Part shown: positions 1-64,000 of the stretch, one piece after another
How positions within the stretch are numbered: position 1 is the stretch's first letter
Layout of the letters: each line of letters starts with the position of its first letter
Translations under genes and position numbers: made by a program
The notes under the pieces: model-generated
Seen by the model: the letters and a program-made list of their open reading frames with translations, nothing else
What the model was told of the DNA's origin: nothing
The model's database searches: none
From: an uncultured Pseudomonadota bacterium
Lineage (GTDB): Bacteria; Myxococcota_A; Polyangia; Fen-1088
Reading direction: 5' to 3'
DNA: 64,000 nucleotides
Assembly: GCA_963737345.1 (NCBI GenBank)
Contig: CAVTSM010000013.1
Location: 26,280-90,279 of the forward strand

Positions 1-473
1 ATCGACGGACCCGTGACATAGAGGCGCTTGGGATCGATGTTGTACCGACCCATCACCTCCTTGAGCACGACCATCGTCAGCCGACCCTCGAACTTCTCGG
101 CGCCGGTGATCGGCGAAATCGGGTCTCCCCAACCGCTGTTGTTGGTCTGCGAGATCGGGATCAGGAAAAACGAGGGGTCTTTAGCCTGGTGCGGCGCGGC
201 CACGAATGTCGCCGCCCAGCCCTTACCGTCACTTTCCAAAGTGCGGGGGAGGTCGGCGTCCGTTGACGCCGCGTGCATCACCACCATCAACGGGTAACTG
301 GTGGCGGGGTCATAACCGGTCGGGACGAAGACATTGTATTCCAGCACCTGACCGGTCATCGCGTCCGTGTACTTGTTCGGTACGTAGTCGGCCGAAGCGG
401 AACGGGACAGCGTCCCCAGCAGCAGTGTGGAGACGAGTGACATACCGAGTAGGCTTTGCCCGCGCTGGATCAT
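1..473 (-). CDS. Secreted alpha/beta hydrolase (esterase/PHB-depolymerase-like), 3' end outside window
   Basis: Manual translation MIQRGQSLLG...YNVFVPTGYDPATSYPLMVVMHA...IDPKRLYVTGPS(M); signal peptide, start of a GxSxG motif at the window edge, GAAGGA RBS. Absent from the ORF track because it lacks a stop in the window. Confidence 0.75.
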   Translation of the reverse strand, partial: MIQRGQSLLGMSLVSTLLLGTLSRSASADYVPNKYTDAMTGQVLEYNVFVPTGYDPATSYPLMVVMHAASTDADLPRTLESDGKGWAATFVAAPHQAKDPSFFLIPISQTNNSGWGDPISPITGAEKFEGRLTMVVLKEVMGRYNIDPKRLYVTGPS

Positions 474-891
474 GAATGTCCTTCCATCGGTAGCGGCACG
501 CCTTGCGCGTGAGCCGCACGAGCCTGACGCTGCCTGCGCGGTCCGGGAACGCATTTCAAGAGCAGCCCCCCCACGTCGACGCTCCCCGGCAGATTCGACT
601 CTAACCCGCGCTGGCTGTCCTCCAGCCTAACGGCGTTCGCGTCTGAGCGAAACATGCCGGCAGCCGCGGCGACGCGATGCGGTGGGGTTCCGGCACGCGA
701 GGCCTGCCGCAAGCCCCCGGCGCGGGTCCCGCATCGTCCATCCGCACGAACAGCCGGTCAGGGAGAGGCTGCTGAACCAAAATCTTTGTAAACGTGCGTT
801 TCTAGGTCGGCATCTGGCGAAGTACGTCGGCCTAGTTTCCGGGTTCCAACCGTGAGACTGTCGCCGCGGGAAATCGATCAAGGAGGTTCGC

Positions 892-1962
892 GTGCGACAA
901 GCGAATGCGCTGCTACGAATTTCCGCAGGACTGGTCCTCTGCGGCGCGTGCGTGGCGGGCGTCAAAAAAGAGTCGCCGCCGGCGCCGCCGCCGATGAGCA
1001 ATCCGGATTCGGGCGGCGGCCTTGGCGTCGACAACCCCAATGCGCCGGTCTGCGGCCTCAAGACCTTCGGGCTGCGCATGGTTCCGCCGGACCTGATGAT
1101 CGTGCTGGACAAGTCGGGTTCGATGCTCGAGCTGCCGGACGGCACCCGCTGCAATGGCGATCCGGCGACGCTTCCGATGTGCGAACCGATGACCAAATGG
1201 GCGCAGATGACGACCGCCATCAACAACGTCGTCAAGCAGACCGAGACCTCGGTCCGCTGGGGGCTGCACCTATTCCCCGATGACAACGACGGTTGCGCCG
1301 TCACCTCGGAGCCCGTGGTCGGGATCAGCGGCGCGAACGCGGCCGCCGTGGCCGCCGCGATGATTCCGCCGCCCGGCTCCGGAAGGACGCCGACCCGCAC
1401 CGCCTTGGTCAACGCGGGCGCCTATCTGGCCGGCTACCCCGACCTCAACCCTAAATACATCCTGTTGGCGACCGACGGCGCACCGAACTGCGCGCCGGCC
1501 GGCCTAACCACGGCCATGCCCGACACCGACGGTGCCATCACCGCCGTGAAAAATGTCGTGGCGATGGGGATCCCGGTCTTCGTCGTGGGAATAGGCAATT
1601 TGCCCGACGCGCAGGCAACGCTGACCGCTATGGCGATCGCCGGTGGCCGACCACAGGCCGCCGATCCCCGGTACTACCCGGTGTCCAGCACCGGGGACCT
1701 GATCTCCGTCCTCGAGACCATCAGCGGGTTGGTCGGAAAATGCTCGTTCAGCCTTGGCAGCGTGCCACCCGATCCGACCAACATTGCGGTCCTCGGAGAC
1801 AGCACAAAAATTCCCAAGGACCCTACCCACACGAGCGGCTGGGACTACGGCACCAGCATGACCTCAATCCAAATCTACGGAAAATGGTGCGACGACGCCA
1901 AGTCAGGGAAGCTCAAGGACATCAAGGCGATCTTCGGCTGCCCGGGCCTCATCATTCCGTAG
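892..1962 (+). CDS. vWA-domain lipoprotein (myxobacterial type)
   Basis: MIDAS motif DKSGSM, TPT and LATDG motifs; lipobox-like LCGAC; AGGAGG RBS. Confidence 0.85.
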   Translation: MRQANALLRISAGLVLCGACVAGVKKESPPAPPPMSNPDSGGGLGVDNPNAPVCGLKTFGLRMVPPDLMIVLDKSGSMLELPDGTRCNGDPATLPMCEPMTKWAQMTTAINNVVKQTETSVRWGLHLFPDDNDGCAVTSEPVVGISGANAAAVAAAMIPPPGSGRTPTRTALVNAGAYLAGYPDLNPKYILLATDGAPNCAPAGLTTAMPDTDGAITAVKNVVAMGIPVFVVGIGNLPDAQATLTAMAIAGGRPQAADPRYYPVSSTGDLISVLETISGLVGKCSFSLGSVPPDPTNIAVLGDSTKIPKDPTHTSGWDYGTSMTSIQIYGKWCDDAKSGKLKDIKAIFGCPGLIIP

Positions 1963-2047
1963 GCTGGGAACCGCTGGATGACGTCACGTGTCCAGTGCCC
2001 GTTTGACCGAGGCCGGCTCAGGAAACCATTTTAATGATTCCGCAGTG

Positions 2048-2130
2048 TGCCGGAGACGAGACTTGAACTCGTAAGCCCGTAAGGGCGGCGGATTTTGAGT
2101 CCGCTGCGTATACCGTTTCGCCACTCCGGC
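2048..2130 (-). tRNA. tRNA-Leu(CAA)
   Basis: Reverse complement GCCGGAGTGGCGAAACGGTATACGCAGCGGA-CTCAAAA-TCCGC...GTTCAAGTC...CTCCGGCA folds as a cloverleaf with long variable arm; CCA not encoded. Confidence 0.95.
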
Positions 2131-2400
2131 GGCGTAATAAGTTCGCGGGAGTCTACCATCCCCGGCCGTCGAGGGAAGAGCCGCGCTGCTCAGGCGCTGC
2201 GAACTGTCCCCCGTCAGACGTTCGGCGGTCTGGACTGCGCCGCCAAGCAGTCGTCCGGCTTCGCGACCGACAGCCCGACCTTCGCAGCAAGGCCCGTCAG
2301 GTCGCCCATCCAGCGTCGCGGCAATCCATGATCTCGCGCGAACTGCGGCTCGAATCACCTCAGCCCTTGCCATCCGCCAACCCGCGCGCACATTCGGCGC

Positions 2401-2691
2401 ATGCGTAGATGCCTTAAGGGCCTGATTGGCGCGGTGCTGCTCGCGGCAACGTTCGTCAGCTGTGATTCGGCCGACGAGGCTTTCGACTGTCAGGCGGTCT
2501 GCCAGCGGTACCACGACTGCTACGACCAGAACTACGACGTGGGCAAGTGCCGCGACGTCTGCCGTGCCAAGGCGGCGCACGATTCGTCGGTCAAGCAGGC
2601 GGCGGACATGTGTGAGTCGTGCATCGGCGACAAGTCCTGTCTGTCGGCGACGTTCGAGTGCGGCGGCAGCTGCTCGGCCATCGTGCCGTAG
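2401..2691 (+). CDS. Small Cys-rich lipoprotein
   Basis: Signal peptide with lipobox FVSC and multiple CxxxC/CxxC pairs. Confidence 0.75.
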   Translation: MRRCLKGLIGAVLLAATFVSCDSADEAFDCQAVCQRYHDCYDQNYDVGKCRDVCRAKAAHDSSVKQAADMCESCIGDKSCLSATFECGGSCSAIVP

Positions 2692-2694
2692 GCT

Positions 2695-3604
2695 TCAAAC
2701 GCCCGACGTCTCGACGCCCGCCGTGTTGATCGCGGCGCGCGACATCCCGGGCGTGTTGAACGCGAATCCCACGCGTCCGGTTGCGTCCGCGCAGATGATG
2801 CCGCCGTCGCCGTTGTAGCGGCGCACGGCGGCCAGTGCCTGGCGGGCGGCGGCGTCGGGCGGCGCGCCGGCCAGCATGGCCTCGACGGCCAGCTTGGCGG
2901 CAGCCGCCTTGATGAACGCTTCGCCCTGGCCGGTGCACGAAGCGGCGCCGGCCCGGTCGTCGGCGTACGTCCCTGCCCCAATCAACGCCGAGTCCCCGAC
3001 GCGCCCGGACAGCTTCAACAAGATGCCGCCTGTCGACGTGGCCGCGGCCACGTGTCCCTGCGCATCGCGCGCGGCGCACCCGACGGTGCCGTGGCCGGCC
3101 GGCGCCGCCCCCGCGCTGCGCGCGGCCTGCCACTTGGCACGCATGCGGTCGGTGATCAGCGCGCCGGGGTCCAGACGCCGGACCCCCTGCTTGGCCGCGA
3201 ACGCCTCCGCCCCCGCACCGACCAACAGCACGTGCGGCGTCCGTTCCATCACGAGGCGCGCCAGCCGGATCGGGTTCTTGACGTCGCGCACGGCCCCCAC
3301 CGCGCCGGCAGCCCCCTGCCCGCTCATGACTGGAGGCGTCGCACTCGACGGTGCCGTCCTCGGTGAGCGTGGAGCCCGTCCCCGCGTTGAAGACGGGGTC
3401 GTCCTCGAGCACGGTCACGGCGGCCACCACGGCGTCGACGGCGGAGCCGCCCGCCTTCAAGACCGCGTGTCCGGCCCGCGCCGCCGCCCGACAGCCCGCG
3501 ATGTGCGCGGCGCCGTCCGGATCGCCTTCGTCTCCGGGCGCGCCTGCGCCACCGTGCACGATCAACGAAAAACCTGGCGGTGTCGCACCGATCGGAGACG
3601 TCAT
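2695..3604 (-). CDS. iaaA: Isoaspartyl peptidase/L-asparaginase (Ntn hydrolase), one frameshift near 3330
   Basis: N part LIVHGGAG...LEDDPVFNAGTGS...ECDAS; C part GTVGCAARD...AATSTGG...GRVGDSALIGAGTYAD; halves are in different frames. ATG overlaps the upstream TGA. Confidence 0.85.
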
Positions 3605-4296
3605 TGATTCAGGTCCCCCCGATTGTAGGCCGCCAGATCGCGGATCGTCCCCGTCGGCTGCGTGAGGATCACCGCCTCGCCGACGGCGGCGCCCGAGATC
3701 CCGTTGATGAGGCCGCCTGTCCAATGGTTGAAGCCCAGTCCTTCGAACAAAACGATGGCGGTGTTGAACAGCGCGTTTCCGAGGTGGGCCCACCAGGCGG
3801 TGGTGGCGCGCTGGTTCCGCGCGTCGCGCACCAGCCTCTGCTCGGCGTCGGCCAAAAGCCGGCACACGTCCGCGTCGTTGCGCGGCGGCGCACTCACCAG
3901 CTGCGCGTGCAGCTCGCGTGAATCGGCGATCACCCGCGGCGGTGAGACGATGAACGGCAGCACGCCGATGGCCGCCGCGCCGGCACCCGTGTAGTAGTCG
4001 ATGCGATCCGCGGGATCGACGAACGGAACCGCAATCAACGTTCCGACACCCGCCGCGCCAATCCCCAGCCCCCAACCCCAGTTCCACATGCTCATCCGAG
4101 GCGCCTCGCGCGCCAGCCGATGATCGATCCATTCGAGTCGGGCGCGCCCGTCAATCGCGCCCAGACGCGGCTCGGCGCCCGTTGGCGCCCCGCAGGGGAC
4201 GTCGCCGTGCGCGAGAGCGGCGCGTGCCACGACCACCGCCGTCAGGCTGGCGCGGATTGTCCAGCGGCCCCTTGTGCCGAGACGGTCGCGATTCAC
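3601..4296 (-). CDS. Hypothetical membrane protein
   Basis: C-terminal part of ORF 3601..4683 has hydrophobic segments (WNWGWGLGIG, HLGNALFNTAIVLF); stop coupled to the asparaginase ATG; start uncertain. Confidence 0.6.
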   Translation of the reverse strand: MNRDRLGTRGRWTIRASLTAVVVARAALAHGDVPCGAPTGAEPRLGAIDGRARLEWIDHRLAREAPRMSMWNWGWGLGIGAAGVGTLIAVPFVDPADRIDYYTGAGAAAIGVLPFIVSPPRVIADSRELHAQLVSAPPRNDADVCRLLADAEQRLVRDARNQRATTAWWAHLGNALFNTAIVLFEGLGFNHWTGGLINGISGAAVGEAVILTQPTGTIRDLAAYNRGDLNQ

Positions 4297-4306
4297 GTTT
4301 GACACT

Positions 4307-4813
4307 ATGCCAACCAAGAGCACCGTGCAGAAGGCCAAGCGCGACCTGCGCGAAGGCAAGAGTCCCTCGACGGCCGCCGGCGAGTTCGTCCGCGAAGAGA
4401 TGGACCACGTTCGCGAGCACAAGCACGGGGCTCGCTCGCCCCGGCAAGCGATCGCCATCGGCCTGTCGAAGGCGCGTCGCTCAGGCGTCCCCCTGAAGGC
4501 GCCGCGCCGCGGGCAGACGTCAGAACGGACCCGCAAGTCGGCGGCGCGCGACGCGGCCACGGGGCAGGGCCGTCGCAAGCCGCGCGCGTCGTCGGCGCGC
4601 CGGCGTAAGGCCACCACCCGAGCCCTGCGCCGCGAAGGCTCGGCCGCGGCCAGCCCGCGCGCCCTGTCGCGCCAGGCGCGCAACGCCGCTCAGCGCCGGA
4701 GCAGCGCCGATCGTTCGCGCGCTGCCAAAAAGGGCGCCGCGACCAAGGGCACGCGGGCCCGGTCGCAGGCGGCCAAGCGCGGCGCCAAGACGCGACGGCG
4801 CAGCAGCCGCTGA
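4307..4813 (+). CDS. Basic DUF6496-like protein
   Basis: MPTKSTVQKAKRDLREGKSPSTAAGEFVREE...ARSPRQAIAIGLSKARRSG followed by an Arg/Lys-rich tail. Confidence 0.75.
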   Translation: MPTKSTVQKAKRDLREGKSPSTAAGEFVREEMDHVREHKHGARSPRQAIAIGLSKARRSGVPLKAPRRGQTSERTRKSAARDAATGQGRRKPRASSARRRKATTRALRREGSAAASPRALSRQARNAAQRRSSADRSRAAKKGAATKGTRARSQAAKRGAKTRRRSSR

Positions 4814-5128
4814 TCAGCCAGCACCAACGGCGTCCAGCGCGCCTTCCAGCTCGCCGCGCGCATGGGCGTCGCCGCGCCGGGTCGCCACCTCGATGCCCCG
4901 CGCGTAAACGGCGCGCGCGGCCGCGCGATCCCCAAGCGCAAGGTGGGTGTTGCCCGCGTGCAGGTAGCCGGCAACGTAGTCCGCGTGGTCGCGGATCAGA
5001 ACCTCGAACTGCTCGCGCGCCTCGGCCAGCTTGCCGCTGTTCTTGTACTCCAGTGCCAGCGCATACTTCGGGAACGGATCCTGTGGCTTGCTGGCGATGA
5101 ACGCTCGAAGAGTGTCGACCCGAGACAT
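4814..5128 (-). CDS. Small TPR protein
   Basis: PQDPFPKYALALEY...YVAGYLHAG...GDAHARGEL pattern typical of ~100-aa TPR proteins. Confidence 0.8.
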   Translation of the reverse strand: MSRVDTLRAFIASKPQDPFPKYALALEYKNSGKLAEAREQFEVLIRDHADYVAGYLHAGNTHLALGDRAAARAVYARGIEVATRRGDAHARGELEGALDAVGAG

Positions 5129-5180
5129 GCCGCGAGTGTACCGCGTCGAGGGACCGCGGGCTTTGCCCCCGCGAGCCGGC

Positions 5181-5579
5181 TCAGATGGACTGAAGCCGTC
5201 GTTCGGGGCCGGGGACCTCGCCGTCGATCGGCAGGATCCGGTTTTGCGCGTCGACGTGAACGACGATCGGCGTCCAGGCGCGCGCCTCGGCTTCGTCGGC
5301 CGCCTCTGCGAAGGTCGCGATGATGACGATGTCGCCGGGGCGGGCCAGATGGGCGGCCGCGCCGTTCACGCAGATGACCCCCGACCCGGGCTCCCCTTCC
5401 AGCGCGTACGTCTCCAGCCGCGCGCCGTTCGTGCGATTCCAGATCGCAACCTTCTCGTACGGCAGGATGTTCGCAGCCCGCATCAACGTTGCGTCGATCG
5501 TCACGGAGCCTTCGTAATCCAGGTCGGCTTGCGTGACGGTCGCGCGGTGAATCTTCGATTTGAAGAATGTCCGACGCAT
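5181..5579 (-). CDS. panD: Aspartate 1-decarboxylase
   Basis: [29 protein letters not shown]...NGARLETY...NGAAAHL; G-S autocleavage site. Confidence 0.97.
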
Positions 5580-5696
5580 CTGAAACCTCGTCCAGGCCAC
5601 ACAGGGTCCCGGCGCGTTTCAATCGCAAGAATACGGGGCGATTGCCGTCAAGTCAAAGGTTGACGGGTGCGGGCCGATCCCGCAGGCTGACCCAAC

Positions 5697-6548
5697 GTGA
5701 AGGCGCGCAATTTCGTCCACGTGCTGGGGATCGACCTCGGCGGCGGCAAAGGGAAGAAGACCGCCCTCGCCACATTGCGTGTCGACGGCGACGGCGCGAC
5801 GGTCGTCGACATCGCGCCCCGCAACGGCGCGCTGCCCTTCTATGACGCGGCGCTGATCGACACCATCCGCCAGTACGGCGACGAGACTCTTCTCTGCGTC
5901 GACGCGCCGCTGACTCTGCCCCCCTGCTTGCGGTGCGCGGTCCCGATCTGCCCCGGGCAGAACGCCTGTGTCGATCCCTCGGTGGTCGAGATGCGAGCTC
6001 TGGCGGCGGCGCCGGACCAGCGACACGACCGCGACAGCCGGCGCGGCAAACCGCCGATCACCCCCTACACCCAGCGCGCGACCGAGGTTCACCTGGCACA
6101 CCGGATGGGCATCGTCGCGCGTGAGGGGCTGGGCCAGGGTACGGGGCCGCTGGCGGCGCGCGCCGCCCACTTGCTGCGGGCGCTCGCCGATCGCTTTCGC
6201 CTGAACGAAAACCTGATCGAGGCCTATCCAAAGGCGACCCTGTCGATGCTGGGGCTCGCGACGCCGTTCAAGAAACACCTGCGCGAGCGGGAGGCGCGCG
6301 CGCGCATTCTCGAGGCGCTCTCCGACGAGCTGCGATTTGGCCCCGGCGTCTGGCGCGAGCTGTGCATCCAGAGCGACCACCTGTTCGAGGCGGTGATCTG
6401 CGCCTTCACCGGGTTCTTGTGGGCCCGTGACGCCTGGGTTCTGCCGGCCGCGGCCGAGCCGCGTGACGACGAAGCGCGGTTGCGCGACGGCTGGATCTGG
6501 ACGCCTCCGCCCCGGGCCGCTCAAGAAAAGTCTGCGGCCGAGGGCTGA
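5697..6548 (+). CDS. DUF429 / RNase H-like predicted nuclease
   Basis: VLGIDLGG, VDAPLTLP, IEAYPKA motifs. Confidence 0.75.
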   Translation: MKARNFVHVLGIDLGGGKGKKTALATLRVDGDGATVVDIAPRNGALPFYDAALIDTIRQYGDETLLCVDAPLTLPPCLRCAVPICPGQNACVDPSVVEMRALAAAPDQRHDRDSRRGKPPITPYTQRATEVHLAHRMGIVAREGLGQGTGPLAARAAHLLRALADRFRLNENLIEAYPKATLSMLGLATPFKKHLREREARARILEALSDELRFGPGVWRELCIQSDHLFEAVICAFTGFLWARDAWVLPAAAEPRDDEARLRDGWIWTPPPRAAQEKSAAEG

Positions 6549-6554
6549 ACCGCC

Positions 6555-7244
6555 TCAGCGCGCCAGCGCCGGCGGGCTGAAGTCGTCGTCCTGGTCGTCG
6601 TCGTCGTCCCGCGAGCGATCGGGGGGCCCACCCAGCAAGAGGCTCGCGCCGCGATCCCGCAGGAACTCGAGAAACGCCAGCGCGGGCGGCAACTCGGCGG
6701 CCGGGATCTCGTCGAGCAACTCACGAGCCTGGCGCCGCAGGATTTCGCCGGGCGCCTCGCCCGACGGGATCGCCCGCGGCAGCTCGAGGGGCTCCTCCGG
6801 CTGCTCGACCCGCCCCCACGGCGGCGGGTTTCCGACCTCGATCTTCATATGATCGAGCCAGGTCTGGATGTGGAAGTGCAGCAGCTCGGACCGATACCCG
6901 AACCAGCGCTCGCGCTCGGCGGGAAAGGCGAGCAGCACGTCCTTGAACCGCCGGAACGCGCCCTTGCCGTCGATGGCGATCAACAGCCGCTCGCGCAGCG
7001 CCTCGTCCGCGACCGAAGAGACGAACCGCTCCATCCAGCGGTATTGCTCCCGCGAAGATGCCGGGTCGATGCGCAGGTACCGCTCGGGATTGGTGGCCAC
7101 CCGCGCGCGCCGCGCGGCGGCATCCGGTTCGCCTTCGACGATCGCCAGCAGGTCGCCGTTCTCGAGATCCAAAAAGCTCTCTTGATCCGGAGAGTTGCGC
7201 TCGAACGCAATCTCGAGATCGCTCCAATTCACGGTAATCGGCAT
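6555..7244 (-). CDS. UPF0158 family protein
   Basis: [13 protein letters not shown]...[15 protein letters not shown]...ERERWF. Confidence 0.9.
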
Positions 7245-7458
7245 CGGCCCGCCACTTTCCCCGAGCCCCTCCTCCCCAGAAGAAGCACGGCGACCAAGAA
7301 TTAATGAAGAAAGTTTACGAGTCTGGTCAGGCTTTGCAACCGAACTCGTCCGGAAACCCCGAAATCCCGACGAGGGTTCGGCCTTTGACTTCAGGCGCAG
7401 TCGCGGACTAGACTCCGCCCCTTCTTCAAATCACCAACAGTCGTACCCGGAGGTCCTT

Positions 7459-7725
7459 TTGGCTCGCGTCACCGTCGAAGATTGTCTCGAGAAGGTCAAC
7501 AACCGGTTCGCGCTGGTGGTGCTTGCCGCCGAGCGCGCGCGTCAGCTCGCCAACGGCGGACGCCCGCTGGTCGCCTGCACGAACAAGCCGGCGGTGACCG
7601 CGCTTCGCGAGATCGCCGGCGCCAAGGTCCGCTTCAACGAATCCGTCGAAGGGACCGTCCGCCACTTCATCGACGAGGTGAAGGCCCGCGGGTTGCGCCC
7701 GCCCGAGAAGCATCGGGACCGCTAA
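7459..7725 (+). CDS. rpoZ: RNA polymerase omega subunit
   Basis: TTG start after GGAGG; [30 protein letters not shown]...[12 protein letters not shown]. Confidence 0.95.
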
Positions 7726-8975
7726 GCGCGGGCGGCGACCACGACCTTGAGGTAGTTGCCCTCGGGGAATCCCGGCGCGACCGGGTAGTCCGGGGGCAAG
7801 CCGACCCGCTCGACGATCCGGAGGTCAGCGCCCGCCGCCGCGCCACCTTCGCCCAGCGCCTTGTCCACTTCGGCAGCGGACACCTTCGTCGAGTTCGTCG
7901 CGAAGACCAGCAGCCCGCCCGTCTCCAGCACCAGCGCGCATCCGGCGGCTAGGCGCGCCAAATCGCGCGCCACCTGGAACTGCCCGGCGGGCCCCTGCGA
8001 GAAGGTCGGTGGGTCGCAGACGATCAGATCGAACCGGCGGCCACGGTCCGCGAACCGGTCCAAGGTCTTGATGACGTCCGCCGTGATCGCCTCGAGCTTG
8101 GCCGGATCCAACCCGGATAGCTCATAGTTACGACGCGCGCGCGCATGCGCCTTGGCCGCCAGATCGATCGCGACCACCTCGGCGGCGCCCGCCTTCGCCG
8201 CGCGAACCGAGAAGGCGCCTGTGTAAGAAAACAGATTCAAGAGCCGCCGCCCCGGCGCGCGGGCCGCCACGGCCCCCCAGCCGAGCCGCATGTCCGGAAA
8301 CAGCCCGACGCCCATTGGCGCCGTCACGTCGACGCCAAACCGGCACCCCGCGTCCGAGACGACCAGCTCAACCGGCGCCTCCTCGCCGCTGACGCGTACC
8401 GCCGGCTCGGGAGGCGCCGAACCTGCTAGAGGCCGCAGTCGTCTTTGCTCATAAATGGCCGCCGGCGACAATTCACGTTCGATGGCCCTATAGAGTTCGT
8501 CGCGCCACGTTAGAGCACCGGCCGACAACCATTGCGCAACGACGAAGTCGCCATAACGATCGACGGTCACGCCAGGCAAACCTTCGTTCTCGCCGCTGAA
8601 CATGCGGCTGGCCTCGGGCATTGCAGCGCCGAACAGTGTTTTGCGCAGCGCGACGGCGCGCCCGAACCGCTCGGTGATGGCGCCGCGGCCCGGCGTCACA
8701 TCCTCGTGGGGATTGCGCGTCAAGATTCGGACGGCAATCGCGTGCTCGCGATCGACAAAACCGCGCGCAACGAATTCACGGTTCCCCGAGATGATATCCA
8801 CGACGGTGCCGGTGTCCTCCGCAATGCCGCGTGGCCCCAATGCGTCGCGATAAACCCACGGATGACCTGCCTGCACACGTGAGGCGATGTCGCTTGTAAC
8901 CCTATACTGTCCGACACGCTTCCGCACACCGGGCGCGGATTGTTGGGGGCGGAATGACGGCGGCGGCTTCCTCAC
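7722..8975 (-). CDS. 23S rRNA methyltransferase, RlmI/RlmK-like
   Basis: GHPWVY PUA-like N-terminus, [36 protein letters not shown]. Confidence 0.88.
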
Positions 8976-9086
8976 GGCGCGGCACCATAAAGACCGCGGC
9001 TTCCCCTGTCAAAGGGTAGCGTGTAGGCTTGAAGCCCTGAATTCCGGACTGACACCCCGGATTTGCCTGGAAAGGATTCACCCGGC

Positions 9087-10661
9087 ATGACCACGAAGCC
9101 CCCCACCGAACTGGAGGCCACCGGACATCCGGACGGTTCGGATCAGGATGTCGATGACCTGTCCGACGAGATCGTGGTCGATGCTTCGCAAGACGTCACG
9201 GTGGACGCGTCGGATGACGCGCTGGACGCGGAAGACGAACAAGTTTTCACGGCCAGCGAGACGCCGCCGCCCACCCCGGGGCCTCTGGTCGCTTCGACGG
9301 ATACGCCGCCCCCTCTCATGACCAAGCCCGCCGCCGCCTACTCCCGGCGCAACGCGCCCACGCTGCTGGGGATGCCGCTTCCGTCGTCGCCGTTGCCCGG
9401 CACCAGCGCACGCGCTTCGATGCTGGGGCTCGGGCTGGGTGAAGACGACCACGAGATCGGCGAGGACGACGACGAAGTCACCGTGATGGCCCGACCGTCC
9501 GTGACAGACGACGAGGAAGAGGCCACCAAGGTCGAACCCGCCGAGACGGCCATTCGCGCGGCCGCGATAAAGGACGACAGCGACGAAGATGAACTGACGG
9601 CCGCGCTGTCGACGCAGGCCAGCGTCGAACGCGAGCGCGCTCTCCGTAAGTCGATGCCGCCGTCGCTGGACGTGCCGTTGTCGGCGCACAGCTACCGCGC
9701 CGGCGAATCTTCGGGCGCTGAGTTCGCTGATTCGGCCGACCTGGCCGACGACGACGATGTGGCGCTGGCGGACGAAACACCTGGCGTTGCGATGGACGAG
9801 GACGAAAGCGCCACTGGCACGTACTCGGCCGACTCCGACGCCTCGGAGCTGGAAGCCGTGCTGGCGCCGCGACGCCCGACGTCACCCGCCGGCAGCTCGG
9901 CGCTGGGCGGCGCGGGGTTCGGCGCTCTGCCCTTCAGCGCGCCGGCGCCGCTGGCGCGGACCGACGGCTTCGGCGGTCGCTTGCCCACGCCCAGCGCGGG
10001 GCTGGGGCTGACGCTGCCGCCCAGCCCGTCGCTGCCGCCACCGGCCGCTTCGCCGTTCTCATCCCGATTGGCGCCCGGCGGATCGCCGTACCCCCGCAGC
10101 ATGTCGCCGGGACCGACCGGTTCCCATCCGGCACTGCAGATTCCGGCTCCCTCGGGCGCGGTGACCGTTGCCAGCACCGGCGGGATCTTTCGAAGCGTGC
10201 AGCTGCCGCTGGGCGGACTGGTTGCCTCCTGCCTGGCTTGCCTCGTCGGCGGGCTGGTGATCGGCGGGAAGTTCCTGGGGACGCGCGCACCGGCGCGCAC
10301 ACCCGCTGTCGCCGCCGCGCCGGCGCCCCTGCCCGCAGCCCCCGCGCCGGCACCGACACCGCCGCCCGTCGTCGCGCAGCCGGCGCCCGCGCCCGTGCCT
10401 GCAGCGCCGAGCGCGCGCGTCGCCGCCGCGCCGGCGCCGAAGCCCCAGCCGGCCACGCCGCCGCCGAGCCCCCCCGCCGCCCGGCCAGCTCCCAGCGAGC
10501 CCGCCGCCATCGCCGCCAGCGAAGACAGCCCGAAGCCTGCCGCCAAACCCGCCGCGCGCCCCGCCACCACACGCAAGGTGGCCACCAACAGCGGCGACGC
10601 GCCCGTCTCCAAGCCCCGGCCCAAGGTCGCCAAGGGCTGGGTCGACCCGTTCGCCGACTGA
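9087..10661 (+). CDS. Low-complexity membrane protein (acidic N-terminus, one TM helix, Pro/Ala-rich tail ending WVDPFAD)
   Basis: Long ORF with typical high-GC codon use; TM segment GGLVASCLACLVGGLVIGG. Confidence 0.7.
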   Translation: MTTKPPTELEATGHPDGSDQDVDDLSDEIVVDASQDVTVDASDDALDAEDEQVFTASETPPPTPGPLVASTDTPPPLMTKPAAAYSRRNAPTLLGMPLPSSPLPGTSARASMLGLGLGEDDHEIGEDDDEVTVMARPSVTDDEEEATKVEPAETAIRAAAIKDDSDEDELTAALSTQASVERERALRKSMPPSLDVPLSAHSYRAGESSGAEFADSADLADDDDVALADETPGVAMDEDESATGTYSADSDASELEAVLAPRRPTSPAGSSALGGAGFGALPFSAPAPLARTDGFGGRLPTPSAGLGLTLPPSPSLPPPAASPFSSRLAPGGSPYPRSMSPGPTGSHPALQIPAPSGAVTVASTGGIFRSVQLPLGGLVASCLACLVGGLVIGGKFLGTRAPARTPAVAAAPAPLPAAPAPAPTPPPVVAQPAPAPVPAAPSARVAAAPAPKPQPATPPPSPPAARPAPSEPAAIAASEDSPKPAAKPAARPATTRKVATNSGDAPVSKPRPKVAKGWVDPFAD

Positions 10662-10736
10662 ACCTCCCCGACGCCCGCGGTGGCGCGGCTAAGTGCTTGA
10701 CTTCGTAGGAAATTGAAAGCATAAGAGGCGGCAGTC

Positions 10737-10809
10737 GCGGGATTAACTCAGTTGGTAGAGTGTCAGCTTCCCAAGCTGAATGTCGCCGGTTCGAACCCGG
10801 TATCCCGCT
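10737..10809 (+). tRNA. tRNA-Gly(CCC), integration target
   Basis: GCGGGAT...TCAGC-TTCCCAA-GCTGA...GCCGG-TTCGAAC-CCGGT-ATCCCGC-T cloverleaf. Confidence 0.96.
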
Positions 10810-10810
10810 C
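10768..10810 (+). repeat. attL core (43 bp)
   Basis: TTCCCAAGCTGAATGTCGCCGGTTCGAACCCGGTATCCCGCTC, identical to 26556-26598. Confidence 0.95.
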
Positions 10811-12153
10811 CCAGGTAAGTCGCCGATTGGTCGCGCTTTTTCGGAGTCGCCGCGCGCGCTGAGATCGCCGTTTTCGAAAGCCTGCAGCAAGGGTGCAGCA
10901 AACCCGGGCGGGTCGGCCGTCTTCGGGGCCAGCTTCGTGGGCGTCGAAGCGGTAGCTGAAGCCGCGACCGGCAGCTCGTCGGGCGTCTTCGGGTTGATCG
11001 CCAGACGGTCGATCGCGCTCCGCAGGTAGCCCGGGGAGAGGTGCGCGTAGAACTCCGTCGTGATGCGCGGGTCGGTGTGCCGCATGATCCGCTGGACCGC
11101 CGGGAGGTCGGCGCCCGCCATGATGAGCAGCGAGGCCGTCGTGTGGCGCATGTCGTGGAACCGGAGCGGCCGGGACTGCGGGGCCGGCCAGAGCTTCATC
11201 TTGCATTTCGGGCAGCGGCGGACATCGTCGTCTGGCGCCAGCTCGGCGTACCCACACCCGCGCCGCCGGCAAATGTGGCGGTAGCCAGTGAGGATGTTCG
11301 CGCGGCGTAGCGCCCGCCGCAGGATCAGCTCGAGCTGAACTTGCCGCGAAAACATCCCGCCGTCGGGTCGCGGGAACACCAGCTCGGACGGAGATGCTTC
11401 GACGGCCGCGCGCAGGTACGGGAGAAGCTCCGCCGCGATCGGGATCGCATCGGCGTGGTTGCCTTTGGTTGTCTCGCGGTCGTGCGACCGGCGGATCGTT
11501 ATGAGCCGCGCCGAGAAGTCGACGTCCGCCTTCCGCAGCGCGAGCAGCTCTCCCTTGCGCATCCCAGTGTAGATCGCCGTCGCGAACAGGCACTTCCACT
11601 TGGCCGGCAGCTCGGCGAGGACGGCGACGACCTCCTCTGTGCGCAGGTAATCGGGCAGCCGATGCGGCACCTTCCGTTTCGGCACGTCCGCAACCGGGTT
11701 CGCTCCGACGAACCGCTTCGCCCGTCGCGCCATGGTGAACGCCCGACCGAGGTAGCCGCGAAGGTGGTTGAGCGTCTCGGCTGCCAGCTCCAGTGACTTC
11801 TCTTCGAGGAAGGCCTCGACATCGCCCGCCGTGACGTCGACGAGCCGGCGCGCGCCGAGCGCCGACCCGACGAGGTGCTTCCGGATCGTCCCGATGCAGG
11901 GTCCGTAAGAAACCTTCCGCTTGAGGAACTTCTCGGCCCACCAGTCGATCAACTCGTCGACCGTGCCGCCGCCGTCCTCGGGCGGGCGCACATCGAGGCC
12001 GTGCCGCGCGCGATCCTCGGCGACCTGGATTTCGCGAAGCAGCTCGAGGGCCTGCCCTTTCGTGCGGGCGTCGCAGACCCTGTCCTGCCAGCGTCCGCTC
12101 GCGTCCTTGTACTTGAGGTACCACCGCTTCCCGCGAAGGTATGGCTGCGCCAT
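10768..12153 (-). CDS. int: Tyrosine integrase, element-encoded part; frame stays open through attL and runs on to 9934 in the integrated state
   Basis: Catalytic motifs TGMRKGE, FHDMRH, MRH, EFYAH; Cys-rich insertion CRRRGC...CPKC; no stop before the att core. Confidence 0.92.
10881..10902 (+). repeat. Putative integrase arm-type site (left)
   Basis: CCTGCAGCAAGGGTGCAGCAAA (2x TGCAGCAA), identical to 26408-26429. Confidence 0.7.
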
Positions 12154-12164
12154 TTTCGGGCCCC

Positions 12165-12404
12165 CTACTCCGTCTCCGTGCCAGTGCGCGGTCGCATCGA
12201 CAGGACCCTACCTCCACGCTCGGCCTCACCGTGAGCGAATGCTTTCACCCTCGCCGGGTTGAATCGGAGCAGCGCTCCAATCCGGAGGTGGGGCAGCTTG
12301 CCCGCCTCCGCCTGGTGGTAGACCCACGACCGACTCGCCTTCAGGTAACGAGCGACGTCGTTCGCGTCCCACAGCTCCTCGGTTGCTTGCGCGTCCGTGC
12401 TCAT
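12165..12404 (-). CDS. Excisionase-like HTH_17 protein
   Basis: WDANDVARYLKASRSWVYHQAEAGKLPHLRIGALLRF; GGAGG RBS; directly upstream of int. Confidence 0.85.
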   Translation of the reverse strand: MSTDAQATEELWDANDVARYLKASRSWVYHQAEAGKLPHLRIGALLRFNPARVKAFAHGEAERGGRVLSMRPRTGTETE

Positions 12405-12500
12405 CAGATCCTCCATGCGTGGGGTGGTCGAGAGATCGTCCGGAGGCCGCAGTCCGTCGACCGCCTGCGTTTCCGGCAACAATCGCACCTGGCGCACAGG

Positions 12501-12516
12501 CTGAACTTATGTTCAG
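12501..12516. promoter_or_regulatory. Putative LexA (SOS) box, myxobacterial type
   Basis: Palindromic CTGAAC-TTAT-GTTCAG between the divergent xis-int and HTH genes; resembles the M. xanthus LexA consensus CTRHAMRYBYGTTCAGS. Confidence 0.7.
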
Positions 12517-12717
12517 ATTACGTCCAGGATGGGGACAGAAAACCCGTCAGGGAGACAGGTTTCGCGACAGCTTCTCGTTCGTGCTTCACCGACGGAGAAG
12601 CCCGTGTCGAGATCGCCGCGCACAACGTCGACAGGTTCGGGAGCGACTGGATCAACCAAACCGGCGTCGCTGCCCGAAGGCCGAACCGGCGGACGGCCTC
12701 CGCGGCTCCTGCCAACG

Positions 12718-13185
12718 ATGGACCCCACGCAGTGGCTCACCCGTGGCGCCGCTGCCCGCCAGCTCGGCGTGCACGTATCGACCATCCGCCGCCTCGAAGC
12801 ACGCGGCGAGCTGGTACCCAAGATCGAAGAGGAAGGCGGACTGCGCTACTTCACGCTCTGGCAAGTTATGGAGGTGCGTGACCCTCGAACGCGGAAGGCT
12901 CGAGAGCGTGCCGCCGACATCCGACTCGCCGCGTTCGAGCTCTTTCATCGAGGTGTGGACTGGCGCGACGTCGCGATCCGCCTCCGGTACGATCCTCTGC
13001 GCGTCCACCGGCTCTGGCGCCTCTACTCCATGGGCGAAGGGATTCGCGACCGACAGGACCCCCTACCCCCGAAACCGGAGCCACCGGGGACACCGGAGCC
13101 GGCTCACCGCAACCACACGACTCTACGGGACAAATCCAACTCGCTGGGTGACCCCGGTTTCGCGAAAACCGGAGCCAAACGCTGA
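12718..13185 (+). CDS. MerR/HTH_17-like DNA-binding protein with a second helical domain
   Basis: WLTRGAAARQLGVHVSTIRRLEARGEL...AFELFHRGVDWRDVAIRL; similar layout to 25525..26064. Confidence 0.7.
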   Translation: MDPTQWLTRGAAARQLGVHVSTIRRLEARGELVPKIEEEGGLRYFTLWQVMEVRDPRTRKARERAADIRLAAFELFHRGVDWRDVAIRLRYDPLRVHRLWRLYSMGEGIRDRQDPLPPKPEPPGTPEPAHRNHTTLRDKSNSLGDPGFAKTGAKR

Positions 13186-13334
13186 GACAGCCCTTGATGA
13201 CCCGGTCGCGTTGGCCCCGGTCGTGGCCCCGGCTTGTCCCCGCCTTCCATGGAAACCGGAGACAGCCGAATGCTCAGCGATGTCGAGGACGTGCACCTAC
13301 TTTCGTGCCGCCTGTCCCCGGTGGCCCCGGTTTC
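13071..13334. repeat. Cluster of short direct and inverted repeats (iteron/origin-like)
   Basis: GAAACCGGAGCCACCGGGGACA (13071-13092) and TGTCCCCGGTGGCCCCGGTTTC (13313-13334) are a 21/22 inverted pair; further G(A/G/T)CCCCGG and ACCGGAG units lie between them. Confidence 0.6.
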
Positions 13335-13608
13335 CGGAGGGAGAGGGCCTGCGGCCGTTTCGGTCGTGTGCGGGCGGATAAGCACTAGCCGCACGAAGCA
13401 CCCGTGACGAGTCGCGCGACCGCGCCGTCGGAGCGATCGACTCCGCGACAGAGCGCCTCGACGCTCTGTCCGCGACCACATGGATCGGTTTTCGGACGAC
13501 CTGGAAGAACACTTGCAGAAGATCCGCGTGCCAAAGCAGGATGAACTCGGGCTCTCAGGCTTTAAGCGTCGACGACGCGGGAAAGCCAAGGTAGGAGGCG
13601 CGCGCACG

Positions 13609-16600
13609 ATGCCGGAAGAGGGGGACGAACACATAGAGCACATCAGGCGGGCGCTGTGGAGTCGCCCGCACCAGCATGGGGCGTCCGTGATGGTGGGCGC
13701 TGGCTTCAGTCTGAATGCCGTCCCTAAACGTTCCGGCGCCCCACCGTTCCTGGTCTGGCGCCAGCTCCTGAGTCGTTTCGAACAGAGGCTTGGCTACGCG
13801 GCAGATTCGGGGCGAGGAACGTCAGACGCTCTTCGACTCGCCTCTGAGTTCGAGAGTGCCTTTGGACCGACGGCGCTCGAAGAACTACTGCGCGACTCGG
13901 TCCCGGATGAACACTACCGCCCCGGGCCGCTTCACTCGCTGCTCATGTCCCTGCCTTGGGCCGAGGTGTTCACGACGAACTACGATCGGTTCCTCGAAAA
14001 CGTGGCCATACCAGGTGTGCGCTATCCGGTGGTCAGAACGGCGGCGGATATCGCGTCCGCGGCGCGGCCTCGGATTGTCAAGCTTCACGGAAGCTTTCCC
14101 TCTTCGCGGCCGTTCATTATTACAGAGGAACATTACCGAACATATCCAAGGCATTTCGCGCCATTTGTAAACCTCGTGCAGCAGGCGGTTATGGAGACCG
14201 TGTTTTGCCTTGTCGGCTTCTCGGGTGACGATCCGAACTTCTTACAGTGGGCGGGCTGGGTCCGCGACAATCTCGGGGATGCAGCACCACCGATCTATCT
14301 TTGCGGTGTCCATGATCTGACTTCTGCTCAGCGCTACCTCCTCCAGAGCAGGCGCGTGGTACCTGTCGACCTCGCGCCGCGCTTTCCCAAGACGTTGCCC
14401 AGCGATGTTCGGCATGCGCGCGCCCTCGAGTGGTTCCTTCTTTCGTTGAAGAATGGAGAGCCTCCAGATCTCGGCGACTGGCCGACTCCCCCTGAGCCAC
14501 ACCCGTTGACTCAGGCGTCAACGCTTCCGCCGCTCCTCACGAACCCGGAGTTTCCCCCGGCGGCGCCTCCGGAACCTCATTTCGTGTATGGCGAGCCCTT
14601 CAGCGTCGACCAAGTGGAGACCCTTCTGACCTCATGGTTTGCCGAGCGCTCTTGGTATCCGGGATGGATCACTCTCCCCGAACCCAACCGGACCCATCTT
14701 TCCAACAGCACGGCTGATTGGCTTAGCGAACCCGGGATCGCCAAATGGAGTGAAGCGATGGCGATTCTGTCACCAGCAGAACAGATTCTGGCTTGGTATG
14801 AGCTTGGTTGGCGGATGGAGCGTTGCCTCCTGCCTCTCATCACTCGTCAGGCCAAGCTGATCGATGCGGCACTTAGACGAGTGTGCCCGTTCCCCGATTT
14901 CTTGGAAGGCACGGCCGATATTTCGCGGCCGAGCCCCCTATCACCCAGCTCGCGATGGCCACGCAACGGCCCTCGCCTCGACTGGGACGAGGTATCGCAA
15001 GCTTGGGTCGAATTGGCGTTCATGGTGCTGCGCAATGCGCGGGAGGAGTTCGACGATGGGACTTTCCAGGAATGGTCGGCTCTGGTTGTTAGAATCGCGC
15101 ACATAAGACCCGAGTGGCGTGCCCGACTACTGCGCGAGCAGTCTTCGAACTACCTTTACCGTCTTGAGCTGACGAATCTTCGCTCGTCCCTGGAGTCATG
15201 GGATTCGGATTCGTCTTCGCCGTACCTGAATGCGCAGCGAGCCGCGCTCCTCGGGGAGGCAGGGCGGAGCGAGGCAGCGCGAGCCGGCGCGGAGGCTGCC
15301 CTTCGTACGCTGCAGGAAGGCCCGCCTCCCGGGCAGTCGACTATCCGCACCATGTCCGAAGAGGGATGGCTGCTCTGGCTGGTGGACATTGTGCACGACG
15401 GATCGTTTGACGGCGCATCAAGTGACAACGGTCGAGCACAGCGCCGACGACAACTCGACAAGCTGGAGGCGTTTCGCTGCGACCCGCGCGAGCACGTGGC
15501 GGTTCGGGGTCGAAAGCTGAGAAGCGCCCGGCTTTCGAGTACCGAGAGGAGGGCTCGGACGTTCGACCCCGGCCGTTGGACCATCACCCGGAGCATCAAT
15601 AGGGCCGACCCACCGACGTGGCTGATGTTGCGCCTTCTCGACCAAGGATGCGCGCCGCTCCGTGCCTCCAACGTCGTAGTCTTCTCAGACGACGTTAGTC
15701 AGATGGCTCGCATTTTCTTCAGAGATGGGGAAGTGCAGCTCGCGACTTCCCTGCTGTTGCGTGTGCGTGACTCCAGCGCACGCAAGGCAATCGACGAACT
15801 GTTCAGTCAAGCGACAGTCGCGACCCTTGACCAGCGCAGAGTGGATGTTCTTTACCGCTGGATCGCAAGAATCGCACGGGAGTCAGTGTCGGTTCTCGAT
15901 TCGAATGCCGACGACAGATTCGCGGATGGTCTTCTCGGTCCATGTTGCGAGATCATTTCTCGTCTGATCTTTCGACTGGCGGAGGCCGACCGTATCGATG
16001 CGATGCGGTTGGCCAACGACATCTATGAGAGGTCCGGCGGGCGAGCCGACAGCCCTGCCAGGGAGATCGCTCACATGTATCGACGGCTGTTCTACGCGAT
16101 GTCTCGATCAGACATCGCCAATGTGTTGCCCGTTCTGCTGGGACTCCCAGTGTTTCGGGAAACGGGAGAATGGCACCCGGAGGCGTGGGCTGAACCTTTC
16201 GACGAGTTCAGGCCGCCGGAGTCCTATTCGGTCGCGCCCAACCCCGCTTGCGTGGACCAAATCAGCCGCCTCGTCCGTCAAGCACGAAGCAAGGACGGCA
16301 CGAGAGGCCGAGCCATCCGAAGGCTGACAGCTCTGCACAAGCTCGGTGCCCTCACCGAGGCTGAGGGGGTCGTGTTCGGCGATGCACTTTGGTCTCACCT
16401 CGATGCCTACGGGCTGCCGTCCGACACCGGGATTCTTCCCGGCCAATTCATGTGGCTACCACATCCCCCTGAAACCGACCCGAGGGCACGGCTCAAGGCG
16501 ATGCTGATCGATGCCCGGATACCCGGCATCATCCATACTGCGGGTGGCATTCGAAGCATCTCTTCCGCAGACGCGTCATCTGCCAGTCGCTACATTCGAA

Positions 16601-17445
16601 TGATCGAGTGGGCGAGTCGTAGCCCGCTGCGCCGCAGCGAGCCTGCAATAATCACTCTTGAGTGGACCCCTGGGGAACTGAGCGCCGTACTCCGAAAACT
16701 GACTGATTGGACGGCGAACAACCTGCCTCCAGGGCGACGCATTCTAGACCTTGACCTCGGCGCAGCTCCGATGAACGCAGTGTGTTCGATCGTCGGAAAT
16801 CTCTTCGTCCCGTTGGGGATGCAGGACACCGAGAACAAAAGAGCGGCGCTGGAACTGGCACGATTTCTCGGAACTGCCGAAGACTGCCCCTTGGCCTGCG
16901 CACCTGTCGACCTAATCGACGGTCACCGCTCAGCCGGTGAGGTCCGAGATCGGCTCATCACGGCATTGCACGCAATGGATGGGTCAGAAGAAAGGATGAC
17001 TGCGGCGGGAAACGGCTTGCTCCTCTGGGTTGGCTATTCGGAGAGCGGGCTCATCAACGCTGAGCCGACAGGCGCTCTAGAAGAGGTCGTCGCAGTGATC
17101 TCGTCTGTCCGGCAACCAGGGTTAGCTATTGCCCTCGACGTCATGGCCGCAGTGGCCGAGGAGTTCCCTGCGCGAATCGACGGGAGAATGGTCGGCCTAG
17201 TGCTACGAACTCTCGACTATCTGGTGCGCGGCACGGCGCTTCCGTCGCGCGGCCCAACAACGGATGACGGGCTCGAAGTGATCGAAGAACTAGCGTCCAT
17301 CCGAGCCAGTGCAGCTAGGTTGGCCTTCCGTCTCCACGCCTACCACACCACCCAGGCATTGCCTGCACCCCCCGTTCTTGAGCGCTGGCGAGAAATTTGC
17401 GCGACTGACGTCCTCCCAGAGGTGCGAAGGCAGTGGCCCTCTTGA
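13609..17445 (+). CDS. Defence-associated sirtuin, Dsr1-like (N-terminal SIR2 NADase plus large helical sensor region), 1278 aa
   Basis: ASVMVGAGFS, FTTNYD, IVKLHGSFP, FAPFVNLVQQAVMETVFCLVGFSGDDPNFLQWAGWVRDNLG; AGGAGG 10 nt before ATG 13609. Confidence 0.85.
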   Translation: MPEEGDEHIEHIRRALWSRPHQHGASVMVGAGFSLNAVPKRSGAPPFLVWRQLLSRFEQRLGYAADSGRGTSDALRLASEFESAFGPTALEELLRDSVPDEHYRPGPLHSLLMSLPWAEVFTTNYDRFLENVAIPGVRYPVVRTAADIASAARPRIVKLHGSFPSSRPFIITEEHYRTYPRHFAPFVNLVQQAVMETVFCLVGFSGDDPNFLQWAGWVRDNLGDAAPPIYLCGVHDLTSAQRYLLQSRRVVPVDLAPRFPKTLPSDVRHARALEWFLLSLKNGEPPDLGDWPTPPEPHPLTQASTLPPLLTNPEFPPAAPPEPHFVYGEPFSVDQVETLLTSWFAERSWYPGWITLPEPNRTHLSNSTADWLSEPGIAKWSEAMAILSPAEQILAWYELGWRMERCLLPLITRQAKLIDAALRRVCPFPDFLEGTADISRPSPLSPSSRWPRNGPRLDWDEVSQAWVELAFMVLRNAREEFDDGTFQEWSALVVRIAHIRPEWRARLLREQSSNYLYRLELTNLRSSLESWDSDSSSPYLNAQRAALLGEAGRSEAARAGAEAALRTLQEGPPPGQSTIRTMSEEGWLLWLVDIVHDGSFDGASSDNGRAQRRRQLDKLEAFRCDPREHVAVRGRKLRSARLSSTERRARTFDPGRWTITRSINRADPPTWLMLRLLDQGCAPLRASNVVVFSDDVSQMARIFFRDGEVQLATSLLLRVRDSSARKAIDELFSQATVATLDQRRVDVLYRWIARIARESVSVLDSNADDRFADGLLGPCCEIISRLIFRLAEADRIDAMRLANDIYERSGGRADSPAREIAHMYRRLFYAMSRSDIANVLPVLLGLPVFRETGEWHPEAWAEPFDEFRPPESYSVAPNPACVDQISRLVRQARSKDGTRGRAIRRLTALHKLGALTEAEGVVFGDALWSHLDAYGLPSDTGILPGQFMWLPHPPETDPRARLKAMLIDARIPGIIHTAGGIRSISSADASSASRYIRMIEWASRSPLRRSEPAIITLEWTPGELSAVLRKLTDWTANNLPPGRRILDLDLGAAPMNAVCSIVGNLFVPLGMQDTENKRAALELARFLGTAEDCPLACAPVDLIDGHRSAGEVRDRLITALHAMDGSEERMTAAGNGLLLWVGYSESGLINAEPTGALEEVVAVISSVRQPGLAIALDVMAAVAEEFPARIDGRMVGLVLRTLDYLVRGTALPSRGPTTDDGLEVIEELASIRASAARLAFRLHAYHTTQALPAPPVLERWREICATDVLPEVRRQWPS

Positions 17446-17700
17446 GGATCACGGTCGGCATACTGCGGACGGAATCAGAGCGGTACGCGGCAGCGACCGC
17501 GATGGCGCAGATCTGCCGGCCCGACAGGATCTCGCGCAACACTCGCAGCGACCCGGCGTCCGCCCACTGCAGATCGTCCAGGAACAGGACCAGCGGGTGG
17601 TCGGCCCGCGAGAAGACCTGCAAGAACTGCCGGAACACCAGCTCGAACCGGGCCTGCGACTGGGCCGGCCCCAGCAGCTCCCCGGCGAACCCTGAGTCGG
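17446..17700 (-). pseudogene. Internal fragment of an AAA-ATPase / Ser-Thr kinase sensor gene
   Basis: AQARFELVFRQFLQVFSRADHPLVLFLDDLQWADAGSL (Walker B region) with no start or remainder of the gene. Confidence 0.7.
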
Positions 17701-17725
17701 GTCACGACGGTCGGTACCGCGCGAA

Positions 17726-20700
17726 TCAGTCCCAGGCTCGTTCTTCGAGGCGGGCCTTCTCCCGTTCGAGCTGGCGCTGTTCATTCTCGAGGCACCACTG
17801 CCAGAACGGTCGAAGCACCGATTCCGTCTCTTCATCCAAGGCCTTTTGGGCGGTGTCGACCGCTTCCTGCCACCGCGGGTGAAGGTCCTTGGGTGATCCG
17901 GCCCACGACTCAACCCCATGGAAGAGCATGCTTGAGTAGACTTTGCGTCGGTCTTCGGTCCCGAGCCCGACGGCTTCCATTCGCTGACAAGCGGCCACCG
18001 CGATGCGACGCCAGCCTGTTGACCGCTCAGGATACCGGCTCGCGAATCGAGAGCGCCCCACGAGGGCGGCTGCCGTCGACGTCATGAGGGCGTCGTTGAT
18101 GTTGTCGACGATTACCTCGGCAACGGCCCTGCCGTGCGGATCGAGGCTCGCTAGCAACTCAGGGAGGTGGTACTCGATCGTCCAGTCCGCATCCGCCAGA
18201 CCCATCAGCTCTGCGATGGCAGCCCGTTCCTCCGGAGTCGCCGGGCGATCCGGAATCGGTTCCACAATCTGGACAAGATAGGTGTCGTGACCCGGCACCA
18301 AGAATACGTGACCAGGTCGGTTCTCTGCCGTGTGTAGTCGGTTATGTTCGCCGAATGCGGCCAATCGCCGGCGAAGGACACCGGCCATCCAGCCAAGTGG
18401 CTTATTAGGACAGCGGCCAAGGATTTGCTCAATTTCCCACCCCACGAGGTTGCCGCCAACGTCCCGGAGATCCGGCACGGTCATCGTGAGTTCCAGCAAC
18501 AGCTCCACCACCGAGGCCGAGACATCCGACTCCCCGAAATCGTGGGAGAGGGTGTCGTAGTAGCCGTGCCAGAGCGCATTCAGCGCATTGGCTCTCGTGT
18601 CCTGCGGAAGCTTCAGAAATTCGACGTTCGCCAGCGTGGCCGCCTGGTCGTCTCGACTCAAGAAGCGCCCAAGGACAAAGAAGACCGACTCCGTCCCCAA
18701 CGCCAGGAGCGCGGACTGGTGACTGTGCAAGAAAGCGCCGTCGGCCTCTCCGAACTCCCGGACCACGACCGAACCAGCCTGTCCGTAGATAGCCAACACG
18801 AATGCCGACAGGCTTTGTTCGTCCGGGAGGCAGGCAGCAAGGCCTTCCAAGGCTGAGTGAGTACCTCTTACGTCCTTCGCGACACGCAGGGCGTGGAGAT
18901 GTCCAGCCGCGATCGAAATCGCGAGCCGGAAGATCCGGTGTGACCTTCCCTCGCGCAGGCACCCCTTGACGAACTCCTGCACACCGGCCTCCCCACCGCG
19001 CCGTTCCCCAAGTAACCGTGCGAACTGGTGGACCTGGTTCGCACGCCACTCGTCAGCGTGAGTACTCGTAAACAGCAGGGCGCCATCAATGACACTGGCG
19101 ACGGCCGACACAGTCAGAGGCGACGGCAACGCTGCCACCGCCGCGCTCAGCTTCGCGTCGTCGTTCCCGATACTCTTGCTGCCAAAGAGGGGTGCGTAGA
19201 TGGCAACGACCGGATTCGCGAGGTAGGCATCCTCGCACTCCCGAGCGACGCGTTGCCGCTCCGATCCGCGATCGTACTTGAGATGCCACAGCCACAGCGC
19301 GCGTGCGGCCTGGATATCTTCAAGCGCGGCTCCCGCCGCTGACACGAGTTCGCGGCAGCGAACGAGATCCTCGCTCAAGAGCGCTTCCCATCCCTGCTCG
19401 TCCCTGACCTTATTCAAGTTCGTGTTAAGGTGATCGAGCAGTTCCCAGAGCACCTTGCGAGCTGCGCCGCGCAGAATCCCCAATTTCACCATCTTCCAAA
19501 GGCGTTCCCGAATCGCGATCACCGAACGCCCGAGCTCGCTCTGATGGAGGATCCGGAATGTCTCCATATGGAGCTTCATCGCATCGGCTTCGTCCAGATG
19601 CGTATCGTGTCGCTCGATCTCTAACAGAGCACGGAGGATGATTTGTCCACTTGCACTCGGTGGTAAACCGCCCTCGATCTCATCCAGGAACTTCACGGCG
19701 AGCGCCACCGCCTCACCGTGGAAGGAGCTCCGATAGCCGTAGCGCTCGTGCAGCATTCGCGGGATTAGGCTGGCTGCAGAGCTACCATCATTGTCGCGTG
19801 GCGGATTCGCTCGCCCTGCCTGCTCGTCAGCGAGCGAGGCGAGCTCAGCGAGAATTGCCTTGCGCTCGTCAGCGGTGGTCGCACCCTTCGCGGCCCTGAA
19901 GAGGACTGAGCCCAAAGAGTCGAGGACGGCTTCGCGCGAGACATGGTGCTCACCGAGCAGGGTCGGCTGAAGCGTCTCGGGAACGTTCCTCGAGCGCAGC
20001 GTCTTTGAGATCCGGGCCGCATATGAAGGACGCGGGAACGCAAGGGGCGAAGCGAAGGCGACAGTCTTTTCCTGGGCCTCGGTGTCGGCGGCCTTCTCCG
20101 CCAACCGAGCCGCGGCCTCAGCGATCGGACCCAAGAAATCCACTCCTTGTTCGAGCAGGATTTCCAATCGGGCGAGGGACCTCACAACGCGCTCGTCAAA
20201 AGGAGTAGGCGTGCCTGCAAGTGCTCCCGCCGCAAGTTCGTCGGCAATCGTCCTGGCCTCGCTCGATGGCCCGCGACCGTGGCCGTCATCGTAGGTCAGC
20301 CAATTGACGAGTAGGTGGTCTCTCAACACGTCCGGGCGAATCTCGACCAGGCGGCGCTCCACGCCATAGACGGTTAGGACCCGACGTCGCGCGAGATCGA
20401 CTATTGCACGATCGACGGCGCCGGCATCGGCGAAGCCGGTGTGGGCAGCTAGGAAGGCGAGGACTCCGTCGGCCTGGCGGTTGACCGGTTGAAGGAGAGC
20501 GATCCAGTTAAGCAGGTTGTGGACACGGGGCGCGTCGCCTATCTCGGGGCTCGTGTGCTCCAGGATGTCGCGGAGGTACTCAGCGGCGATGCGGAACTCG
20601 TCTATGGGCAGGTCCGCCAAGTCGCCGCGCTCTTCAAGCAGGCGAACAGCGACAGTCATCCAAATCGGGAACCTCCCACATACGTTGACGAGCCAACGGA

Positions 20701-21727
20701 CGGCACGCTCCTTTTGCTCGGCTGAAAACGGAATCCGCTCGATGAGCGCGCTAGCGTAGTTGGTCGCATCCAACTCGGCGAGTGGTTTCAGTTCCAGCGG
20801 CGGAGCGAGGAGGCGTTCTCGTGGGTCCGTCAGAACCCGAATGACTGGATCGCGAGGCGATCGTACGGCTACCAGGACCTTCCATTGCTTTGTGCGGGTC
20901 CGAAGCTCGGCGAGAAAGCGCTCCATGAAGCCTGGATCGGTCGGCTCGTCGAGGATCACCAGAGCCTTCGTCTCCGGCACGATTCCCAGGTACCACTCTC
21001 CCGCCTTGGCGAGGTGTTGCGTGCCGCAGTAGACGGTGTCGACGACGCCGTCGGCAATCAGTCGACGCGCGGTTTCGTAGAGGAGTCTCGACTTTCCCGT
21101 TCCACCGGGCCCGTGAACCAGCTTGACGTTCTCGCTCGCCCCGACGAACGCCACCAGCTCGTCGACCTCCGTCGTGCGGCCCTCGAAAGGGATCTCGTAG
21201 GCGCGTTCCAGTACCTCGCGTTGTACGAGAGCGTCGCGATGCTCGGCCAAGGTGATGAAGAGGCGCGGGCGGCGCCCGAAGTATGCGTCGCCGACGTCCG
21301 GGTGCGCAGCGAGCCACTCTTCGAGCTTCGGTAAGCCCGTAACGGTCGCCTTCAGACCCAGCTTCGCAAATTCCGGAACAACTTCGGCGTCCCACCTCGC
21401 CTTGTCCGCGGTGCCCCATGGAACGTTTGTGATGAGGTTCCAGTACTTGACGTCCTTCCAGGCGCTCCACCAGCGATGGCTTGGCTGCCGATAATCTGCG
21501 ATCTTGCCGAGTTCGCGCTTGGCGTCAGCTATGGCGTTCGCGGCCGTGCCGCTCTTGTGGTGCTTGGACTGGTAGACCGTCGCACGATCGCCGGACACCG
21601 CATCGATCGCCCCGTCGGCACCTTCCCTGTTAAAGATCCACGCCAAAGGATCTTCGTGGAGCAACAGGTTCCCCACCATCGCGTGGAACGTTGCCCCTGA
21701 CTCAATCTGTCCCCAGTTATAAGCCAC
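17726..21727 (-). CDS. Mrr-like restriction endonuclease fused to a STAND-type P-loop NTPase and long helical region (Avs-like defence protein), 1333 aa
   Basis: N-terminal ADGAIDA...VYQSK (PD-(D/E/Q)xK); FEGR, Walker A HGPGGTGKS, Walker B LVILDE. Confidence 0.75.
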   Translation of the reverse strand: MAYNWGQIESGATFHAMVGNLLLHEDPLAWIFNREGADGAIDAVSGDRATVYQSKHHKSGTAANAIADAKRELGKIADYRQPSHRWWSAWKDVKYWNLITNVPWGTADKARWDAEVVPEFAKLGLKATVTGLPKLEEWLAAHPDVGDAYFGRRPRLFITLAEHRDALVQREVLERAYEIPFEGRTTEVDELVAFVGASENVKLVHGPGGTGKSRLLYETARRLIADGVVDTVYCGTQHLAKAGEWYLGIVPETKALVILDEPTDPGFMERFLAELRTRTKQWKVLVAVRSPRDPVIRVLTDPRERLLAPPLELKPLAELDATNYASALIERIPFSAEQKERAVRWLVNVCGRFPIWMTVAVRLLEERGDLADLPIDEFRIAAEYLRDILEHTSPEIGDAPRVHNLLNWIALLQPVNRQADGVLAFLAAHTGFADAGAVDRAIVDLARRRVLTVYGVERRLVEIRPDVLRDHLLVNWLTYDDGHGRGPSSEARTIADELAAGALAGTPTPFDERVVRSLARLEILLEQGVDFLGPIAEAAARLAEKAADTEAQEKTVAFASPLAFPRPSYAARISKTLRSRNVPETLQPTLLGEHHVSREAVLDSLGSVLFRAAKGATTADERKAILAELASLADEQAGRANPPRDNDGSSAASLIPRMLHERYGYRSSFHGEAVALAVKFLDEIEGGLPPSASGQIILRALLEIERHDTHLDEADAMKLHMETFRILHQSELGRSVIAIRERLWKMVKLGILRGAARKVLWELLDHLNTNLNKVRDEQGWEALLSEDLVRCRELVSAAGAALEDIQAARALWLWHLKYDRGSERQRVARECEDAYLANPVVAIYAPLFGSKSIGNDDAKLSAAVAALPSPLTVSAVASVIDGALLFTSTHADEWRANQVHQFARLLGERRGGEAGVQEFVKGCLREGRSHRIFRLAISIAAGHLHALRVAKDVRGTHSALEGLAACLPDEQSLSAFVLAIYGQAGSVVVREFGEADGAFLHSHQSALLALGTESVFFVLGRFLSRDDQAATLANVEFLKLPQDTRANALNALWHGYYDTLSHDFGESDVSASVVELLLELTMTVPDLRDVGGNLVGWEIEQILGRCPNKPLGWMAGVLRRRLAAFGEHNRLHTAENRPGHVFLVPGHDTYLVQIVEPIPDRPATPEERAAIAELMGLADADWTIEYHLPELLASLDPHGRAVAEVIVDNINDALMTSTAAALVGRSRFASRYPERSTGWRRIAVAACQRMEAVGLGTEDRRKVYSSMLFHGVESWAGSPKDLHPRWQEAVDTAQKALDEETESVLRPFWQWCLENEQRQLEREKARLEERAWD

Positions 21728-21913
21728 GGATTCTCATTCTCCCGGCTGCAACCGGTCGCCACTCCCCGTGTCTCTGAGTGCGTACGCTGACGTCGCCGCG
21801 AGTCTATCACCACGGACTCGCCGCGGGCCCCGCCTATATGTTGTTCCCGCTCACCATCGCCGCGGTCATCGCTGACATCATCGTTTCGAAGTTCTTCTGT
21901 TCCTTGTCGCTAA

Positions 21914-23204
21914 GGCGGCGCGCGTAAATTAACTATTCAATCGCAAGGAAGCGTGATCTCCTGCGGTTGTGAGCCGAGACGAAGAGTTGGAAGCGGCCAT
22001 CGTGGCGAAGTACGCGGTGGTCGCGCCGGTTCTCAACGAGCGTGCGCGTCGTCTGTGGGCGGCGGCGGAGTCGAGATCCATCGGGTACGGAGGTGACTCC
22101 GTTGTTTCTGCGGCGACAGGGATTTCGCGGGTAACGATCCGGAGCGGCCGCCGCGAGATCGAAGGCGGAGTCGAGGCCACGACACGGGTGCGCCGAGTCG
22201 GTGCGGGACGCCCGGGCATCGAGAAGACGAACCCGGGAGTGAAACAGGCGCTCGAGCAGCTGGTCGATCCGCTCACCCGTGGCGACCCCATGTCGCCGCT
22301 TCGATGGACCTGCAAGAGCAGAGCGAAGCTCGCGTCGACGCTGGCGAACGACGGATGGCGTGTGAGCTCCACGACGGTCGGACGTCTGCTCCACGAACTC
22401 GGATACAGCCTGCAATCGGTGCGCAAGACCCGCGAAGGGGACTCGCATCCAGACCGCAACGAACAGTTCGAGCACATCAACGCGACCACCACGTCGTTCC
22501 TGCGCCGGAAGCAGCCGGTGATCTCCGTCGACACGAAAAAGAAGGAACTGGTCGGTGATTTCAAAAACGCCGGACGGGAATGGCAACCGCGGGCCACGCC
22601 CGAAGAGGCACTGGTGCACGATTTCCCGGGCGATGCGATCGGCAAGGCGATCCCGTACGGCGTCTACGACATGGCCCGCAATGAGGCATGGGTGAACGTC
22701 GGCCGCGACCACGACACTCCCCAATTCGCCGTCGCTTCGATCCGTCAGTGGTGGAAGATGATGGGCAGCGGCGCGTACCCGGACGCCAAGCAGCTGTTCA
22801 TCACGGCGGACGCGGGAGGAAGCAACGGCTACCGCTCGCTGGCTTGGAAGCATGAGCTCCAGAAATTTGCTGACGACGTGCGGCTGAGCATCCGGGTGAG
22901 TCACTTCCCACCGGGAACGAGCAAGTGGAACAAGATCGAACATCGCCTCTTCTGTCACATCACGCAGAACTGGCGGGGCAAGCCCCTGCGAACGTTCGAG
23001 ACGATCGTCGATCTGATCGGAACCACCAGCACAGTCGCTGGCTTGCGAGTAAAGGCCAACCTCGACAAGCGAAAGTATCGAACCGGCATTGAGATCACGA
23101 AGGCGCAGATGAGTGGCCTGGCTTTGCACCCTCACGACTTCCACGGCGAGTGGAACTACGAGCTTCAACCTCGCGACTTGAAAAGTTAAATAGGATCAGC
23201 CGCC
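21914..23204 (+). mobile_element. ISAzo13-family insertion sequence (1291 bp) with TAA target duplication
   Basis: Imperfect terminal IRs GGCGGC-N9-TTAACT at both ends; TAA at 21911-21913 and 23205-23207; removing it restores the host reading frame L-A-R-L-S-D-K. Confidence 0.9.
21969..23189 (+). CDS. ISAzo13-family transposase
   Basis: RGDPMSPLRWTCKS, HPDRNEQF, ISVDTKKKELVG, ITADAGGSNGYR, PPGTSKWNKIEHRLF, FHGEWNY. Confidence 0.95.
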   Translation: MSRDEELEAAIVAKYAVVAPVLNERARRLWAAAESRSIGYGGDSVVSAATGISRVTIRSGRREIEGGVEATTRVRRVGAGRPGIEKTNPGVKQALEQLVDPLTRGDPMSPLRWTCKSRAKLASTLANDGWRVSSTTVGRLLHELGYSLQSVRKTREGDSHPDRNEQFEHINATTTSFLRRKQPVISVDTKKKELVGDFKNAGREWQPRATPEEALVHDFPGDAIGKAIPYGVYDMARNEAWVNVGRDHDTPQFAVASIRQWWKMMGSGAYPDAKQLFITADAGGSNGYRSLAWKHELQKFADDVRLSIRVSHFPPGTSKWNKIEHRLFCHITQNWRGKPLRTFETIVDLIGTTSTVAGLRVKANLDKRKYRTGIEITKAQMSGLALHPHDFHGEWNYELQPRDLKS

Positions 23205-23571
23205 TAAGGCGCGCCAGCTCGCGCATCTCCGCTTCCTGGGCGCGCTGGCGACGCTCTCGATCAGTATTCGTGCGCCGCTCCAACTCGCCGTCCTCGAGGC
23301 CGATGAGCCATTCGTGCCAGAGCTCGCGGACGATCGATGGCGGGATCTACACCTCCTGGACGATCTCTCGCAGCTCTCATCCGTGATCGAATAGGTACCG
23401 GCCGCGAGGAGGACGCGTCAGCCTGGCTCGTCAAGCAGTTCCATCATGTCGAAGGGCTGCTGACCAAATTCATCCAAATGAATGGCGGGCTGGGCCGACA
23501 GCCAGTAGGACGTCGACCCAGGATGAAAAACAGTTATCGAGTCGTATCGGACCCGCTAACGGACTATCGAA

Positions 23572-23763
23572 TTAGCGTTTCTCACTTGCTTTGACGGTCA
23601 TCTCGGCCGATGCGACCTCTGAATCAGGCTTCCCTTTCATCCAGGCTGGCCAGCTTTCGACCTCTTTTGCAGTACGTTCGATAAAAGCGAGGAATTGTTT
23701 CGTCTCTCGCTCATCGTTGTTCTTTGCCTTCTTCTTGGTTTCGCTCATTTTTAGTTCCTTCAT
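23572..23763 (-). CDS. Small hypothetical protein coupled to the dCTP deaminase gene
   Basis: ATG overlaps the deaminase TGA (ATGA); alternative ATG at 23748 with AAGGA RBS; FLAFIERTAKEVESWPAWMKG. Confidence 0.6.
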   Translation of the reverse strand: MKELKMSETKKKAKNNDERETKQFLAFIERTAKEVESWPAWMKGKPDSEVASAEMTVKASEKR

Positions 23764-25202
23764 TGAGAGCCAGAATCTCGGTTGCTGCGAATCATTCTTC
23801 TCACCTCCGCCGCTGCCAGGTCTTCGCGCGCGATGTATGAGACAGGAGCCATTTGGATTCGAGGTATGCCAGATTTCCAGGCTGCCTTCTGACCATCTTT
23901 CTTCCGCTCGACATCTCTTCCTGACCCAAGGGAGAGCGAAAAAAGGTCGAAATAACGACGGGCTCCGATCCCCACGAACGCCTCGAAACTCACCTTCGAC
24001 GTGTCCGGACTGTCCAGCGATATTGAATCGTGGTGAAGCTCCAAGGCCCGGCTCTTTGGATAAGGCTCGACGTAAACGACCCGTCGAATTCCAGCGGCGA
24101 CTATATGTTTTGCGCAGTTGTGACAAGGGAATGTTGTCGAATACAACGTTCCCCCTCGTACCGACTGCCCGTTCCGGCTACACGCAATGATCGCTTCCAT
24201 CTCGGCGTGTGCCGCTCTCCCGAATTCGGTGACCTCAAGAACACGTGTCGCCTTTCGGAGCATCGTCTTTGAGACCGAAATGTTTGGCGAAACGGCTCTA
24301 ATAACCTTCTGCGCGAGCTCGGCTTTGATGGAGTCATTCGAGTCGGTCCCAAGGATGTGGTCCCGTTGGTCGTCCGCCCCTGGCCAATAAAGGCCGCCGC
24401 CCGCACGTGGCACATCGTTGGCCCCCACCGATAGAACGTCTCCGTGTTCCGACACGATCACGGCGCCCACTTGTCGAGCGAGGCTCGCCGATCGCAGCGC
24501 GCTCGAAAACGCTAAAAACATCGACTGCTCGTCTCGAGTTGGCGTGTGAAAGGGGCAGCCGAACACGAGATCCAGGAAGCGGCTCAATTCCTGATTTGGG
24601 AGGTCTTCTGCACGAAATCGCACGAAGGCGTCGGCCAAATGAAATGTATCTCTGGTTCGTTGACCGCTCGGATCACCCTCATCCTGGTCGCGATCGACGA
24701 GTGTGGCCGCTTGGCTTTGCGTCATTCGCCGATCGTTACGGAGATAGGAGAGGCGATCGTCCTCACGGCTGTAGACTCCGATAAGGAAAAACCCGGACCC
24801 GTAGATTTTACGAACTGCGGCGACCTCCTCCGGGTGTTTCAGCGAGTTCAGGATGTAGGCTCGCCGCGGAGTCGGTTGACGTTTCCCCTTCCTCGCCGGG
24901 CGTCGCGACGCGATCTTCGCAGCGGCGAGCAGGGCCAACACGGCACCTGAGCCGACACGACGCCTGAGCTCTGTTCCCGCGGTCATATACCGGCTGATAC
25001 GCTTGTACTCGGGCGTCTGCGGCAGTCCGGAGACGTAGTTCCGAATCAATTGGCTGAGCCGGATCTCTTCGGTCTTGTAGCTATGGGCATCGAGTTGGCT
25101 CGTCAGATCCGACGCGAACCGACTCAAGTCGGTACCCACCGCGCCCACCAACCCGAGGACCAGTTCAGCGTCCGGATAGTTCAAAGAGTCTAGGGCGGCC
25201 AT
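23760..25202 (-). CDS. Anti-phage dCTP deaminase (kinase-like P-loop domain plus deaminase; AvcD-like)
   Basis: ELVLGLVGAVGTD N-terminus, SLKHPEEV, RQVGAVI, HAEMEA and TTFPCHNC zinc motifs, YVEPYPKS. Confidence 0.92.
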   Translation of the reverse strand: MAALDSLNYPDAELVLGLVGAVGTDLSRFASDLTSQLDAHSYKTEEIRLSQLIRNYVSGLPQTPEYKRISRYMTAGTELRRRVGSGAVLALLAAAKIASRRPARKGKRQPTPRRAYILNSLKHPEEVAAVRKIYGSGFFLIGVYSREDDRLSYLRNDRRMTQSQAATLVDRDQDEGDPSGQRTRDTFHLADAFVRFRAEDLPNQELSRFLDLVFGCPFHTPTRDEQSMFLAFSSALRSASLARQVGAVIVSEHGDVLSVGANDVPRAGGGLYWPGADDQRDHILGTDSNDSIKAELAQKVIRAVSPNISVSKTMLRKATRVLEVTEFGRAAHAEMEAIIACSRNGQSVRGGTLYSTTFPCHNCAKHIVAAGIRRVVYVEPYPKSRALELHHDSISLDSPDTSKVSFEAFVGIGARRYFDLFSLSLGSGRDVERKKDGQKAAWKSGIPRIQMAPVSYIAREDLAAAEVRRMIRSNRDSGSQ

Positions 25203-25354
25203 CGTTCCCTATCGGGCTGCCCCTACCTCAGTTCGCTGAGCCACCTTGCACGGAGATATGGCCATAAAATCGCCTTTAGAATCAACTGGGTAGCCCGCAT
25301 ACGCCGGGAATCTCTTGGGTCTTGGAGAGCTATCCACAGCTTTCCCACAGGATA

Positions 25355-25370
25355 CTGAACATACGATCAG
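25355..25370. promoter_or_regulatory. Second putative LexA-like box upstream of the dCTP deaminase
   Basis: CTGAAC-ATAC-GATCAG, one mismatch from the half-sites at 12501-12516. Confidence 0.45.
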
Positions 25371-25524
25371 ATGGCCAGCTTGCACAGGGCCGCCCCGACG
25401 ATCTTCTCGTTCCGATCGTAAGCGCGGTTGCCTGGACCGCAATTTTTGGAGCTACTCGGACGAGCCACCGACCGACGCTTTAGTGCCCGGCGCAGAATCT
25501 CGAGGAGCAGTAGGACAAGCGCCC

Positions 25525-26064
25525 CTACTTTTCCTTTCCGGCCGCGAGGGACGCCGCGATCGTGGCCATCGTCGTTTCGAAGTTCCGCTGCTCCTCGTCG
25601 CTCCGCCGCTCCAGTGCCTGCAATTCCTTCTCCTCAGCGCGGCGACGACGATCCCGCTCGACGGTCTTCCGCCGCTCCATCTCGCCATCCTCAAGGCCGA
25701 CGAGCCACTCGTGCCACAGGTCACGCACCACGCCTGGTGGGACCTCAATCTCTTCGACGATCTCGCGCAGCTCGCGCCCGTGATCGAACAGGTAGAAGAC
25801 ACGGGCGGCGAGGCGCCCTTCCGAGAGCGGGAGACCAGTCGGGCTTGGCTTCGCACGGGCCGCCTTCAACCCTGCGACCTCGGTCGGGTCGAACACCCAG
25901 CCCCGCGCCTCGCGTATCGGGTGCAGCGTCTGCCCCTCCATCTTGCGGATCGGGAAGATGCTCCGGTAACCCAGTTCGGCCGCCACCTGGGCGCGCGTGA
26001 GCCAGCCGTCGTGCGGGTTGCTTGCTTTCGGAGGTTGCTTCTCGTCTGAGTCGGGGTTCGTCAT
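25525..26064 (-). CDS. HTH DNA-binding protein with C-terminal coiled coil
   Basis: WLTRAQVAAELGYRSIFPIRKMEG...WVFDPTEV; GGAGGA RBS. Confidence 0.75.
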   Translation of the reverse strand: MTNPDSDEKQPPKASNPHDGWLTRAQVAAELGYRSIFPIRKMEGQTLHPIREARGWVFDPTEVAGLKAARAKPSPTGLPLSEGRLAARVFYLFDHGRELREIVEEIEVPPGVVRDLWHEWLVGLEDGEMERRKTVERDRRRRAEEKELQALERRSDEEQRNFETTMATIAASLAAGKEK

Positions 26065-26182
26065 GGTTCCTCCGGCGAAAATGGGCGAGTGGCGACACCT
26101 GAGCGCGGGCCGTAGCAGAAGCAGGGCAGAAATCAGCCGCATCAAGCAGGGAAGAAGCAGGCAGGGCCGCGATGAGCGACGC

Positions 26183-26380
26183 TCAGCGCCCATCCGGCTC
26201 TCCGCCGGTTCCGCGCCGCGCCTCGATGAAAGCCGCCAGGTTGCCCGGCGCTACGCGAATCGCGTTTAAGACGCGCACGTGGGCGAGCTGGCCCTCGCCC
26301 ACCAGCTGGTACACCGTCGCGGTACACACGCCGAGCTGGGCGGCCACGTCGCGCACCGTGAGGAGCGCCCCCCGCCCCAC
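26183..26380 (-). CDS. HTH_17 domain; probable C-terminal domain of the integrase in the excised form
   Basis: LLTVRDVAAQLGVCTATVYQLVGEGQLAHVRVLNAIRV; one base off the frame that runs from attR. Confidence 0.7.
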   Translation of the reverse strand: MGRGALLTVRDVAAQLGVCTATVYQLVGEGQLAHVRVLNAIRVAPGNLAAFIEARRGTGGEPDGR

Positions 26381-26407
26381 CCTTCACCACGCCCAGCCGC
26401 CGCGCCC

Positions 26408-26429
26408 CCTGCAGCAAGGGTGCAGCAAA
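26408..26429 (+). repeat. Putative integrase arm-type site (right)
   Basis: Identical 22-mer to 10881-10902. Confidence 0.7.
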
Positions 26430-26555
26430 AACCCGGCGAAGCGGGGCTACCGGCTCCGACGGATGGACCTCGCCGCCGATCCCACCACTAACGAAATCGC
26501 TCGCTTGCGACGCCGAGCTACCGCGAGCTACCCCGTCCGATGCCCCCGGAGCGTA

Positions 26556-26598
26556 TTCCCAAGCTGAATGTCGCCGGTTCGAACCCGGTATCCCGCTC
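26556..26598 (+). repeat. attR core (duplicated 3' half of tRNA-Gly)
   Basis: 43/43 identity with 10768-10810, starting at the anticodon loop. Confidence 0.95.
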
Positions 26599-26763
26599 AA
26601 AGCCAAGTCGTAGCGATGAGGTCGCGACGGTGATGCGGCGCAGGTGATCGTCGTCCACCCAAGGAGCCCGCGGTAGCCGACGAGCGAGACCACCTTCCCG
26701 AGCGGCGCGTCGACCTCCGCCTGCGCGACCGAGCTATAGCGCTCGGTCATCTCTTCCGCGGAG

Positions 26764-27325
26764 GTGGACGCGATCAAAAACCATTTTCGAGTCGTCAACG
26801 CGGGCCGTCCTGTCCTTGACGTTGCTGGCCCTGGCGCGACTGGCCGCCTGTTCCTCCTCCCCTGGAACGCAACCCGGTGGCGCTACCGGCGGGGTGACCG
26901 GCTCGGGTGGTGCCGCTCTTGGCGCTGGGGGCTCCGGGCCGTCTGCCAGCGGAGGTGCCGGCCCGGTTGCGACCGGGGGCGCGAGGGCGCGAACGCCACC
27001 GGGGCCGACCCCTCGAAAATTGGAACGTGAACTCCGGCACCGGGCGCGACCTGCAACTGGTCGGCAAGGGGCGGTGATGCTGGGCAAGAGCAATGGCTGG
27101 GACGAATAGACACCGGCCGGCAACTACTTCGTGGTCAACTCGATGGCCGATTCCACCATCGACGCCAGCGTCCAGCTTTTGGAATTCGATCCGGACGGCA
27201 AGCTGGTCTGGCAACAAAAGCAGCCGTCGTCGGTCCGCTCGCTGGAAGAAGCCATCATCCTCGACGGTGTCGACACCTCCAAGCTGCAGATCGAACCGGA
27301 AGGGCAGCTGATCCCAGCGCCCTGA
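26764..27325 (+). pseudogene. Fragmented Gly-rich lipoprotein gene
   Basis: LAAC lipobox and GG linker in one frame, C-terminal piece (27131..27325) in another. Confidence 0.45.
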
Positions 27326-27566
27326 GGAGCACGTCGGCGCGCCCGTGATCGTCAAGTGCACGGCGCACCAACCGCGCAGGCCCGTCCGGCGTCGCCAGAT
27401 CCAGCGCGACCGCCGTGACCCGCTCTAGCCCGCCGAGCGCATCGATGCCGCGCGCGCCCGCGACGACGTGCGCGCCTTCTGCGACCAGCGCCTTGACGAT
27501 CGCAAGGCCGATGCCCTTACTTGCGCCTGTGACGATCGCGACCTTGTCTCTGAGCTGGAGATCCAT
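27326..27566 (-). pseudogene. Truncated short-chain dehydrogenase (N-terminal ~80 aa only)
   Basis: MDLQLRDKVAIVTGASKGIG...GRADVL, then homology ends before the NNAG motif. Confidence 0.75.
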
Positions 27567-27664
27567 TGGTCGCCCCGATATAAGGGTCGCGCCCCCCGAT
27601 GCCAACCAGGCAGGCACCTGGCGCTCGCTGCCGTAGTCCTTTGCCTGATCAACGGGAGAGAGCG

Positions 27665-28495
27665 ATGAACGAAGAGAGTTTGGCAGGCGTCGGTGGTCTC
27701 GAGATCTTCACGCGCGTCTGGCGTCCCGACGGAAAGGCGCGAGCCGTGATGGTCATCGTGCCCGGCTTCAACGCGCACAGCGGGTATTACCAGTGGGTGG
27801 CTGAGCAGCTCGTTTCGCACGGTCTGGCGGTGTATGCGCTCGATCTGCGCGGTCGCGGCCGATCCGGGGGCGAGCGGTTCTACGTCGAGAAGATCTCGGA
27901 CTACGTCGACGATGTCGCGACGCTGGTCAGCTCGGCGAAATCGCGGGAGCCGGGCTTGCCGGTCTTCCTGCTCGGGCACAGCGCGGGCGGCGTGGTCGCC
28001 TGCACGTATGCCCTCGATCACCAGGCCGACATCGCCGGCCTGGTCAGCGAGAGCTTCGCGTACCGCGTGCCGGCCCCGGACTTCGCGCTGGCCGTCTTGA
28101 AAGGCCTGAGCCACGTCGCACCGCACGCCCACGCGGTCAAGCTCAAGAATGCTGACTTCTCGCGCGATCCCCAGGTCGTGGCCGCCATGAACGCCGACCC
28201 GCTCATCGCCGACGAGTCGCAACCGCTGCAAACCATGGCCGCCCTCGTGCACGCCGACGAGCGCCTGAAGAAGGACTTCGGCAAGATCACCTTGCCGCTT
28301 CTCATCCTCCACGGCACGGCCGACAAGGCCGCGAAGTCCAGCGGCAGCGAAGAGTTCTACGAGGCTGCCGGCTCGACCGACAAGACCCTGAAGCTGTATG
28401 ACGGCGCCTTTCACGATCTGCTCAACGACCTCGACAAGCAGGTCGTCCTGGCGGACGTCCAGCACTGGGTCGACTCGCACATGCCGCCGAACTGA
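27665..28495 (+). CDS. Lysophospholipase / monoacylglycerol lipase (Hydrolase_4)
   Basis: ALDLRGRGRS, LLGHSAGG, LHGTAD, YDGAFHDLLND. Confidence 0.9.
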   Translation: MNEESLAGVGGLEIFTRVWRPDGKARAVMVIVPGFNAHSGYYQWVAEQLVSHGLAVYALDLRGRGRSGGERFYVEKISDYVDDVATLVSSAKSREPGLPVFLLGHSAGGVVACTYALDHQADIAGLVSESFAYRVPAPDFALAVLKGLSHVAPHAHAVKLKNADFSRDPQVVAAMNADPLIADESQPLQTMAALVHADERLKKDFGKITLPLLILHGTADKAAKSSGSEEFYEAAGSTDKTLKLYDGAFHDLLNDLDKQVVLADVQHWVDSHMPPN

Positions 28496-28534
28496 GGTCC
28501 GGCCCGGCGCCGGTCATGTGAAAGGGCCCGCCGC

Positions 28535-28578
28535 GCGTGATACGTGCGTGATACGTGCGTAATACGTGCGTGATACGC
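28535..28578 (+). repeat. Tandem repeat 4 x 11 bp (GCGTGATACGT)
   Basis: GCGTGATACGT GCGTGATACGT GCGTAATACGT GCGTGATACGC, intergenic. Confidence 0.9.
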
Positions 28579-28621
28579 GATCGACGGATCAGACAGAGAG
28601 ACTGACCCGTGGATCGGTACA

Positions 28622-29539
28622 ATGGCGGATATGGGTCCAGTGGGTCGTGTTCGGGGGGCCGGGTTGGCGCTGGTTGCGGTCGTTGGACAGGCCGCGGCAT
28701 TGAGTGGTTGTAGTTCCAACCTCACGAGCAACGCCGCGACGGGCGGGGCTCCGGGGTCGGGCGGCGGTGCGCAGGGCGGCGGGAGCGGCGTGATGACTGT
28801 CGGCCCCACGCCCCGACCGCGTCATTGGCAGCAGGTCACCTGTTCCGTGCAGCGGACCGAGTGCTCCGGATTTGTCGAGGATGACTCGACGGGCCTGGAT
28901 GGACTCGACGTGAGCTGCCCGGCGGCCAACCTGGTCCAAGATGTCTCTTTCATCGCGTCGATCTGCTACGAGACGGGAGGGGGAGATGGGGGCGGGCCGC
29001 AGCAAGAGCAGGCGGACGCGCAGGACGCGTGCAACCGGTACTGTGCCGACGCCTTCCTGGGTCTCTACCCTCTCGGCGCTGTCGCAAACAACCGGAATGC
29101 GACAGGGGAGATGGTCACCTGTTCTTCCACGGCGCAAAAGGACACGATCACCGACGAGGTTGGCGGGCAATGCTCGAAGACGAAGCCTGGACCTGGGGCC
29201 GCCCCGGCACGGACCACGTTCGCGCTGTGCCTGCTCTCCGGCCGACAGTGCAACGCGCAGCAAACAGCCAAGGACGGGACGCCGTACTGCACGTCGATGC
29301 CACTCGTCAACGGCGGCCAGTCGACCAGCGGTTGCTTCGATTCCACGACCACGACGGCGGAGCTCTTCTGCCAGAACAACTTTCAGTTCCCCATGCCGCC
29401 GCCGGGCGCGGTGAACCAGTCAGCCCAGTTCCACTCCTGGCGGGTCGCTCAGGTGTTGCAGGAAAACAGCGAAGCAGACTGCCGCACCCAGGCGAACAAC
29501 CTGGGATTCGCCGGCCACGGGCTCAGCACGGCTCACTGA
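28622..29539 (+). CDS. Cys-rich lipoprotein, hypothetical
   Basis: LSGC lipobox, Gly linker, many Cys residues. Confidence 0.7.
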   Translation: MADMGPVGRVRGAGLALVAVVGQAAALSGCSSNLTSNAATGGAPGSGGGAQGGGSGVMTVGPTPRPRHWQQVTCSVQRTECSGFVEDDSTGLDGLDVSCPAANLVQDVSFIASICYETGGGDGGGPQQEQADAQDACNRYCADAFLGLYPLGAVANNRNATGEMVTCSSTAQKDTITDEVGGQCSKTKPGPGAAPARTTFALCLLSGRQCNAQQTAKDGTPYCTSMPLVNGGQSTSGCFDSTTTTAELFCQNNFQFPMPPPGAVNQSAQFHSWRVAQVLQENSEADCRTQANNLGFAGHGLSTAH

Positions 29540-29580
29540 CCTGAACGACGGTTGATCTCGCGCGCGTCGAGGAGCGAGCG

Positions 29581-31542
29581 TCAAGGACGGCTGCCCGGAA
29601 GAAGCGCAAAGATCGACGGTTCAATCGCGCGCCGGCCGGGGTCGGCCGCCCAGGTCGTGGACCAGGGATCGACGGCTTCGGGACCGGTCAAAAGTGGTGT
29701 GGTCACGCCGTCAGTGGCCCCTTCTTCGGGACAGAAGCCGCCGACGTGAAAGGCATGGCCGTCGAAGTGCAAGTAATGGATCAGGTGTCCACCCGCGGCG
29801 TCGAAGGCGGGTTGGGCGCGCCGGACCACCTCTTTCGCGATTGCGAACGGCGCGGCTGCGCTGGAGTAGATACCGTCGACCAGCCCCGTCTCACGCACCA
29901 GCGTCCTGGGCGAGACGAGCGCGTTCAGATCACCCGGATCCAGGTAGTCGCGCACGTCACCGCGTTGCCACTGCCAGCAGGGGTGGTTCCCGTGCAGGCG
30001 CATGATCGCCAGGTCGGAAGGGCCGCCGGCGGCGACAGCCGCACCGACCCGGGTGTCCATCGCGGCGACCCAGTCGGTGATCTCGCCGCCCATCGACAGT
30101 CCGACGGCGACCACCGCCGCCGGATCGACGTGAGGAAGCCTCAGCGCGTAATCGAGGCCACGCATGGCGTCCCAGGCCCGCTCACCGTCTTCTTCCCAGT
30201 CCGAGGTCGACCCAGGGACTTCGATGGCCGCGTGCAGTCCGTTCCCCGTTGCCGGATCGTCGGCGGCCGTGTCGCCGTAAACGGAGGCCCGATCCGCCAG
30301 CGGTCGATGGCCGACGTCGACTGCCACGACGACGAATCCCCTTCGGGCGAACAGATCGCCGTACCAATACAAGCCGGTGGGATTGAAGAGATCGTAGGCG
30401 CTGCCGCCATGCCCGTTCAAAGCCAGCGCCACGGGGTAGCCGCCCGGGGGTGCTGGTGTGGTGGGAATGGCGACGTAGCCGTGGGCGTGTCGGCTCATGA
30501 CCTGACCCCGCGCCAACGCGGGCACGCGGCTGTCAAAGGTCAGCTCGTGCAGCTGGTAGCGCTGAGGCCAGCTGGACATGTCGTCGTCGCGCGCCGCGTC
30601 GGCCAGGGTCGGGAGCGGCTGGCTCGTTGCGACGTCCGTGACCCGCATGTCGAGGGGCGCCGGATTTCCGCCGAACGCCAGCAGCGCAAGCCGCTTCCGC
30701 GTGCGGGTCTGCCAATCGGCCACTTCCGCCATCGTTCGCACGCCGATGCCGTGGGTCAGAACCTCGATCCGGGTGCCCGTCCAGGCAGCGGCCGTCCCGT
30801 CGCCCGGCAGCGCGGTCCCCGAAAGCGTCCGCCCGTCGGCATTGCCGTCGTACGCTGGCTGCCCAGGGGCCGCGCGACGGACGAACGACAGGTGGTGACC
30901 GTCCCATTGCCGGACGTCGACGTCCTCGGACGGCCGCTCGTCGAGCGCGCCGTCGAGCGCGTAAGGCTTGAGCGTCCCGATCAAGGCCGCGCCGGTATGG
31001 TTGGCACGGTCGACCCTCAGGACGGCTTCGGTGTGTCCGTCCAGGGAGACGTCCCAGACGCGCGGCGCGCTCTCGAAGGTTTCATCTCGCCACCCCGTCA
31101 CACGTCCCGTGTACTCGGTGGATTCGTCCGCCGGCGCCGTGGACGACATGCTGGTTCGCCCGGCAAGCACGCCCTCGGCCACCCGGACGCGGTAATGAAC
31201 AGGGCCGGTCGGCTCGACGACGCGCAACCGGAGGATGCCCTCGGCATAAATGGCGGTTTCTATGATCCCGGCCGCCGCTCCTGGCGCTTCCGAAACACTG
31301 GTGCCCGTCACCGTCCCCGTGGTCGGGTCCTTGGTGATGAACAATCGCAAGCGCACGCCGTCGCGATTCAGATACCAGTGTCCGAAAACATCGGGCGGAA
31401 TCGTGCGCGCCCCGTGGTTCGCAGAGAAGGCGGGACGATGCGGAGCAACCGAGGGTGACCGAGCTTCGTCGGCGCACCCCCCGACGGCGCCCGTCAAAAT
31501 GAGAACGTACAAGTGCCGTACGACGTTCCGTGAGCGCCCCAT
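29581..31542 (-). CDS. Lipoprotein with C-terminal alpha/beta hydrolase domain
   Basis: VGGC lipobox; LNGHGG, WDAMRGLDY, VGLSMGG nucleophile motif. Confidence 0.75.
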   Translation of the reverse strand: MGRSRNVVRHLYVLILTGAVGGCADEARSPSVAPHRPAFSANHGARTIPPDVFGHWYLNRDGVRLRLFITKDPTTGTVTGTSVSEAPGAAAGIIETAIYAEGILRLRVVEPTGPVHYRVRVAEGVLAGRTSMSSTAPADESTEYTGRVTGWRDETFESAPRVWDVSLDGHTEAVLRVDRANHTGAALIGTLKPYALDGALDERPSEDVDVRQWDGHHLSFVRRAAPGQPAYDGNADGRTLSGTALPGDGTAAAWTGTRIEVLTHGIGVRTMAEVADWQTRTRKRLALLAFGGNPAPLDMRVTDVATSQPLPTLADAARDDDMSSWPQRYQLHELTFDSRVPALARGQVMSRHAHGYVAIPTTPAPPGGYPVALALNGHGGSAYDLFNPTGLYWYGDLFARRGFVVVAVDVGHRPLADRASVYGDTAADDPATGNGLHAAIEVPGSTSDWEEDGERAWDAMRGLDYALRLPHVDPAAVVAVGLSMGGEITDWVAAMDTRVGAAVAAGGPSDLAIMRLHGNHPCWQWQRGDVRDYLDPGDLNALVSPRTLVRETGLVDGIYSSAAAPFAIAKEVVRRAQPAFDAAGGHLIHYLHFDGHAFHVGGFCPEEGATDGVTTPLLTGPEAVDPWSTTWAADPGRRAIEPSIFALLPGSRP

Positions 31543-31599
31543 CGACTACCGAGGACCCGGACCACGACGAAGAGGTTAAGCGACGGCTCGCCGAGCTCC

Positions 31600-31669
31600 C
31601 CCCGGCAGGGCCCCCAGGGCCCGGGGAGGTCACCGGGGGGCAGTTGACGGAGGGGCGGTTATCGGCCAG
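31600..31669. other. GC box plus XerCD dif-like site, copy 1
   Basis: CCCCGGCAGGGCCCCCAGGGCCCGGGGA, 14 nt, then AGTTGACGGAG-GGGCGG-TTATCGGCCAG (31642-31669; reverse CTGGCCGATAA-N6-CTCCGTCAACT). Confidence 0.6.
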
Positions 31670-31784
31670 CAGCGCTTGTTTTACTTATCCTCTCGCTGGA
31701 CCAAGTCCCTGCCGCCGTCATCACGGGCTACGGCGAGGCGATACGTTTGAACCGTGGTCAGCGGGGCATCTGACCGCGCGCTGC

Positions 31785-33608
31785 CTACGGCCGCAGGGGA
31801 AGCCAAACGAAGCACAGTCGACCGTGGCGGTCGGCGTCAAGCGCGCTGCCCAGCACCTTCACCATGGAGTCGGTTGTGGGCCACACGTAGTGAGCGGCCG
31901 TCACTGTCGCACCCATGTCGACACCGGCGTCGGTCAGGATGCTGGAGATCGCTCGTACGCCGCCACGATCCCAGACGACAGGCTGGCTGGGCGGACTGTT
32001 GAGAGCGCCCCGGCTACCTCCCACCGCCACCTTGCCATCCGGGACGATGCTTGAAATCGTTGAGATGGTCGCGCTGCCGAGGTGGGGGAGAAGCGCGAAT
32101 CCCCCTGTCTCCGACCAGCGGAACGGCCGTCGGGGGTCCTCGCTGGATTTTCCGACGAGGTTTACCTGACCGTTCACCGTGCTGCCATTGTCGCTCAGCG
32201 CGAGGAGCTGGATATCGTATCGGACGAACGCAGGGAGTCCAACGGGTACAGGGGGGTCGAAGGCTTCGTCCGGCAGCTTGAAGCGCTCGAGATCGCGCGT
32301 CTTGGTCCAGCGGAGCAGGGTTCTGCCAGTCAAGTCGAGCCCCACGGCGGCGCTCCCGTCGGCGTTGGTCAGTGTGATGATACCCGGACCACTCGCGATG
32401 GGGACCGTGCCTGAAGCGGCGGTCCACCGATACCCCATGCCCGCGATCGTGGTGGCGCCGGGTTCCGAACAGACGCCGTAGACAGTGCTCCCGTCGGCCG
32501 AGAGCACAGTCGGGCGACATGCCAGACCGGGAAGCGGTGGAATGTCGGTACGACCTCCGTCCTTCGACCAGCGGAAGGTCATGCTGCCAACAACGCCGGC
32601 AGTCTTGCTGCCGACGTCGCCGATCACGACACGCGCGTCGCTGCTGAGGAGAGAAGGGCCGGGGGCGAACGAAGTAGGGACGCCTCCCGCGGGCCACCCC
32701 GGTAGGCGTTCTACGTCGACGAAGCCGTCGCGGTCGGTCCAGGTGAAATAACGACTTGCGCGTACTGGATCCGCCGGCGACTGATAACCTCCCCAGGCTG
32801 TCCGGCCGTCAGGGCTCACGTACGAGATTTGGCCGTTGACCATTACGGATACGGGCGCGAGCCATGTGTATCCGCCTTTCGCCGACCAGCGGAATAAACG
32901 GCGCGGGACGAATTCGTTGGGGCGCGGGGAGAACATCTCTAGTCCGAAAACGCTCGTGCCGTCGCCACTGATTTTGTTAACCAAAGGAACCGAGGAATGT
33001 GCGTCGGGAAACGTTGGCAGCAGCACCGTACCTCCGGCTTCTGTCCAGACGAAGCTCTCCCCGTAGGGAATGCTCAAGGAGTAATCAATGCCAAGGATCA
33101 CCGTGCCGTCTTGACTGACGGCGGCGATCTGGGGGTAGGGCACACTGATCGGAAGAAGCTGCAAGCGGGGAGAGGGGCCAGCCGCGCCGCCGGTCGCCCC
33201 GGCGCCGCCTCCGCTGGAGCCTGCCACTCCGCCCGTCCCCGACGCGCCAGCGCCAGCCGCTCCGCGGCCCGCCGAGCCCCCCGCACCGCCACCGCCGGCC
33301 GCGTCGCCGGCTGCCGCGCCCCCCGCACCGCCACCGCCGGCCGCGCCGCCGGCTGCCGAGCCACTCGCACCACTCGGATTCGATCCCATTCCACCCGAAC
33401 TGGCTCCGGCGGAAACGCCGTCGCCACCCGTTGATCCGCTACGCCCCGCTTGCCCCGTCATGGTGACGTTGCCGGCGCCCGCGCTGCCCGCGTGACCGCT
33501 GCCCTGGACACCCCCATCGGCGGACACCTGGTGCCCCCGGCCCCCGTCGCAGGACAGGACGCCAAATAGTGCGACAGTTCCCGACGCCAGCCAGCGGAAG
33601 CGGTTCAT
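31785..33608 (-). CDS. Lipoprotein with Gly-rich linker and HAF-like beta-repeat domain
   Basis: VLSC lipobox; repeated (S)xDG...FRW(S/T)xxGG units. Confidence 0.75.
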   Translation of the reverse strand: MNRFRWLASGTVALFGVLSCDGGRGHQVSADGGVQGSGHAGSAGAGNVTMTGQAGRSGSTGGDGVSAGASSGGMGSNPSGASGSAAGGAAGGGGAGGAAAGDAAGGGGAGGSAGRGAAGAGASGTGGVAGSSGGGAGATGGAAGPSPRLQLLPISVPYPQIAAVSQDGTVILGIDYSLSIPYGESFVWTEAGGTVLLPTFPDAHSSVPLVNKISGDGTSVFGLEMFSPRPNEFVPRRLFRWSAKGGYTWLAPVSVMVNGQISYVSPDGRTAWGGYQSPADPVRASRYFTWTDRDGFVDVERLPGWPAGGVPTSFAPGPSLLSSDARVVIGDVGSKTAGVVGSMTFRWSKDGGRTDIPPLPGLACRPTVLSADGSTVYGVCSEPGATTIAGMGYRWTAASGTVPIASGPGIITLTNADGSAAVGLDLTGRTLLRWTKTRDLERFKLPDEAFDPPVPVGLPAFVRYDIQLLALSDNGSTVNGQVNLVGKSSEDPRRPFRWSETGGFALLPHLGSATISTISSIVPDGKVAVGGSRGALNSPPSQPVVWDRGGVRAISSILTDAGVDMGATVTAAHYVWPTTDSMVKVLGSALDADRHGRLCFVWLPLRP

Positions 33609-33858
33609 CCTGGTACCTTCATGTCGGCGCACTCGACAAACGTTTATCGTTTCTCACGACAAAGGGGTGCGCCCCGTGAATCATGCAACGCGCCGCAGCG
33701 ACGACTCGTCTCCGTTCAAGGAATGGTTACAGCCAACATCGCCGTGCAGTGGGCCAGCCGGAAGCGCCGCTTCGGAGTGGGCGCGACGGGGGGCGTCTTG
33801 GCGTCGGCGCGCCGGTACTGCGTCGCCCGCGGCGGGGACACGAAGAATAAGCGCGCGA

Positions 33859-34050
33859 TGTCAACGCCAAGTAGAAACGTCCGGGTTTCTGCCAAGTAGA
33901 AATGTCCGGTCCGACAGGGCCTGAGCGCGCTCCTCGCGACGCTGGGCCGCGCGAAGATTCTGAGCCTTCGTGCGTTCCCTCTGATCCTTCTCGAACTGAT
34001 CCATCGCCGCAAGACATCGGAAAGGAGCTGAGTTGAGTCCGATCATGCGT
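33859..34050 (-). mobile_element. Remnant end of an IS1202/ISNCY-like insertion sequence
   Basis: Terminus TGTCAAC with two internal repeats GCCAAGTAGAAA(C/T)GTCCGG (33866-33884, 33891-33909); no transposase core or opposite end seen. Confidence 0.65.
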
Positions 34051-34078
34051 CGAACGCCCGGTGCTCTCCGCCGCTCGC

Positions 34079-34648
34079 CTACTCCCCGAACACCTCCGCC
34101 ACGCGCACGGTCACGTCCTGAAATGCGAGCGGCGCCAGGCTCTCACCTGGCCGGTACGGCGTGACGCGCGTGTAGCTGCCGCCCGCCGGGTCGCTGTGCC
34201 GCTCAATTACCTTGTCAGCGATGTTGACGACCCAATACTCGGGCACGCCGGCGCGGGCGTAGAGGTCGGCCTTCTCGTGGCGATCGAACTTCAGCGAGGC
34301 ATCGGCGACCTCGATGATGAGGAACGCGTGGCCGGGGTGGGCATCTTTGAAGTAGCGAGGCTCGACGAGGGCGACATCGGGCTCGGGAAGGCTGTCCTCG
34401 CCGGAGGCGAACGGGAGCTGCACGCGGACGTCGGCGCGCCCGAGAAGCGGCGGGAGTAGCAACCTGTTCAGCATCTGGATCGCGGCCGCGTGCGGGGTGT
34501 TCTGCGGGCTCATTCGGACGATGACCCCCTCTATGAGCTCGATGCGCTCGTCGCGGAAAAGACCCGCGGCGATCATTCGCTCGTACTCTTCGCGCCGCAG
34601 CGGTCGCTGACGTTCCGCGAGCTGGCCCATAGCGTCCAAGTCTATCAC
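34079..34648 (-). CDS. Uma2 family endonuclease
   Basis: RIELIEGVIVRMSP...H, PEPDVAL, IIEVADAS...D...K...YARAGVPEYWVVN. Confidence 0.92.
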   Translation of the reverse strand: MIDLDAMGQLAERQRPLRREEYERMIAAGLFRDERIELIEGVIVRMSPQNTPHAAAIQMLNRLLLPPLLGRADVRVQLPFASGEDSLPEPDVALVEPRYFKDAHPGHAFLIIEVADASLKFDRHEKADLYARAGVPEYWVVNIADKVIERHSDPAGGSYTRVTPYRPGESLAPLAFQDVTVRVAEVFGE

Positions 34649-34883
34649 GTCGGTTCGCCGCCGCCGGCTCTGCCGAGCGTAAGTAGGGGGCCTGCGTCGA
34701 CGGCGAGCGCGCTATCCGTGTTCGGCATACGCGACCTCGTCGGCGGCGTCTTCCGGGCGCAGGTTACTCATCGCGCATCGCCCGCTAGCCCCGCTTCGAG
34801 AGCACAGAGTCGTCGCAGGCGATCGTCAGAGTCCGCGTCATGACCCGCCTTAGCCTACACGGCGGTGTGGCCGAGATCGTCAT

Positions 34884-34953
34884 CCCCGGCAGGGCCCGCA
34901 GGGCCCGGGAAAAGCGGGCGGGAGAAGTTGACATAGCGCCCCATTATGGGACA
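34884..34953. other. GC box plus XerCD dif-like site, copy 2
   Basis: CCCCGGCAGGGCCCGCAGGGCCCGGGAA, 14 nt, then AGTTGACATAG-CGCCCA-TTATGGGACAC (34926-34953; reverse GTGTCCCATAA-TGGGCG-CTATGTCAACT). Confidence 0.75.
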
Positions 34954-35018
34954 CAGCCCGCTTGAACCGAGTGACCGCGGCGCTCAGCGTATTGCCGCGG
35001 TCGAAGTCGCTCGAACCG

Positions 35019-36269
35019 TCAGTTCGGCGCAAACGCCATCTGGAGGAAGTTGAAAAGCCCAACCTCTGCCGTCGGATAATCGTGTTTGCCATCAGCCGGG
35101 CCCGACCCACCAATGTTGTTTTGAAACGAGAAGTTCGCCGCGGTGATGTTCGGGCCCTTGGTCGCCAGTCCATCCGCCGCAGACTTCGCGCTGCCGCCGG
35201 CCGTGGTGTCGCTCTTTCCGACTTCGATGTAGAAGTAGTAGACAGGATTCATCTGGGGATTCTCCATCGCGACGTGATCCGCGATGTCGCTGGCAGGGAA
35301 ACTGCCGCCCGCCGGATGCAGGGCGCCGAACCAGGCGAAGTCCTTCAGATGGGCGCAAAGACCGATCAGGATCGTCTGCATCCCACCGAATGAAAACCCG
35401 GCCAGCGCTCGCGAGGCGCGATCTTTCTTGACCGAATAATTCGCCTCGATGAACGGAATCAGGTCGTTCATCAACTCACCGCCAAAGTTGTAGTAGCCCT
35501 TGTCGTTTGAAGGGCTTCCAATCGTCCCAAACGGGAACACGGCAATGAACGGCTTGGTCGCCTTCGAGTTGATCAGGTTGTCAAAGACGGTCAAGAGCGG
35601 CGGATTCGCGAGCTGATACCACCTGCTCTCGTTGTTTCCGTAGCCATGCAGAATCACAATATACGGGTACTGCATCTGCGGGTCATAGCCGGGCGGCGTG
35701 TAGATATTGACCGGCTTCGTAACCGGCGTGCTCTGCTTGACCGGTGGCTTGAAGATATCGCCAACCGATCCGTTCGCGTTGTAGTAGTACGCTTGATACA
35801 TCTTGTTGGTCCATTTTCCACCGTTCGGAACGGCAGTGGCGAAGCTGGCCGGTATCGAGGTTGCGCTCTGGGGCGTCACGTGCGGTACGCCGCCGACCGG
35901 TCCGGGATCCGACCCGCCCGAGCCACCACCTGTTCCGGTGCTTCCTCCCTGAGCGCCACCGCCACGGCCGGCCGTGCTGGCGCCAGCGGTGCCGCCGGTG
36001 CCGCCGCCCGTTCCGGGAGCAGAGCCACCAGTTCCGGGTGCCACGCCCCCGGTGCCAACCACGCCCCCGGTTCCGGTCGTTCCGCCGGTCGCGGCGGGAG
36101 ATCCGCCCGTGCCAACAGTGCCGCCCGTCGCGGCCGTCGTCGTGCCGCCGGATCCGTTGCTGCCTCCGGTTCCCGGCGTACCGCCGGCGTCGCTGCTCGA
36201 GCAGGCGGGCAAGAGGAGGACAGCAACGAGCGCCCGGGTCAACGTGCCTACCTTGCTTTGCATTTTCAT
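35019..36269 (-). CDS. Lipoprotein esterase (CE1 / XynZ-like)
   Basis: LPAC lipobox, TGG linker, IYTPPGY, ILHG, DLIPFIEANY, RALAGFSFGG. Confidence 0.85.
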   Translation of the reverse strand: MKMQSKVGTLTRALVAVLLLPACSSSDAGGTPGTGGSNGSGGTTTAATGGTVGTGGSPAATGGTTGTGGVVGTGGVAPGTGGSAPGTGGGTGGTAGASTAGRGGGAQGGSTGTGGGSGGSDPGPVGGVPHVTPQSATSIPASFATAVPNGGKWTNKMYQAYYYNANGSVGDIFKPPVKQSTPVTKPVNIYTPPGYDPQMQYPYIVILHGYGNNESRWYQLANPPLLTVFDNLINSKATKPFIAVFPFGTIGSPSNDKGYYNFGGELMNDLIPFIEANYSVKKDRASRALAGFSFGGMQTILIGLCAHLKDFAWFGALHPAGGSFPASDIADHVAMENPQMNPVYYFYIEVGKSDTTAGGSAKSAADGLATKGPNITAANFSFQNNIGGSGPADGKHDYPTAEVGLFNFLQMAFAPN

Positions 36270-36592
36270 CTGGTTCTCCGTCTACCCTGCGACATTGCGT
36301 GATTCCGTCGGGTCATATTCTTAGACCAAGTCATCGGCGAGGACACGAGGTCATTTTTGCAACAGGGCTTTCCGCGAGTGGAGCCCTGGGTGCGGAAGAA
36401 AACGGTCACCTACGAAAAGGTCAACCGCCGGCAAAGAGCGATATTAGGCTCCGAGTGGCCCGCGGGGAGGCTTACGGGGTCGGCGCGAATCACTGGGCTG
36501 CAGCAACGATCGCCCGGCGTCATGCGTCGCGGCCAGGTGCTAATGAGCCACGTCAGGCACTCGCTGACGCGATGCAGAAGTTCTGGGCGCAG

Positions 36593-38221
36593 TCAGCTGG
36601 ACGGTCGGGCGGCAAGCGCATCCGCCGCTCCGACGGTTACGATCCCCATCGGTCCTGATGGCCCGCTCTCATCGTCCACGCCGCGCGCCGGGCCGGCTGC
36701 GATCGCGGGTTCGATCGACAGCGCGTGACGGAAGACGTTGCGCGGGTCGAATTGGGCCTTGAGCGCGCGCAGCCGCGGGTAGTTGCTCTGATAATAGATC
36801 GTCGACCAAGGGACGCCGGACGTGTTCCAGGCTGGATCGGCGAGATCGATGTCCGGATGATTGATCAGCGAGCCGTCGTACGCCGCGCCGGGCACCGCCA
36901 CGCCGCCCGTTTCCGCGAAGAGATCACGATACAAGGCGCGCACCCAGGCTAAAGAGCGCTGCTCGTCGCGCGGATCGCTCCAGCCGGTCGCGCAGCCGAT
37001 CTCCATCACCGCCGAACGTGAGGCGGTGGCGGTCGCGTCGGGCGCGACCCGATTGACGGCCCCACCGTAGGTCATCAGCGTCAGCGCGCCCGCCGCGGCC
37101 GGATCCACGAGGTGACGATACGCCACCGCCAGCTGGTGTTCGGCGAGACCCCGGCGCAAGAGCGCGTCCTTCACCTTCACGAAGGCCCGGTCGACCCCAG
37201 GCACGAACAGCTCCGGGAAGGGGCGCAGCGCGAACCCCAGCCAGGATAGTCTTTCCGTCGACCGCGTTGCCGGCGCGCCGACGTCCGTCGCCAAGGCAGC
37301 CACGTGCTCTTCGAACAGGCTTTGCGCGTCGTTGCCGGTGGTCACGATCCCTTTCAGATCCACCGTCCCGGCCAGACGTGGCTGAAAGGACAGCGTGCTG
37401 AACAGCGCCGACTCCCGCGCGCCGGGCGCGCTGTGGCTCTGACACCATTCGCCGAAGTTTCGCCCCAGGCGGATCAGCGCGCGCTCGTCGAGGTCGGCCC
37501 AATTCCAGGAGGCCCGGAACACCAACACCGACTCGGGCGCGCGGGGCAAGAGCGCCCCCGGATCGCGTCCCTCGGCTTCGGGAGAGCGAAACCAGTAGCG
37601 GGTGACCACGCCAAAATTGCCGCCGCCCGCTCCCGTGTGCGCCCACCACAGATCGCGATTCGGATCCGCCGCGTCGCGCGTCGCCACGACCGCTCGGGCC
37701 CCCCCTTCCGCATCGACGACCACGACTTCCACGGCATACAGGTGGTCCGCGCCCAGGCCATGCTGGCGATGCAAGAAGCCGTGCGCACCGCCCACGATGT
37801 GCCCGCCGATGCCAACCGCAGGGCTCTGCCCCGCCGGAATCAGCACGCCCCAGCCGTGATAGAGCCGCCCGTAGACTTCTCTCAACGTGGTGCCGCCCTC
37901 GACGGCGAACGCCCTGCGCTCCGGGTCGTACGTCACACCAGTCATGGCCGACATGTCGATGAGCGCCTTGACTGCCGAGTCGGCGACGAACCCCTCCAGG
38001 CAATGGCCGCCGCTGCGCACCGCCAGCCGCCGCTCTTCGCGCACCGCCGCTTCCACAGCGGCGAGCAGCTGCTCGGTCAATCCCACCACCCGCACGTAAT
38101 CGGGACTGCCGACGAAGCGGCGATTGAATCCTCGGCTCACCAGGTCCGCGTAGCGCGCATCTTCCGGCGTGATGGGGCGACTGTCCGCGCGGGCCTCGGG
38201 TGAGCGTGTTCGATCGGTCAT
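36593..38221 (-). CDS. FAD-binding oxidoreductase, berberine-bridge (BBE) family
   Basis: VRSGGHCLE, VGIGGHIVGG, GAGGGNFGVVT, NYPRLRALKAQFDPRNVF. Confidence 0.92.
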   Translation of the reverse strand: MTDRTRSPEARADSRPITPEDARYADLVSRGFNRRFVGSPDYVRVVGLTEQLLAAVEAAVREERRLAVRSGGHCLEGFVADSAVKALIDMSAMTGVTYDPERRAFAVEGGTTLREVYGRLYHGWGVLIPAGQSPAVGIGGHIVGGAHGFLHRQHGLGADHLYAVEVVVVDAEGGARAVVATRDAADPNRDLWWAHTGAGGGNFGVVTRYWFRSPEAEGRDPGALLPRAPESVLVFRASWNWADLDERALIRLGRNFGEWCQSHSAPGARESALFSTLSFQPRLAGTVDLKGIVTTGNDAQSLFEEHVAALATDVGAPATRSTERLSWLGFALRPFPELFVPGVDRAFVKVKDALLRRGLAEHQLAVAYRHLVDPAAAGALTLMTYGGAVNRVAPDATATASRSAVMEIGCATGWSDPRDEQRSLAWVRALYRDLFAETGGVAVPGAAYDGSLINHPDIDLADPAWNTSGVPWSTIYYQSNYPRLRALKAQFDPRNVFRHALSIEPAIAAGPARGVDDESGPSGPMGIVTVGAADALAARPSS

Positions 38222-38657
38222 CTCCCTCCTCCTGAGGGTGAAAAGCTACGTCAAGGACTCTCAACGAGCCAACCACTCGCACTTGCCTTGCACGCAGGCG
38301 CCAGCATGCGCCGGGCGGAACTCGTCCACGTTGGAGCGCCGGGCGTCGGCTTCAGCGCAGCGGGACCCCACCTACCCAGGCGTTCGGATCTTGACGTTCA
38401 TGGTGAGCCTTGACCGCAGGGGACGAGTGAGCGAGCTCGGTCTGAACGCCATCCTCGTCAACGTTGGATGAGCGCCTTCAGACCAATCACCACGTCTGCG
38501 GCGCTGCTAAGAAAACGCACAGTTGGGCGGATTCGACGTGCTGTGGTCGACGCGCTCCGGCGCGACCGCCGGAAGCTCCTGCGGAAGCAGGGGCGCGGGC
38601 GCTTTCAGTTTCCCGGCGTTTGCGCGCGCGTGGCAGTCTCTTCGCGGGGAGGCAGCC

Positions 38658-39395
38658 ATGATCTCCATTCAGGGGCTGAGTAAACGCTACGGCGAGTTCG
38701 AGGCCGTCGCACCGTTTTCGCTGCAGGTGGACAAAGGCGAGGTCTTTGGCTTCCTGGGCCCGAACGGCGCCGGGAAGACGACGACCATCCGCATGCTGAT
38801 GGGGATCCTGGTGCCGTCGGCGGGCCGCGCCCTGATCGACGGCCTGGATTGCCACGGCGACGTCGCCGACGTCAAACGCCGCGTCGGCTACCTGCCGGAC
38901 AGCCCCGTCTACTACGACTATCTGCGCGGGCGCGAGATCCTGGCTTTCGTCGGCGAGATGCACGGCATCGCGGCTAGCGACGCGGATGCGCGGGCGCGCG
39001 AGCTGTTGGGTGAGCTGGACCTGGGCGGCGCCTCCGAGGAGTACGCCATCAACTATTCGATGGGCATGAAGAAGAAGCTGGGGCTGGCCTGCGCGCTCAT
39101 CCACGATCCGCCCGTGCTGATCTTGGACGAGCCGACCAATGGGCTGGATCCGCGCGCGGCGCGCGAGGTTCGGGATCGGCTGCAGGCCGCCGCCGGTCGC
39201 GGCAAGACCATCTTCGTGTCCACGCACCTGCTCGACATGGCGGAGCGCCTTTGCACCCGCGTCGGCATCATCAACGGCGGCCGCCTCGTAGAGGTCGGCG
39301 ACGTGGAGACGCTGCGCCGCAAGCTCGCGCCGGGCGGTTCGCTGGAGGAGATCTTCATCAAGGTGACCGAGCGAAACGACGCGGAACCGACGTGA
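38658..39395 (+). CDS. ABC transporter ATP-binding protein
   Basis: GPNGAGKTT, YSMGMKKK, ILDEPTNGLD, STH. Confidence 0.95.
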   Translation: MISIQGLSKRYGEFEAVAPFSLQVDKGEVFGFLGPNGAGKTTTIRMLMGILVPSAGRALIDGLDCHGDVADVKRRVGYLPDSPVYYDYLRGREILAFVGEMHGIAASDADARARELLGELDLGGASEEYAINYSMGMKKKLGLACALIHDPPVLILDEPTNGLDPRAAREVRDRLQAAAGRGKTIFVSTHLLDMAERLCTRVGIINGGRLVEVGDVETLRRKLAPGGSLEEIFIKVTERNDAEPT

Positions 39396-41673
39396 CGGGC
39401 CGGATCACCGCAGCCCGTGCGGCATCGTTGCTGGTGCGCCTGCGCTGGCGTCGCGTGCGCAATCGATTGTTCGCCCGGCCGCAGAAGACCACTCTGCCGG
39501 GTGCGCGCAGGGCGACGCCTGGAAAGAGTCGCAATGTTTGGCTCACCGCGCTGGCTGGCGCCTATTTTCCGGTCATCGTGTTCCGCACCGTCAGCATGGT
39601 GCTGGATGCCATTGCACGGCACGAAGGCTACGCCGCCGCCGCGGGGCTGACGGGCGGCCGCGGCGCGCACATGCTCCCGGTTCTGGCGGCGGAGCTGGCC
39701 GTGGTCATGGCTGCAGTCTTGCTGGCGTCGATGATGACCCGCGAGCTCACGTCGCCGGAGTGGGATCTCGAGTGGCTCGTGACGCTGCCGATCCCGCGAC
39801 CCACGCTGATGGCGGTGCGCATCCTCGAACGCACGGTCGTCAATCCGGTCGGCCTCCTCCTCATTTGGCCTTATGCGACGGTCATCGCCTGGCGCGGCGG
39901 GCTGCGCTTGGCGGCCCCCCTGCTGGCAGCGGCCTGCGCACTCCCGCTGCTGGCGCTCGTCGCCGCCAGCTGGGTGCTGGCAGAGGCCGGATTGCGCGTG
40001 CGTCTGTCGGCGCCCCGCCTCCGAAACGCGCAGGCAGTCGTGACCGTTCTGAGCTTGGCTGCCTTTTTCGTGGCTTACTCGCCCGAGACGGGCTCGGGCC
40101 GCGTTGTCTACCGCATGGCCGCGGCGCTCGCACCCGTCTGGCGTTGGAGCCCTCCAGGTCTCGCGATCGCGGCGCTGACTCCGCCAACACCGTTCGGGTG
40201 GCGTTCGATCTCGTGGCGCTCACGTTCGAGACGAGCCTCGCGATCGCGCTCAGCCTGGCAACGCTTCGCCACCTGTTGCGGCACGGCCTGGTCACGGGCG
40301 GGAGTCGCGAAAGCGGGCGCGTCCCCGTGACGCTCGCCCGTCGCAGCGCCGGGCGGGTTCCTCTGTGGCCGCCGCGCTGGCTTTCCCCTGTGCAGCGGCG
40401 CGAGCTCCGGCTGCTTGGCCGCGACCGAAACTTTCTGGTGCAAACCCTCTTCATGCCGCTCCTCATCGTGGGCATGCAGGCCACCTTCGGGATGCGTCAC
40501 CTGAGCCTGGGACCCGTCGGCTTGATGGCGGCTGGCTTCGCCGTTTCGGCGTACGCCCTCATGTTCTCGGCGTTCCAAGTCCTGAGCGGCGAGGGGCAAG
40601 CGCTCTGGATTCTGTTCACCCTGCCGTGCCGCCTGGAGAAGGTGCTGCGCGAAAAGGCGATGCTGTGGGCTGGCCTGGCCGCTTTGTACGTGACCGCCGT
40701 GGCGACCTTCGTGATCTTGAACCGAGGGCCTTCCCTCAAAGTCGTGGGGCTGGCGCTGGGTGCGCTGGCGGGCGTCCCGATCTTCGCCACCATCGCGGCA
40801 GCGTTCGGAGTGCTGGCCTGGGACCCGATGGCGGCAGTCGCCCAGCAGCGTCGCCTCCGTCCGGCATTCGCCTACCTCTATATGTCGCTCGCGGCCATGT
40901 ACACGTTCTCGCTGTATGCGAGCGGGCTCCACCAGCGCGGCGTCCTCATGGTGCTCACGGCCTTGGTGGCGATCGCTCTGTGGCAGAAAGCGCGCGACCA
41001 CCTGCCGTACGTGCTCGATCCAACCGCCGCACCGCCCAACACCATATCGGTGGCGGACGGCCTCATCGCAGCGCTGGTGTTCTTCGTGGCTCAAGCGGTG
41101 GTCGCCATCTTGTCGGGCGGCGGCCAACCGACCCTGGCGCTGGTCTACAAATCCTTCATCTGGGGCGGCGCCATCGCCTTCTCGGCGGTGCGCTTCGTCC
41201 ACTGGCGGACGGGTGCGCGAGGGGTGCCGGTCTACTTTGGACCGGGGTGGCGACGGGCGGTCGGGCTCGGCGCAGTGGGTGCCATCATCGCCGCGGCTGG
41301 CGGGGCGGTCTATCTGCTGGTGGCCCGCCGCTTCGGCCTGCTGCTCGCGGCGCCGGCCGGCGGCGTGCGCGCGGCGGCCTTGGCCATGTTCCCGCTGGTC
41401 GTCGTGGCGGCGCCTATCTTCGAGGAATACATATTCCGTGGGCTGCTGTTCGGTGGGCTCGTGCGCTCGGTGTCGCCAGCGCTGGCCGGACTCGCCAGCG
41501 CCGCCATCTTCGGCTTGATTCACCCCACCGCGGCAACCATCCCGGTGTTCTTCATGGGGCTGGTCGCTTCGGCGATCTACGCGCGGGCCGGCTTGCTCTT
41601 GGCGCCGGTCCTCGTGCACGCCGGGTACAACGCGGCGGTGGTCATCCTGCAGACCCTCATGACCGGGTCATAG
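39392..41673 (+). CDS. ABC-2-like membrane protein fused to a C-terminal CPBP (CAAX/Abi) intramembrane protease; frameshift near 40190
   Basis: Many TM segments in ORFs 39251..40330 and 39538..41673; APIFEEYIFRG, FGLIH, VHAGYN motifs. Confidence 0.8.
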
Positions 41674-41889
41674 CGAAGCGTCGCGTCAGGTCGGGGGGGG
41701 TGCCCCGGAGGGGGCCGGGACAAGTGCGTGCGGGGGTTGACATGTCGGTGGGGCGACTTAGTTGTACAAGTTGGACGTATGCCCAGGGCCCCCGCCGGAC
41801 TCCAGACCTTTCCCCCTGTCGATCGCGCCGGCGCAACAGAGGGGGCGGCGCTGCCTGGCGTTCGCAAACGAACCTCGACCGTGGAGTTC

Positions 41890-42258
41890 GTGGCTCGGCA
41901 GCGGCTCCTGCTCGTCGAGGACGACTTCATGCTTCGCCAGCACCTGGCTGAGCTGCTGGCGCTCGAGGGATACTACGTGAGCTCGGCGGCAGATGGCGCG
42001 GAGGCTCTCTGGCGGCTCGAAAGGGAGCCGCTCCCGTCCGCGATCCTCCTGGATCTGGTGCTTCCCAAGATGAACGGGATCTCCTTCCGGGAGGTGCAAT
42101 TGGACTCGCCCGTCCTTCGCGACATCCCGACCATCGTCATGACCGCAACGCGGGGCATTCGGGACCTGACACCGCTTGGATTCTCCGAGATCCTGTCTAA
42201 GCCGGTCCCTTTCGAGCGACTCGTCGAAGCTCTCACCAAGCTCTGTCCGGCGACCTGA
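41890..42258 (+). CDS. Single-domain response regulator
   Basis: LLLVEDD, ILLDLVLPKMNG, KP. Confidence 0.9.
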   Translation: MARQRLLLVEDDFMLRQHLAELLALEGYYVSSAADGAEALWRLEREPLPSAILLDLVLPKMNGISFREVQLDSPVLRDIPTIVMTATRGIRDLTPLGFSEILSKPVPFERLVEALTKLCPAT

Positions 42259-42319
42259 GCGAAGCGCGGCCGCCGCTCGTCCAAGCGAACGAGCTCGTCC
42301 AGCAGCTCCCGGCGTCTCT

Positions 42320-42550
42320 TCAGGTCCTCGGGCACAGGTTGGCAAGCGTCTGGAGCAGGTGGTCCAGATCGACGGGCTTCCGGACGAGGTCGGCAAAGTG
42401 GAGATCCCCTCCCTCGAAGTCGGTGAGCGAGGTGAGCGCCACCGTCGGGATGTCGCGCAGCGCAGGCGTGGCGAGCTGGAGCTTGCGAAACGCGATCCCG
42501 TTCAGCCGCGGCATGAGCATGTCGACCAGGATGACCGCCGGTGTCGGCTC
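42320..42550 (-). pseudogene. N-terminally truncated response regulator paralog
   Basis: EPTPAVILVDMLMPRLNG...LRDIPTV...KPVDL; the acidic-pocket N-terminus is missing. Confidence 0.65.
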
Positions 42551-42577
42551 TCACGCCCGGGGTCCAAGACCGGGCGT

Positions 42578-43795
42578 ATGATGCGCCTGGTTTGAGGCGC
42601 GCGCGGTCGATTCTCGGTCCCGACTCTGGCCATCGGTACGCTGCTGGCGTGCGCATCGAACAAACCGGCCACGGACGCCGGCGCGGCGGGCGCAGCGGGC
42701 GCCGGGCGGACAGCGGGGTCGGGCGCTTCGAACGGGCCAGGCGGAGCCGCACAGAATGGCGGCGTCGGCGGCGGCGGGCCAACCGGTGGAAATGCCGGCG
42801 TGCCGGGATCTCCTGGCGGCGCGGCGGGCACGGAGGGGCGCGGCGGAAACGGCGGCGCAGGCGCGGCGGGGCCATCGGGCGGCTCGAATGGCAGCGGCGG
42901 CACGCGGAGCGATGCCGGCGCGGACGGCCGTGGCGGCGGCCCCGGAGATCCTTTCCTGGGCGACGTCACGCCCACGAAAACCGGAGACCTGTGGCGGTTC
43001 GCGTTCGGCGACGTGGTCTTCGAGGTGAACGCGACCAAGGCCGCCAGCGTGACCACCTTCGCGCGCGGCGGGCACAACGTGCTGGCCGACGGCTCGCATT
43101 TTCGTCCCAGCCCGCAGAAGGCCTGGAACTGGCCGCCGCCACCCGAGATCGCCCAGAACGCTTACGCCGCCTCGCAGAGCGGAACGATCGTGACCATGGA
43201 AAGCCAGACCAGCACGCAGTGGGGCCTCAAGGCCCAAAAGCGCTTCTGGGCCAGCTCGGCCAACGACGTGGTCACGATCGAGTACACGTTGACCAACACC
43301 AGCGCCGCCCCCACAAGCTGGGGCCCGTGGGAGGTGAGCCGGGTCAATCCCACTGGCCTGACATTTTTCCCCGAAGGAACCACCATCCCCGCCAAGCCGG
43401 CTTCGTACGGCGGGCTGCTGGCGCTGCAGTCCGCGGGCGGCGTGGCGTGGCTGGACTACAAGCCGGCGCTCTACACGTCGGGCAATTACATCGTGGCGCG
43501 GGACGGGCTCGAGGGATGGTCCGCGCACGCCGAGGCGGGCGTCGTCTTCATCAAAGCGTTGCCGGACATCGCCCCGGCGCAAATCCCCCCGGAAGAGGGC
43601 GAGATTCAGCTTTGGACCGACAGCACCCACACCGCTTTGGAGATGGAGAACGAAGGCGCTTACGTGTCTTTGGGGGCCGGCAAATCTCTGGTCTGGACGG
43701 TCCACTGGTACTTGCGGTCCATCCCCGCCGACACCTCGGTCAGCGTCGGGAGCACCAAGCTGGTCGAATTCGTTCGCGCGCAGTTGCTGAAATAG
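42578..43795 (+). CDS. DUF4380-like lipoprotein; in-frame TGA at codon 6
   Basis: ATG 42578, TGA 42593-42595, then LLAC lipobox and GSHFRPSPQKAWNWPPP...WEVSRV...EMENEGAY, all in one frame. Confidence 0.6.
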
Positions 43796-43826
43796 CGCGC
43801 GACGCCCGGGCGTCCGGCGCGGCCGT

Positions 43827-44867
43827 TCACGCGAAGTCGCGGCGGTACATACGGACCAACGTCAGGAGAAACGCAACGGCGAGCGGACCGATGACCAACC
43901 CGATCGCGCCGAAAGCACTGATCCCACCGATGAGCGAGAAGAACACGACCCCGGCCTGCATCTCCATCCCTGCCTTCGCGAGGTACGGCTTGAGGACGTT
44001 GTCGACCAGCCCGACCACGAAGACGCCCCAGAGCGCCAGGAATAAACTCCAGGAGGGGTGACCGGAAAGGTAGAGGATGGCGGCGGCGAAGAGACAGACG
44101 CTGGCGGCGCCGACCGCCGGGACGAAAGCCACCAGGAAGGTGACGGCGGCAAAGAACAGAGAATGCGGGACGCGGCTGATGAGGTAGCCGGCCAGGGCCG
44201 CCAGAGACTGGGCGGCTGCGGTGATCAGCGCCGAGACAATCACCGAAAACGAGACCTTCTTGAATTCGGCGAAGAGCTCGCTTGTCTGCCCGGCGCGCAG
44301 GGGCAAGGTCTCGTCCAGCCAGGATACGATTTCGTCGCCTTGCACCAGGAAGAAGTACAGCGCGATCAGCATCATCGAGGCCTCGAAAACCACGGCGCCG
44401 GTGGCGGACGCAGCGGCCCAGATCGTCGCCGCCGCCCGTCCACCACCGCCGGCGCGCAGGACACTGCCGACCACCTCGTCGAGGTCCGAGAGCCGTGCCA
44501 GGGCCTCCCGCACGACCGTCGCGAACGACTGCGGAAGCCGCGCCAGCAAGTCCCTCACGCTGTCACCTGCCGCAATCTGCGTGACGAACTTCAGCCCGGC
44601 GTCTCCTTCGCTGAGAAGCACGATCGCCAGGGCGACGATTGGGCCGACCAGAACGGCAGCCAGGCCGAACACCAACAGGCCCGCCGACAGGGCGCCGCGC
44701 CCCCCGAACTTGGCGGTCAAGCGCGCGTGAATTGGCCAGATCACGCCGGCGAGAACGGCCGCCAGCAGCAGCGCGCTGGCCAGCGGACGGACGACGATCG
44801 CCACCAGCAGCGTCGCCACGGCGAGAAGGATCAGGAAGAACCGGCGTGCCTGGCGAACGTCTTCCAT
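43827..44867 (-). CDS. AI-2E family transporter
   Basis: Multi-TM; DNVLKPYL, GGISAFGAIGLVIGP. Confidence 0.92.
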   Translation of the reverse strand: MEDVRQARRFFLILLAVATLLVAIVVRPLASALLLAAVLAGVIWPIHARLTAKFGGRGALSAGLLVFGLAAVLVGPIVALAIVLLSEGDAGLKFVTQIAAGDSVRDLLARLPQSFATVVREALARLSDLDEVVGSVLRAGGGGRAAATIWAAASATGAVVFEASMMLIALYFFLVQGDEIVSWLDETLPLRAGQTSELFAEFKKVSFSVIVSALITAAAQSLAALAGYLISRVPHSLFFAAVTFLVAFVPAVGAASVCLFAAAILYLSGHPSWSLFLALWGVFVVGLVDNVLKPYLAKAGMEMQAGVVFFSLIGGISAFGAIGLVIGPLAVAFLLTLVRMYRRDFA

Positions 44868-45034
44868 CGTGCACCTCTAGGTGATAGCCGCCCGGATCAT
44901 GATGCCATCCTGGTGAGCAGGCCTGGCCTAAGCAAGGGCTCGTCGGGGTCGACCCGCGCGATAGCCGCCGACCTCGTGTACGCTGGTGAAACGCGGCGAT
45001 ACCGTGTGCGCCGCCGGACGCCTCCGTGCTCGTC

Positions 45035-45868
45035 ATGGACGAACCTCACTTCAGCGACGTCGAAATGTCGGACCCTCGCTTCGAGCGGGACGGCCTGCGT
45101 TTCATCACCGTGCGCAGCCCTGCGCTGGGCGGCCGTCGGGCGGACATCTGCATCTGGGCGCCGCCGCGGGGGCCAGGCGACGGAAAGCTCCGACTCGCCG
45201 TTCTGCTTCACGGCGCCGCGGGAAGCGCTTGGTCGTGGCCGCTGCGCGGAGGCGCGCACCTGACGGCGTCGCGTCTCATCGACACCGGCGAGATCGAGCC
45301 CGTCGCGCTGCTGATGCCGTCGGACGGGCTGTGGGGAGGTGGCAGCGGCTACGTTCCGCACCCGGACGCCGACTACGAGCGTTGGATCGTCGACGAGGTC
45401 GCCGCCGCCGCGGCGCTGGCCGACGACCGCATCGATCCCCAGGCGCCGGCGTTCGTCGCTGGACTATCGATGGGCGGGTTCGGGGCACTTCGCCTGGGCG
45501 CGAAGTACCCGGACCGGTTTTGCGCCATCTCGGCGCACTCGGCGGTCACGACGGTGGCGCGGCTAGCGGAGTCGACCGGCGATCGTCTGGACGACATTCC
45601 CAGCTTTGGCCAGCCCGACGGGACCGCGCTGCATTGGCTGGACGTGAACGCCGCGCGGCTGCCGCCGCTGCGATTCGACTGCGGCAGCGACGATCATCTG
45701 CTCGCCGGTAACCGCGGCCTCCACGCCGCGCTCGAATCCCGCGGGATCGATCACGTCTACGAAGAGTTCGCCGGCGGCCACGATTGGCCCTACTGGCGGC
45801 TGCACCTCGCCGACACCCTCCGGTTTTTCGACGGCGTGCACCCCCGCGAGCGAGCGCGCAAGCACTGA
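45035..45868 (+). CDS. Esterase (alpha/beta hydrolase)
   Basis: LLHG, AGLSMGG, DCGSDD, GGHDWPYW. Confidence 0.88.
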   Translation: MDEPHFSDVEMSDPRFERDGLRFITVRSPALGGRRADICIWAPPRGPGDGKLRLAVLLHGAAGSAWSWPLRGGAHLTASRLIDTGEIEPVALLMPSDGLWGGGSGYVPHPDADYERWIVDEVAAAAALADDRIDPQAPAFVAGLSMGGFGALRLGAKYPDRFCAISAHSAVTTVARLAESTGDRLDDIPSFGQPDGTALHWLDVNAARLPPLRFDCGSDDHLLAGNRGLHAALESRGIDHVYEEFAGGHDWPYWRLHLADTLRFFDGVHPRERARKH

Positions 45869-45880
45869 GCGGCCGCGCCC

Positions 45881-47167
45881 TCAGGGGCCGGTCGTCTTGC
45901 GGAAGAAGCGCGGCCCGGGCGTCACCAGCCAGACGGAGGCGGCGTCTCCGGTCACGAACGTGTTCCTGATCGCGCCGTCTGCGCCGCGCGCGGAGGGCGG
46001 CGCGTCGGTGACCAGAGACCAGTCCTGACCGTCGAAGTGGGCGACGTCCTCCCCGGCAGACCAGACATCGCCGGCGCCGCGCCCGAAGAGGCTGGTCATG
46101 TCTGGCGACCCCTGGTTGGGAGCGACACCCGCGATCGCCACCGCCGGCGCGTTCGTACCGTCGAACGCGCGCAGGCTCAGCCGCGTCGTCTGGCCGTTGA
46201 CGTTGGCCAGCGTCGACTGCGCCAGCCACAGCAGGGCCCCGCCGCGCCAGATGGCGTCGATGCCGCCGACGCCGACGCCGGTGCGGGTCCAGTTGGCGCC
46301 GTCGAAGTGATGCACGAACCCGAAGTCCATCGTGTTGCCGACCTGGTCACTCGGCCCCACGAACCAGACGCTGCGGGGGGAATCGATCCAGATGTCCGTG
46401 AAGCTGAAGCCGATGGTGGCGCCGCTGGTCGGATAGCTCGGGTCGTCGAAGTTGTACGTCGTCCAGGCTTCGCCGCTCAGGTGCAAGAGGTTGCTGGTGG
46501 CGGCGATCCAGACGTCGTCGGGCGCGGCGGCGCGCACCCGATTGAACTGCAGCGGCTCCATGAACGGTGGCTGGCGCACCATGTTGCGCCACGTCTCGTC
46601 GGTGAACCGGGTCCACCCGTTTGCGTCGCGGTGATAAAGGAGATCGGCTGCGGTCGCCCAGACGTCGTCCGGGCCGCTGCCGTGAACGCTGGCGTGCGGC
46701 GGCGCCGTCACCGTGGGGGCGATCATCAGCTCGGCGGTCCAGCAGCCGTGTTTCCAGCGAACGATCTCGGCACCCGCGGGTTCCGGGACGCCGGTCGGCA
46801 AGAACGTGCTGCCCGCGAACAGCAAATCGTCGGCACCGACGGCGAACGCGTCGGTGACGCTGAAACCGTTCAGATTCGAGGGAGCCGCGATCTCGACCCA
46901 CGTCCCCGCGGGGCCGGTCGGGATCGAGCAGCCGGGTTGACCGTCGCCGGCGGCGCCACCACCACCGCCGCCGCTGCCCGGCGGGCAACCCGGGGCGGAC
47001 GAACCGCCGCTACCTCCTCCCCCCGGATGGCCCGCGCCCGACGCGACGCCGGAATCCGCCCCACCCCCGTGGCTGGAACAGCCACCCGCGCCGGCCGCCA
47101 GCGTGGCGGCGCAGGCCGCCGTCACCGCCGCCACCCACTTCACGGATCGTTCGCGCTGAATGACCAT
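45881..47167 (-). CDS. Beta-propeller-like lipoprotein
   Basis: AGGC lipobox; repeated GSGPDDVW / HFDGxxW units. Confidence 0.75.
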   Translation of the reverse strand: MVIQRERSVKWVAAVTAACAATLAAGAGGCSSHGGGADSGVASGAGHPGGGGSGGSSAPGCPPGSGGGGGGAAGDGQPGCSIPTGPAGTWVEIAAPSNLNGFSVTDAFAVGADDLLFAGSTFLPTGVPEPAGAEIVRWKHGCWTAELMIAPTVTAPPHASVHGSGPDDVWATAADLLYHRDANGWTRFTDETWRNMVRQPPFMEPLQFNRVRAAAPDDVWIAATSNLLHLSGEAWTTYNFDDPSYPTSGATIGFSFTDIWIDSPRSVWFVGPSDQVGNTMDFGFVHHFDGANWTRTGVGVGGIDAIWRGGALLWLAQSTLANVNGQTTRLSLRAFDGTNAPAVAIAGVAPNQGSPDMTSLFGRGAGDVWSAGEDVAHFDGQDWSLVTDAPPSARGADGAIRNTFVTGDAASVWLVTPGPRFFRKTTGP

Positions 47168-47349
47168 CAGGGCACCATCACTTTCACCGCGAAGATGCGG
47201 CTCACGAACCTCACGTCAAAGCAGCGCGGCGGATGGCCCGCGACATTCCAAAGCTGGCTGACAGGCCTCGGTGACTTGGGTGACGCGCGGGAAACGCGCG
47301 GGCTTGCCGTTGTTTCCCGCCCGGGGACGCCTCATAGTTTCGACCCAGG

Positions 47350-49429
<2,080 letters not shown>

Positions 49430-49447
49430 TTCGACGGGAGCTGCCGG

Positions 49448-50299
49448 TCAGGCCGCCCGTTCGGCGGCGACGATCCGAATGTGCTTGAGCGCGCGCGTGG
49501 CTTTCCGCACGGCCGGCGACAGCGGCTGGGCAAGCGTGGGGATGTCGCGGTCGCGCAAAACCGCGAAGCCGGCCCCGGCCAGCATGTCCTTCATCGCCGC
49601 CGGCCGAAACAGCGACCGGAATGGTTCGCCGAGGCGCCGGACCAGGATGCGGACCAGCGGCACCAGCAGCCCCGGCGCGGCATAGGCGATGATCAGCCGG
49701 CTGCCCGGCGTCGATCGCGCGGCCACGACGGCCAGAGTCGCGTCGACCTCGGCGCGGGTCAGGTACATCACGACGCCCTCCCAGATCCAGGTCGTCGCTC
49801 GCGTGGGATCGTGCCCGGCAGCGGCCAGCTTGTCTTCCAACCGCTCGCGCGTGAAGTCCACGGGGACGAACCGCACCTCGCCCGCGGTTCGCGCCAGCGC
49901 TGTCGCCCGCCCGACCTTGTCTCGTTGCGTGTCCGGGTGGTCGACCTCGAAGACGACCGCCTCACCGAGCTCGCGCATGCGCCAGGCGCGCCCGTCGAAA
50001 CCAGCGCCCAGGATCACCACCTGGGGCGCGGCCGCCGCACGGACCTCCTCGTCGATCGCCACCGTGCGGATTGCCATCATGTGCGCGCGCGCCTTCAGGC
50101 TCTCGTCGGACATGCGCTCGCGCAGGCTGGCGGGCGCGGCGCTTGCCCCAGCGAAGCGCGCAACCCGGGCCCGCGCCTCTTCGGGAAGCAGCGCCAGCGC
50201 CGTCGGGTCCGAGAACCCGGGGATGGAACCGTCGCGGTGGGCAATGGCACGGGCCATCGCGACCATCACAGCCGTCTGGCTGGCGCGCCCCTCTTGCAT
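49448..50299 (-). CDS. Class I SAM methyltransferase (LCM-like)
   Basis: [26 protein letters not shown]. Confidence 0.9.
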
Positions 50300-50338
50300 G
50301 CCGGCAATCGTGCCACGCCGGGCAAACTTCGGAAGCTT

Positions 50339-52173
50339 TTAGTGGAGCGGTTGGCCCGCTGCCACGCCCGTCGTCCCGCCGAGCCGGATGTTCTCGATGA
50401 CGTGGGCCGTCGAGATGAACGCCAGGTGCGTGAAGGCCTGCGGGAAGTTGCCGATCTGCCGACCGAGCTTCGAAGTCGTATTCCTCGGCGTAGAGGCCCA
50501 GATGATTGCGCAGCCCGAGCAGCCGCTCGAACATCGCCTCGGCCTCGTCGAGGCGGCCGGCGTAGGCGTAGTTCTCGGCCAGCCAGAAGCTGCAGGCCAA
50601 GAAGGCGCCCTCGCTGCCCGGGCAGGCCGTCGGCGCCCGATTCGGTCGCGTACCGCAGCACGAACCCGTCGCGCAGCAGGCCCTTCTCGATGGCCGCGAC
50701 GGTGCCGACCATCCGCGGATCGTGCGCGGGCAGGAACCCGTAGTGCGGAATGACCAGCACGCTGGCGTCCAGGTGGTCGCTGCCGTACGACTGCGTGAAG
50801 GCGCCCACCTTGGGGTTGAACCCGCGGTCGCACACCTCCGCGTGGATCCGCTGCGCGCACCGCCGACAGGTGCGGCAGCAGCGATCGCCCCTCCGGATCG
50901 CTGACCCCGAATTCGTCGATCAGCTTGTAGGCGCGATCGATCGCCACCCAGGCCATGACCTTCGAATGCGTGAAGTGCCGGCGGCCGCCGCGCACCTCCC
51001 AGATGCCGTCATCGGGACGCTGCCAGGCGTCGGTGATGAAGTCGATCAGGGCCTTCGCCGGCGCCCAGACGTCGTGGCGTCCCGCCATCCCCATTCTTCG
51101 TCCCGAGTAGATGGCCGCCAGCGCCTCGCCGTAGACGTCCAGCTGGAACTGCCCCGAGGCGGCGTTCCCGACCCGCACCGGCTTTGACCCCTCGTAACCG
51201 GGCAGCCAGGGGAGCTCGAACTCGGTCAGACGCCGGGCGCCGGCGATGTCGTACATGATCTGCAGCTGGGCGGGATCGCCGGCGACGGCGCGCAGCAGCC
51301 AGTCCCGGAAGGCGCGCGCCTCGTCGACGTAGCCGCCGATAATCAGCGCGTCCAGCGTCAGGCTGGAATCGCGCAGCCAGCAGTAGCGGTAATCCCAGTT
51401 GCGCGAGCCGCCCAGCTCCTCGGGCAGCGACGTCGTCGGGGCGGCGACGATGCCGCCCGTCGGGGCGTAGGTCATCGCCTTGAGCGTGATGAGCGAGCGG
51501 ACGATCATGTCGCGCCAGCGCCCCTCGTACGTGCAGCGCCCCGCCCACGCCCGCCAGTAGCGCTCGGTCTCGTCCAGGACCTGCGCCACGTCCAGAGGCC
51601 TGCGGCGGCGTGCTCGTGCGACGCATAGGCGGCCAGCTGGTACTCGATGCGGTCTCCCTGACGGACCTGCAGGATGGCGCTGACGCGCGCGTTGGCTCTC
51701 GATCGGTTGTCCGGGGCCGCGCAGCGCGAGCGCGCTCGGACCGGCGACCAGCAGCAGCCCACCCGGACACGGGCGTGATCCACGGGCGATCGGCGCCGTA
51801 GCCGAAGCGCACGTTCAGCAGCATCTCGAGCTGAACCTCGCCTTCGAGGCCCTCGATGATTCGCACGAGGTCCGAACGCTGCTCGCCGCCGCTGATCGGC
51901 ATGAAGTCGGTGACCCGCACGACGCCGCCGTCGCAGACGAACTCCGTCTCGAGAATCAGCGTCTCGCCGCGATAGCGCTGGCGCGCTTCACGCACGCGCC
52001 ACGGTCGGCCGGATCGACCACGCCCCGTGCTCGTCGTAGCCGACCAGCGCCGCGAAGCACGCGTCGGAGTCGAAGCGCGGCGCGCAGAGCCAGTCGATCG
52101 ATCCGGTGCGCGAAACCAGCGCCGCGGTTCGCGTGTTCCCGATGAGCCCGTAGTCCTCGATGCGAGACGCCAT
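50339..52173 (-). CDS. Glycoside hydrolase family 15 (trehalase/glucoamylase-like) with several frameshifts
   Basis: IEDYGLIG...[49 protein letters not shown]. Confidence 0.9.
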
Positions 52174-52275
52174 GCCCTGAACGTCGGGCCTGCGGCTCCA
52201 TCCCGCCAGCCGCCCGGTCCCGAATCAGCCCTGGGCTCACGCGGCGAACGGGAGCGACGACGGATGATTCTGACG

Positions 52276-52325
52276 ACGACAAATGTAGTTGACAGGGGCT
52301 CACGACTTGAGACTACAGTCGTAGT
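52276..52325. promoter_or_regulatory. Two BlaI/CopY-type operators flanking a TTGACA -35 box
   Basis: ACGAC-AAAT-GTAGT (52276-52289) and ACTAC-AGTC-GTAGT (52312-52325) resemble TACA-NN-TGTA; TTGACA at 52289-52294. Confidence 0.7.
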
Positions 52326-52330
52326 TATAC

Positions 52331-52705
52331 ATGGAACAGCTGACCGACCTGCAGCTCGCGGTGATGAAGGCGCTCTGGCGCCTCGGCGAGGGGACGGTTT
52401 CTGACGTCGGCGACGCGCTGGCGCGCAACGGACGGAAGCTGGCGCCGACCACGGTCGCCACTCTGTTGCAGCGCCTCGCCGCGCAAGGATGGGTGGCGCA
52501 CCGGCGCGAGGGGCGTCAGTTCGCGTACCGCGCCAAGGTCAAGGAGACGGCGGCGGCCCAGGGGGCGCTCGCGCGTGTCGTCCGCTCGTTCTTCGACGGG
52601 CGCGCCTCCAGCGTCGCCGCGCAGCTGCTGGAATCGGACGATCTCACGGCCGAGGATTTGCGCACCATCCGCGCGCTCTTGGACAAGCGCGGGGGCGGGC
52701 GATGA
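52331..52705 (+). CDS. BlaI/MecI/CopY family repressor
   Basis: LTDLQLAVMKALW...LAPTTVATLLQRL..GWV..RREGRQFAY...SFFDG. Confidence 0.93.
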   Translation: MEQLTDLQLAVMKALWRLGEGTVSDVGDALARNGRKLAPTTVATLLQRLAAQGWVAHRREGRQFAYRAKVKETAAAQGALARVVRSFFDGRASSVAAQLLESDDLTAEDLRTIRALLDKRGGGR

Positions 52706-53983
52706 CGGGAGCGCAGCTCTTCGGCCCCGGCCTCGCCGCTGCGGTGTTCCGGGGCGAGCTCGGCTGGCTGGTGACGTACGCCGTGCACGCCGCCATCGCG
52801 GCCGCCGTCGCGGAGGTACTCGTCAGCCTGGCGCATCCCTCGCCCGCCGACGAGCACCGCCTCTGGAAGATGGCTCTCGCCCTTCCGCTGGTGACCGCGT
52901 GCACCGGCACGCTCTTCGGCGAGGCCGCGCTCGGTCGAACAGTCCTTCTCCTGACACCCGCCGTGGTCGGCATTCAGCCGTCGCATTCAGGGGCAGCCGG
53001 GGCGATCGCCTCAGCTTCGAGCTCTTGGCTGGGAGCCCGTTTGGTGCTGGCAGCGGGGCTGGCGGCGACCGCCGGCGTGATGGCGGGCGCGGCCCGCTTC
53101 GCCATCGGCTTCGCACGTTTCCGCCGAAGGTTGAAGGACCGCCGAACCTCTGTCGATCCCCGCCTCCGCGCGGCGCTGGCGCGGATCTCCACGCGGTTCG
53201 GCCTGGGCCCCGTCGAGCTATCCGAGAGCGCCCGCCTGGCGAGCCCAACCGCCGTGGGGGCGCGCGCCATCTGCTTCCCGGTTGGCTCGACGGCGTCGCT
53301 CGCCGACGACGAGATCGATGCGGTGCTGGCCCATGAGCTTGCGCACCTCGAACGGCGTGACCCGGCGTGGTTCTTCCTGGCGGGCCTCGTCCAAGCCGCG
53401 TTGTGGATCGCAACCGTTCGCCCATCGCGTCGCCGCGCGGCTCCGGCGTAGTGCCGAGATCGCTTGCGACGAGCGCGCCGTCGCTGCAACAGGCAACGCG
53501 TTGGGTCTGGCGCGGGGCCTCAGTCGATTTGCGCACGCCGCGCTGGGTGCGACGGCTTTGAACGACGCCCATCCCGCATTTGGTGGCGGCGCCCGCGCGT
53601 CGCGCATCCTGGTCGATCGTGTGCGCCGGCTGGCCGCCCCTGCCCCACCCGCCCTTGTCTCGCGCGCCGCCGCCAGCCGGTTCCCGGCGACGGCCGCGGT
53701 CCTGGCCTTGGCGACCGTCGCCAGCGCCAACCTGAACGTGAGCTTCGCCGGAACAGCGCGGGACGAGGCGCCCGGCCTGGCGGCGGCCAGTCAGCGGGCT
53801 GCGTACCTGACCTCCGAAGAAGCCCGGCTGCAAGCAGAAATCAAGGCGGCAGACGGCCGCCCGAGGCGCGCCACGGCGAGTGCCGCCCCGTCCCACCTGT
53901 TGGAGCTGGAACAGGACCTTCGCCATGTACGAGAGGAGCGAGCGTGGCTGGAACGAATCGTGAGCACCACAGTCGAACCATGA
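52702..53983 (+). CDS. M56 (BlaR1-like) metallopeptidase; frameshift near 53410
   Basis: AVLAHELAHLERRD then EIACDERA in the next frame; TM segments; coupled to blaI. Confidence 0.85.
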
Positions 53984-55353
53984 AGCACCCATCGCTGGGT
54001 CTGGCCCTGGGGGTGGCTGTCGTCGCCGCCCTGGTCCCGGGCCGCGGCCCGGACGCCGCGGCCGCGCCCGGCAACGGGGCTGCGCCCGCCGTCGCGCGTA
54101 CGCTGCTCGAGCGGCGAGACGTCCCCGGCGCGCCGGGGCTGGAGTCGCGCGTTTACCTGATGACGTTTCCGCCAGGCGCCGCCAGTCCGCCCCACGTCCA
54201 CACGACCCAAGCCATGGGGTACGTGCTGGAGGGCGCCTTCGCGTCCTCGTTCGAGGACCAGCCTCCGACGATCAAGCGCGCCGGCGACGCCTTCGTCGAC
54301 AGCCCCGGCCGGACGCACCACTTCAAGAACGCGGACCCGGATCGACCGCTGCGCTTCATCTTGTCTGGGACATTCCCCAAGGGGGCGCCCATCTTCCGCA
54401 GTCCCGAGGCGGTCGTTCGCTTCGGCGTGGCCGCGCCGGCCCTTCCGATCCACAAGCCGGGCCTCTATCCCGAAACCATCGACTATGACCCGTTGCACGA
54501 CACGTTCCTGGTCGGTTCGTTCCGCAGCGGCGCGATCTACCGCGTCGACGGCGACGGGCGTGCCACGCCATTCGCCGGCGAACAGGCCGTCGGATCGACC
54601 CTTGGAATCGCGGTCGACGCCCAACACCGACGCCTGTGGGCGGTGAGCGCCGACGTGGGCGCCGGCGTCCGCCGGTCGGCTGCCGGCCCGAAGCGAGCCG
54701 CCGACGTCATCGTTTACGATCTGACGACCGGCAAGACGCTCCGTCACGTCGACCTTTCCGGCCTGGTCCACGGGCCACACCTGCTGAACGGCGTCGCTGT
54801 CGACGCGGGCGGCAACGCGTACGTCACCGACAGCTTCTCGGCGGCGATCTACCGCGTCAGCGCGGACGGCAAGGCGAGCGTCTTTGCCCGAGACGACAGG
54901 TTTGCCGGACCAGGCGTCGGCCTGAACGGCCTGGTCGTTCACCCGCACGGGTTCTTGCTGGCGATCAAGAAGAGCGACGGTGCGCTCTTCAAGGTGCCGC
55001 TGGCCGATCCCAAGCAGGTCTCGCAGGTCAAGATCGACGGCGCGTTCGTCGGCGGCGACGGACTGACGCTGGCCGGTGCCAACGACTTGGTGGTGGTCGC
55101 GAACGCCACACCGGCGGTGACCACCAACACCGCCTTCGCCCTGTCTACCGCTGACGACTGGGCAACCGCGCGGATCTACGACGCGCTGCCGCTGCGGGAC
55201 GACTACCCGACCACCGCCGTCGTGCGCGGAGGGACGCTGTTTGTCGTGTCGAGCCGACTCGAAGAGTTGCTACACGCGGCGGCCGCCGGCGGCGACTTGG
55301 CTCAGCACACGGCAGAAGCGACGGTTCGCCCCATCGGCTCCGTCGTGCGCTGA
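53980..55353 (+). CDS. Secreted cupin plus SMP-30/gluconolactonase-like beta-propeller fusion
   Basis: Signal peptide; PPHVH...YVLEG...H cupin; LYPETIDYD, LNGVAVD.GNAYVTDS, GLNG, GGDG. Confidence 0.8.
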   Translation: MKHPSLGLALGVAVVAALVPGRGPDAAAAPGNGAAPAVARTLLERRDVPGAPGLESRVYLMTFPPGAASPPHVHTTQAMGYVLEGAFASSFEDQPPTIKRAGDAFVDSPGRTHHFKNADPDRPLRFILSGTFPKGAPIFRSPEAVVRFGVAAPALPIHKPGLYPETIDYDPLHDTFLVGSFRSGAIYRVDGDGRATPFAGEQAVGSTLGIAVDAQHRRLWAVSADVGAGVRRSAAGPKRAADVIVYDLTTGKTLRHVDLSGLVHGPHLLNGVAVDAGGNAYVTDSFSAAIYRVSADGKASVFARDDRFAGPGVGLNGLVVHPHGFLLAIKKSDGALFKVPLADPKQVSQVKIDGAFVGGDGLTLAGANDLVVVANATPAVTTNTAFALSTADDWATARIYDALPLRDDYPTTAVVRGGTLFVVSSRLEELLHAAAAGGDLAQHTAEATVRPIGSVVR

Positions 55354-55401
55354 CGCAGCTCCTGTCGGTTGGGCGAAGGCGCGGCTACAATCGCGCCAAC
55401 C

Positions 55402-55855
55402 GTGACTGAAGTCCCTTACGGCGCTGACCGGCCTCCCTACGCGATCTCGACCGATCCCGCGCGCTTGGACCTGGACACGATCTGGGGCTGGCTGCGCGCG
55501 TCGTACTGGTCGCCAGGCATCCCGCGCGACACGGTCGCGCGCGCGATCCGCAATTCGATCCCGTTCGGAATCTTCGAAGCGCAGCGCCAGGTCGGGTTCG
55601 CCCGCGTCGTCACCGATCGCGCCACGTTCGCTTACCTGGCCGACGTGTTCGTCGACCCGGCGGCGCGCGGTCGGGGGCTTGCTGTCTGGTTGATGGAGGT
55701 CATCAGCGCCCACCCCGACCTGCAGGGGCTTCGCCGCTGGATGCTGGGCACGCGCGACGCACACGGCCTGTACGCCAAGTCCGGCTTCCGCCCCCTCGCC
55801 CGAGCCGGAGATCTTCATGGAGATTCACCGGCCGGACGCTTACCGCCGCGGTTGA
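55402..55855 (+). CDS. GNAT acetyltransferase; probable frameshift near 55800
   Basis: SYWSPGIP...QVGFARVVTD.ATFAYLADVFV...RGRGL...TRDAHGLY; the expected PEIFMEI tail is in an adjacent frame. Confidence 0.88.
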
Positions 55856-55861
55856 ACGGCC

Positions 55862-56047
55862 GTGCCATCCAACCCGACAGACGACCAGCGCCCGTTCGCC
55901 GAAAGCCTCTGCTGGCGATGCGCCCACCACCGCCCGATCACCACGGCGCGGTCGGTGTTCGTCATGTGCACGGCGTTGCCGGTCAAGTACCCGCGCCAGC
56001 CGGTCTTGGCCTGCCCGATGTTCCGGCCGCCGCCCGGGACGACATAG
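55862..56047 (+). CDS. Small Cys-containing hypothetical protein
   Basis: SLCWRC...FVMC...KYPRQPVLAC. Confidence 0.6.
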   Translation: MPSNPTDDQRPFAESLCWRCAHHRPITTARSVFVMCTALPVKYPRQPVLACPMFRPPPGTT

Positions 56048-56203
56048 CCCGGCCTCGCTGATTGTTACCGCCGGACGCCGGCCGGCGTAGGGAGGCGGTG
56101 GTCGCTGAAAAAAACCTTCAGCGGCCGGTGACACCCACGGCCGAGGTCGGTGTTTCTCCTGCAGTCCCGCTTCTCGGGTCACTGACACCACAGGAGAACC
56201 GCC

Positions 56204-56890
56204 GTGCACGCCACCACCTCGACGTTCGTACATCGCCTCTTGGACTGGCCCCTCTTTCAATCCGAGTGGGTCTTCTGGCTGCTCTTCGCCCTGTCGGCCT
56301 CGTCGCTGGCGGTCATCCTCGAGCGGCTCCTCTTTTTCCGGCGGCACGCGGGGGAGACCGCCCGCTTCGCCGCGGCGATCGAGGCGACGATCGGGCGCGG
56401 CGACATCGAGGGCGCGGCCGGCGCGCTGACCGGCCGGCGCAGCCTGGAGGCGCGCGTGCTGCTGGCTGGGCTGCTCGCCTGCGACCAAGGGCCCGACGCC
56501 GTCGAGGAGCGGCTGGCCGGCGCGCTCGGCACCGAACGCGCGCGCTTCGAAACGCGGCTGTCCTTCTTGGCGACGCTGGCCAGCAATGCGCCCTATGTCG
56601 GCCTCTTTGGCACGGTGCTGGGAATCGTCCGCGCGTTTCGAAACCTGGGGACGGACCTGGCCGAAGCCCACGCCGGCGTGATGACGGCGCTGGCCGAGGC
56701 CCTGGTCGCCACCGCGATTGGGCTTTTGGTGGCCATCCCGGCGGTGGTGGGATTCAACGCGTTCAAAAACGCGATCAAGACGCGCGTCACGCGCGCCGAG
56801 GCCCTGTCGCGGGCACTGCTCTCGCACCTCAAGAGCGAGCTGCCGGCCGCGGCATCGCAGAGCGCGGCCCGGCGCGCGGCGGCGGAGTGA
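56204..56890 (+). CDS. exbB: MotA/TolQ/ExbB proton channel
   Basis: LATLASNAPYVGLFGTVLGIVRAF...EALVATAIGLLVAIPA. Confidence 0.92.
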   Translation: MHATTSTFVHRLLDWPLFQSEWVFWLLFALSASSLAVILERLLFFRRHAGETARFAAAIEATIGRGDIEGAAGALTGRRSLEARVLLAGLLACDQGPDAVEERLAGALGTERARFETRLSFLATLASNAPYVGLFGTVLGIVRAFRNLGTDLAEAHAGVMTALAEALVATAIGLLVAIPAVVGFNAFKNAIKTRVTRAEALSRALLSHLKSELPAAASQSAARRAAAE

Positions 56891-56897
56891 GGACGTC

Positions 56898-57338
56898 ATG
56901 GCGGCCCTGGAAAAAGTGGCGTCGCAAGACGACGGCCCGATCGCGTCCATCAACATCATCCCGTTCGTGGACATCGTCCTGGTCCTGCTGGTCATCTTCA
57001 TCGTCACGTCGGCGGCGATCGTCCGCGCCAGCTTGAAAGTCGAGCTGCCGCGCGCGGCAGCCGCCGGCGCCAAGGTCGCCTCCACGCTGAACCTGGTGCT
57101 GGACGGAAATGGGACGCTGGCGCTGGATGGCCGCCCGACCACGGCGCAGGCTGCGCGTGCGGCCCTGCAGGCCGCCGTCGCGAGCAACCCGGCGGCGCAG
57201 GCCGTCATCGCCGCCGATCGCGGCGTCTCCTACGGCAAGGTGATGGAGGTCATCGACCTCGTGAAGGGCGCGGGCGTGGCCGGCTTCGCGCTGGACGTCG
57301 AGCGCGCCCCGAGCCGTGCGCCCGCCGGTGCACCGTGA
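56898..57338 (+). CDS. exbD: ExbD/TolR biopolymer transporter
   Basis: INIIPFVDIVLVLLVIFIV...IAADRGVSYGKVMEVID. Confidence 0.93.
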   Translation: MAALEKVASQDDGPIASINIIPFVDIVLVLLVIFIVTSAAIVRASLKVELPRAAAAGAKVASTLNLVLDGNGTLALDGRPTTAQAARAALQAAVASNPAAQAVIAADRGVSYGKVMEVIDLVKGAGVAGFALDVERAPSRAPAGAP

Positions 57339-58288
57339 CGGCGCGTTTCGATCCGCGCGGCGGCCGCGCGCTTGTGCGGCTGGTGCGGACCGCCGCCCCC
57401 GTATGTGCGCCTGCGCCCGTCCGCCCCCGGTCGGCCGGCGCCAGCGCACGCCGGAAGCAGCGTCGCGCGCGGCGGCGGCGGCCCGCGCCGCTGGCGCCCG
57501 ACACGGCCGCGGCGGCGCGCGCCTCCCTGGCCGGCGGCAGCGCGCGATCGCGGCGGCTTGCGGGCGCCGCCTGGACGGTCGTTCTGGCGGCGCACGCCGC
57601 GCTGGGGGTCGCCGTGTGGCGCACGCGCGCGGCGCCGCCTGTCACGCGGACCCCGACGCGAATCACGGTGCAGGTGCACGATCGGCCGTCGCCGCCGTCG
57701 CGTCCCAGCCTGGCGGCCACGCCCGGGGCGTCGTCCAGCCCCGCGCCACCGCGGGTCGCGCGCCCAACGGCGGTTCGCGTGCCGCGCGCGCCGGGGCCGC
57801 CGCCCGCGGCGCCGCCCGCGCCGCTGAAAGTCGTGGGCCTCTCGCTCGAGTCGACGTCCGAGGCCGGTCCCGGCTCGGCTTTTGCCGTCGGTGAAACACT
57901 GGATGGCGCCACGGCTGCGACCGCCGCCGGCCCGCGCCCATCGCGGCCTGCCCCGGAGCCAACGCCAGGGCCCAACCGCGTGGCCGGTGGTATCCCGCGG
58001 CCCGGCGGCATGTTGACGCCGCCCCGGCGCCTCGACGAGGTGAAGCCGCGCTACCCCGACGCGCGCCGCGCGGCGGGCGTCGAGGCGGACGTCCTGCTGG
58101 TCGTCTCGCTGGATGCCGCGGGGCGCGTCCTGTCCGTCACCGTGGGACGCACGAGCGGCGACGAAGCCTTCGACGAATCCGCCCGCGCGGCAGCCCGACA
58201 AGAGCGGTTCAGCCCGGCCCTGCGCGACGGCATTCCGGTCCCCACCACCTTCACCTTCACCACCCACTTCCGTTTGGACACGCCATGA
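57335..58288 (+). CDS. tonB: Energy transducer TonB
   Basis: TM helix, Pro-rich spacer, YPDARRAAGVE...FDESARAA...FSPA C-domain. Confidence 0.8.
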   Translation: MTARFDPRGGRALVRLVRTAAPVCAPAPVRPRSAGASARRKQRRARRRRPAPLAPDTAAAARASLAGGSARSRRLAGAAWTVVLAAHAALGVAVWRTRAAPPVTRTPTRITVQVHDRPSPPSRPSLAATPGASSSPAPPRVARPTAVRVPRAPGPPPAAPPAPLKVVGLSLESTSEAGPGSAFAVGETLDGATAATAAGPRPSRPAPEPTPGPNRVAGGIPRPGGMLTPPRRLDEVKPRYPDARRAAGVEADVLLVVSLDAAGRVLSVTVGRTSGDEAFDESARAAARQERFSPALRDGIPVPTTFTFTTHFRLDTP

Positions 58289-59220
58289 CCATGAACCGTC
58301 ACCTCCTGTTGGGACTGCTGGCGGCCGGGCTGGCCGGTTGCGGCGCCGACTTCGACCCGCCCGCCCAGCTCGCGAAGCTGCGGCTGCTCGCGTTGCAGGC
58401 CGCGCCCGTCAATCCGGCCCACGGCGAAACCACGACCATCACGCCGCTGGTCTACACCCCGTCGGACGCCGCCCTGGAATTCGCCTGGTCGTGGTGCCCG
58501 CTTCTCGGCCAGGTCAACGACGGCTACGTCTGCCCCCTGTCGCGCGACCAGGCGAACGCAATGCTGGCGGCGGCGGGTGTGACCGCGCCGCTACCCGCGT
58601 TCGAGATGGGCGCGGGCCCGGTCGCCTCTTTCACCAACCCGTTCCCGCCCGAGGCGCTGGCCGCGCTCTGCGCCGCCGCGCTCGACGGACAGATCGCGGA
58701 CTGCCAGGGCGGATTTCCGATCCGCGTGTCGGTCCGCGTCGCGCAGGGGGCGCAGACGCAGCTGGCGACGACCATTATCCGCTTGCCCGTCACGACCGGC
58801 GCGCTGTCGAACGCCAACCCGATCCCGGGCGCTCTGAGCGTCGACCTGCCGTCGGGCAGGCAGGTGCTGGACGACGCGGGCACCGTGCAGATCCCCCGAT
58901 TGCGGGACAGCCTCCTCCACGTCGCCGTCGACGAGGGGCAGGCCCAGACGTACACCGCGCGTGTGGCGGGCGGCGAGACGGCCACCGCGCGAGAAACGCT
59001 GCTCTTCAGCTGGTTCGCCGAGCTGGACGGCCTCGACAACCACCGAACGCTGTTCATCGACGGCGTCGACACGCTGGACGCCGCGGCCGCCGACAAATGG
59101 AAACCGCCCGCCACGCGCGACGACGACCGGGTTACGTCGCGCCTGATCGTCGTCGTGCGCGACGACCGCGGGGGCGTCGGTTGGACCAGCGCCACCGCCA
59201 CGCTGGAGCCGGCGCCATGA
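58285..59220 (+). CDS. TBDR-associated lipoprotein
   Basis: LAGC lipobox; LRLLALQA, NANP, VVRDDRGGVGW. Confidence 0.8.
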   Translation: MTMNRHLLLGLLAAGLAGCGADFDPPAQLAKLRLLALQAAPVNPAHGETTTITPLVYTPSDAALEFAWSWCPLLGQVNDGYVCPLSRDQANAMLAAAGVTAPLPAFEMGAGPVASFTNPFPPEALAALCAAALDGQIADCQGGFPIRVSVRVAQGAQTQLATTIIRLPVTTGALSNANPIPGALSVDLPSGRQVLDDAGTVQIPRLRDSLLHVAVDEGQAQTYTARVAGGETATARETLLFSWFAELDGLDNHRTLFIDGVDTLDAAAADKWKPPATRDDDRVTSRLIVVVRDDRGGVGWTSATATLEPAP

Positions 59221-61874
59221 CGCGCTCTGCCCTCCTGTGCGTGGTCGTCGTCCACCTGGCGGCGCCCGCGGCGACCCTGGCGGCGGAGGCCCCGGCGGCC
59301 GGCACGCTCAGCAAGCTGCCCAAGCAGATCGCCTCGGTCGAGGCCGCCTACCCGCCCGACGCGGCCGTCGCCGGGGTGGAGGCCGACGTGGTGCTGAACC
59401 TGACCATCGACACGACCGGCCACGTCAGCCACGCCGAGGTCGCGACGTCCGCCGGCCGAGGGCGCGAGGCGTTCGACGCGGCGGCCGTCGCCGCGGCCGC
59501 CGGCTACCTGTTCGAGCCCGCCGAGAGCGACGGCAAGCCGGTCGCGGTGGAGCTGGCCTACAAGGTGAAGTTTCGCCTGCGCGCCAAAGCCGCCGCTGCT
59601 GCTGCTTCCGCGACAGAGGCTCCGCCACCTCGGACACCGCCGCCGGTCGCCGCACCCCGCCTCCCGCGCGAGAGCCTGTCGGGGCAGTTGCGCGAGCGCG
59701 GCACGCGTACCCCGCTGATCGGGTTCGTCGTCACCGTCAGCAAACAGGGTGCGTCCCCGCCCGAGGCTTACGAGGTGACGACCGACGGCGACGGCCGCTT
59801 CGCGTTCTTCGACCTCCACCCCGGCGCTTGGCACGTCGATGTCGAAGCACCCGCCTACTTCCCGTTCCGCACCAACGAGGAGATCCGCGCGGGTGAAAAG
59901 ACGGTGGTCACCTACTACGTCGAACGCGGGCGAGCCAACCCGCTCGACGAGACCGTCACGGCGGCGCGCGCCAAGAAGGACGTGACGCACGTCGTGCTCA
60001 GCGCCGAGGTCATCGACAGGATTCCCGGCACGGCCGGCGATCCGCTGGCGGTGGTCCAGAACCTGGCCGGTGTGGCGCGCGCGCCGGCCGGCAGCGGCCT
60101 CCTCATCGTGCGCGGCTCGGCGCCCGAGGACACGCAGATCTTCGTGGACGGAATGGACGTGCCGCTGGTCTACCACTTCGGGGGCCTGCGGAGCGTCCTG
60201 CCCGAGCGGGTGATCGACAGCATCGAGTTCGTGCCCGGCAACTTCTCGCCCGAGTACGGGCGGGCCACCGGCGGCATCGTCGACGTGCACCTCAAAGAGC
60301 TGAAGCCGCGGCGCTTCGGCGGCTCGATCGACATCAGCGTGCTCGACACCGGGGTTTATCTCGAGGCACCGCTCGGCCGCCGGGGGGGCGTGGCCGTCGC
60401 CGCCCGCCGCAGCTACCTGGATGCGGTCCTCAAAGCCGTCGTCCCCAGCGACGCACCGGTCGCGCTGGTGACCGCGCCCGTCTACTACGACGGGCAGCTG
60501 CTGGCGAACTATCGCCTGACCGCCGCGCACGACCTGCGCGCCATGGTGTTCGGCGCCGACGATCGCCTGGCGCTGCTTTTCAAGAACCCGGCCGACTTCT
60601 CGCAGCAGGCCACCGGAAACCGCCTCAGCGCGCGGACGGGCTTCTGGCGCGCGCTGGCCGCCGATCACTACACCCCGCGCGAGGCGCTCGAGAACACGCT
60701 GCGCCTGTCGGCGGGACAGGACGCCGAGACACTCACCGAGGGCAATCTGGTGCTGGACCTGCACCGGCGCGTCGTTCAGCTGCGCGACACGCTGCGCCTG
60801 CGCCTGGCTCCCTGGGCCACGCTGGTCGCCGGCGTCGACGCGCGCACCGAAAGCTACAGCGGACACGTCCGGCTGCCCGAGCCTCCCAAAGAGGGGCAGC
60901 CCATGGCCAATCAGAACCTGAATCAGACCAAGGAGACGATCGTGCGGTGGGGCTGGATGTCCTCGCCGGCCGCGTTCGCCGAGCTCGAGCTGCGCCCGGC
61001 GAAGGCGCTGCTGATCGCGGCTGGGCTCCGGGCTGACTATTTCGAGATCATCCACCAGGGCGTGCTGGCGCCGCGCCTGTCGGTGCGTGAAGACCTGTCG
61101 CCGCGCTGGGCGCTGAAGGGCGCGGTCGGCCTGTACCAACAGGCGCCCGACGTCGAGGAGACCGACCCCGCGTTCGGCAACCCGGGCCTGAAGGCCGAGC
61201 GCGCCGTTCACGCCGCGGCGGGGGCCGAGTGGAGGCCCTGGCCGGGGACGACCGTCGACGTCACCGGCTTTTACAAGCGCCTCTCCAACCTGGTCAGCCC
61301 GACGGACGCGACCCGCGTCGAGAACGGCACGGACGTGCCCGTCACCTACGACAACGGCGGCCGCGGCCGCGTGATCGGCCTGGAAGTCGTCGCGCGCCGC
61401 GAGCTCAGCGACGGCTTCGTCGGTTGGCTCGCGTACACCCTGTCCCAGTCCGAGCGACTGGATTCGGGGCAGAGCGATTGGCGCCCGTTCGACTTCGACC
61501 AGACCCACATCCTGACCGCCGTGGCCTCCTACGACCTGCCGCACCACTGGCGCGTCGGTTCGCGCTTCCGCTACGTCAGCGGCAACCCACAGACACCGGT
61601 GACGGGCAGCGTGTTCAACAGCGTCACCGACGAGTACGACCCGGTGTTCGGCAAGGTGAACAGCGCCCGCCAGCCGCCGTTCGTGCAGCTGGACGTCCGC
61701 GTGGACAAACAGTGGGTGTTCGATCGCTGGCTGCTGGACGCCTATCTCGACGTGCAGAACGCCACCAACCACGTCAACCCCGAGGGCATCGCCTACAACG
61801 ACGACTACACGCAATCGAAGGTGAACCGCGGCCTGCCGATCCTGCCGCTCCTGGGCCTACGCGCCGAGTTCTAG
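59217..61874 (+). CDS. TonB-dependent receptor with N-terminal TonB-C and carboxypeptidase-regulatory-like domains
   Basis: IPGTAGDPL..VQNL.GV, YHFGG, YGRATGGIV plug motifs; C-terminal LGLRAEF. Confidence 0.92.
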   Translation: MTRSALLCVVVVHLAAPAATLAAEAPAAGTLSKLPKQIASVEAAYPPDAAVAGVEADVVLNLTIDTTGHVSHAEVATSAGRGREAFDAAAVAAAAGYLFEPAESDGKPVAVELAYKVKFRLRAKAAAAAASATEAPPPRTPPPVAAPRLPRESLSGQLRERGTRTPLIGFVVTVSKQGASPPEAYEVTTDGDGRFAFFDLHPGAWHVDVEAPAYFPFRTNEEIRAGEKTVVTYYVERGRANPLDETVTAARAKKDVTHVVLSAEVIDRIPGTAGDPLAVVQNLAGVARAPAGSGLLIVRGSAPEDTQIFVDGMDVPLVYHFGGLRSVLPERVIDSIEFVPGNFSPEYGRATGGIVDVHLKELKPRRFGGSIDISVLDTGVYLEAPLGRRGGVAVAARRSYLDAVLKAVVPSDAPVALVTAPVYYDGQLLANYRLTAAHDLRAMVFGADDRLALLFKNPADFSQQATGNRLSARTGFWRALAADHYTPREALENTLRLSAGQDAETLTEGNLVLDLHRRVVQLRDTLRLRLAPWATLVAGVDARTESYSGHVRLPEPPKEGQPMANQNLNQTKETIVRWGWMSSPAAFAELELRPAKALLIAAGLRADYFEIIHQGVLAPRLSVREDLSPRWALKGAVGLYQQAPDVEETDPAFGNPGLKAERAVHAAAGAEWRPWPGTTVDVTGFYKRLSNLVSPTDATRVENGTDVPVTYDNGGRGRVIGLEVVARRELSDGFVGWLAYTLSQSERLDSGQSDWRPFDFDQTHILTAVASYDLPHHWRVGSRFRYVSGNPQTPVTGSVFNSVTDEYDPVFGKVNSARQPPFVQLDVRVDKQWVFDRWLLDAYLDVQNATNHVNPEGIAYNDDYTQSKVNRGLPILPLLGLRAEF

Positions 61875-61927
61875 TGCGACTGTGATCTTCCGTCGAGACG
61901 GTGATCGTTGCTGTATTCCCGCCGGCG

Positions 61928-62536
61928 TCAGTTGACGTGAAGCACGACCACGCGGCCCGGGGCCGGAAGCGGCGTGTCGGTGTGCCCTGGCTGGGTGTTG
62001 GCGAAGGCCGAGGAGACGTTCAGGGTAAATCGATAGCTATCGCCTGCCGGGACGACGTAGGTGTCGGAGCACCTGGAGGCGCAGGCAGGCACGTCGGTGC
62101 GCCAGGCAGTGACCGTTCCGTCCCACGCAAAGTCGCGGGCGCCTCCGCTTGGAATGACCAGAGGAAAACCGTCGTCACACACGAAATCGACGATGCTGCA
62201 GCGGGGACTTCGCGCAGCATCCGGCTGGCAGGTCGCGCACGGGCAAAGCCTGTCGGAGCCCTCGATGGACGTCGGCTGATCGATCGGGGCAGCCGGGCCG
62301 GTAATCGCGAGCCCGACCCCACAGCCGAAGTTCGGGTAGTAGGTCAACTGGTAGTCGCCCGGGCCGTCATTGACGACTCGAACGATGGTGGGGAACGGCG
62401 GTGTCGCCGCGACCGCCGCATCGACCGCGACCGCGCCGCCGCGCGCCGAAGGTCCGCAACCGGCGAGGCTCGCGACCAGGAAAACAGGAAAGGCCACGTC
62501 ACGCAGAGTGTCGGCTGACAGAGTGTCCCACGGCAT
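61928..62536 (-). CDS. Cys-rich lipoprotein, hypothetical
   Basis: LAGC lipobox, CPCATC. Confidence 0.6.
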   Translation of the reverse strand: MPWDTLSADTLRDVAFPVFLVASLAGCGPSARGGAVAVDAAVAATPPFPTIVRVVNDGPGDYQLTYYPNFGCGVGLAITGPAAPIDQPTSIEGSDRLCPCATCQPDAARSPRCSIVDFVCDDGFPLVIPSGGARDFAWDGTVTAWRTDVPACASRCSDTYVVPAGDSYRFTLNVSSAFANTQPGHTDTPLPAPGRVVVLHVN

Positions 62537-62904
62537 TGCCTCACACCCTCCTCAACAGACCTCGTGGCGCTCTCCAGCGAGCAAGCAACTCCGCCTGCTT
62601 ATTCCTGTCCGTCCACAACTCACTAACCCACCCCAAAAGGTCGTCGAAGCCTTCGTCGTCCACGTTCCGTGCCTCGCTCTTCAGGCCATTTCTCGCATCG
62701 TACGCCCAGCGCGCGGTGGCGCTTCAGGTACCCGCCGGCACCTGCCTGACAAGTCCTTCGGCCCAGGCGTAATGCCCAGCGAGAAGGACGCGCTGATCCG
62801 TCAGCTTCTCAACACAATGGTCGGTCCATCGCTCACCGACACCGCTTTGCTTCGTCCCCACCGGCCCGATCGCCTGCGGTCCGTAGATTGCTTATCTGGC
62901 GGCA

Positions 62905-63714
62905 ATGAACGTCAGGCTTCCTTTTCCTCTTTTGGTGCTGGGAGTCGTCCTCGGGCTCATCGTGACCTCGTGTGCCTCGGTGCCGGGCACGCCTGGCGGC
63001 CCGCTCCAGCGGGCCGGCGCCGTCCAGCTTTCGGAGACCCAGCAGCTCTACGACCTGTCGCGTATTCAGCTTGCGACCACCGTGGGCTCGGAACGGGGGT
63101 TTCATGCCGACGCCGGCACCACGTGGGTGTTCCCCGCACGCCTCGGAGGCCGTGTGGCGATCACGGACTGGCTCGACACCGCCGCCGACTGGGGTGTGAG
63201 CGACATGGGCGGCGAGCTTCGCGTCGGGGTTCCGGAAGGCGCGCATCCGTTCCCGTTCGCCGTCCTTATCGGGGCCAGAACGGACAGGTTGGCGGTATTT
63301 CCCGCCGGCGACTATACGGGCCAGCAGCACGCGATAAGAGCTCGGCTCGAGGCCTACCCGGCGCTCCCGTCACCATCAGCTACGTCGCTTGCTCGATTTC
63401 ATGCCGTGCTTGCCCTGGGCGCAAGTCACGGCCGGTATTTTCACGCATTCGGCATTGGGGACTACGATCCCAGCCTGACTCGCGACGAAGACCGGGTCGA
63501 GGGCGCGATCGGCGCCGAGCTCCGCCACGGGCGCTTCGTTGGCAGCTTGATTGCGCTGCCCTACTTCGTCGCCCGTTCCTCCACTCCCATGGCCGTCGAC
63601 TGCGGTTTTCCGGAATGTAGGCTGGTTGGTCAAGAGTCGCTCCTCGGCTTCCAGCAGGACTTCGGAGTGACCATCACCCTGAACCTGGGTATCGCCCTCA
63701 ACGATCGGCGCTAA
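62905..63714 (+). CDS. Hypothetical lipoprotein / outer-membrane beta protein
   Basis: VTSC lipobox; amphipathic strands. Confidence 0.6.
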   Translation: MNVRLPFPLLVLGVVLGLIVTSCASVPGTPGGPLQRAGAVQLSETQQLYDLSRIQLATTVGSERGFHADAGTTWVFPARLGGRVAITDWLDTAADWGVSDMGGELRVGVPEGAHPFPFAVLIGARTDRLAVFPAGDYTGQQHAIRARLEAYPALPSPSATSLARFHAVLALGASHGRYFHAFGIGDYDPSLTRDEDRVEGAIGAELRHGRFVGSLIALPYFVARSSTPMAVDCGFPECRLVGQESLLGFQQDFGVTITLNLGIALNDRR

Positions 63715-63719
63715 CGCTC

Positions 63720-63975
63720 CTAAGTTCTTCGGCCAGGGGTAGTGCCTCGGCGATACCGGAAGACACGGCGGGCATCGGCCGCCGTGAATCGCCAATTCTG
63801 CGTGCGCGGTCGGCGGTTCTGTTCCAGGGGCGGTGCGGTACTTCAGCTCGCAGAGGGTCGCGATCCGATCGCGGCCCATGCACTCGCGTGACCACAAACT
63901 GACCTCGATCTCGGCGGGATTCAGCCAGCTGCCGTGCTTCGGCGTGTAATGGATGACGAAGCGGCGCCAGAGCCG
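63720..63975 (-). pseudogene. IS630-family transposase C-terminal fragment, frameshifted
   Basis: RRFVIHYTPKHGSWLNPAEIEVSLWSREC. Confidence 0.8.
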
Positions 63976-64000
63976 TTACGCGGAACGTAACGGCCCCTTT

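Follow-up and report, generated by a model that had tools for sequence, protein, structure and literature searches.

Co-oriented dif-like composite elements in an uncultured Polyangia genus: candidate host-Xer sites flanking chromosomal gene modules

Two directly repeated units and the genes between them

A 64,000-nucleotide stretch of DNA from an uncultured Polyangia bacterium (the window) contains two intergenic units, each made up of a GC-rich box, a short spacer and a site resembling dif. The question raised by this locus is what these units are, and whether they delimit a cargo module that the host recombinases XerC and XerD could move, as the earlier note had proposed. Box 1 begins at 31600 and box 2, on the same strand, 3284 bp further on at 34884; they are identical at 26 of 28 positions, which agrees with that proposal. 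A 26-nt box pattern (three mismatches or fewer) matched exactly these two units in the window and nothing in each of 100 dinucleotide shuffles. The 14-nt spacer between box and core was read correctly for both units, whereas the 11-6-11 layout of the core is right for unit 1 (AGTTGACGGAG-GGGCGG-TTATCGGCCAG on the plus strand, 31642–31669) and wrong for unit 2, which is 11-7-11 (AGTTGACATAG-CGCCCCA-TTATGGGACAC on the plus strand, 34926–34954). One base of its centre had been dropped (TGGGGCG on the minus strand, not TGGGCG), and its end is corrected from 34953 to 34954. The proposed extent of ~70 bp covers only part of a unit: conservation runs on at the XerC side in a block CGCTTGTTTTACTTATCC(T/G)C, found at 31673–31692 in unit 1 and degenerate at 34959–34976 in unit 2, and the whole element measures ~105 nt. 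The parts of the two copies are as follows.

31600..31692, plus strand: complete element copy 1, comprising box, spacer, dif-like core and the accessory arm on the XerC side; it aligns with 18 further copies
31608..31622, plus strand: GC hairpin of box 1, GGGCCC-CCA-GGGCCC, read from the sequence and formed in single-stranded DNA folds
31642..31669, minus strand: dif-like core 1, CTGGCCGATAA-CCGCCC-CTCCGTCAACT (XerC arm, 6-nt centre, XerD arm), its arms compared with the genus dif
31673..31692, plus strand: XerC-side accessory arm 1, CGCTTGTTTTACTTATCCTC, conserved in 19 aligned copies and in a motif scan
34884..34976, plus strand: element copy 2, whole by alignment, with a degenerate accessory arm (CGCTTGAACCGAGTGACC)
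34892..34906, plus strand: GC hairpin of box 2, GGGCCC-GCA-GGGCCC, from the sequence and a single-stranded DNA fold
34926..34954, minus strand: dif-like core 2, GTGTCCCATAA-TGGGGCG-CTATGTCAACT, with a 7-nt centre, read from the sequence

Model R1 matched copy 1 with 73.6 bits (E 4.8e-22, spanning 31597–31701) and copy 2 with 81.6 bits (E 1.5e-24, spanning 34881–34987). Core 2 is of the A-type, common to at least 20 copies. The following genes and fragments lie between and beside the units.

29581..31542, minus strand: flanking gene for an alpha/beta-hydrolase, similar to peptidase S9 with a score below the cut-off
31785..33632, minus strand: cargo gene of 615 aa, without a Pfam match (taken for a lipoprotein gene by the earlier reader)
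33836..33853, minus strand: third element remnant, inverted, accessory arm only, CGCTTATTCTTCGTGTCC, read from the sequence
33859..33998, plus strand: end fragment of an IS1202-type (ISNCY) dif-hunter, starting TGTCAAC and holding two copies of GCCAAGTAGAAA[CT]GTCCGG
34079..34648, minus strand: cargo gene, Uma2-family putative endonuclease (PF05685, E 1.5e-28)
35019..36269, minus strand: flanking gene, putative esterase (PF00756, E 6.2e-10)

The IS end suspected between the units is thus present. The remnant, missed in the first reading, is separated from it by a 5-nt gap (33854–33858) and matches R1 weakly (33828–33858, minus strand, model positions 79–110, E 0.13); together with unit 1 it forms the only inverted case in the window. 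The idea that the units are partner sites around one cargo module is not supported, as their centres differ in sequence and length (6 vs 7 nt) and this third, inverted remnant lies between them. Because their central regions differ, the two window copies would be junctions of separate modules, not partners.

The 615-aa cargo gene had no orthologue in 25 congeners, where matches were confined to its Gly/Ala/Pro-rich repeat region. The flanking hydrolase has orthologues in six congeners (69–79% identity), and none of these six loci carries an element. The three longest of the six matches end at 31582–31591, short of box 1 (31600), and the other three end within the gene.

The chromosomal dif and the nature of the box

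The dif of the genus is GTCCGATAA-GAAATA-TTC[CT]GT[CT]AAC, used for arm comparison in the form GTCCGATAA-GAAATA-TTCCGTCAAC. It occurs in all 24 congeners searched, in 23 of them once, and the reversed control gave no match. Locating the true dif by GC skew, as the earlier note had advised, led to another contig of the source genome than that of the units (G000:C17:122777-122801): the cumulative skew peaks there, and the octamer GGGCAGGG switches strand at the same place, with 12 forward and 0 reverse occurrences on the left against 2 forward and 40 reverse on the right. The genome encodes XerD (359.9 bits on TIGR02225, above cut-off) and a XerC-like protein whose best model is XerC (300.9 bits on TIGR02224, below the cut-off of 335). 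The window units as the chromosomal dif were rejected, being two of 12 copies in this genome with the real dif elsewhere. The scenario that the earlier note had set against itself, of just two copies with one of them the chromosomal dif, is excluded on the same grounds.

The box had been put forward as a possible FtsK-loading element with a KOPS-like octamer. This is not supported: its octamer CGGCAGGG is unskewed (263:214), as opposed to the skewed octamer GGGCAGGG of the genome (399:86), and the CAGGG motif is not kept across the family (variants such as CCCCGGGGGACCGTAGGGCCCC), whereas the hairpin is. Its stem is retained across variants, with 1-nt insertions located in the loop. The box is a conserved GC hairpin.

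A genus-specific family of dif mimics in co-oriented arrays

The suggestion that the cores are dif-like was borne out in a comparison of 54 copies: the arms follow the genus dif nearly base for base, and the central region is different. For example, the element GTTGACGGAA-GGGTTC-TCATCGGAC compared with dif GTTGACGGAA-TATTTC-TTATCGGAC matches at 10/10 and 8/9 positions in the arms and at 3/6 in the centre. Two ~11-bp inverted arms like those of the host dif around a centre of 6–8 bp are the layout of an Xer/dif-type site, and both units show it; in many copies, though not in dif itself, the centre is 7 nt long.

The earlier note had also expected many sites with different centres in the genome and its relatives. 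The source genome has 12 copies, and a census of 26 genomes of this genus of uncultured Polyangia (Myxococcota) gave 93 copies in 21 of them, from 0 to 24 per congener. The element was not found in 13 genomes of other genera of the family and 133 further genomes of the class (146 in total), and this genus restriction matches that of the same dif variant. Arrays exist as well: neighbouring sites mostly point the same way (16 of 17 pairs no more than 5 kb apart, 21 of 25 no more than 12 kb apart) and set apart diverse accessory genes. The elements lie on contigs of 0.2–2.2 Mb, with none near the true dif in G000, G017, G019, G020 or G021; the classic IMEX route, therefore, is not used. Near-identical copies were found within single arrays, and many copies are truncated or degenerate. 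Ordinary accessory genes make up the cargo; no phage genes were seen, and no two arrays were found to share an identical cargo.

Two other classes of repeat were rejected. A MITE does not fit, since CCCGGCAGGG... at one end and ...TATCC[TG]C at the other do not form an inverted repeat, and no target-site duplication was seen beside the copies. An integron attC does not fit either, with fold z-scores from -0.79 to +1.08 (four copies, both strands), IntI 124 kb away and no GTTRRRY core.

IS1202-type insertions at the XerC arm

Dif-hunters of the IS1202 group insert 5 bp from the XerC arm, according to the available text of PMC10132070. In this genus, IS1202-type insertions lie 5 bp outside the XerC arm at both the true dif and the elements: in G014 at dif, with the 5-bp duplication CGTGA, in G017 at an element, and in G021 as a full IS at an element. 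The transposase of the latter scores 479 bits on the ISNCY model NF033594 and is 47–51% identical to plasmid ISNCY-family transposases (49% for the ISKpn21 and ISEsa1 entries). The family features found are TGT...ACA ends, an internal end repeat, the 5-bp distance from the XerC arm, the 5-bp duplication and a transposase of the TnsB-like kind; they come from the copies in G014, G017 and G021, the window holding an end fragment only. That fragment is 90–96% identical to ends in G014, G002, G017 and G020, and its family assignment is based on a full copy in L056. The adjoining remnant is without its XerC arm, and what is visible there is only the 5-nt gap between IS end and accessory arm.

Identity breaks at the central region and the proposed mechanism

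Among related copies, identity falls from 99% to 64% exactly at the central region. Two IS91-like copies are identical at 215 of 217 positions through the end of this region and then at 39 of 61, and a third has the other right side (48 of 61); a triple in G019 shows the combinations L1R1, L1R2 and L2R2. Such breaks are the pattern expected from crossovers at the centre, although part of the mosaicism could reflect unequal constraint because conservation is consistently higher in the left than in the right halves (in 17 pairs the left sides are alike and the right sides differ, in 0 the reverse). Divergence among the congeners is too great for a comparison of synteny. Neither an excision product nor a circle or an empty site was seen; the public runs yielded only short contigs without usable joints.

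In the reading that we prefer, at roughly even confidence, the units are copies of a genus-specific composite recombination site of ~105 nt at which modules may be exchanged by host XerCD. Its XerD arm, 6- or 7-nt central region and XerC arm mimic the dif of the host chromosome, flanked by the GC hairpin and G-rich spacer on the XerD side and by the conserved arm CGCTTGTTyyNCyTATCC on the XerC side. With host XerC and XerD on its arms, a copy would undergo strand exchange with another copy of the same centre, at that centre, and circular gene modules carrying one copy could then be inserted beside a resident copy or excised from it. The outcome would be co-oriented, integron-like arrays of accessory modules without an integrase of their own. 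The hairpin and the accessory arm are probably sites for accessory factors or an HUH enzyme. Judged from sequence, we would class the system as a directly oriented chromosomal variant of the Xer "dif modules", with recombination inferred.

A link to IS91-like transposons and competing explanations

What the earlier note did not foresee is that two IS91-like (Y2) lineages bear an element-type site at a fixed position behind the transposase gene. Of 14 Y2_Tnp matches in five genomes, five have a same-strand element 0.3–0.42 kb downstream. In lineage (a), homology is unbroken from gene to element in G017, G020, G019 (twice), G000:C12 and L052, with a deleted copy in G021:C8. Three copies of lineage (b) carry GGTC, then CTTGTTTTCC, a G-rich spacer and a dif-like core. 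Where a Y2 gene directly abuts an element, it stands at the upstream edge of the array (3/3 arrays). A CTTG beside a palindrome is the arrangement given for IS91-family ends and targets in the available text of PMC13181058; the Y2 gene, palindrome and CTTG/GTTC were seen at the five Y2 loci and the three lineage (b) copies, not at the window units.

Because of this fixed link, the element may have spread by transposition. It would then essentially form the oriIS-side end, distal to the transposase, of a family of IS91-like rolling-circle (HUH Y2) transposons; one-ended or tandem transposition and loss of the transposase would have left behind the solo copies and the arrays, and the dif mimic would be secondary, for example in the handling of a circular intermediate. 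We regard this as rather unlikely. Eleven of the 12 copies in the source genome, both window units included, have no adjoining Y2 remnant, and most solo copies have an abrupt start at the box and lack the CTTGTTTTCG linker. Moreover, identity between the IS copies breaks at the central region and not at CTTG, and transposition leaves unexplained why the arms track the host dif. The published IS91 mechanism mobilises DNA on the terIS side, whereas the arrays lie on the oriIS side. The Y2 content of the source genome from lineages (a) and (b) is only one 182-aa fragment, and its canonical IS91-like copy, with an adjoining tyrosine recombinase gene of its own, has no dif-like core within 1.7 kb downstream.

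Both processes could also operate together, a possibility that we put forward tentatively. Recombinase-less IS91-like Y2 elements and transposase-less modules would share the dif mimic; XerCD would insert and excise them at landing pads away from the terminus, and the HUH enzyme may nick CTTG beside the hairpin, giving single-stranded DNA circles as in CTX-type phages.

It is improbable that the copies are inert leftovers of a decaying dispersed repeat, once dif-like, that no longer recombines and survives in gene-poor island DNA. The many truncated and degenerate copies, the decayed accessory arm of unit 2 and the lack of observed movement would suit such relics; nevertheless, arms and hairpin are conserved among genomes with orthologues only 69–79% identical while the centre varies freely, copies within single arrays are near-identical, their number ranges from 0 to 24 per congener, and they serve dif-hunter IS elements as targets.

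It is very improbable that the elements serve a tyrosine recombinase of their own, other than Xer, as its attachment sites, with an enzyme carried by the same islands (such as the family at 9934–12153 of the window) and a likeness to dif due to shared ancestry of recombinase and site. In favour of this, 12 of 65 copies (five genomes) lie within 5 kb of a PF00589 match, against ~1.6 expected, and one recombinase family (44–61% identity) has members at 0.1–1.9 kb from a copy in each of G017, G019 and G021 and at 20 kb in the window. Against it, 53 of the 65 have none within 5 kb, the arrays G019:C6, G019:C8, G021:C5 and G021:C1 have none within 50 kb or on the contig, and gene and site are found in no constant arrangement or orientation to each other. 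The arms, moreover, match the dif of the host and not a private site, and the integron integrase is 124 kb off, without an attC-like fold at the elements.

Comparison with known systems

Among the known systems nearest to the proposed XerCD sites are the dif modules of Acinetobacter, which occur on plasmids and, as recognised of late, on chromosomes too. In them, several dif-like sites beyond the true dif bound accessory genes, including those of toxin-antitoxin type. The modules cluster in multi-module islands (available text of PMC12907356). As here, these extra sites delimit accessory-gene modules, and the IS1202 group inserts 5 bp from their XerC arm; they are labelled C/D or D/C in the accessible part of PMC10132070. 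The present sites differ in lying on uncultured myxobacterial contigs of 0.2–2.2 Mb and not on Rep_3 plasmids, in ~75 nt of extra conserved sequence per site (hairpin, spacer, accessory arm), in many 7-nt centres and in the link to IS91-like transposons. They are also mostly co-oriented (16 of 17 pairs within 5 kb), whereas Acinetobacter pdif sites alternate between C/D and D/C.

IMEXs (CTX, TLC and VGJ phages, the gonococcal island) integrate by host XerCD, without a recombinase of their own, through a dif-like site with a private centre; tandem co-oriented arrays occur, and the phage cases have an HUH replication protein beside the site. The elements share the private centre, the co-oriented arrays and the lack of an own recombinase. 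However, IMEXs integrate at the chromosomal dif, near which no element lies in five genomes, and the cargo here is accessory, with no phage genes seen. Plasmid cer and psi sites likewise join a XerCD core with a non-dif centre (8 bp in cer) to XerC-side accessory sequences, of ~180 bp, which impose FtsK-independent recombination between direct repeats only. Here the accessory region is ~35 nt, a hairpin is added on the XerD side, and tens of copies per chromosome set apart gene modules.

Integron arrays and CALINs also consist of co-oriented sites between one or a few promoter-independent accessory genes, with strain-variable array length. Unlike these, the present sites lack an overall hairpin fold and a GTTRRRY core, IntI lies at a distance of 124 kb, and most arrays showed no tyrosine recombinase beside them. 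In ISCR1, as in the IS91-like elements here, the end abuts variable accessory genes. The order of Y2 HUH gene, palindrome-bearing end and CTTG at the element-bearing Y2 loci is likewise that of the IS91 family (available text of PMC13181058). A literature search found no described IS91-family end with a mimic of the host dif.

Implications

The analysis provides, as a by-product, the dif site and a KOPS-like motif (GGGCAGGG) for the genus, and it extends IS1202-type dif hunting to Myxococcota. To our knowledge, nearly all Xer-driven gene modules described so far come from plasmids of Acinetobacter, on which they reshuffle resistance genes, and how they move is still debated. The elements described here would be an independent and architecturally different case in uncultured soil Polyangia, combining direct repeats, accessory arms, chromosomal location, dif-hunter IS and a link to rolling-circle transposons. 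If both XerCD and the HUH enzymes take part, the arrays would capture genes in the manner of an integron but without an integrase, and we know of nothing like it described in this phylum. If real, the system would suggest that the universal dimer-resolution machinery has repeatedly been co-opted to capture genes, and it would offer a second setting in which to study what accessory sequences, the length of the centre and independence of FtsK contribute.

The window locus

Both units described in the earlier note are present: their boxes, at 31600 and 34884, lie on one strand, 3284 bp apart, and are 26/28 identical, and the box pattern matched the window at exactly these two places and nowhere in 100 shuffles. 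The 11-6-11 site proposed for each unit stood for unit 1 (31642-31669) but not for unit 2, whose centre has 7 nt instead of 6. Likewise, the stretch of about 70 bp taken for the unit is conserved but too short, the whole element measuring about 105 nt: the XerC-side arm is followed by about 3-5 variable bases and then by CGCTTGTTyyNCyTATCC[TG]C, the conserved end of the element. With centres of 6 and 7 nt, units 1 and 2 cannot be the partner sites around one cargo module for which they had been taken, and the locus is a worn run of module junctions rather than a single cassette.

Features of the window locus, in minus-strand order
Esterase gene
34926-34954, core of unit 2: AGTTGACATAG-CGCCCCA-TTATGGGACAC, A-type, 7-nt centre
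Uma2 gene
33859-33998, IS1202-type end fragment
33836-33853, inverted accessory-arm remnant, abutted by the IS fragment
Gene for a 615-aa protein
31642-31669, core of unit 1, 6-nt centre GGGCGG
Hydrolase gene

The 615-aa gene has an orthologue in none of 25 congeners. Its Gly/Ala/Pro-rich repeat region (33170-33450) has a 42-nt periodicity and finds matches of about 70% at many loci genus-wide, which represent a common low-complexity linker and not orthology. The peptidase orthologues of six congeners have neither flank in common with the window, leaving no empty-site comparison, and a metagenome scan with the peptidase protein gave two loci (42% and 74% identity), neither from a close strain.

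A repeat family of the genus

A profile built from the copies located 12 elements in the genome of the window (G000; 6.09 Mb, 18 contigs, 69% G+C), three of them truncated and two without the box. In the census with the sequence-only profile R1, 93 copies were found at E <= 1e-5 in 21 of the 26 genomes of the genus, all genomes compared being metagenome-assembled bins; copies per genome ranged from 0 to 24, with the highest counts in the most contiguous assemblies. Run with Infernal's stricter filters, R1 returned no copies in 13 genomes from other genera of the family and 133 further genomes of the class. The genes flanking the copies are mutually unrelated and vary in orientation, and the G000 copies run nine with and three against the leading strand (7/9 loci), which is not significant.

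The box hairpin, GGGCCC-N3/4-GGGCCC, is the only conserved or unusually stable fold on either strand: apart from it, RNAalifold gave no consensus structure for 10 copies on both strands. Rfam has no match to the interval 28000-39000, even with E values of up to 1 admitted. A coding reading of the minus strand was rejected, the ATG being missing in some copies and 1-nt indels separating others, as was a sigma-70 promoter in TTGAC...TAT, which the spacing of 10-11 nt rules out.

The chromosomal dif site and its mimicry

The canonical dif pattern ATAA-N6-TTATG has no match in G000. A loose core-derived pattern led to a candidate outside the window, AATGTCCGATAA-GAAATA-TTCTGTTAACT (G000:C17:122777-122801), and the cumulative GC skew of contig C17, by which the earlier note had expected the true dif to be located, peaks at this very site. 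No octamer of G000 approaches GGGCAGGG in its skew to the leading strand (399 leading, 86 lagging, z 14.2); this octamer is the classical consensus of KOPS (N = C) and thereby a KOPS-type motif for this Polyangia genus. On C17 it occurs 12 times forward and 0 times reverse to the left of the site, and 2 times forward and 40 times reverse to the right. The dif 25-mer (<=3 mismatches) was found in 24/24 congeners searched, single in 23 and double in G016, and in 1/16 genomes of other families, with no match for the reversed control. Taken together, the skew peak, the skewed octamer, its strand flip and the conservation among congeners identify the C17 site as the real dif, and neither window unit is therefore dif.

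Relative to the genus dif consensus, GTCCGATAA-GAAATA-TTCCGTCAAC, the element cores retain the arms and alter the centre, which upholds the dif-like character claimed for them. Core types were assigned from a table of 54 copies: on the box strand, the six-base ("B") core reads GTTGACGGAA-GGGTTC-TCATCGGAC and the seven-base ("A") core AGTTGACGGAG-CGCCCCA-TTATCAGCCAC. Of all blocks of the element, the XerD arm is conserved best, and the centre varies most, in sequence and in length. Sites with differing centres, envisaged in the earlier note, are indeed numerous. G000 encodes XerD (TIGR02225, above cut-off) and a XerC-like protein for which XerC is the best model, at a score under the cut-off.

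The idea that the box loads FtsK as a KOPS element did not hold. Its octamer CGGCAGGG is unskewed (263:214), in contrast to the skewed GGGCAGGG, and its CAGGG is lost in box variants that retain the stem, with 1-nt insertions occurring in the loop. The box, a hairpin or palindrome, may be the site of an accessory protein or an HUH enzyme.

Arrays and probable crossovers

Neighbouring copies share an orientation in 16 cases versus 1 opposite within 5 kb and in 21 versus 4 within 12 kb, counts that are not independent trials since the 93 census copies come from related genomes. The congener G017 carries an array of five near-identical copies spaced at 1.0-2.3 kb, G019, G021, G020 and G016 carry arrays of two to four, and the core is usually common to the copies of one array. 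The cargo comprises Uma2, HEPN, DUF4826 and a PIN-like gene, serpin and muramidase, BNR and collagen-like proteins, GH9 cellulase, GMC oxidoreductase, an AraC regulator and OmpA-family genes, along with many genes without family.

The clearest crossover signal comes from three copies of one IS91-like element. Until the central region ends, G021:C6 agrees with G021:C4 at 215/217 positions, and over the 60 nt beyond it at 39/61; between G021:C4 and G020:C15, identity is 158/232 for the left side and 48/61 for the right. The alternative right side (ATCTCGGCnATT...) also terminates two "truncated" copies, in G000 and G021, and a triple in G019 shows the combinations L1R1, L1R2 and L2R2. Among 34 full copies, a broader left/right mosaic test gave 17 pairs versus 0, a one-sided outcome that is weaker than hoped: conservation is simply higher in the left halves than in the right.

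The best reading, to which we give about an even chance, is that the element is a dif-mimic site by which the host XerCD joins and separates gene modules. Such activity would yield the co-oriented arrays, and IS91-like elements would form one class among its passengers or founders.

That the repeats are inert and decaying fits more poorly and is improbable. A recombination event was observed neither in L051, a strain variant of the G017 array whose unchanged cassette order is uninformative on movement, nor in the cargo comparison (all against all, 36 loci, no cassette common to different arrays), the metagenome scan or short public-run contigs. Nine public runs contained at most 0.24 of the sampled words, and the contigs from four runs were short, with joint sides of <30 nt, and unusable.

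Two irregular copies were also recorded. At L056:5824-5956 (G021:C4) a partial tandem duplication within one element, in the order box, spacer, XerD arm and half centre, then second spacer, XerD arm, centre and XerC arm, looks like an aberrant recombination product. At G000:C3:579489-581840 an accessory-arm-only piece (581822, minus) lies 2.2 kb from a box-to-centre piece (579557, minus), in the order expected of a circle integrated at a core, with an IS630-type DDE_3 transposase gene between them.

IS91-like transposons and tyrosine recombinases

The main rival, considerably less probable, is that the element is the end of an IS91-like transposon and was spread by transposition. Y2_Tnp (IS91-family) matches occur in five genomes, and 5/14 have a same-strand element 0.3-0.42 kb downstream. 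In the first Y2 lineage, homology extends from the gene to the box by way of a palindrome and ...GGGTC/CTTGTTTTCG, as seen in four genomes, a further MAG (L052) and a copy in G021:C8 that has suffered a deletion. A second lineage, at 63-68% identity, is arranged in the same manner, but its hairpin region differs and its core is AGTCGACAGAA-TCGGTC-CTATCGGCCGT. In all three arrays where Y2 directly abuts an element, its gene stands at the upstream array edge. Published ends and targets of the IS91 family feature CTTG adjoining a subterminal palindrome (PMC13181058). Against transposition as the source, a Y2 remnant is absent beside 11/12 G000 copies, both window units among them. The canonical IS91-like copies of G000 are adjoined by a Xer/IntI-like recombinase gene, and the 1.7 kb downstream of them contain no dif-like core.

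At the left ends (L040:6494-6650, L060:4240-4400 and L083:77-330), both Y2 lineages carry, some 100 nt ahead of the transposase start, a half site resembling the XerC arm, GCGTCCGAT[GA]A or CTTCCGATGAA, which points the opposite way from the core at the other end and is followed by no recognisable XerD arm.

A dedicated recombinase is a poorer fit and very improbable. Copies are enriched near tyrosine recombinases, 12/65 lying within 5 kb of one (about 1.6 expected). For the majority of copies, and for several entire arrays, no recombinase is nearby. One recombinase family recurs near copies. The window too encodes a member of this family, at 9934-12153 (minus strand): a 739-aa open frame whose tyrosine-recombinase domain matches PF00589 (E 4e-22), 50-61% identical to recombinases 0.1-1.9 kb from copies in G017, G019 and G021; within 20 kb of it there are no elements. 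Among the 16 PF00589 matches in G000 is an integron integrase (TIGR02249, 446 bits), which lies 124 kb away from the units, on the window's contig but outside the window. At its locus (G000:C13:182983-186458) it adjoins a Y2 transposase (IS91-like) and a Xer/IntI-like recombinase of 285 aa, a pair whose scores recur identically in a match on contig C15, and a box-only match lies 9 kb from the locus (C13:173557).

Recombination by XerCD and an origin as an IS91-like end may both be partly true, and that combination would be the novel case. The literature searched describes neither dif-like module arrays in Myxococcota nor IS91-family ends containing a dif mimic; the closest published systems are the Acinetobacter pdif modules and the chromosomal dif-module islands of a recent report (PMC12907356).

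Insertion sequences at the XerC arm

Dif-hunting insertion sequences offer independent evidence, related ends being present at four informative places, the window among them. The IS end of the window begins with TGT, contains two copies of a 19-mer and lies 5 nt from the inverted accessory-arm remnant. Beside the true dif of G014 the order is XerC arm, CGTGA, a 0.4-kb non-autonomous IS copy and CGTGA again, which places the IS 5 bp away from the arm and between the two copies of a 5-bp duplication. A related IS end lies 5 bp past the XerC arm of the last element in the G017 array, and in G021 a full 3.4-kb copy interrupts an element in the corresponding place (5 bp outside the XerC arm). The transposase of the latter scores 479 bits on NCBI's ISNCY model and shares 47-51% identity with ISNCY-family transposases of plasmids, the value for the rows annotated ISKpn21 and ISEsa1 (IS1202-like) being 49%; as query in a PDB sequence search it found no matches. 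The internal transposase-site repeat of the IS1202-type elements resembles the outer XerC arm (AATGTCCG). At G002:C42:277-349 (L010) the inner repeat of such an end continues directly into the true-dif XerC arm (...GCCAAGTAGAAATGTCCG/ATAAGAAATATTCCGTCAAC), and the two seem to have been joined by deletion.

A distance of 5 bp outside the XerC arm is also what has been published for dif-hunting insertion sequences, and the authors suggest that the transposase recognises site-bound XerC (PMC10132070). If the transposase does read XerC in this bound state, the elements would be occupied by XerC in vivo.
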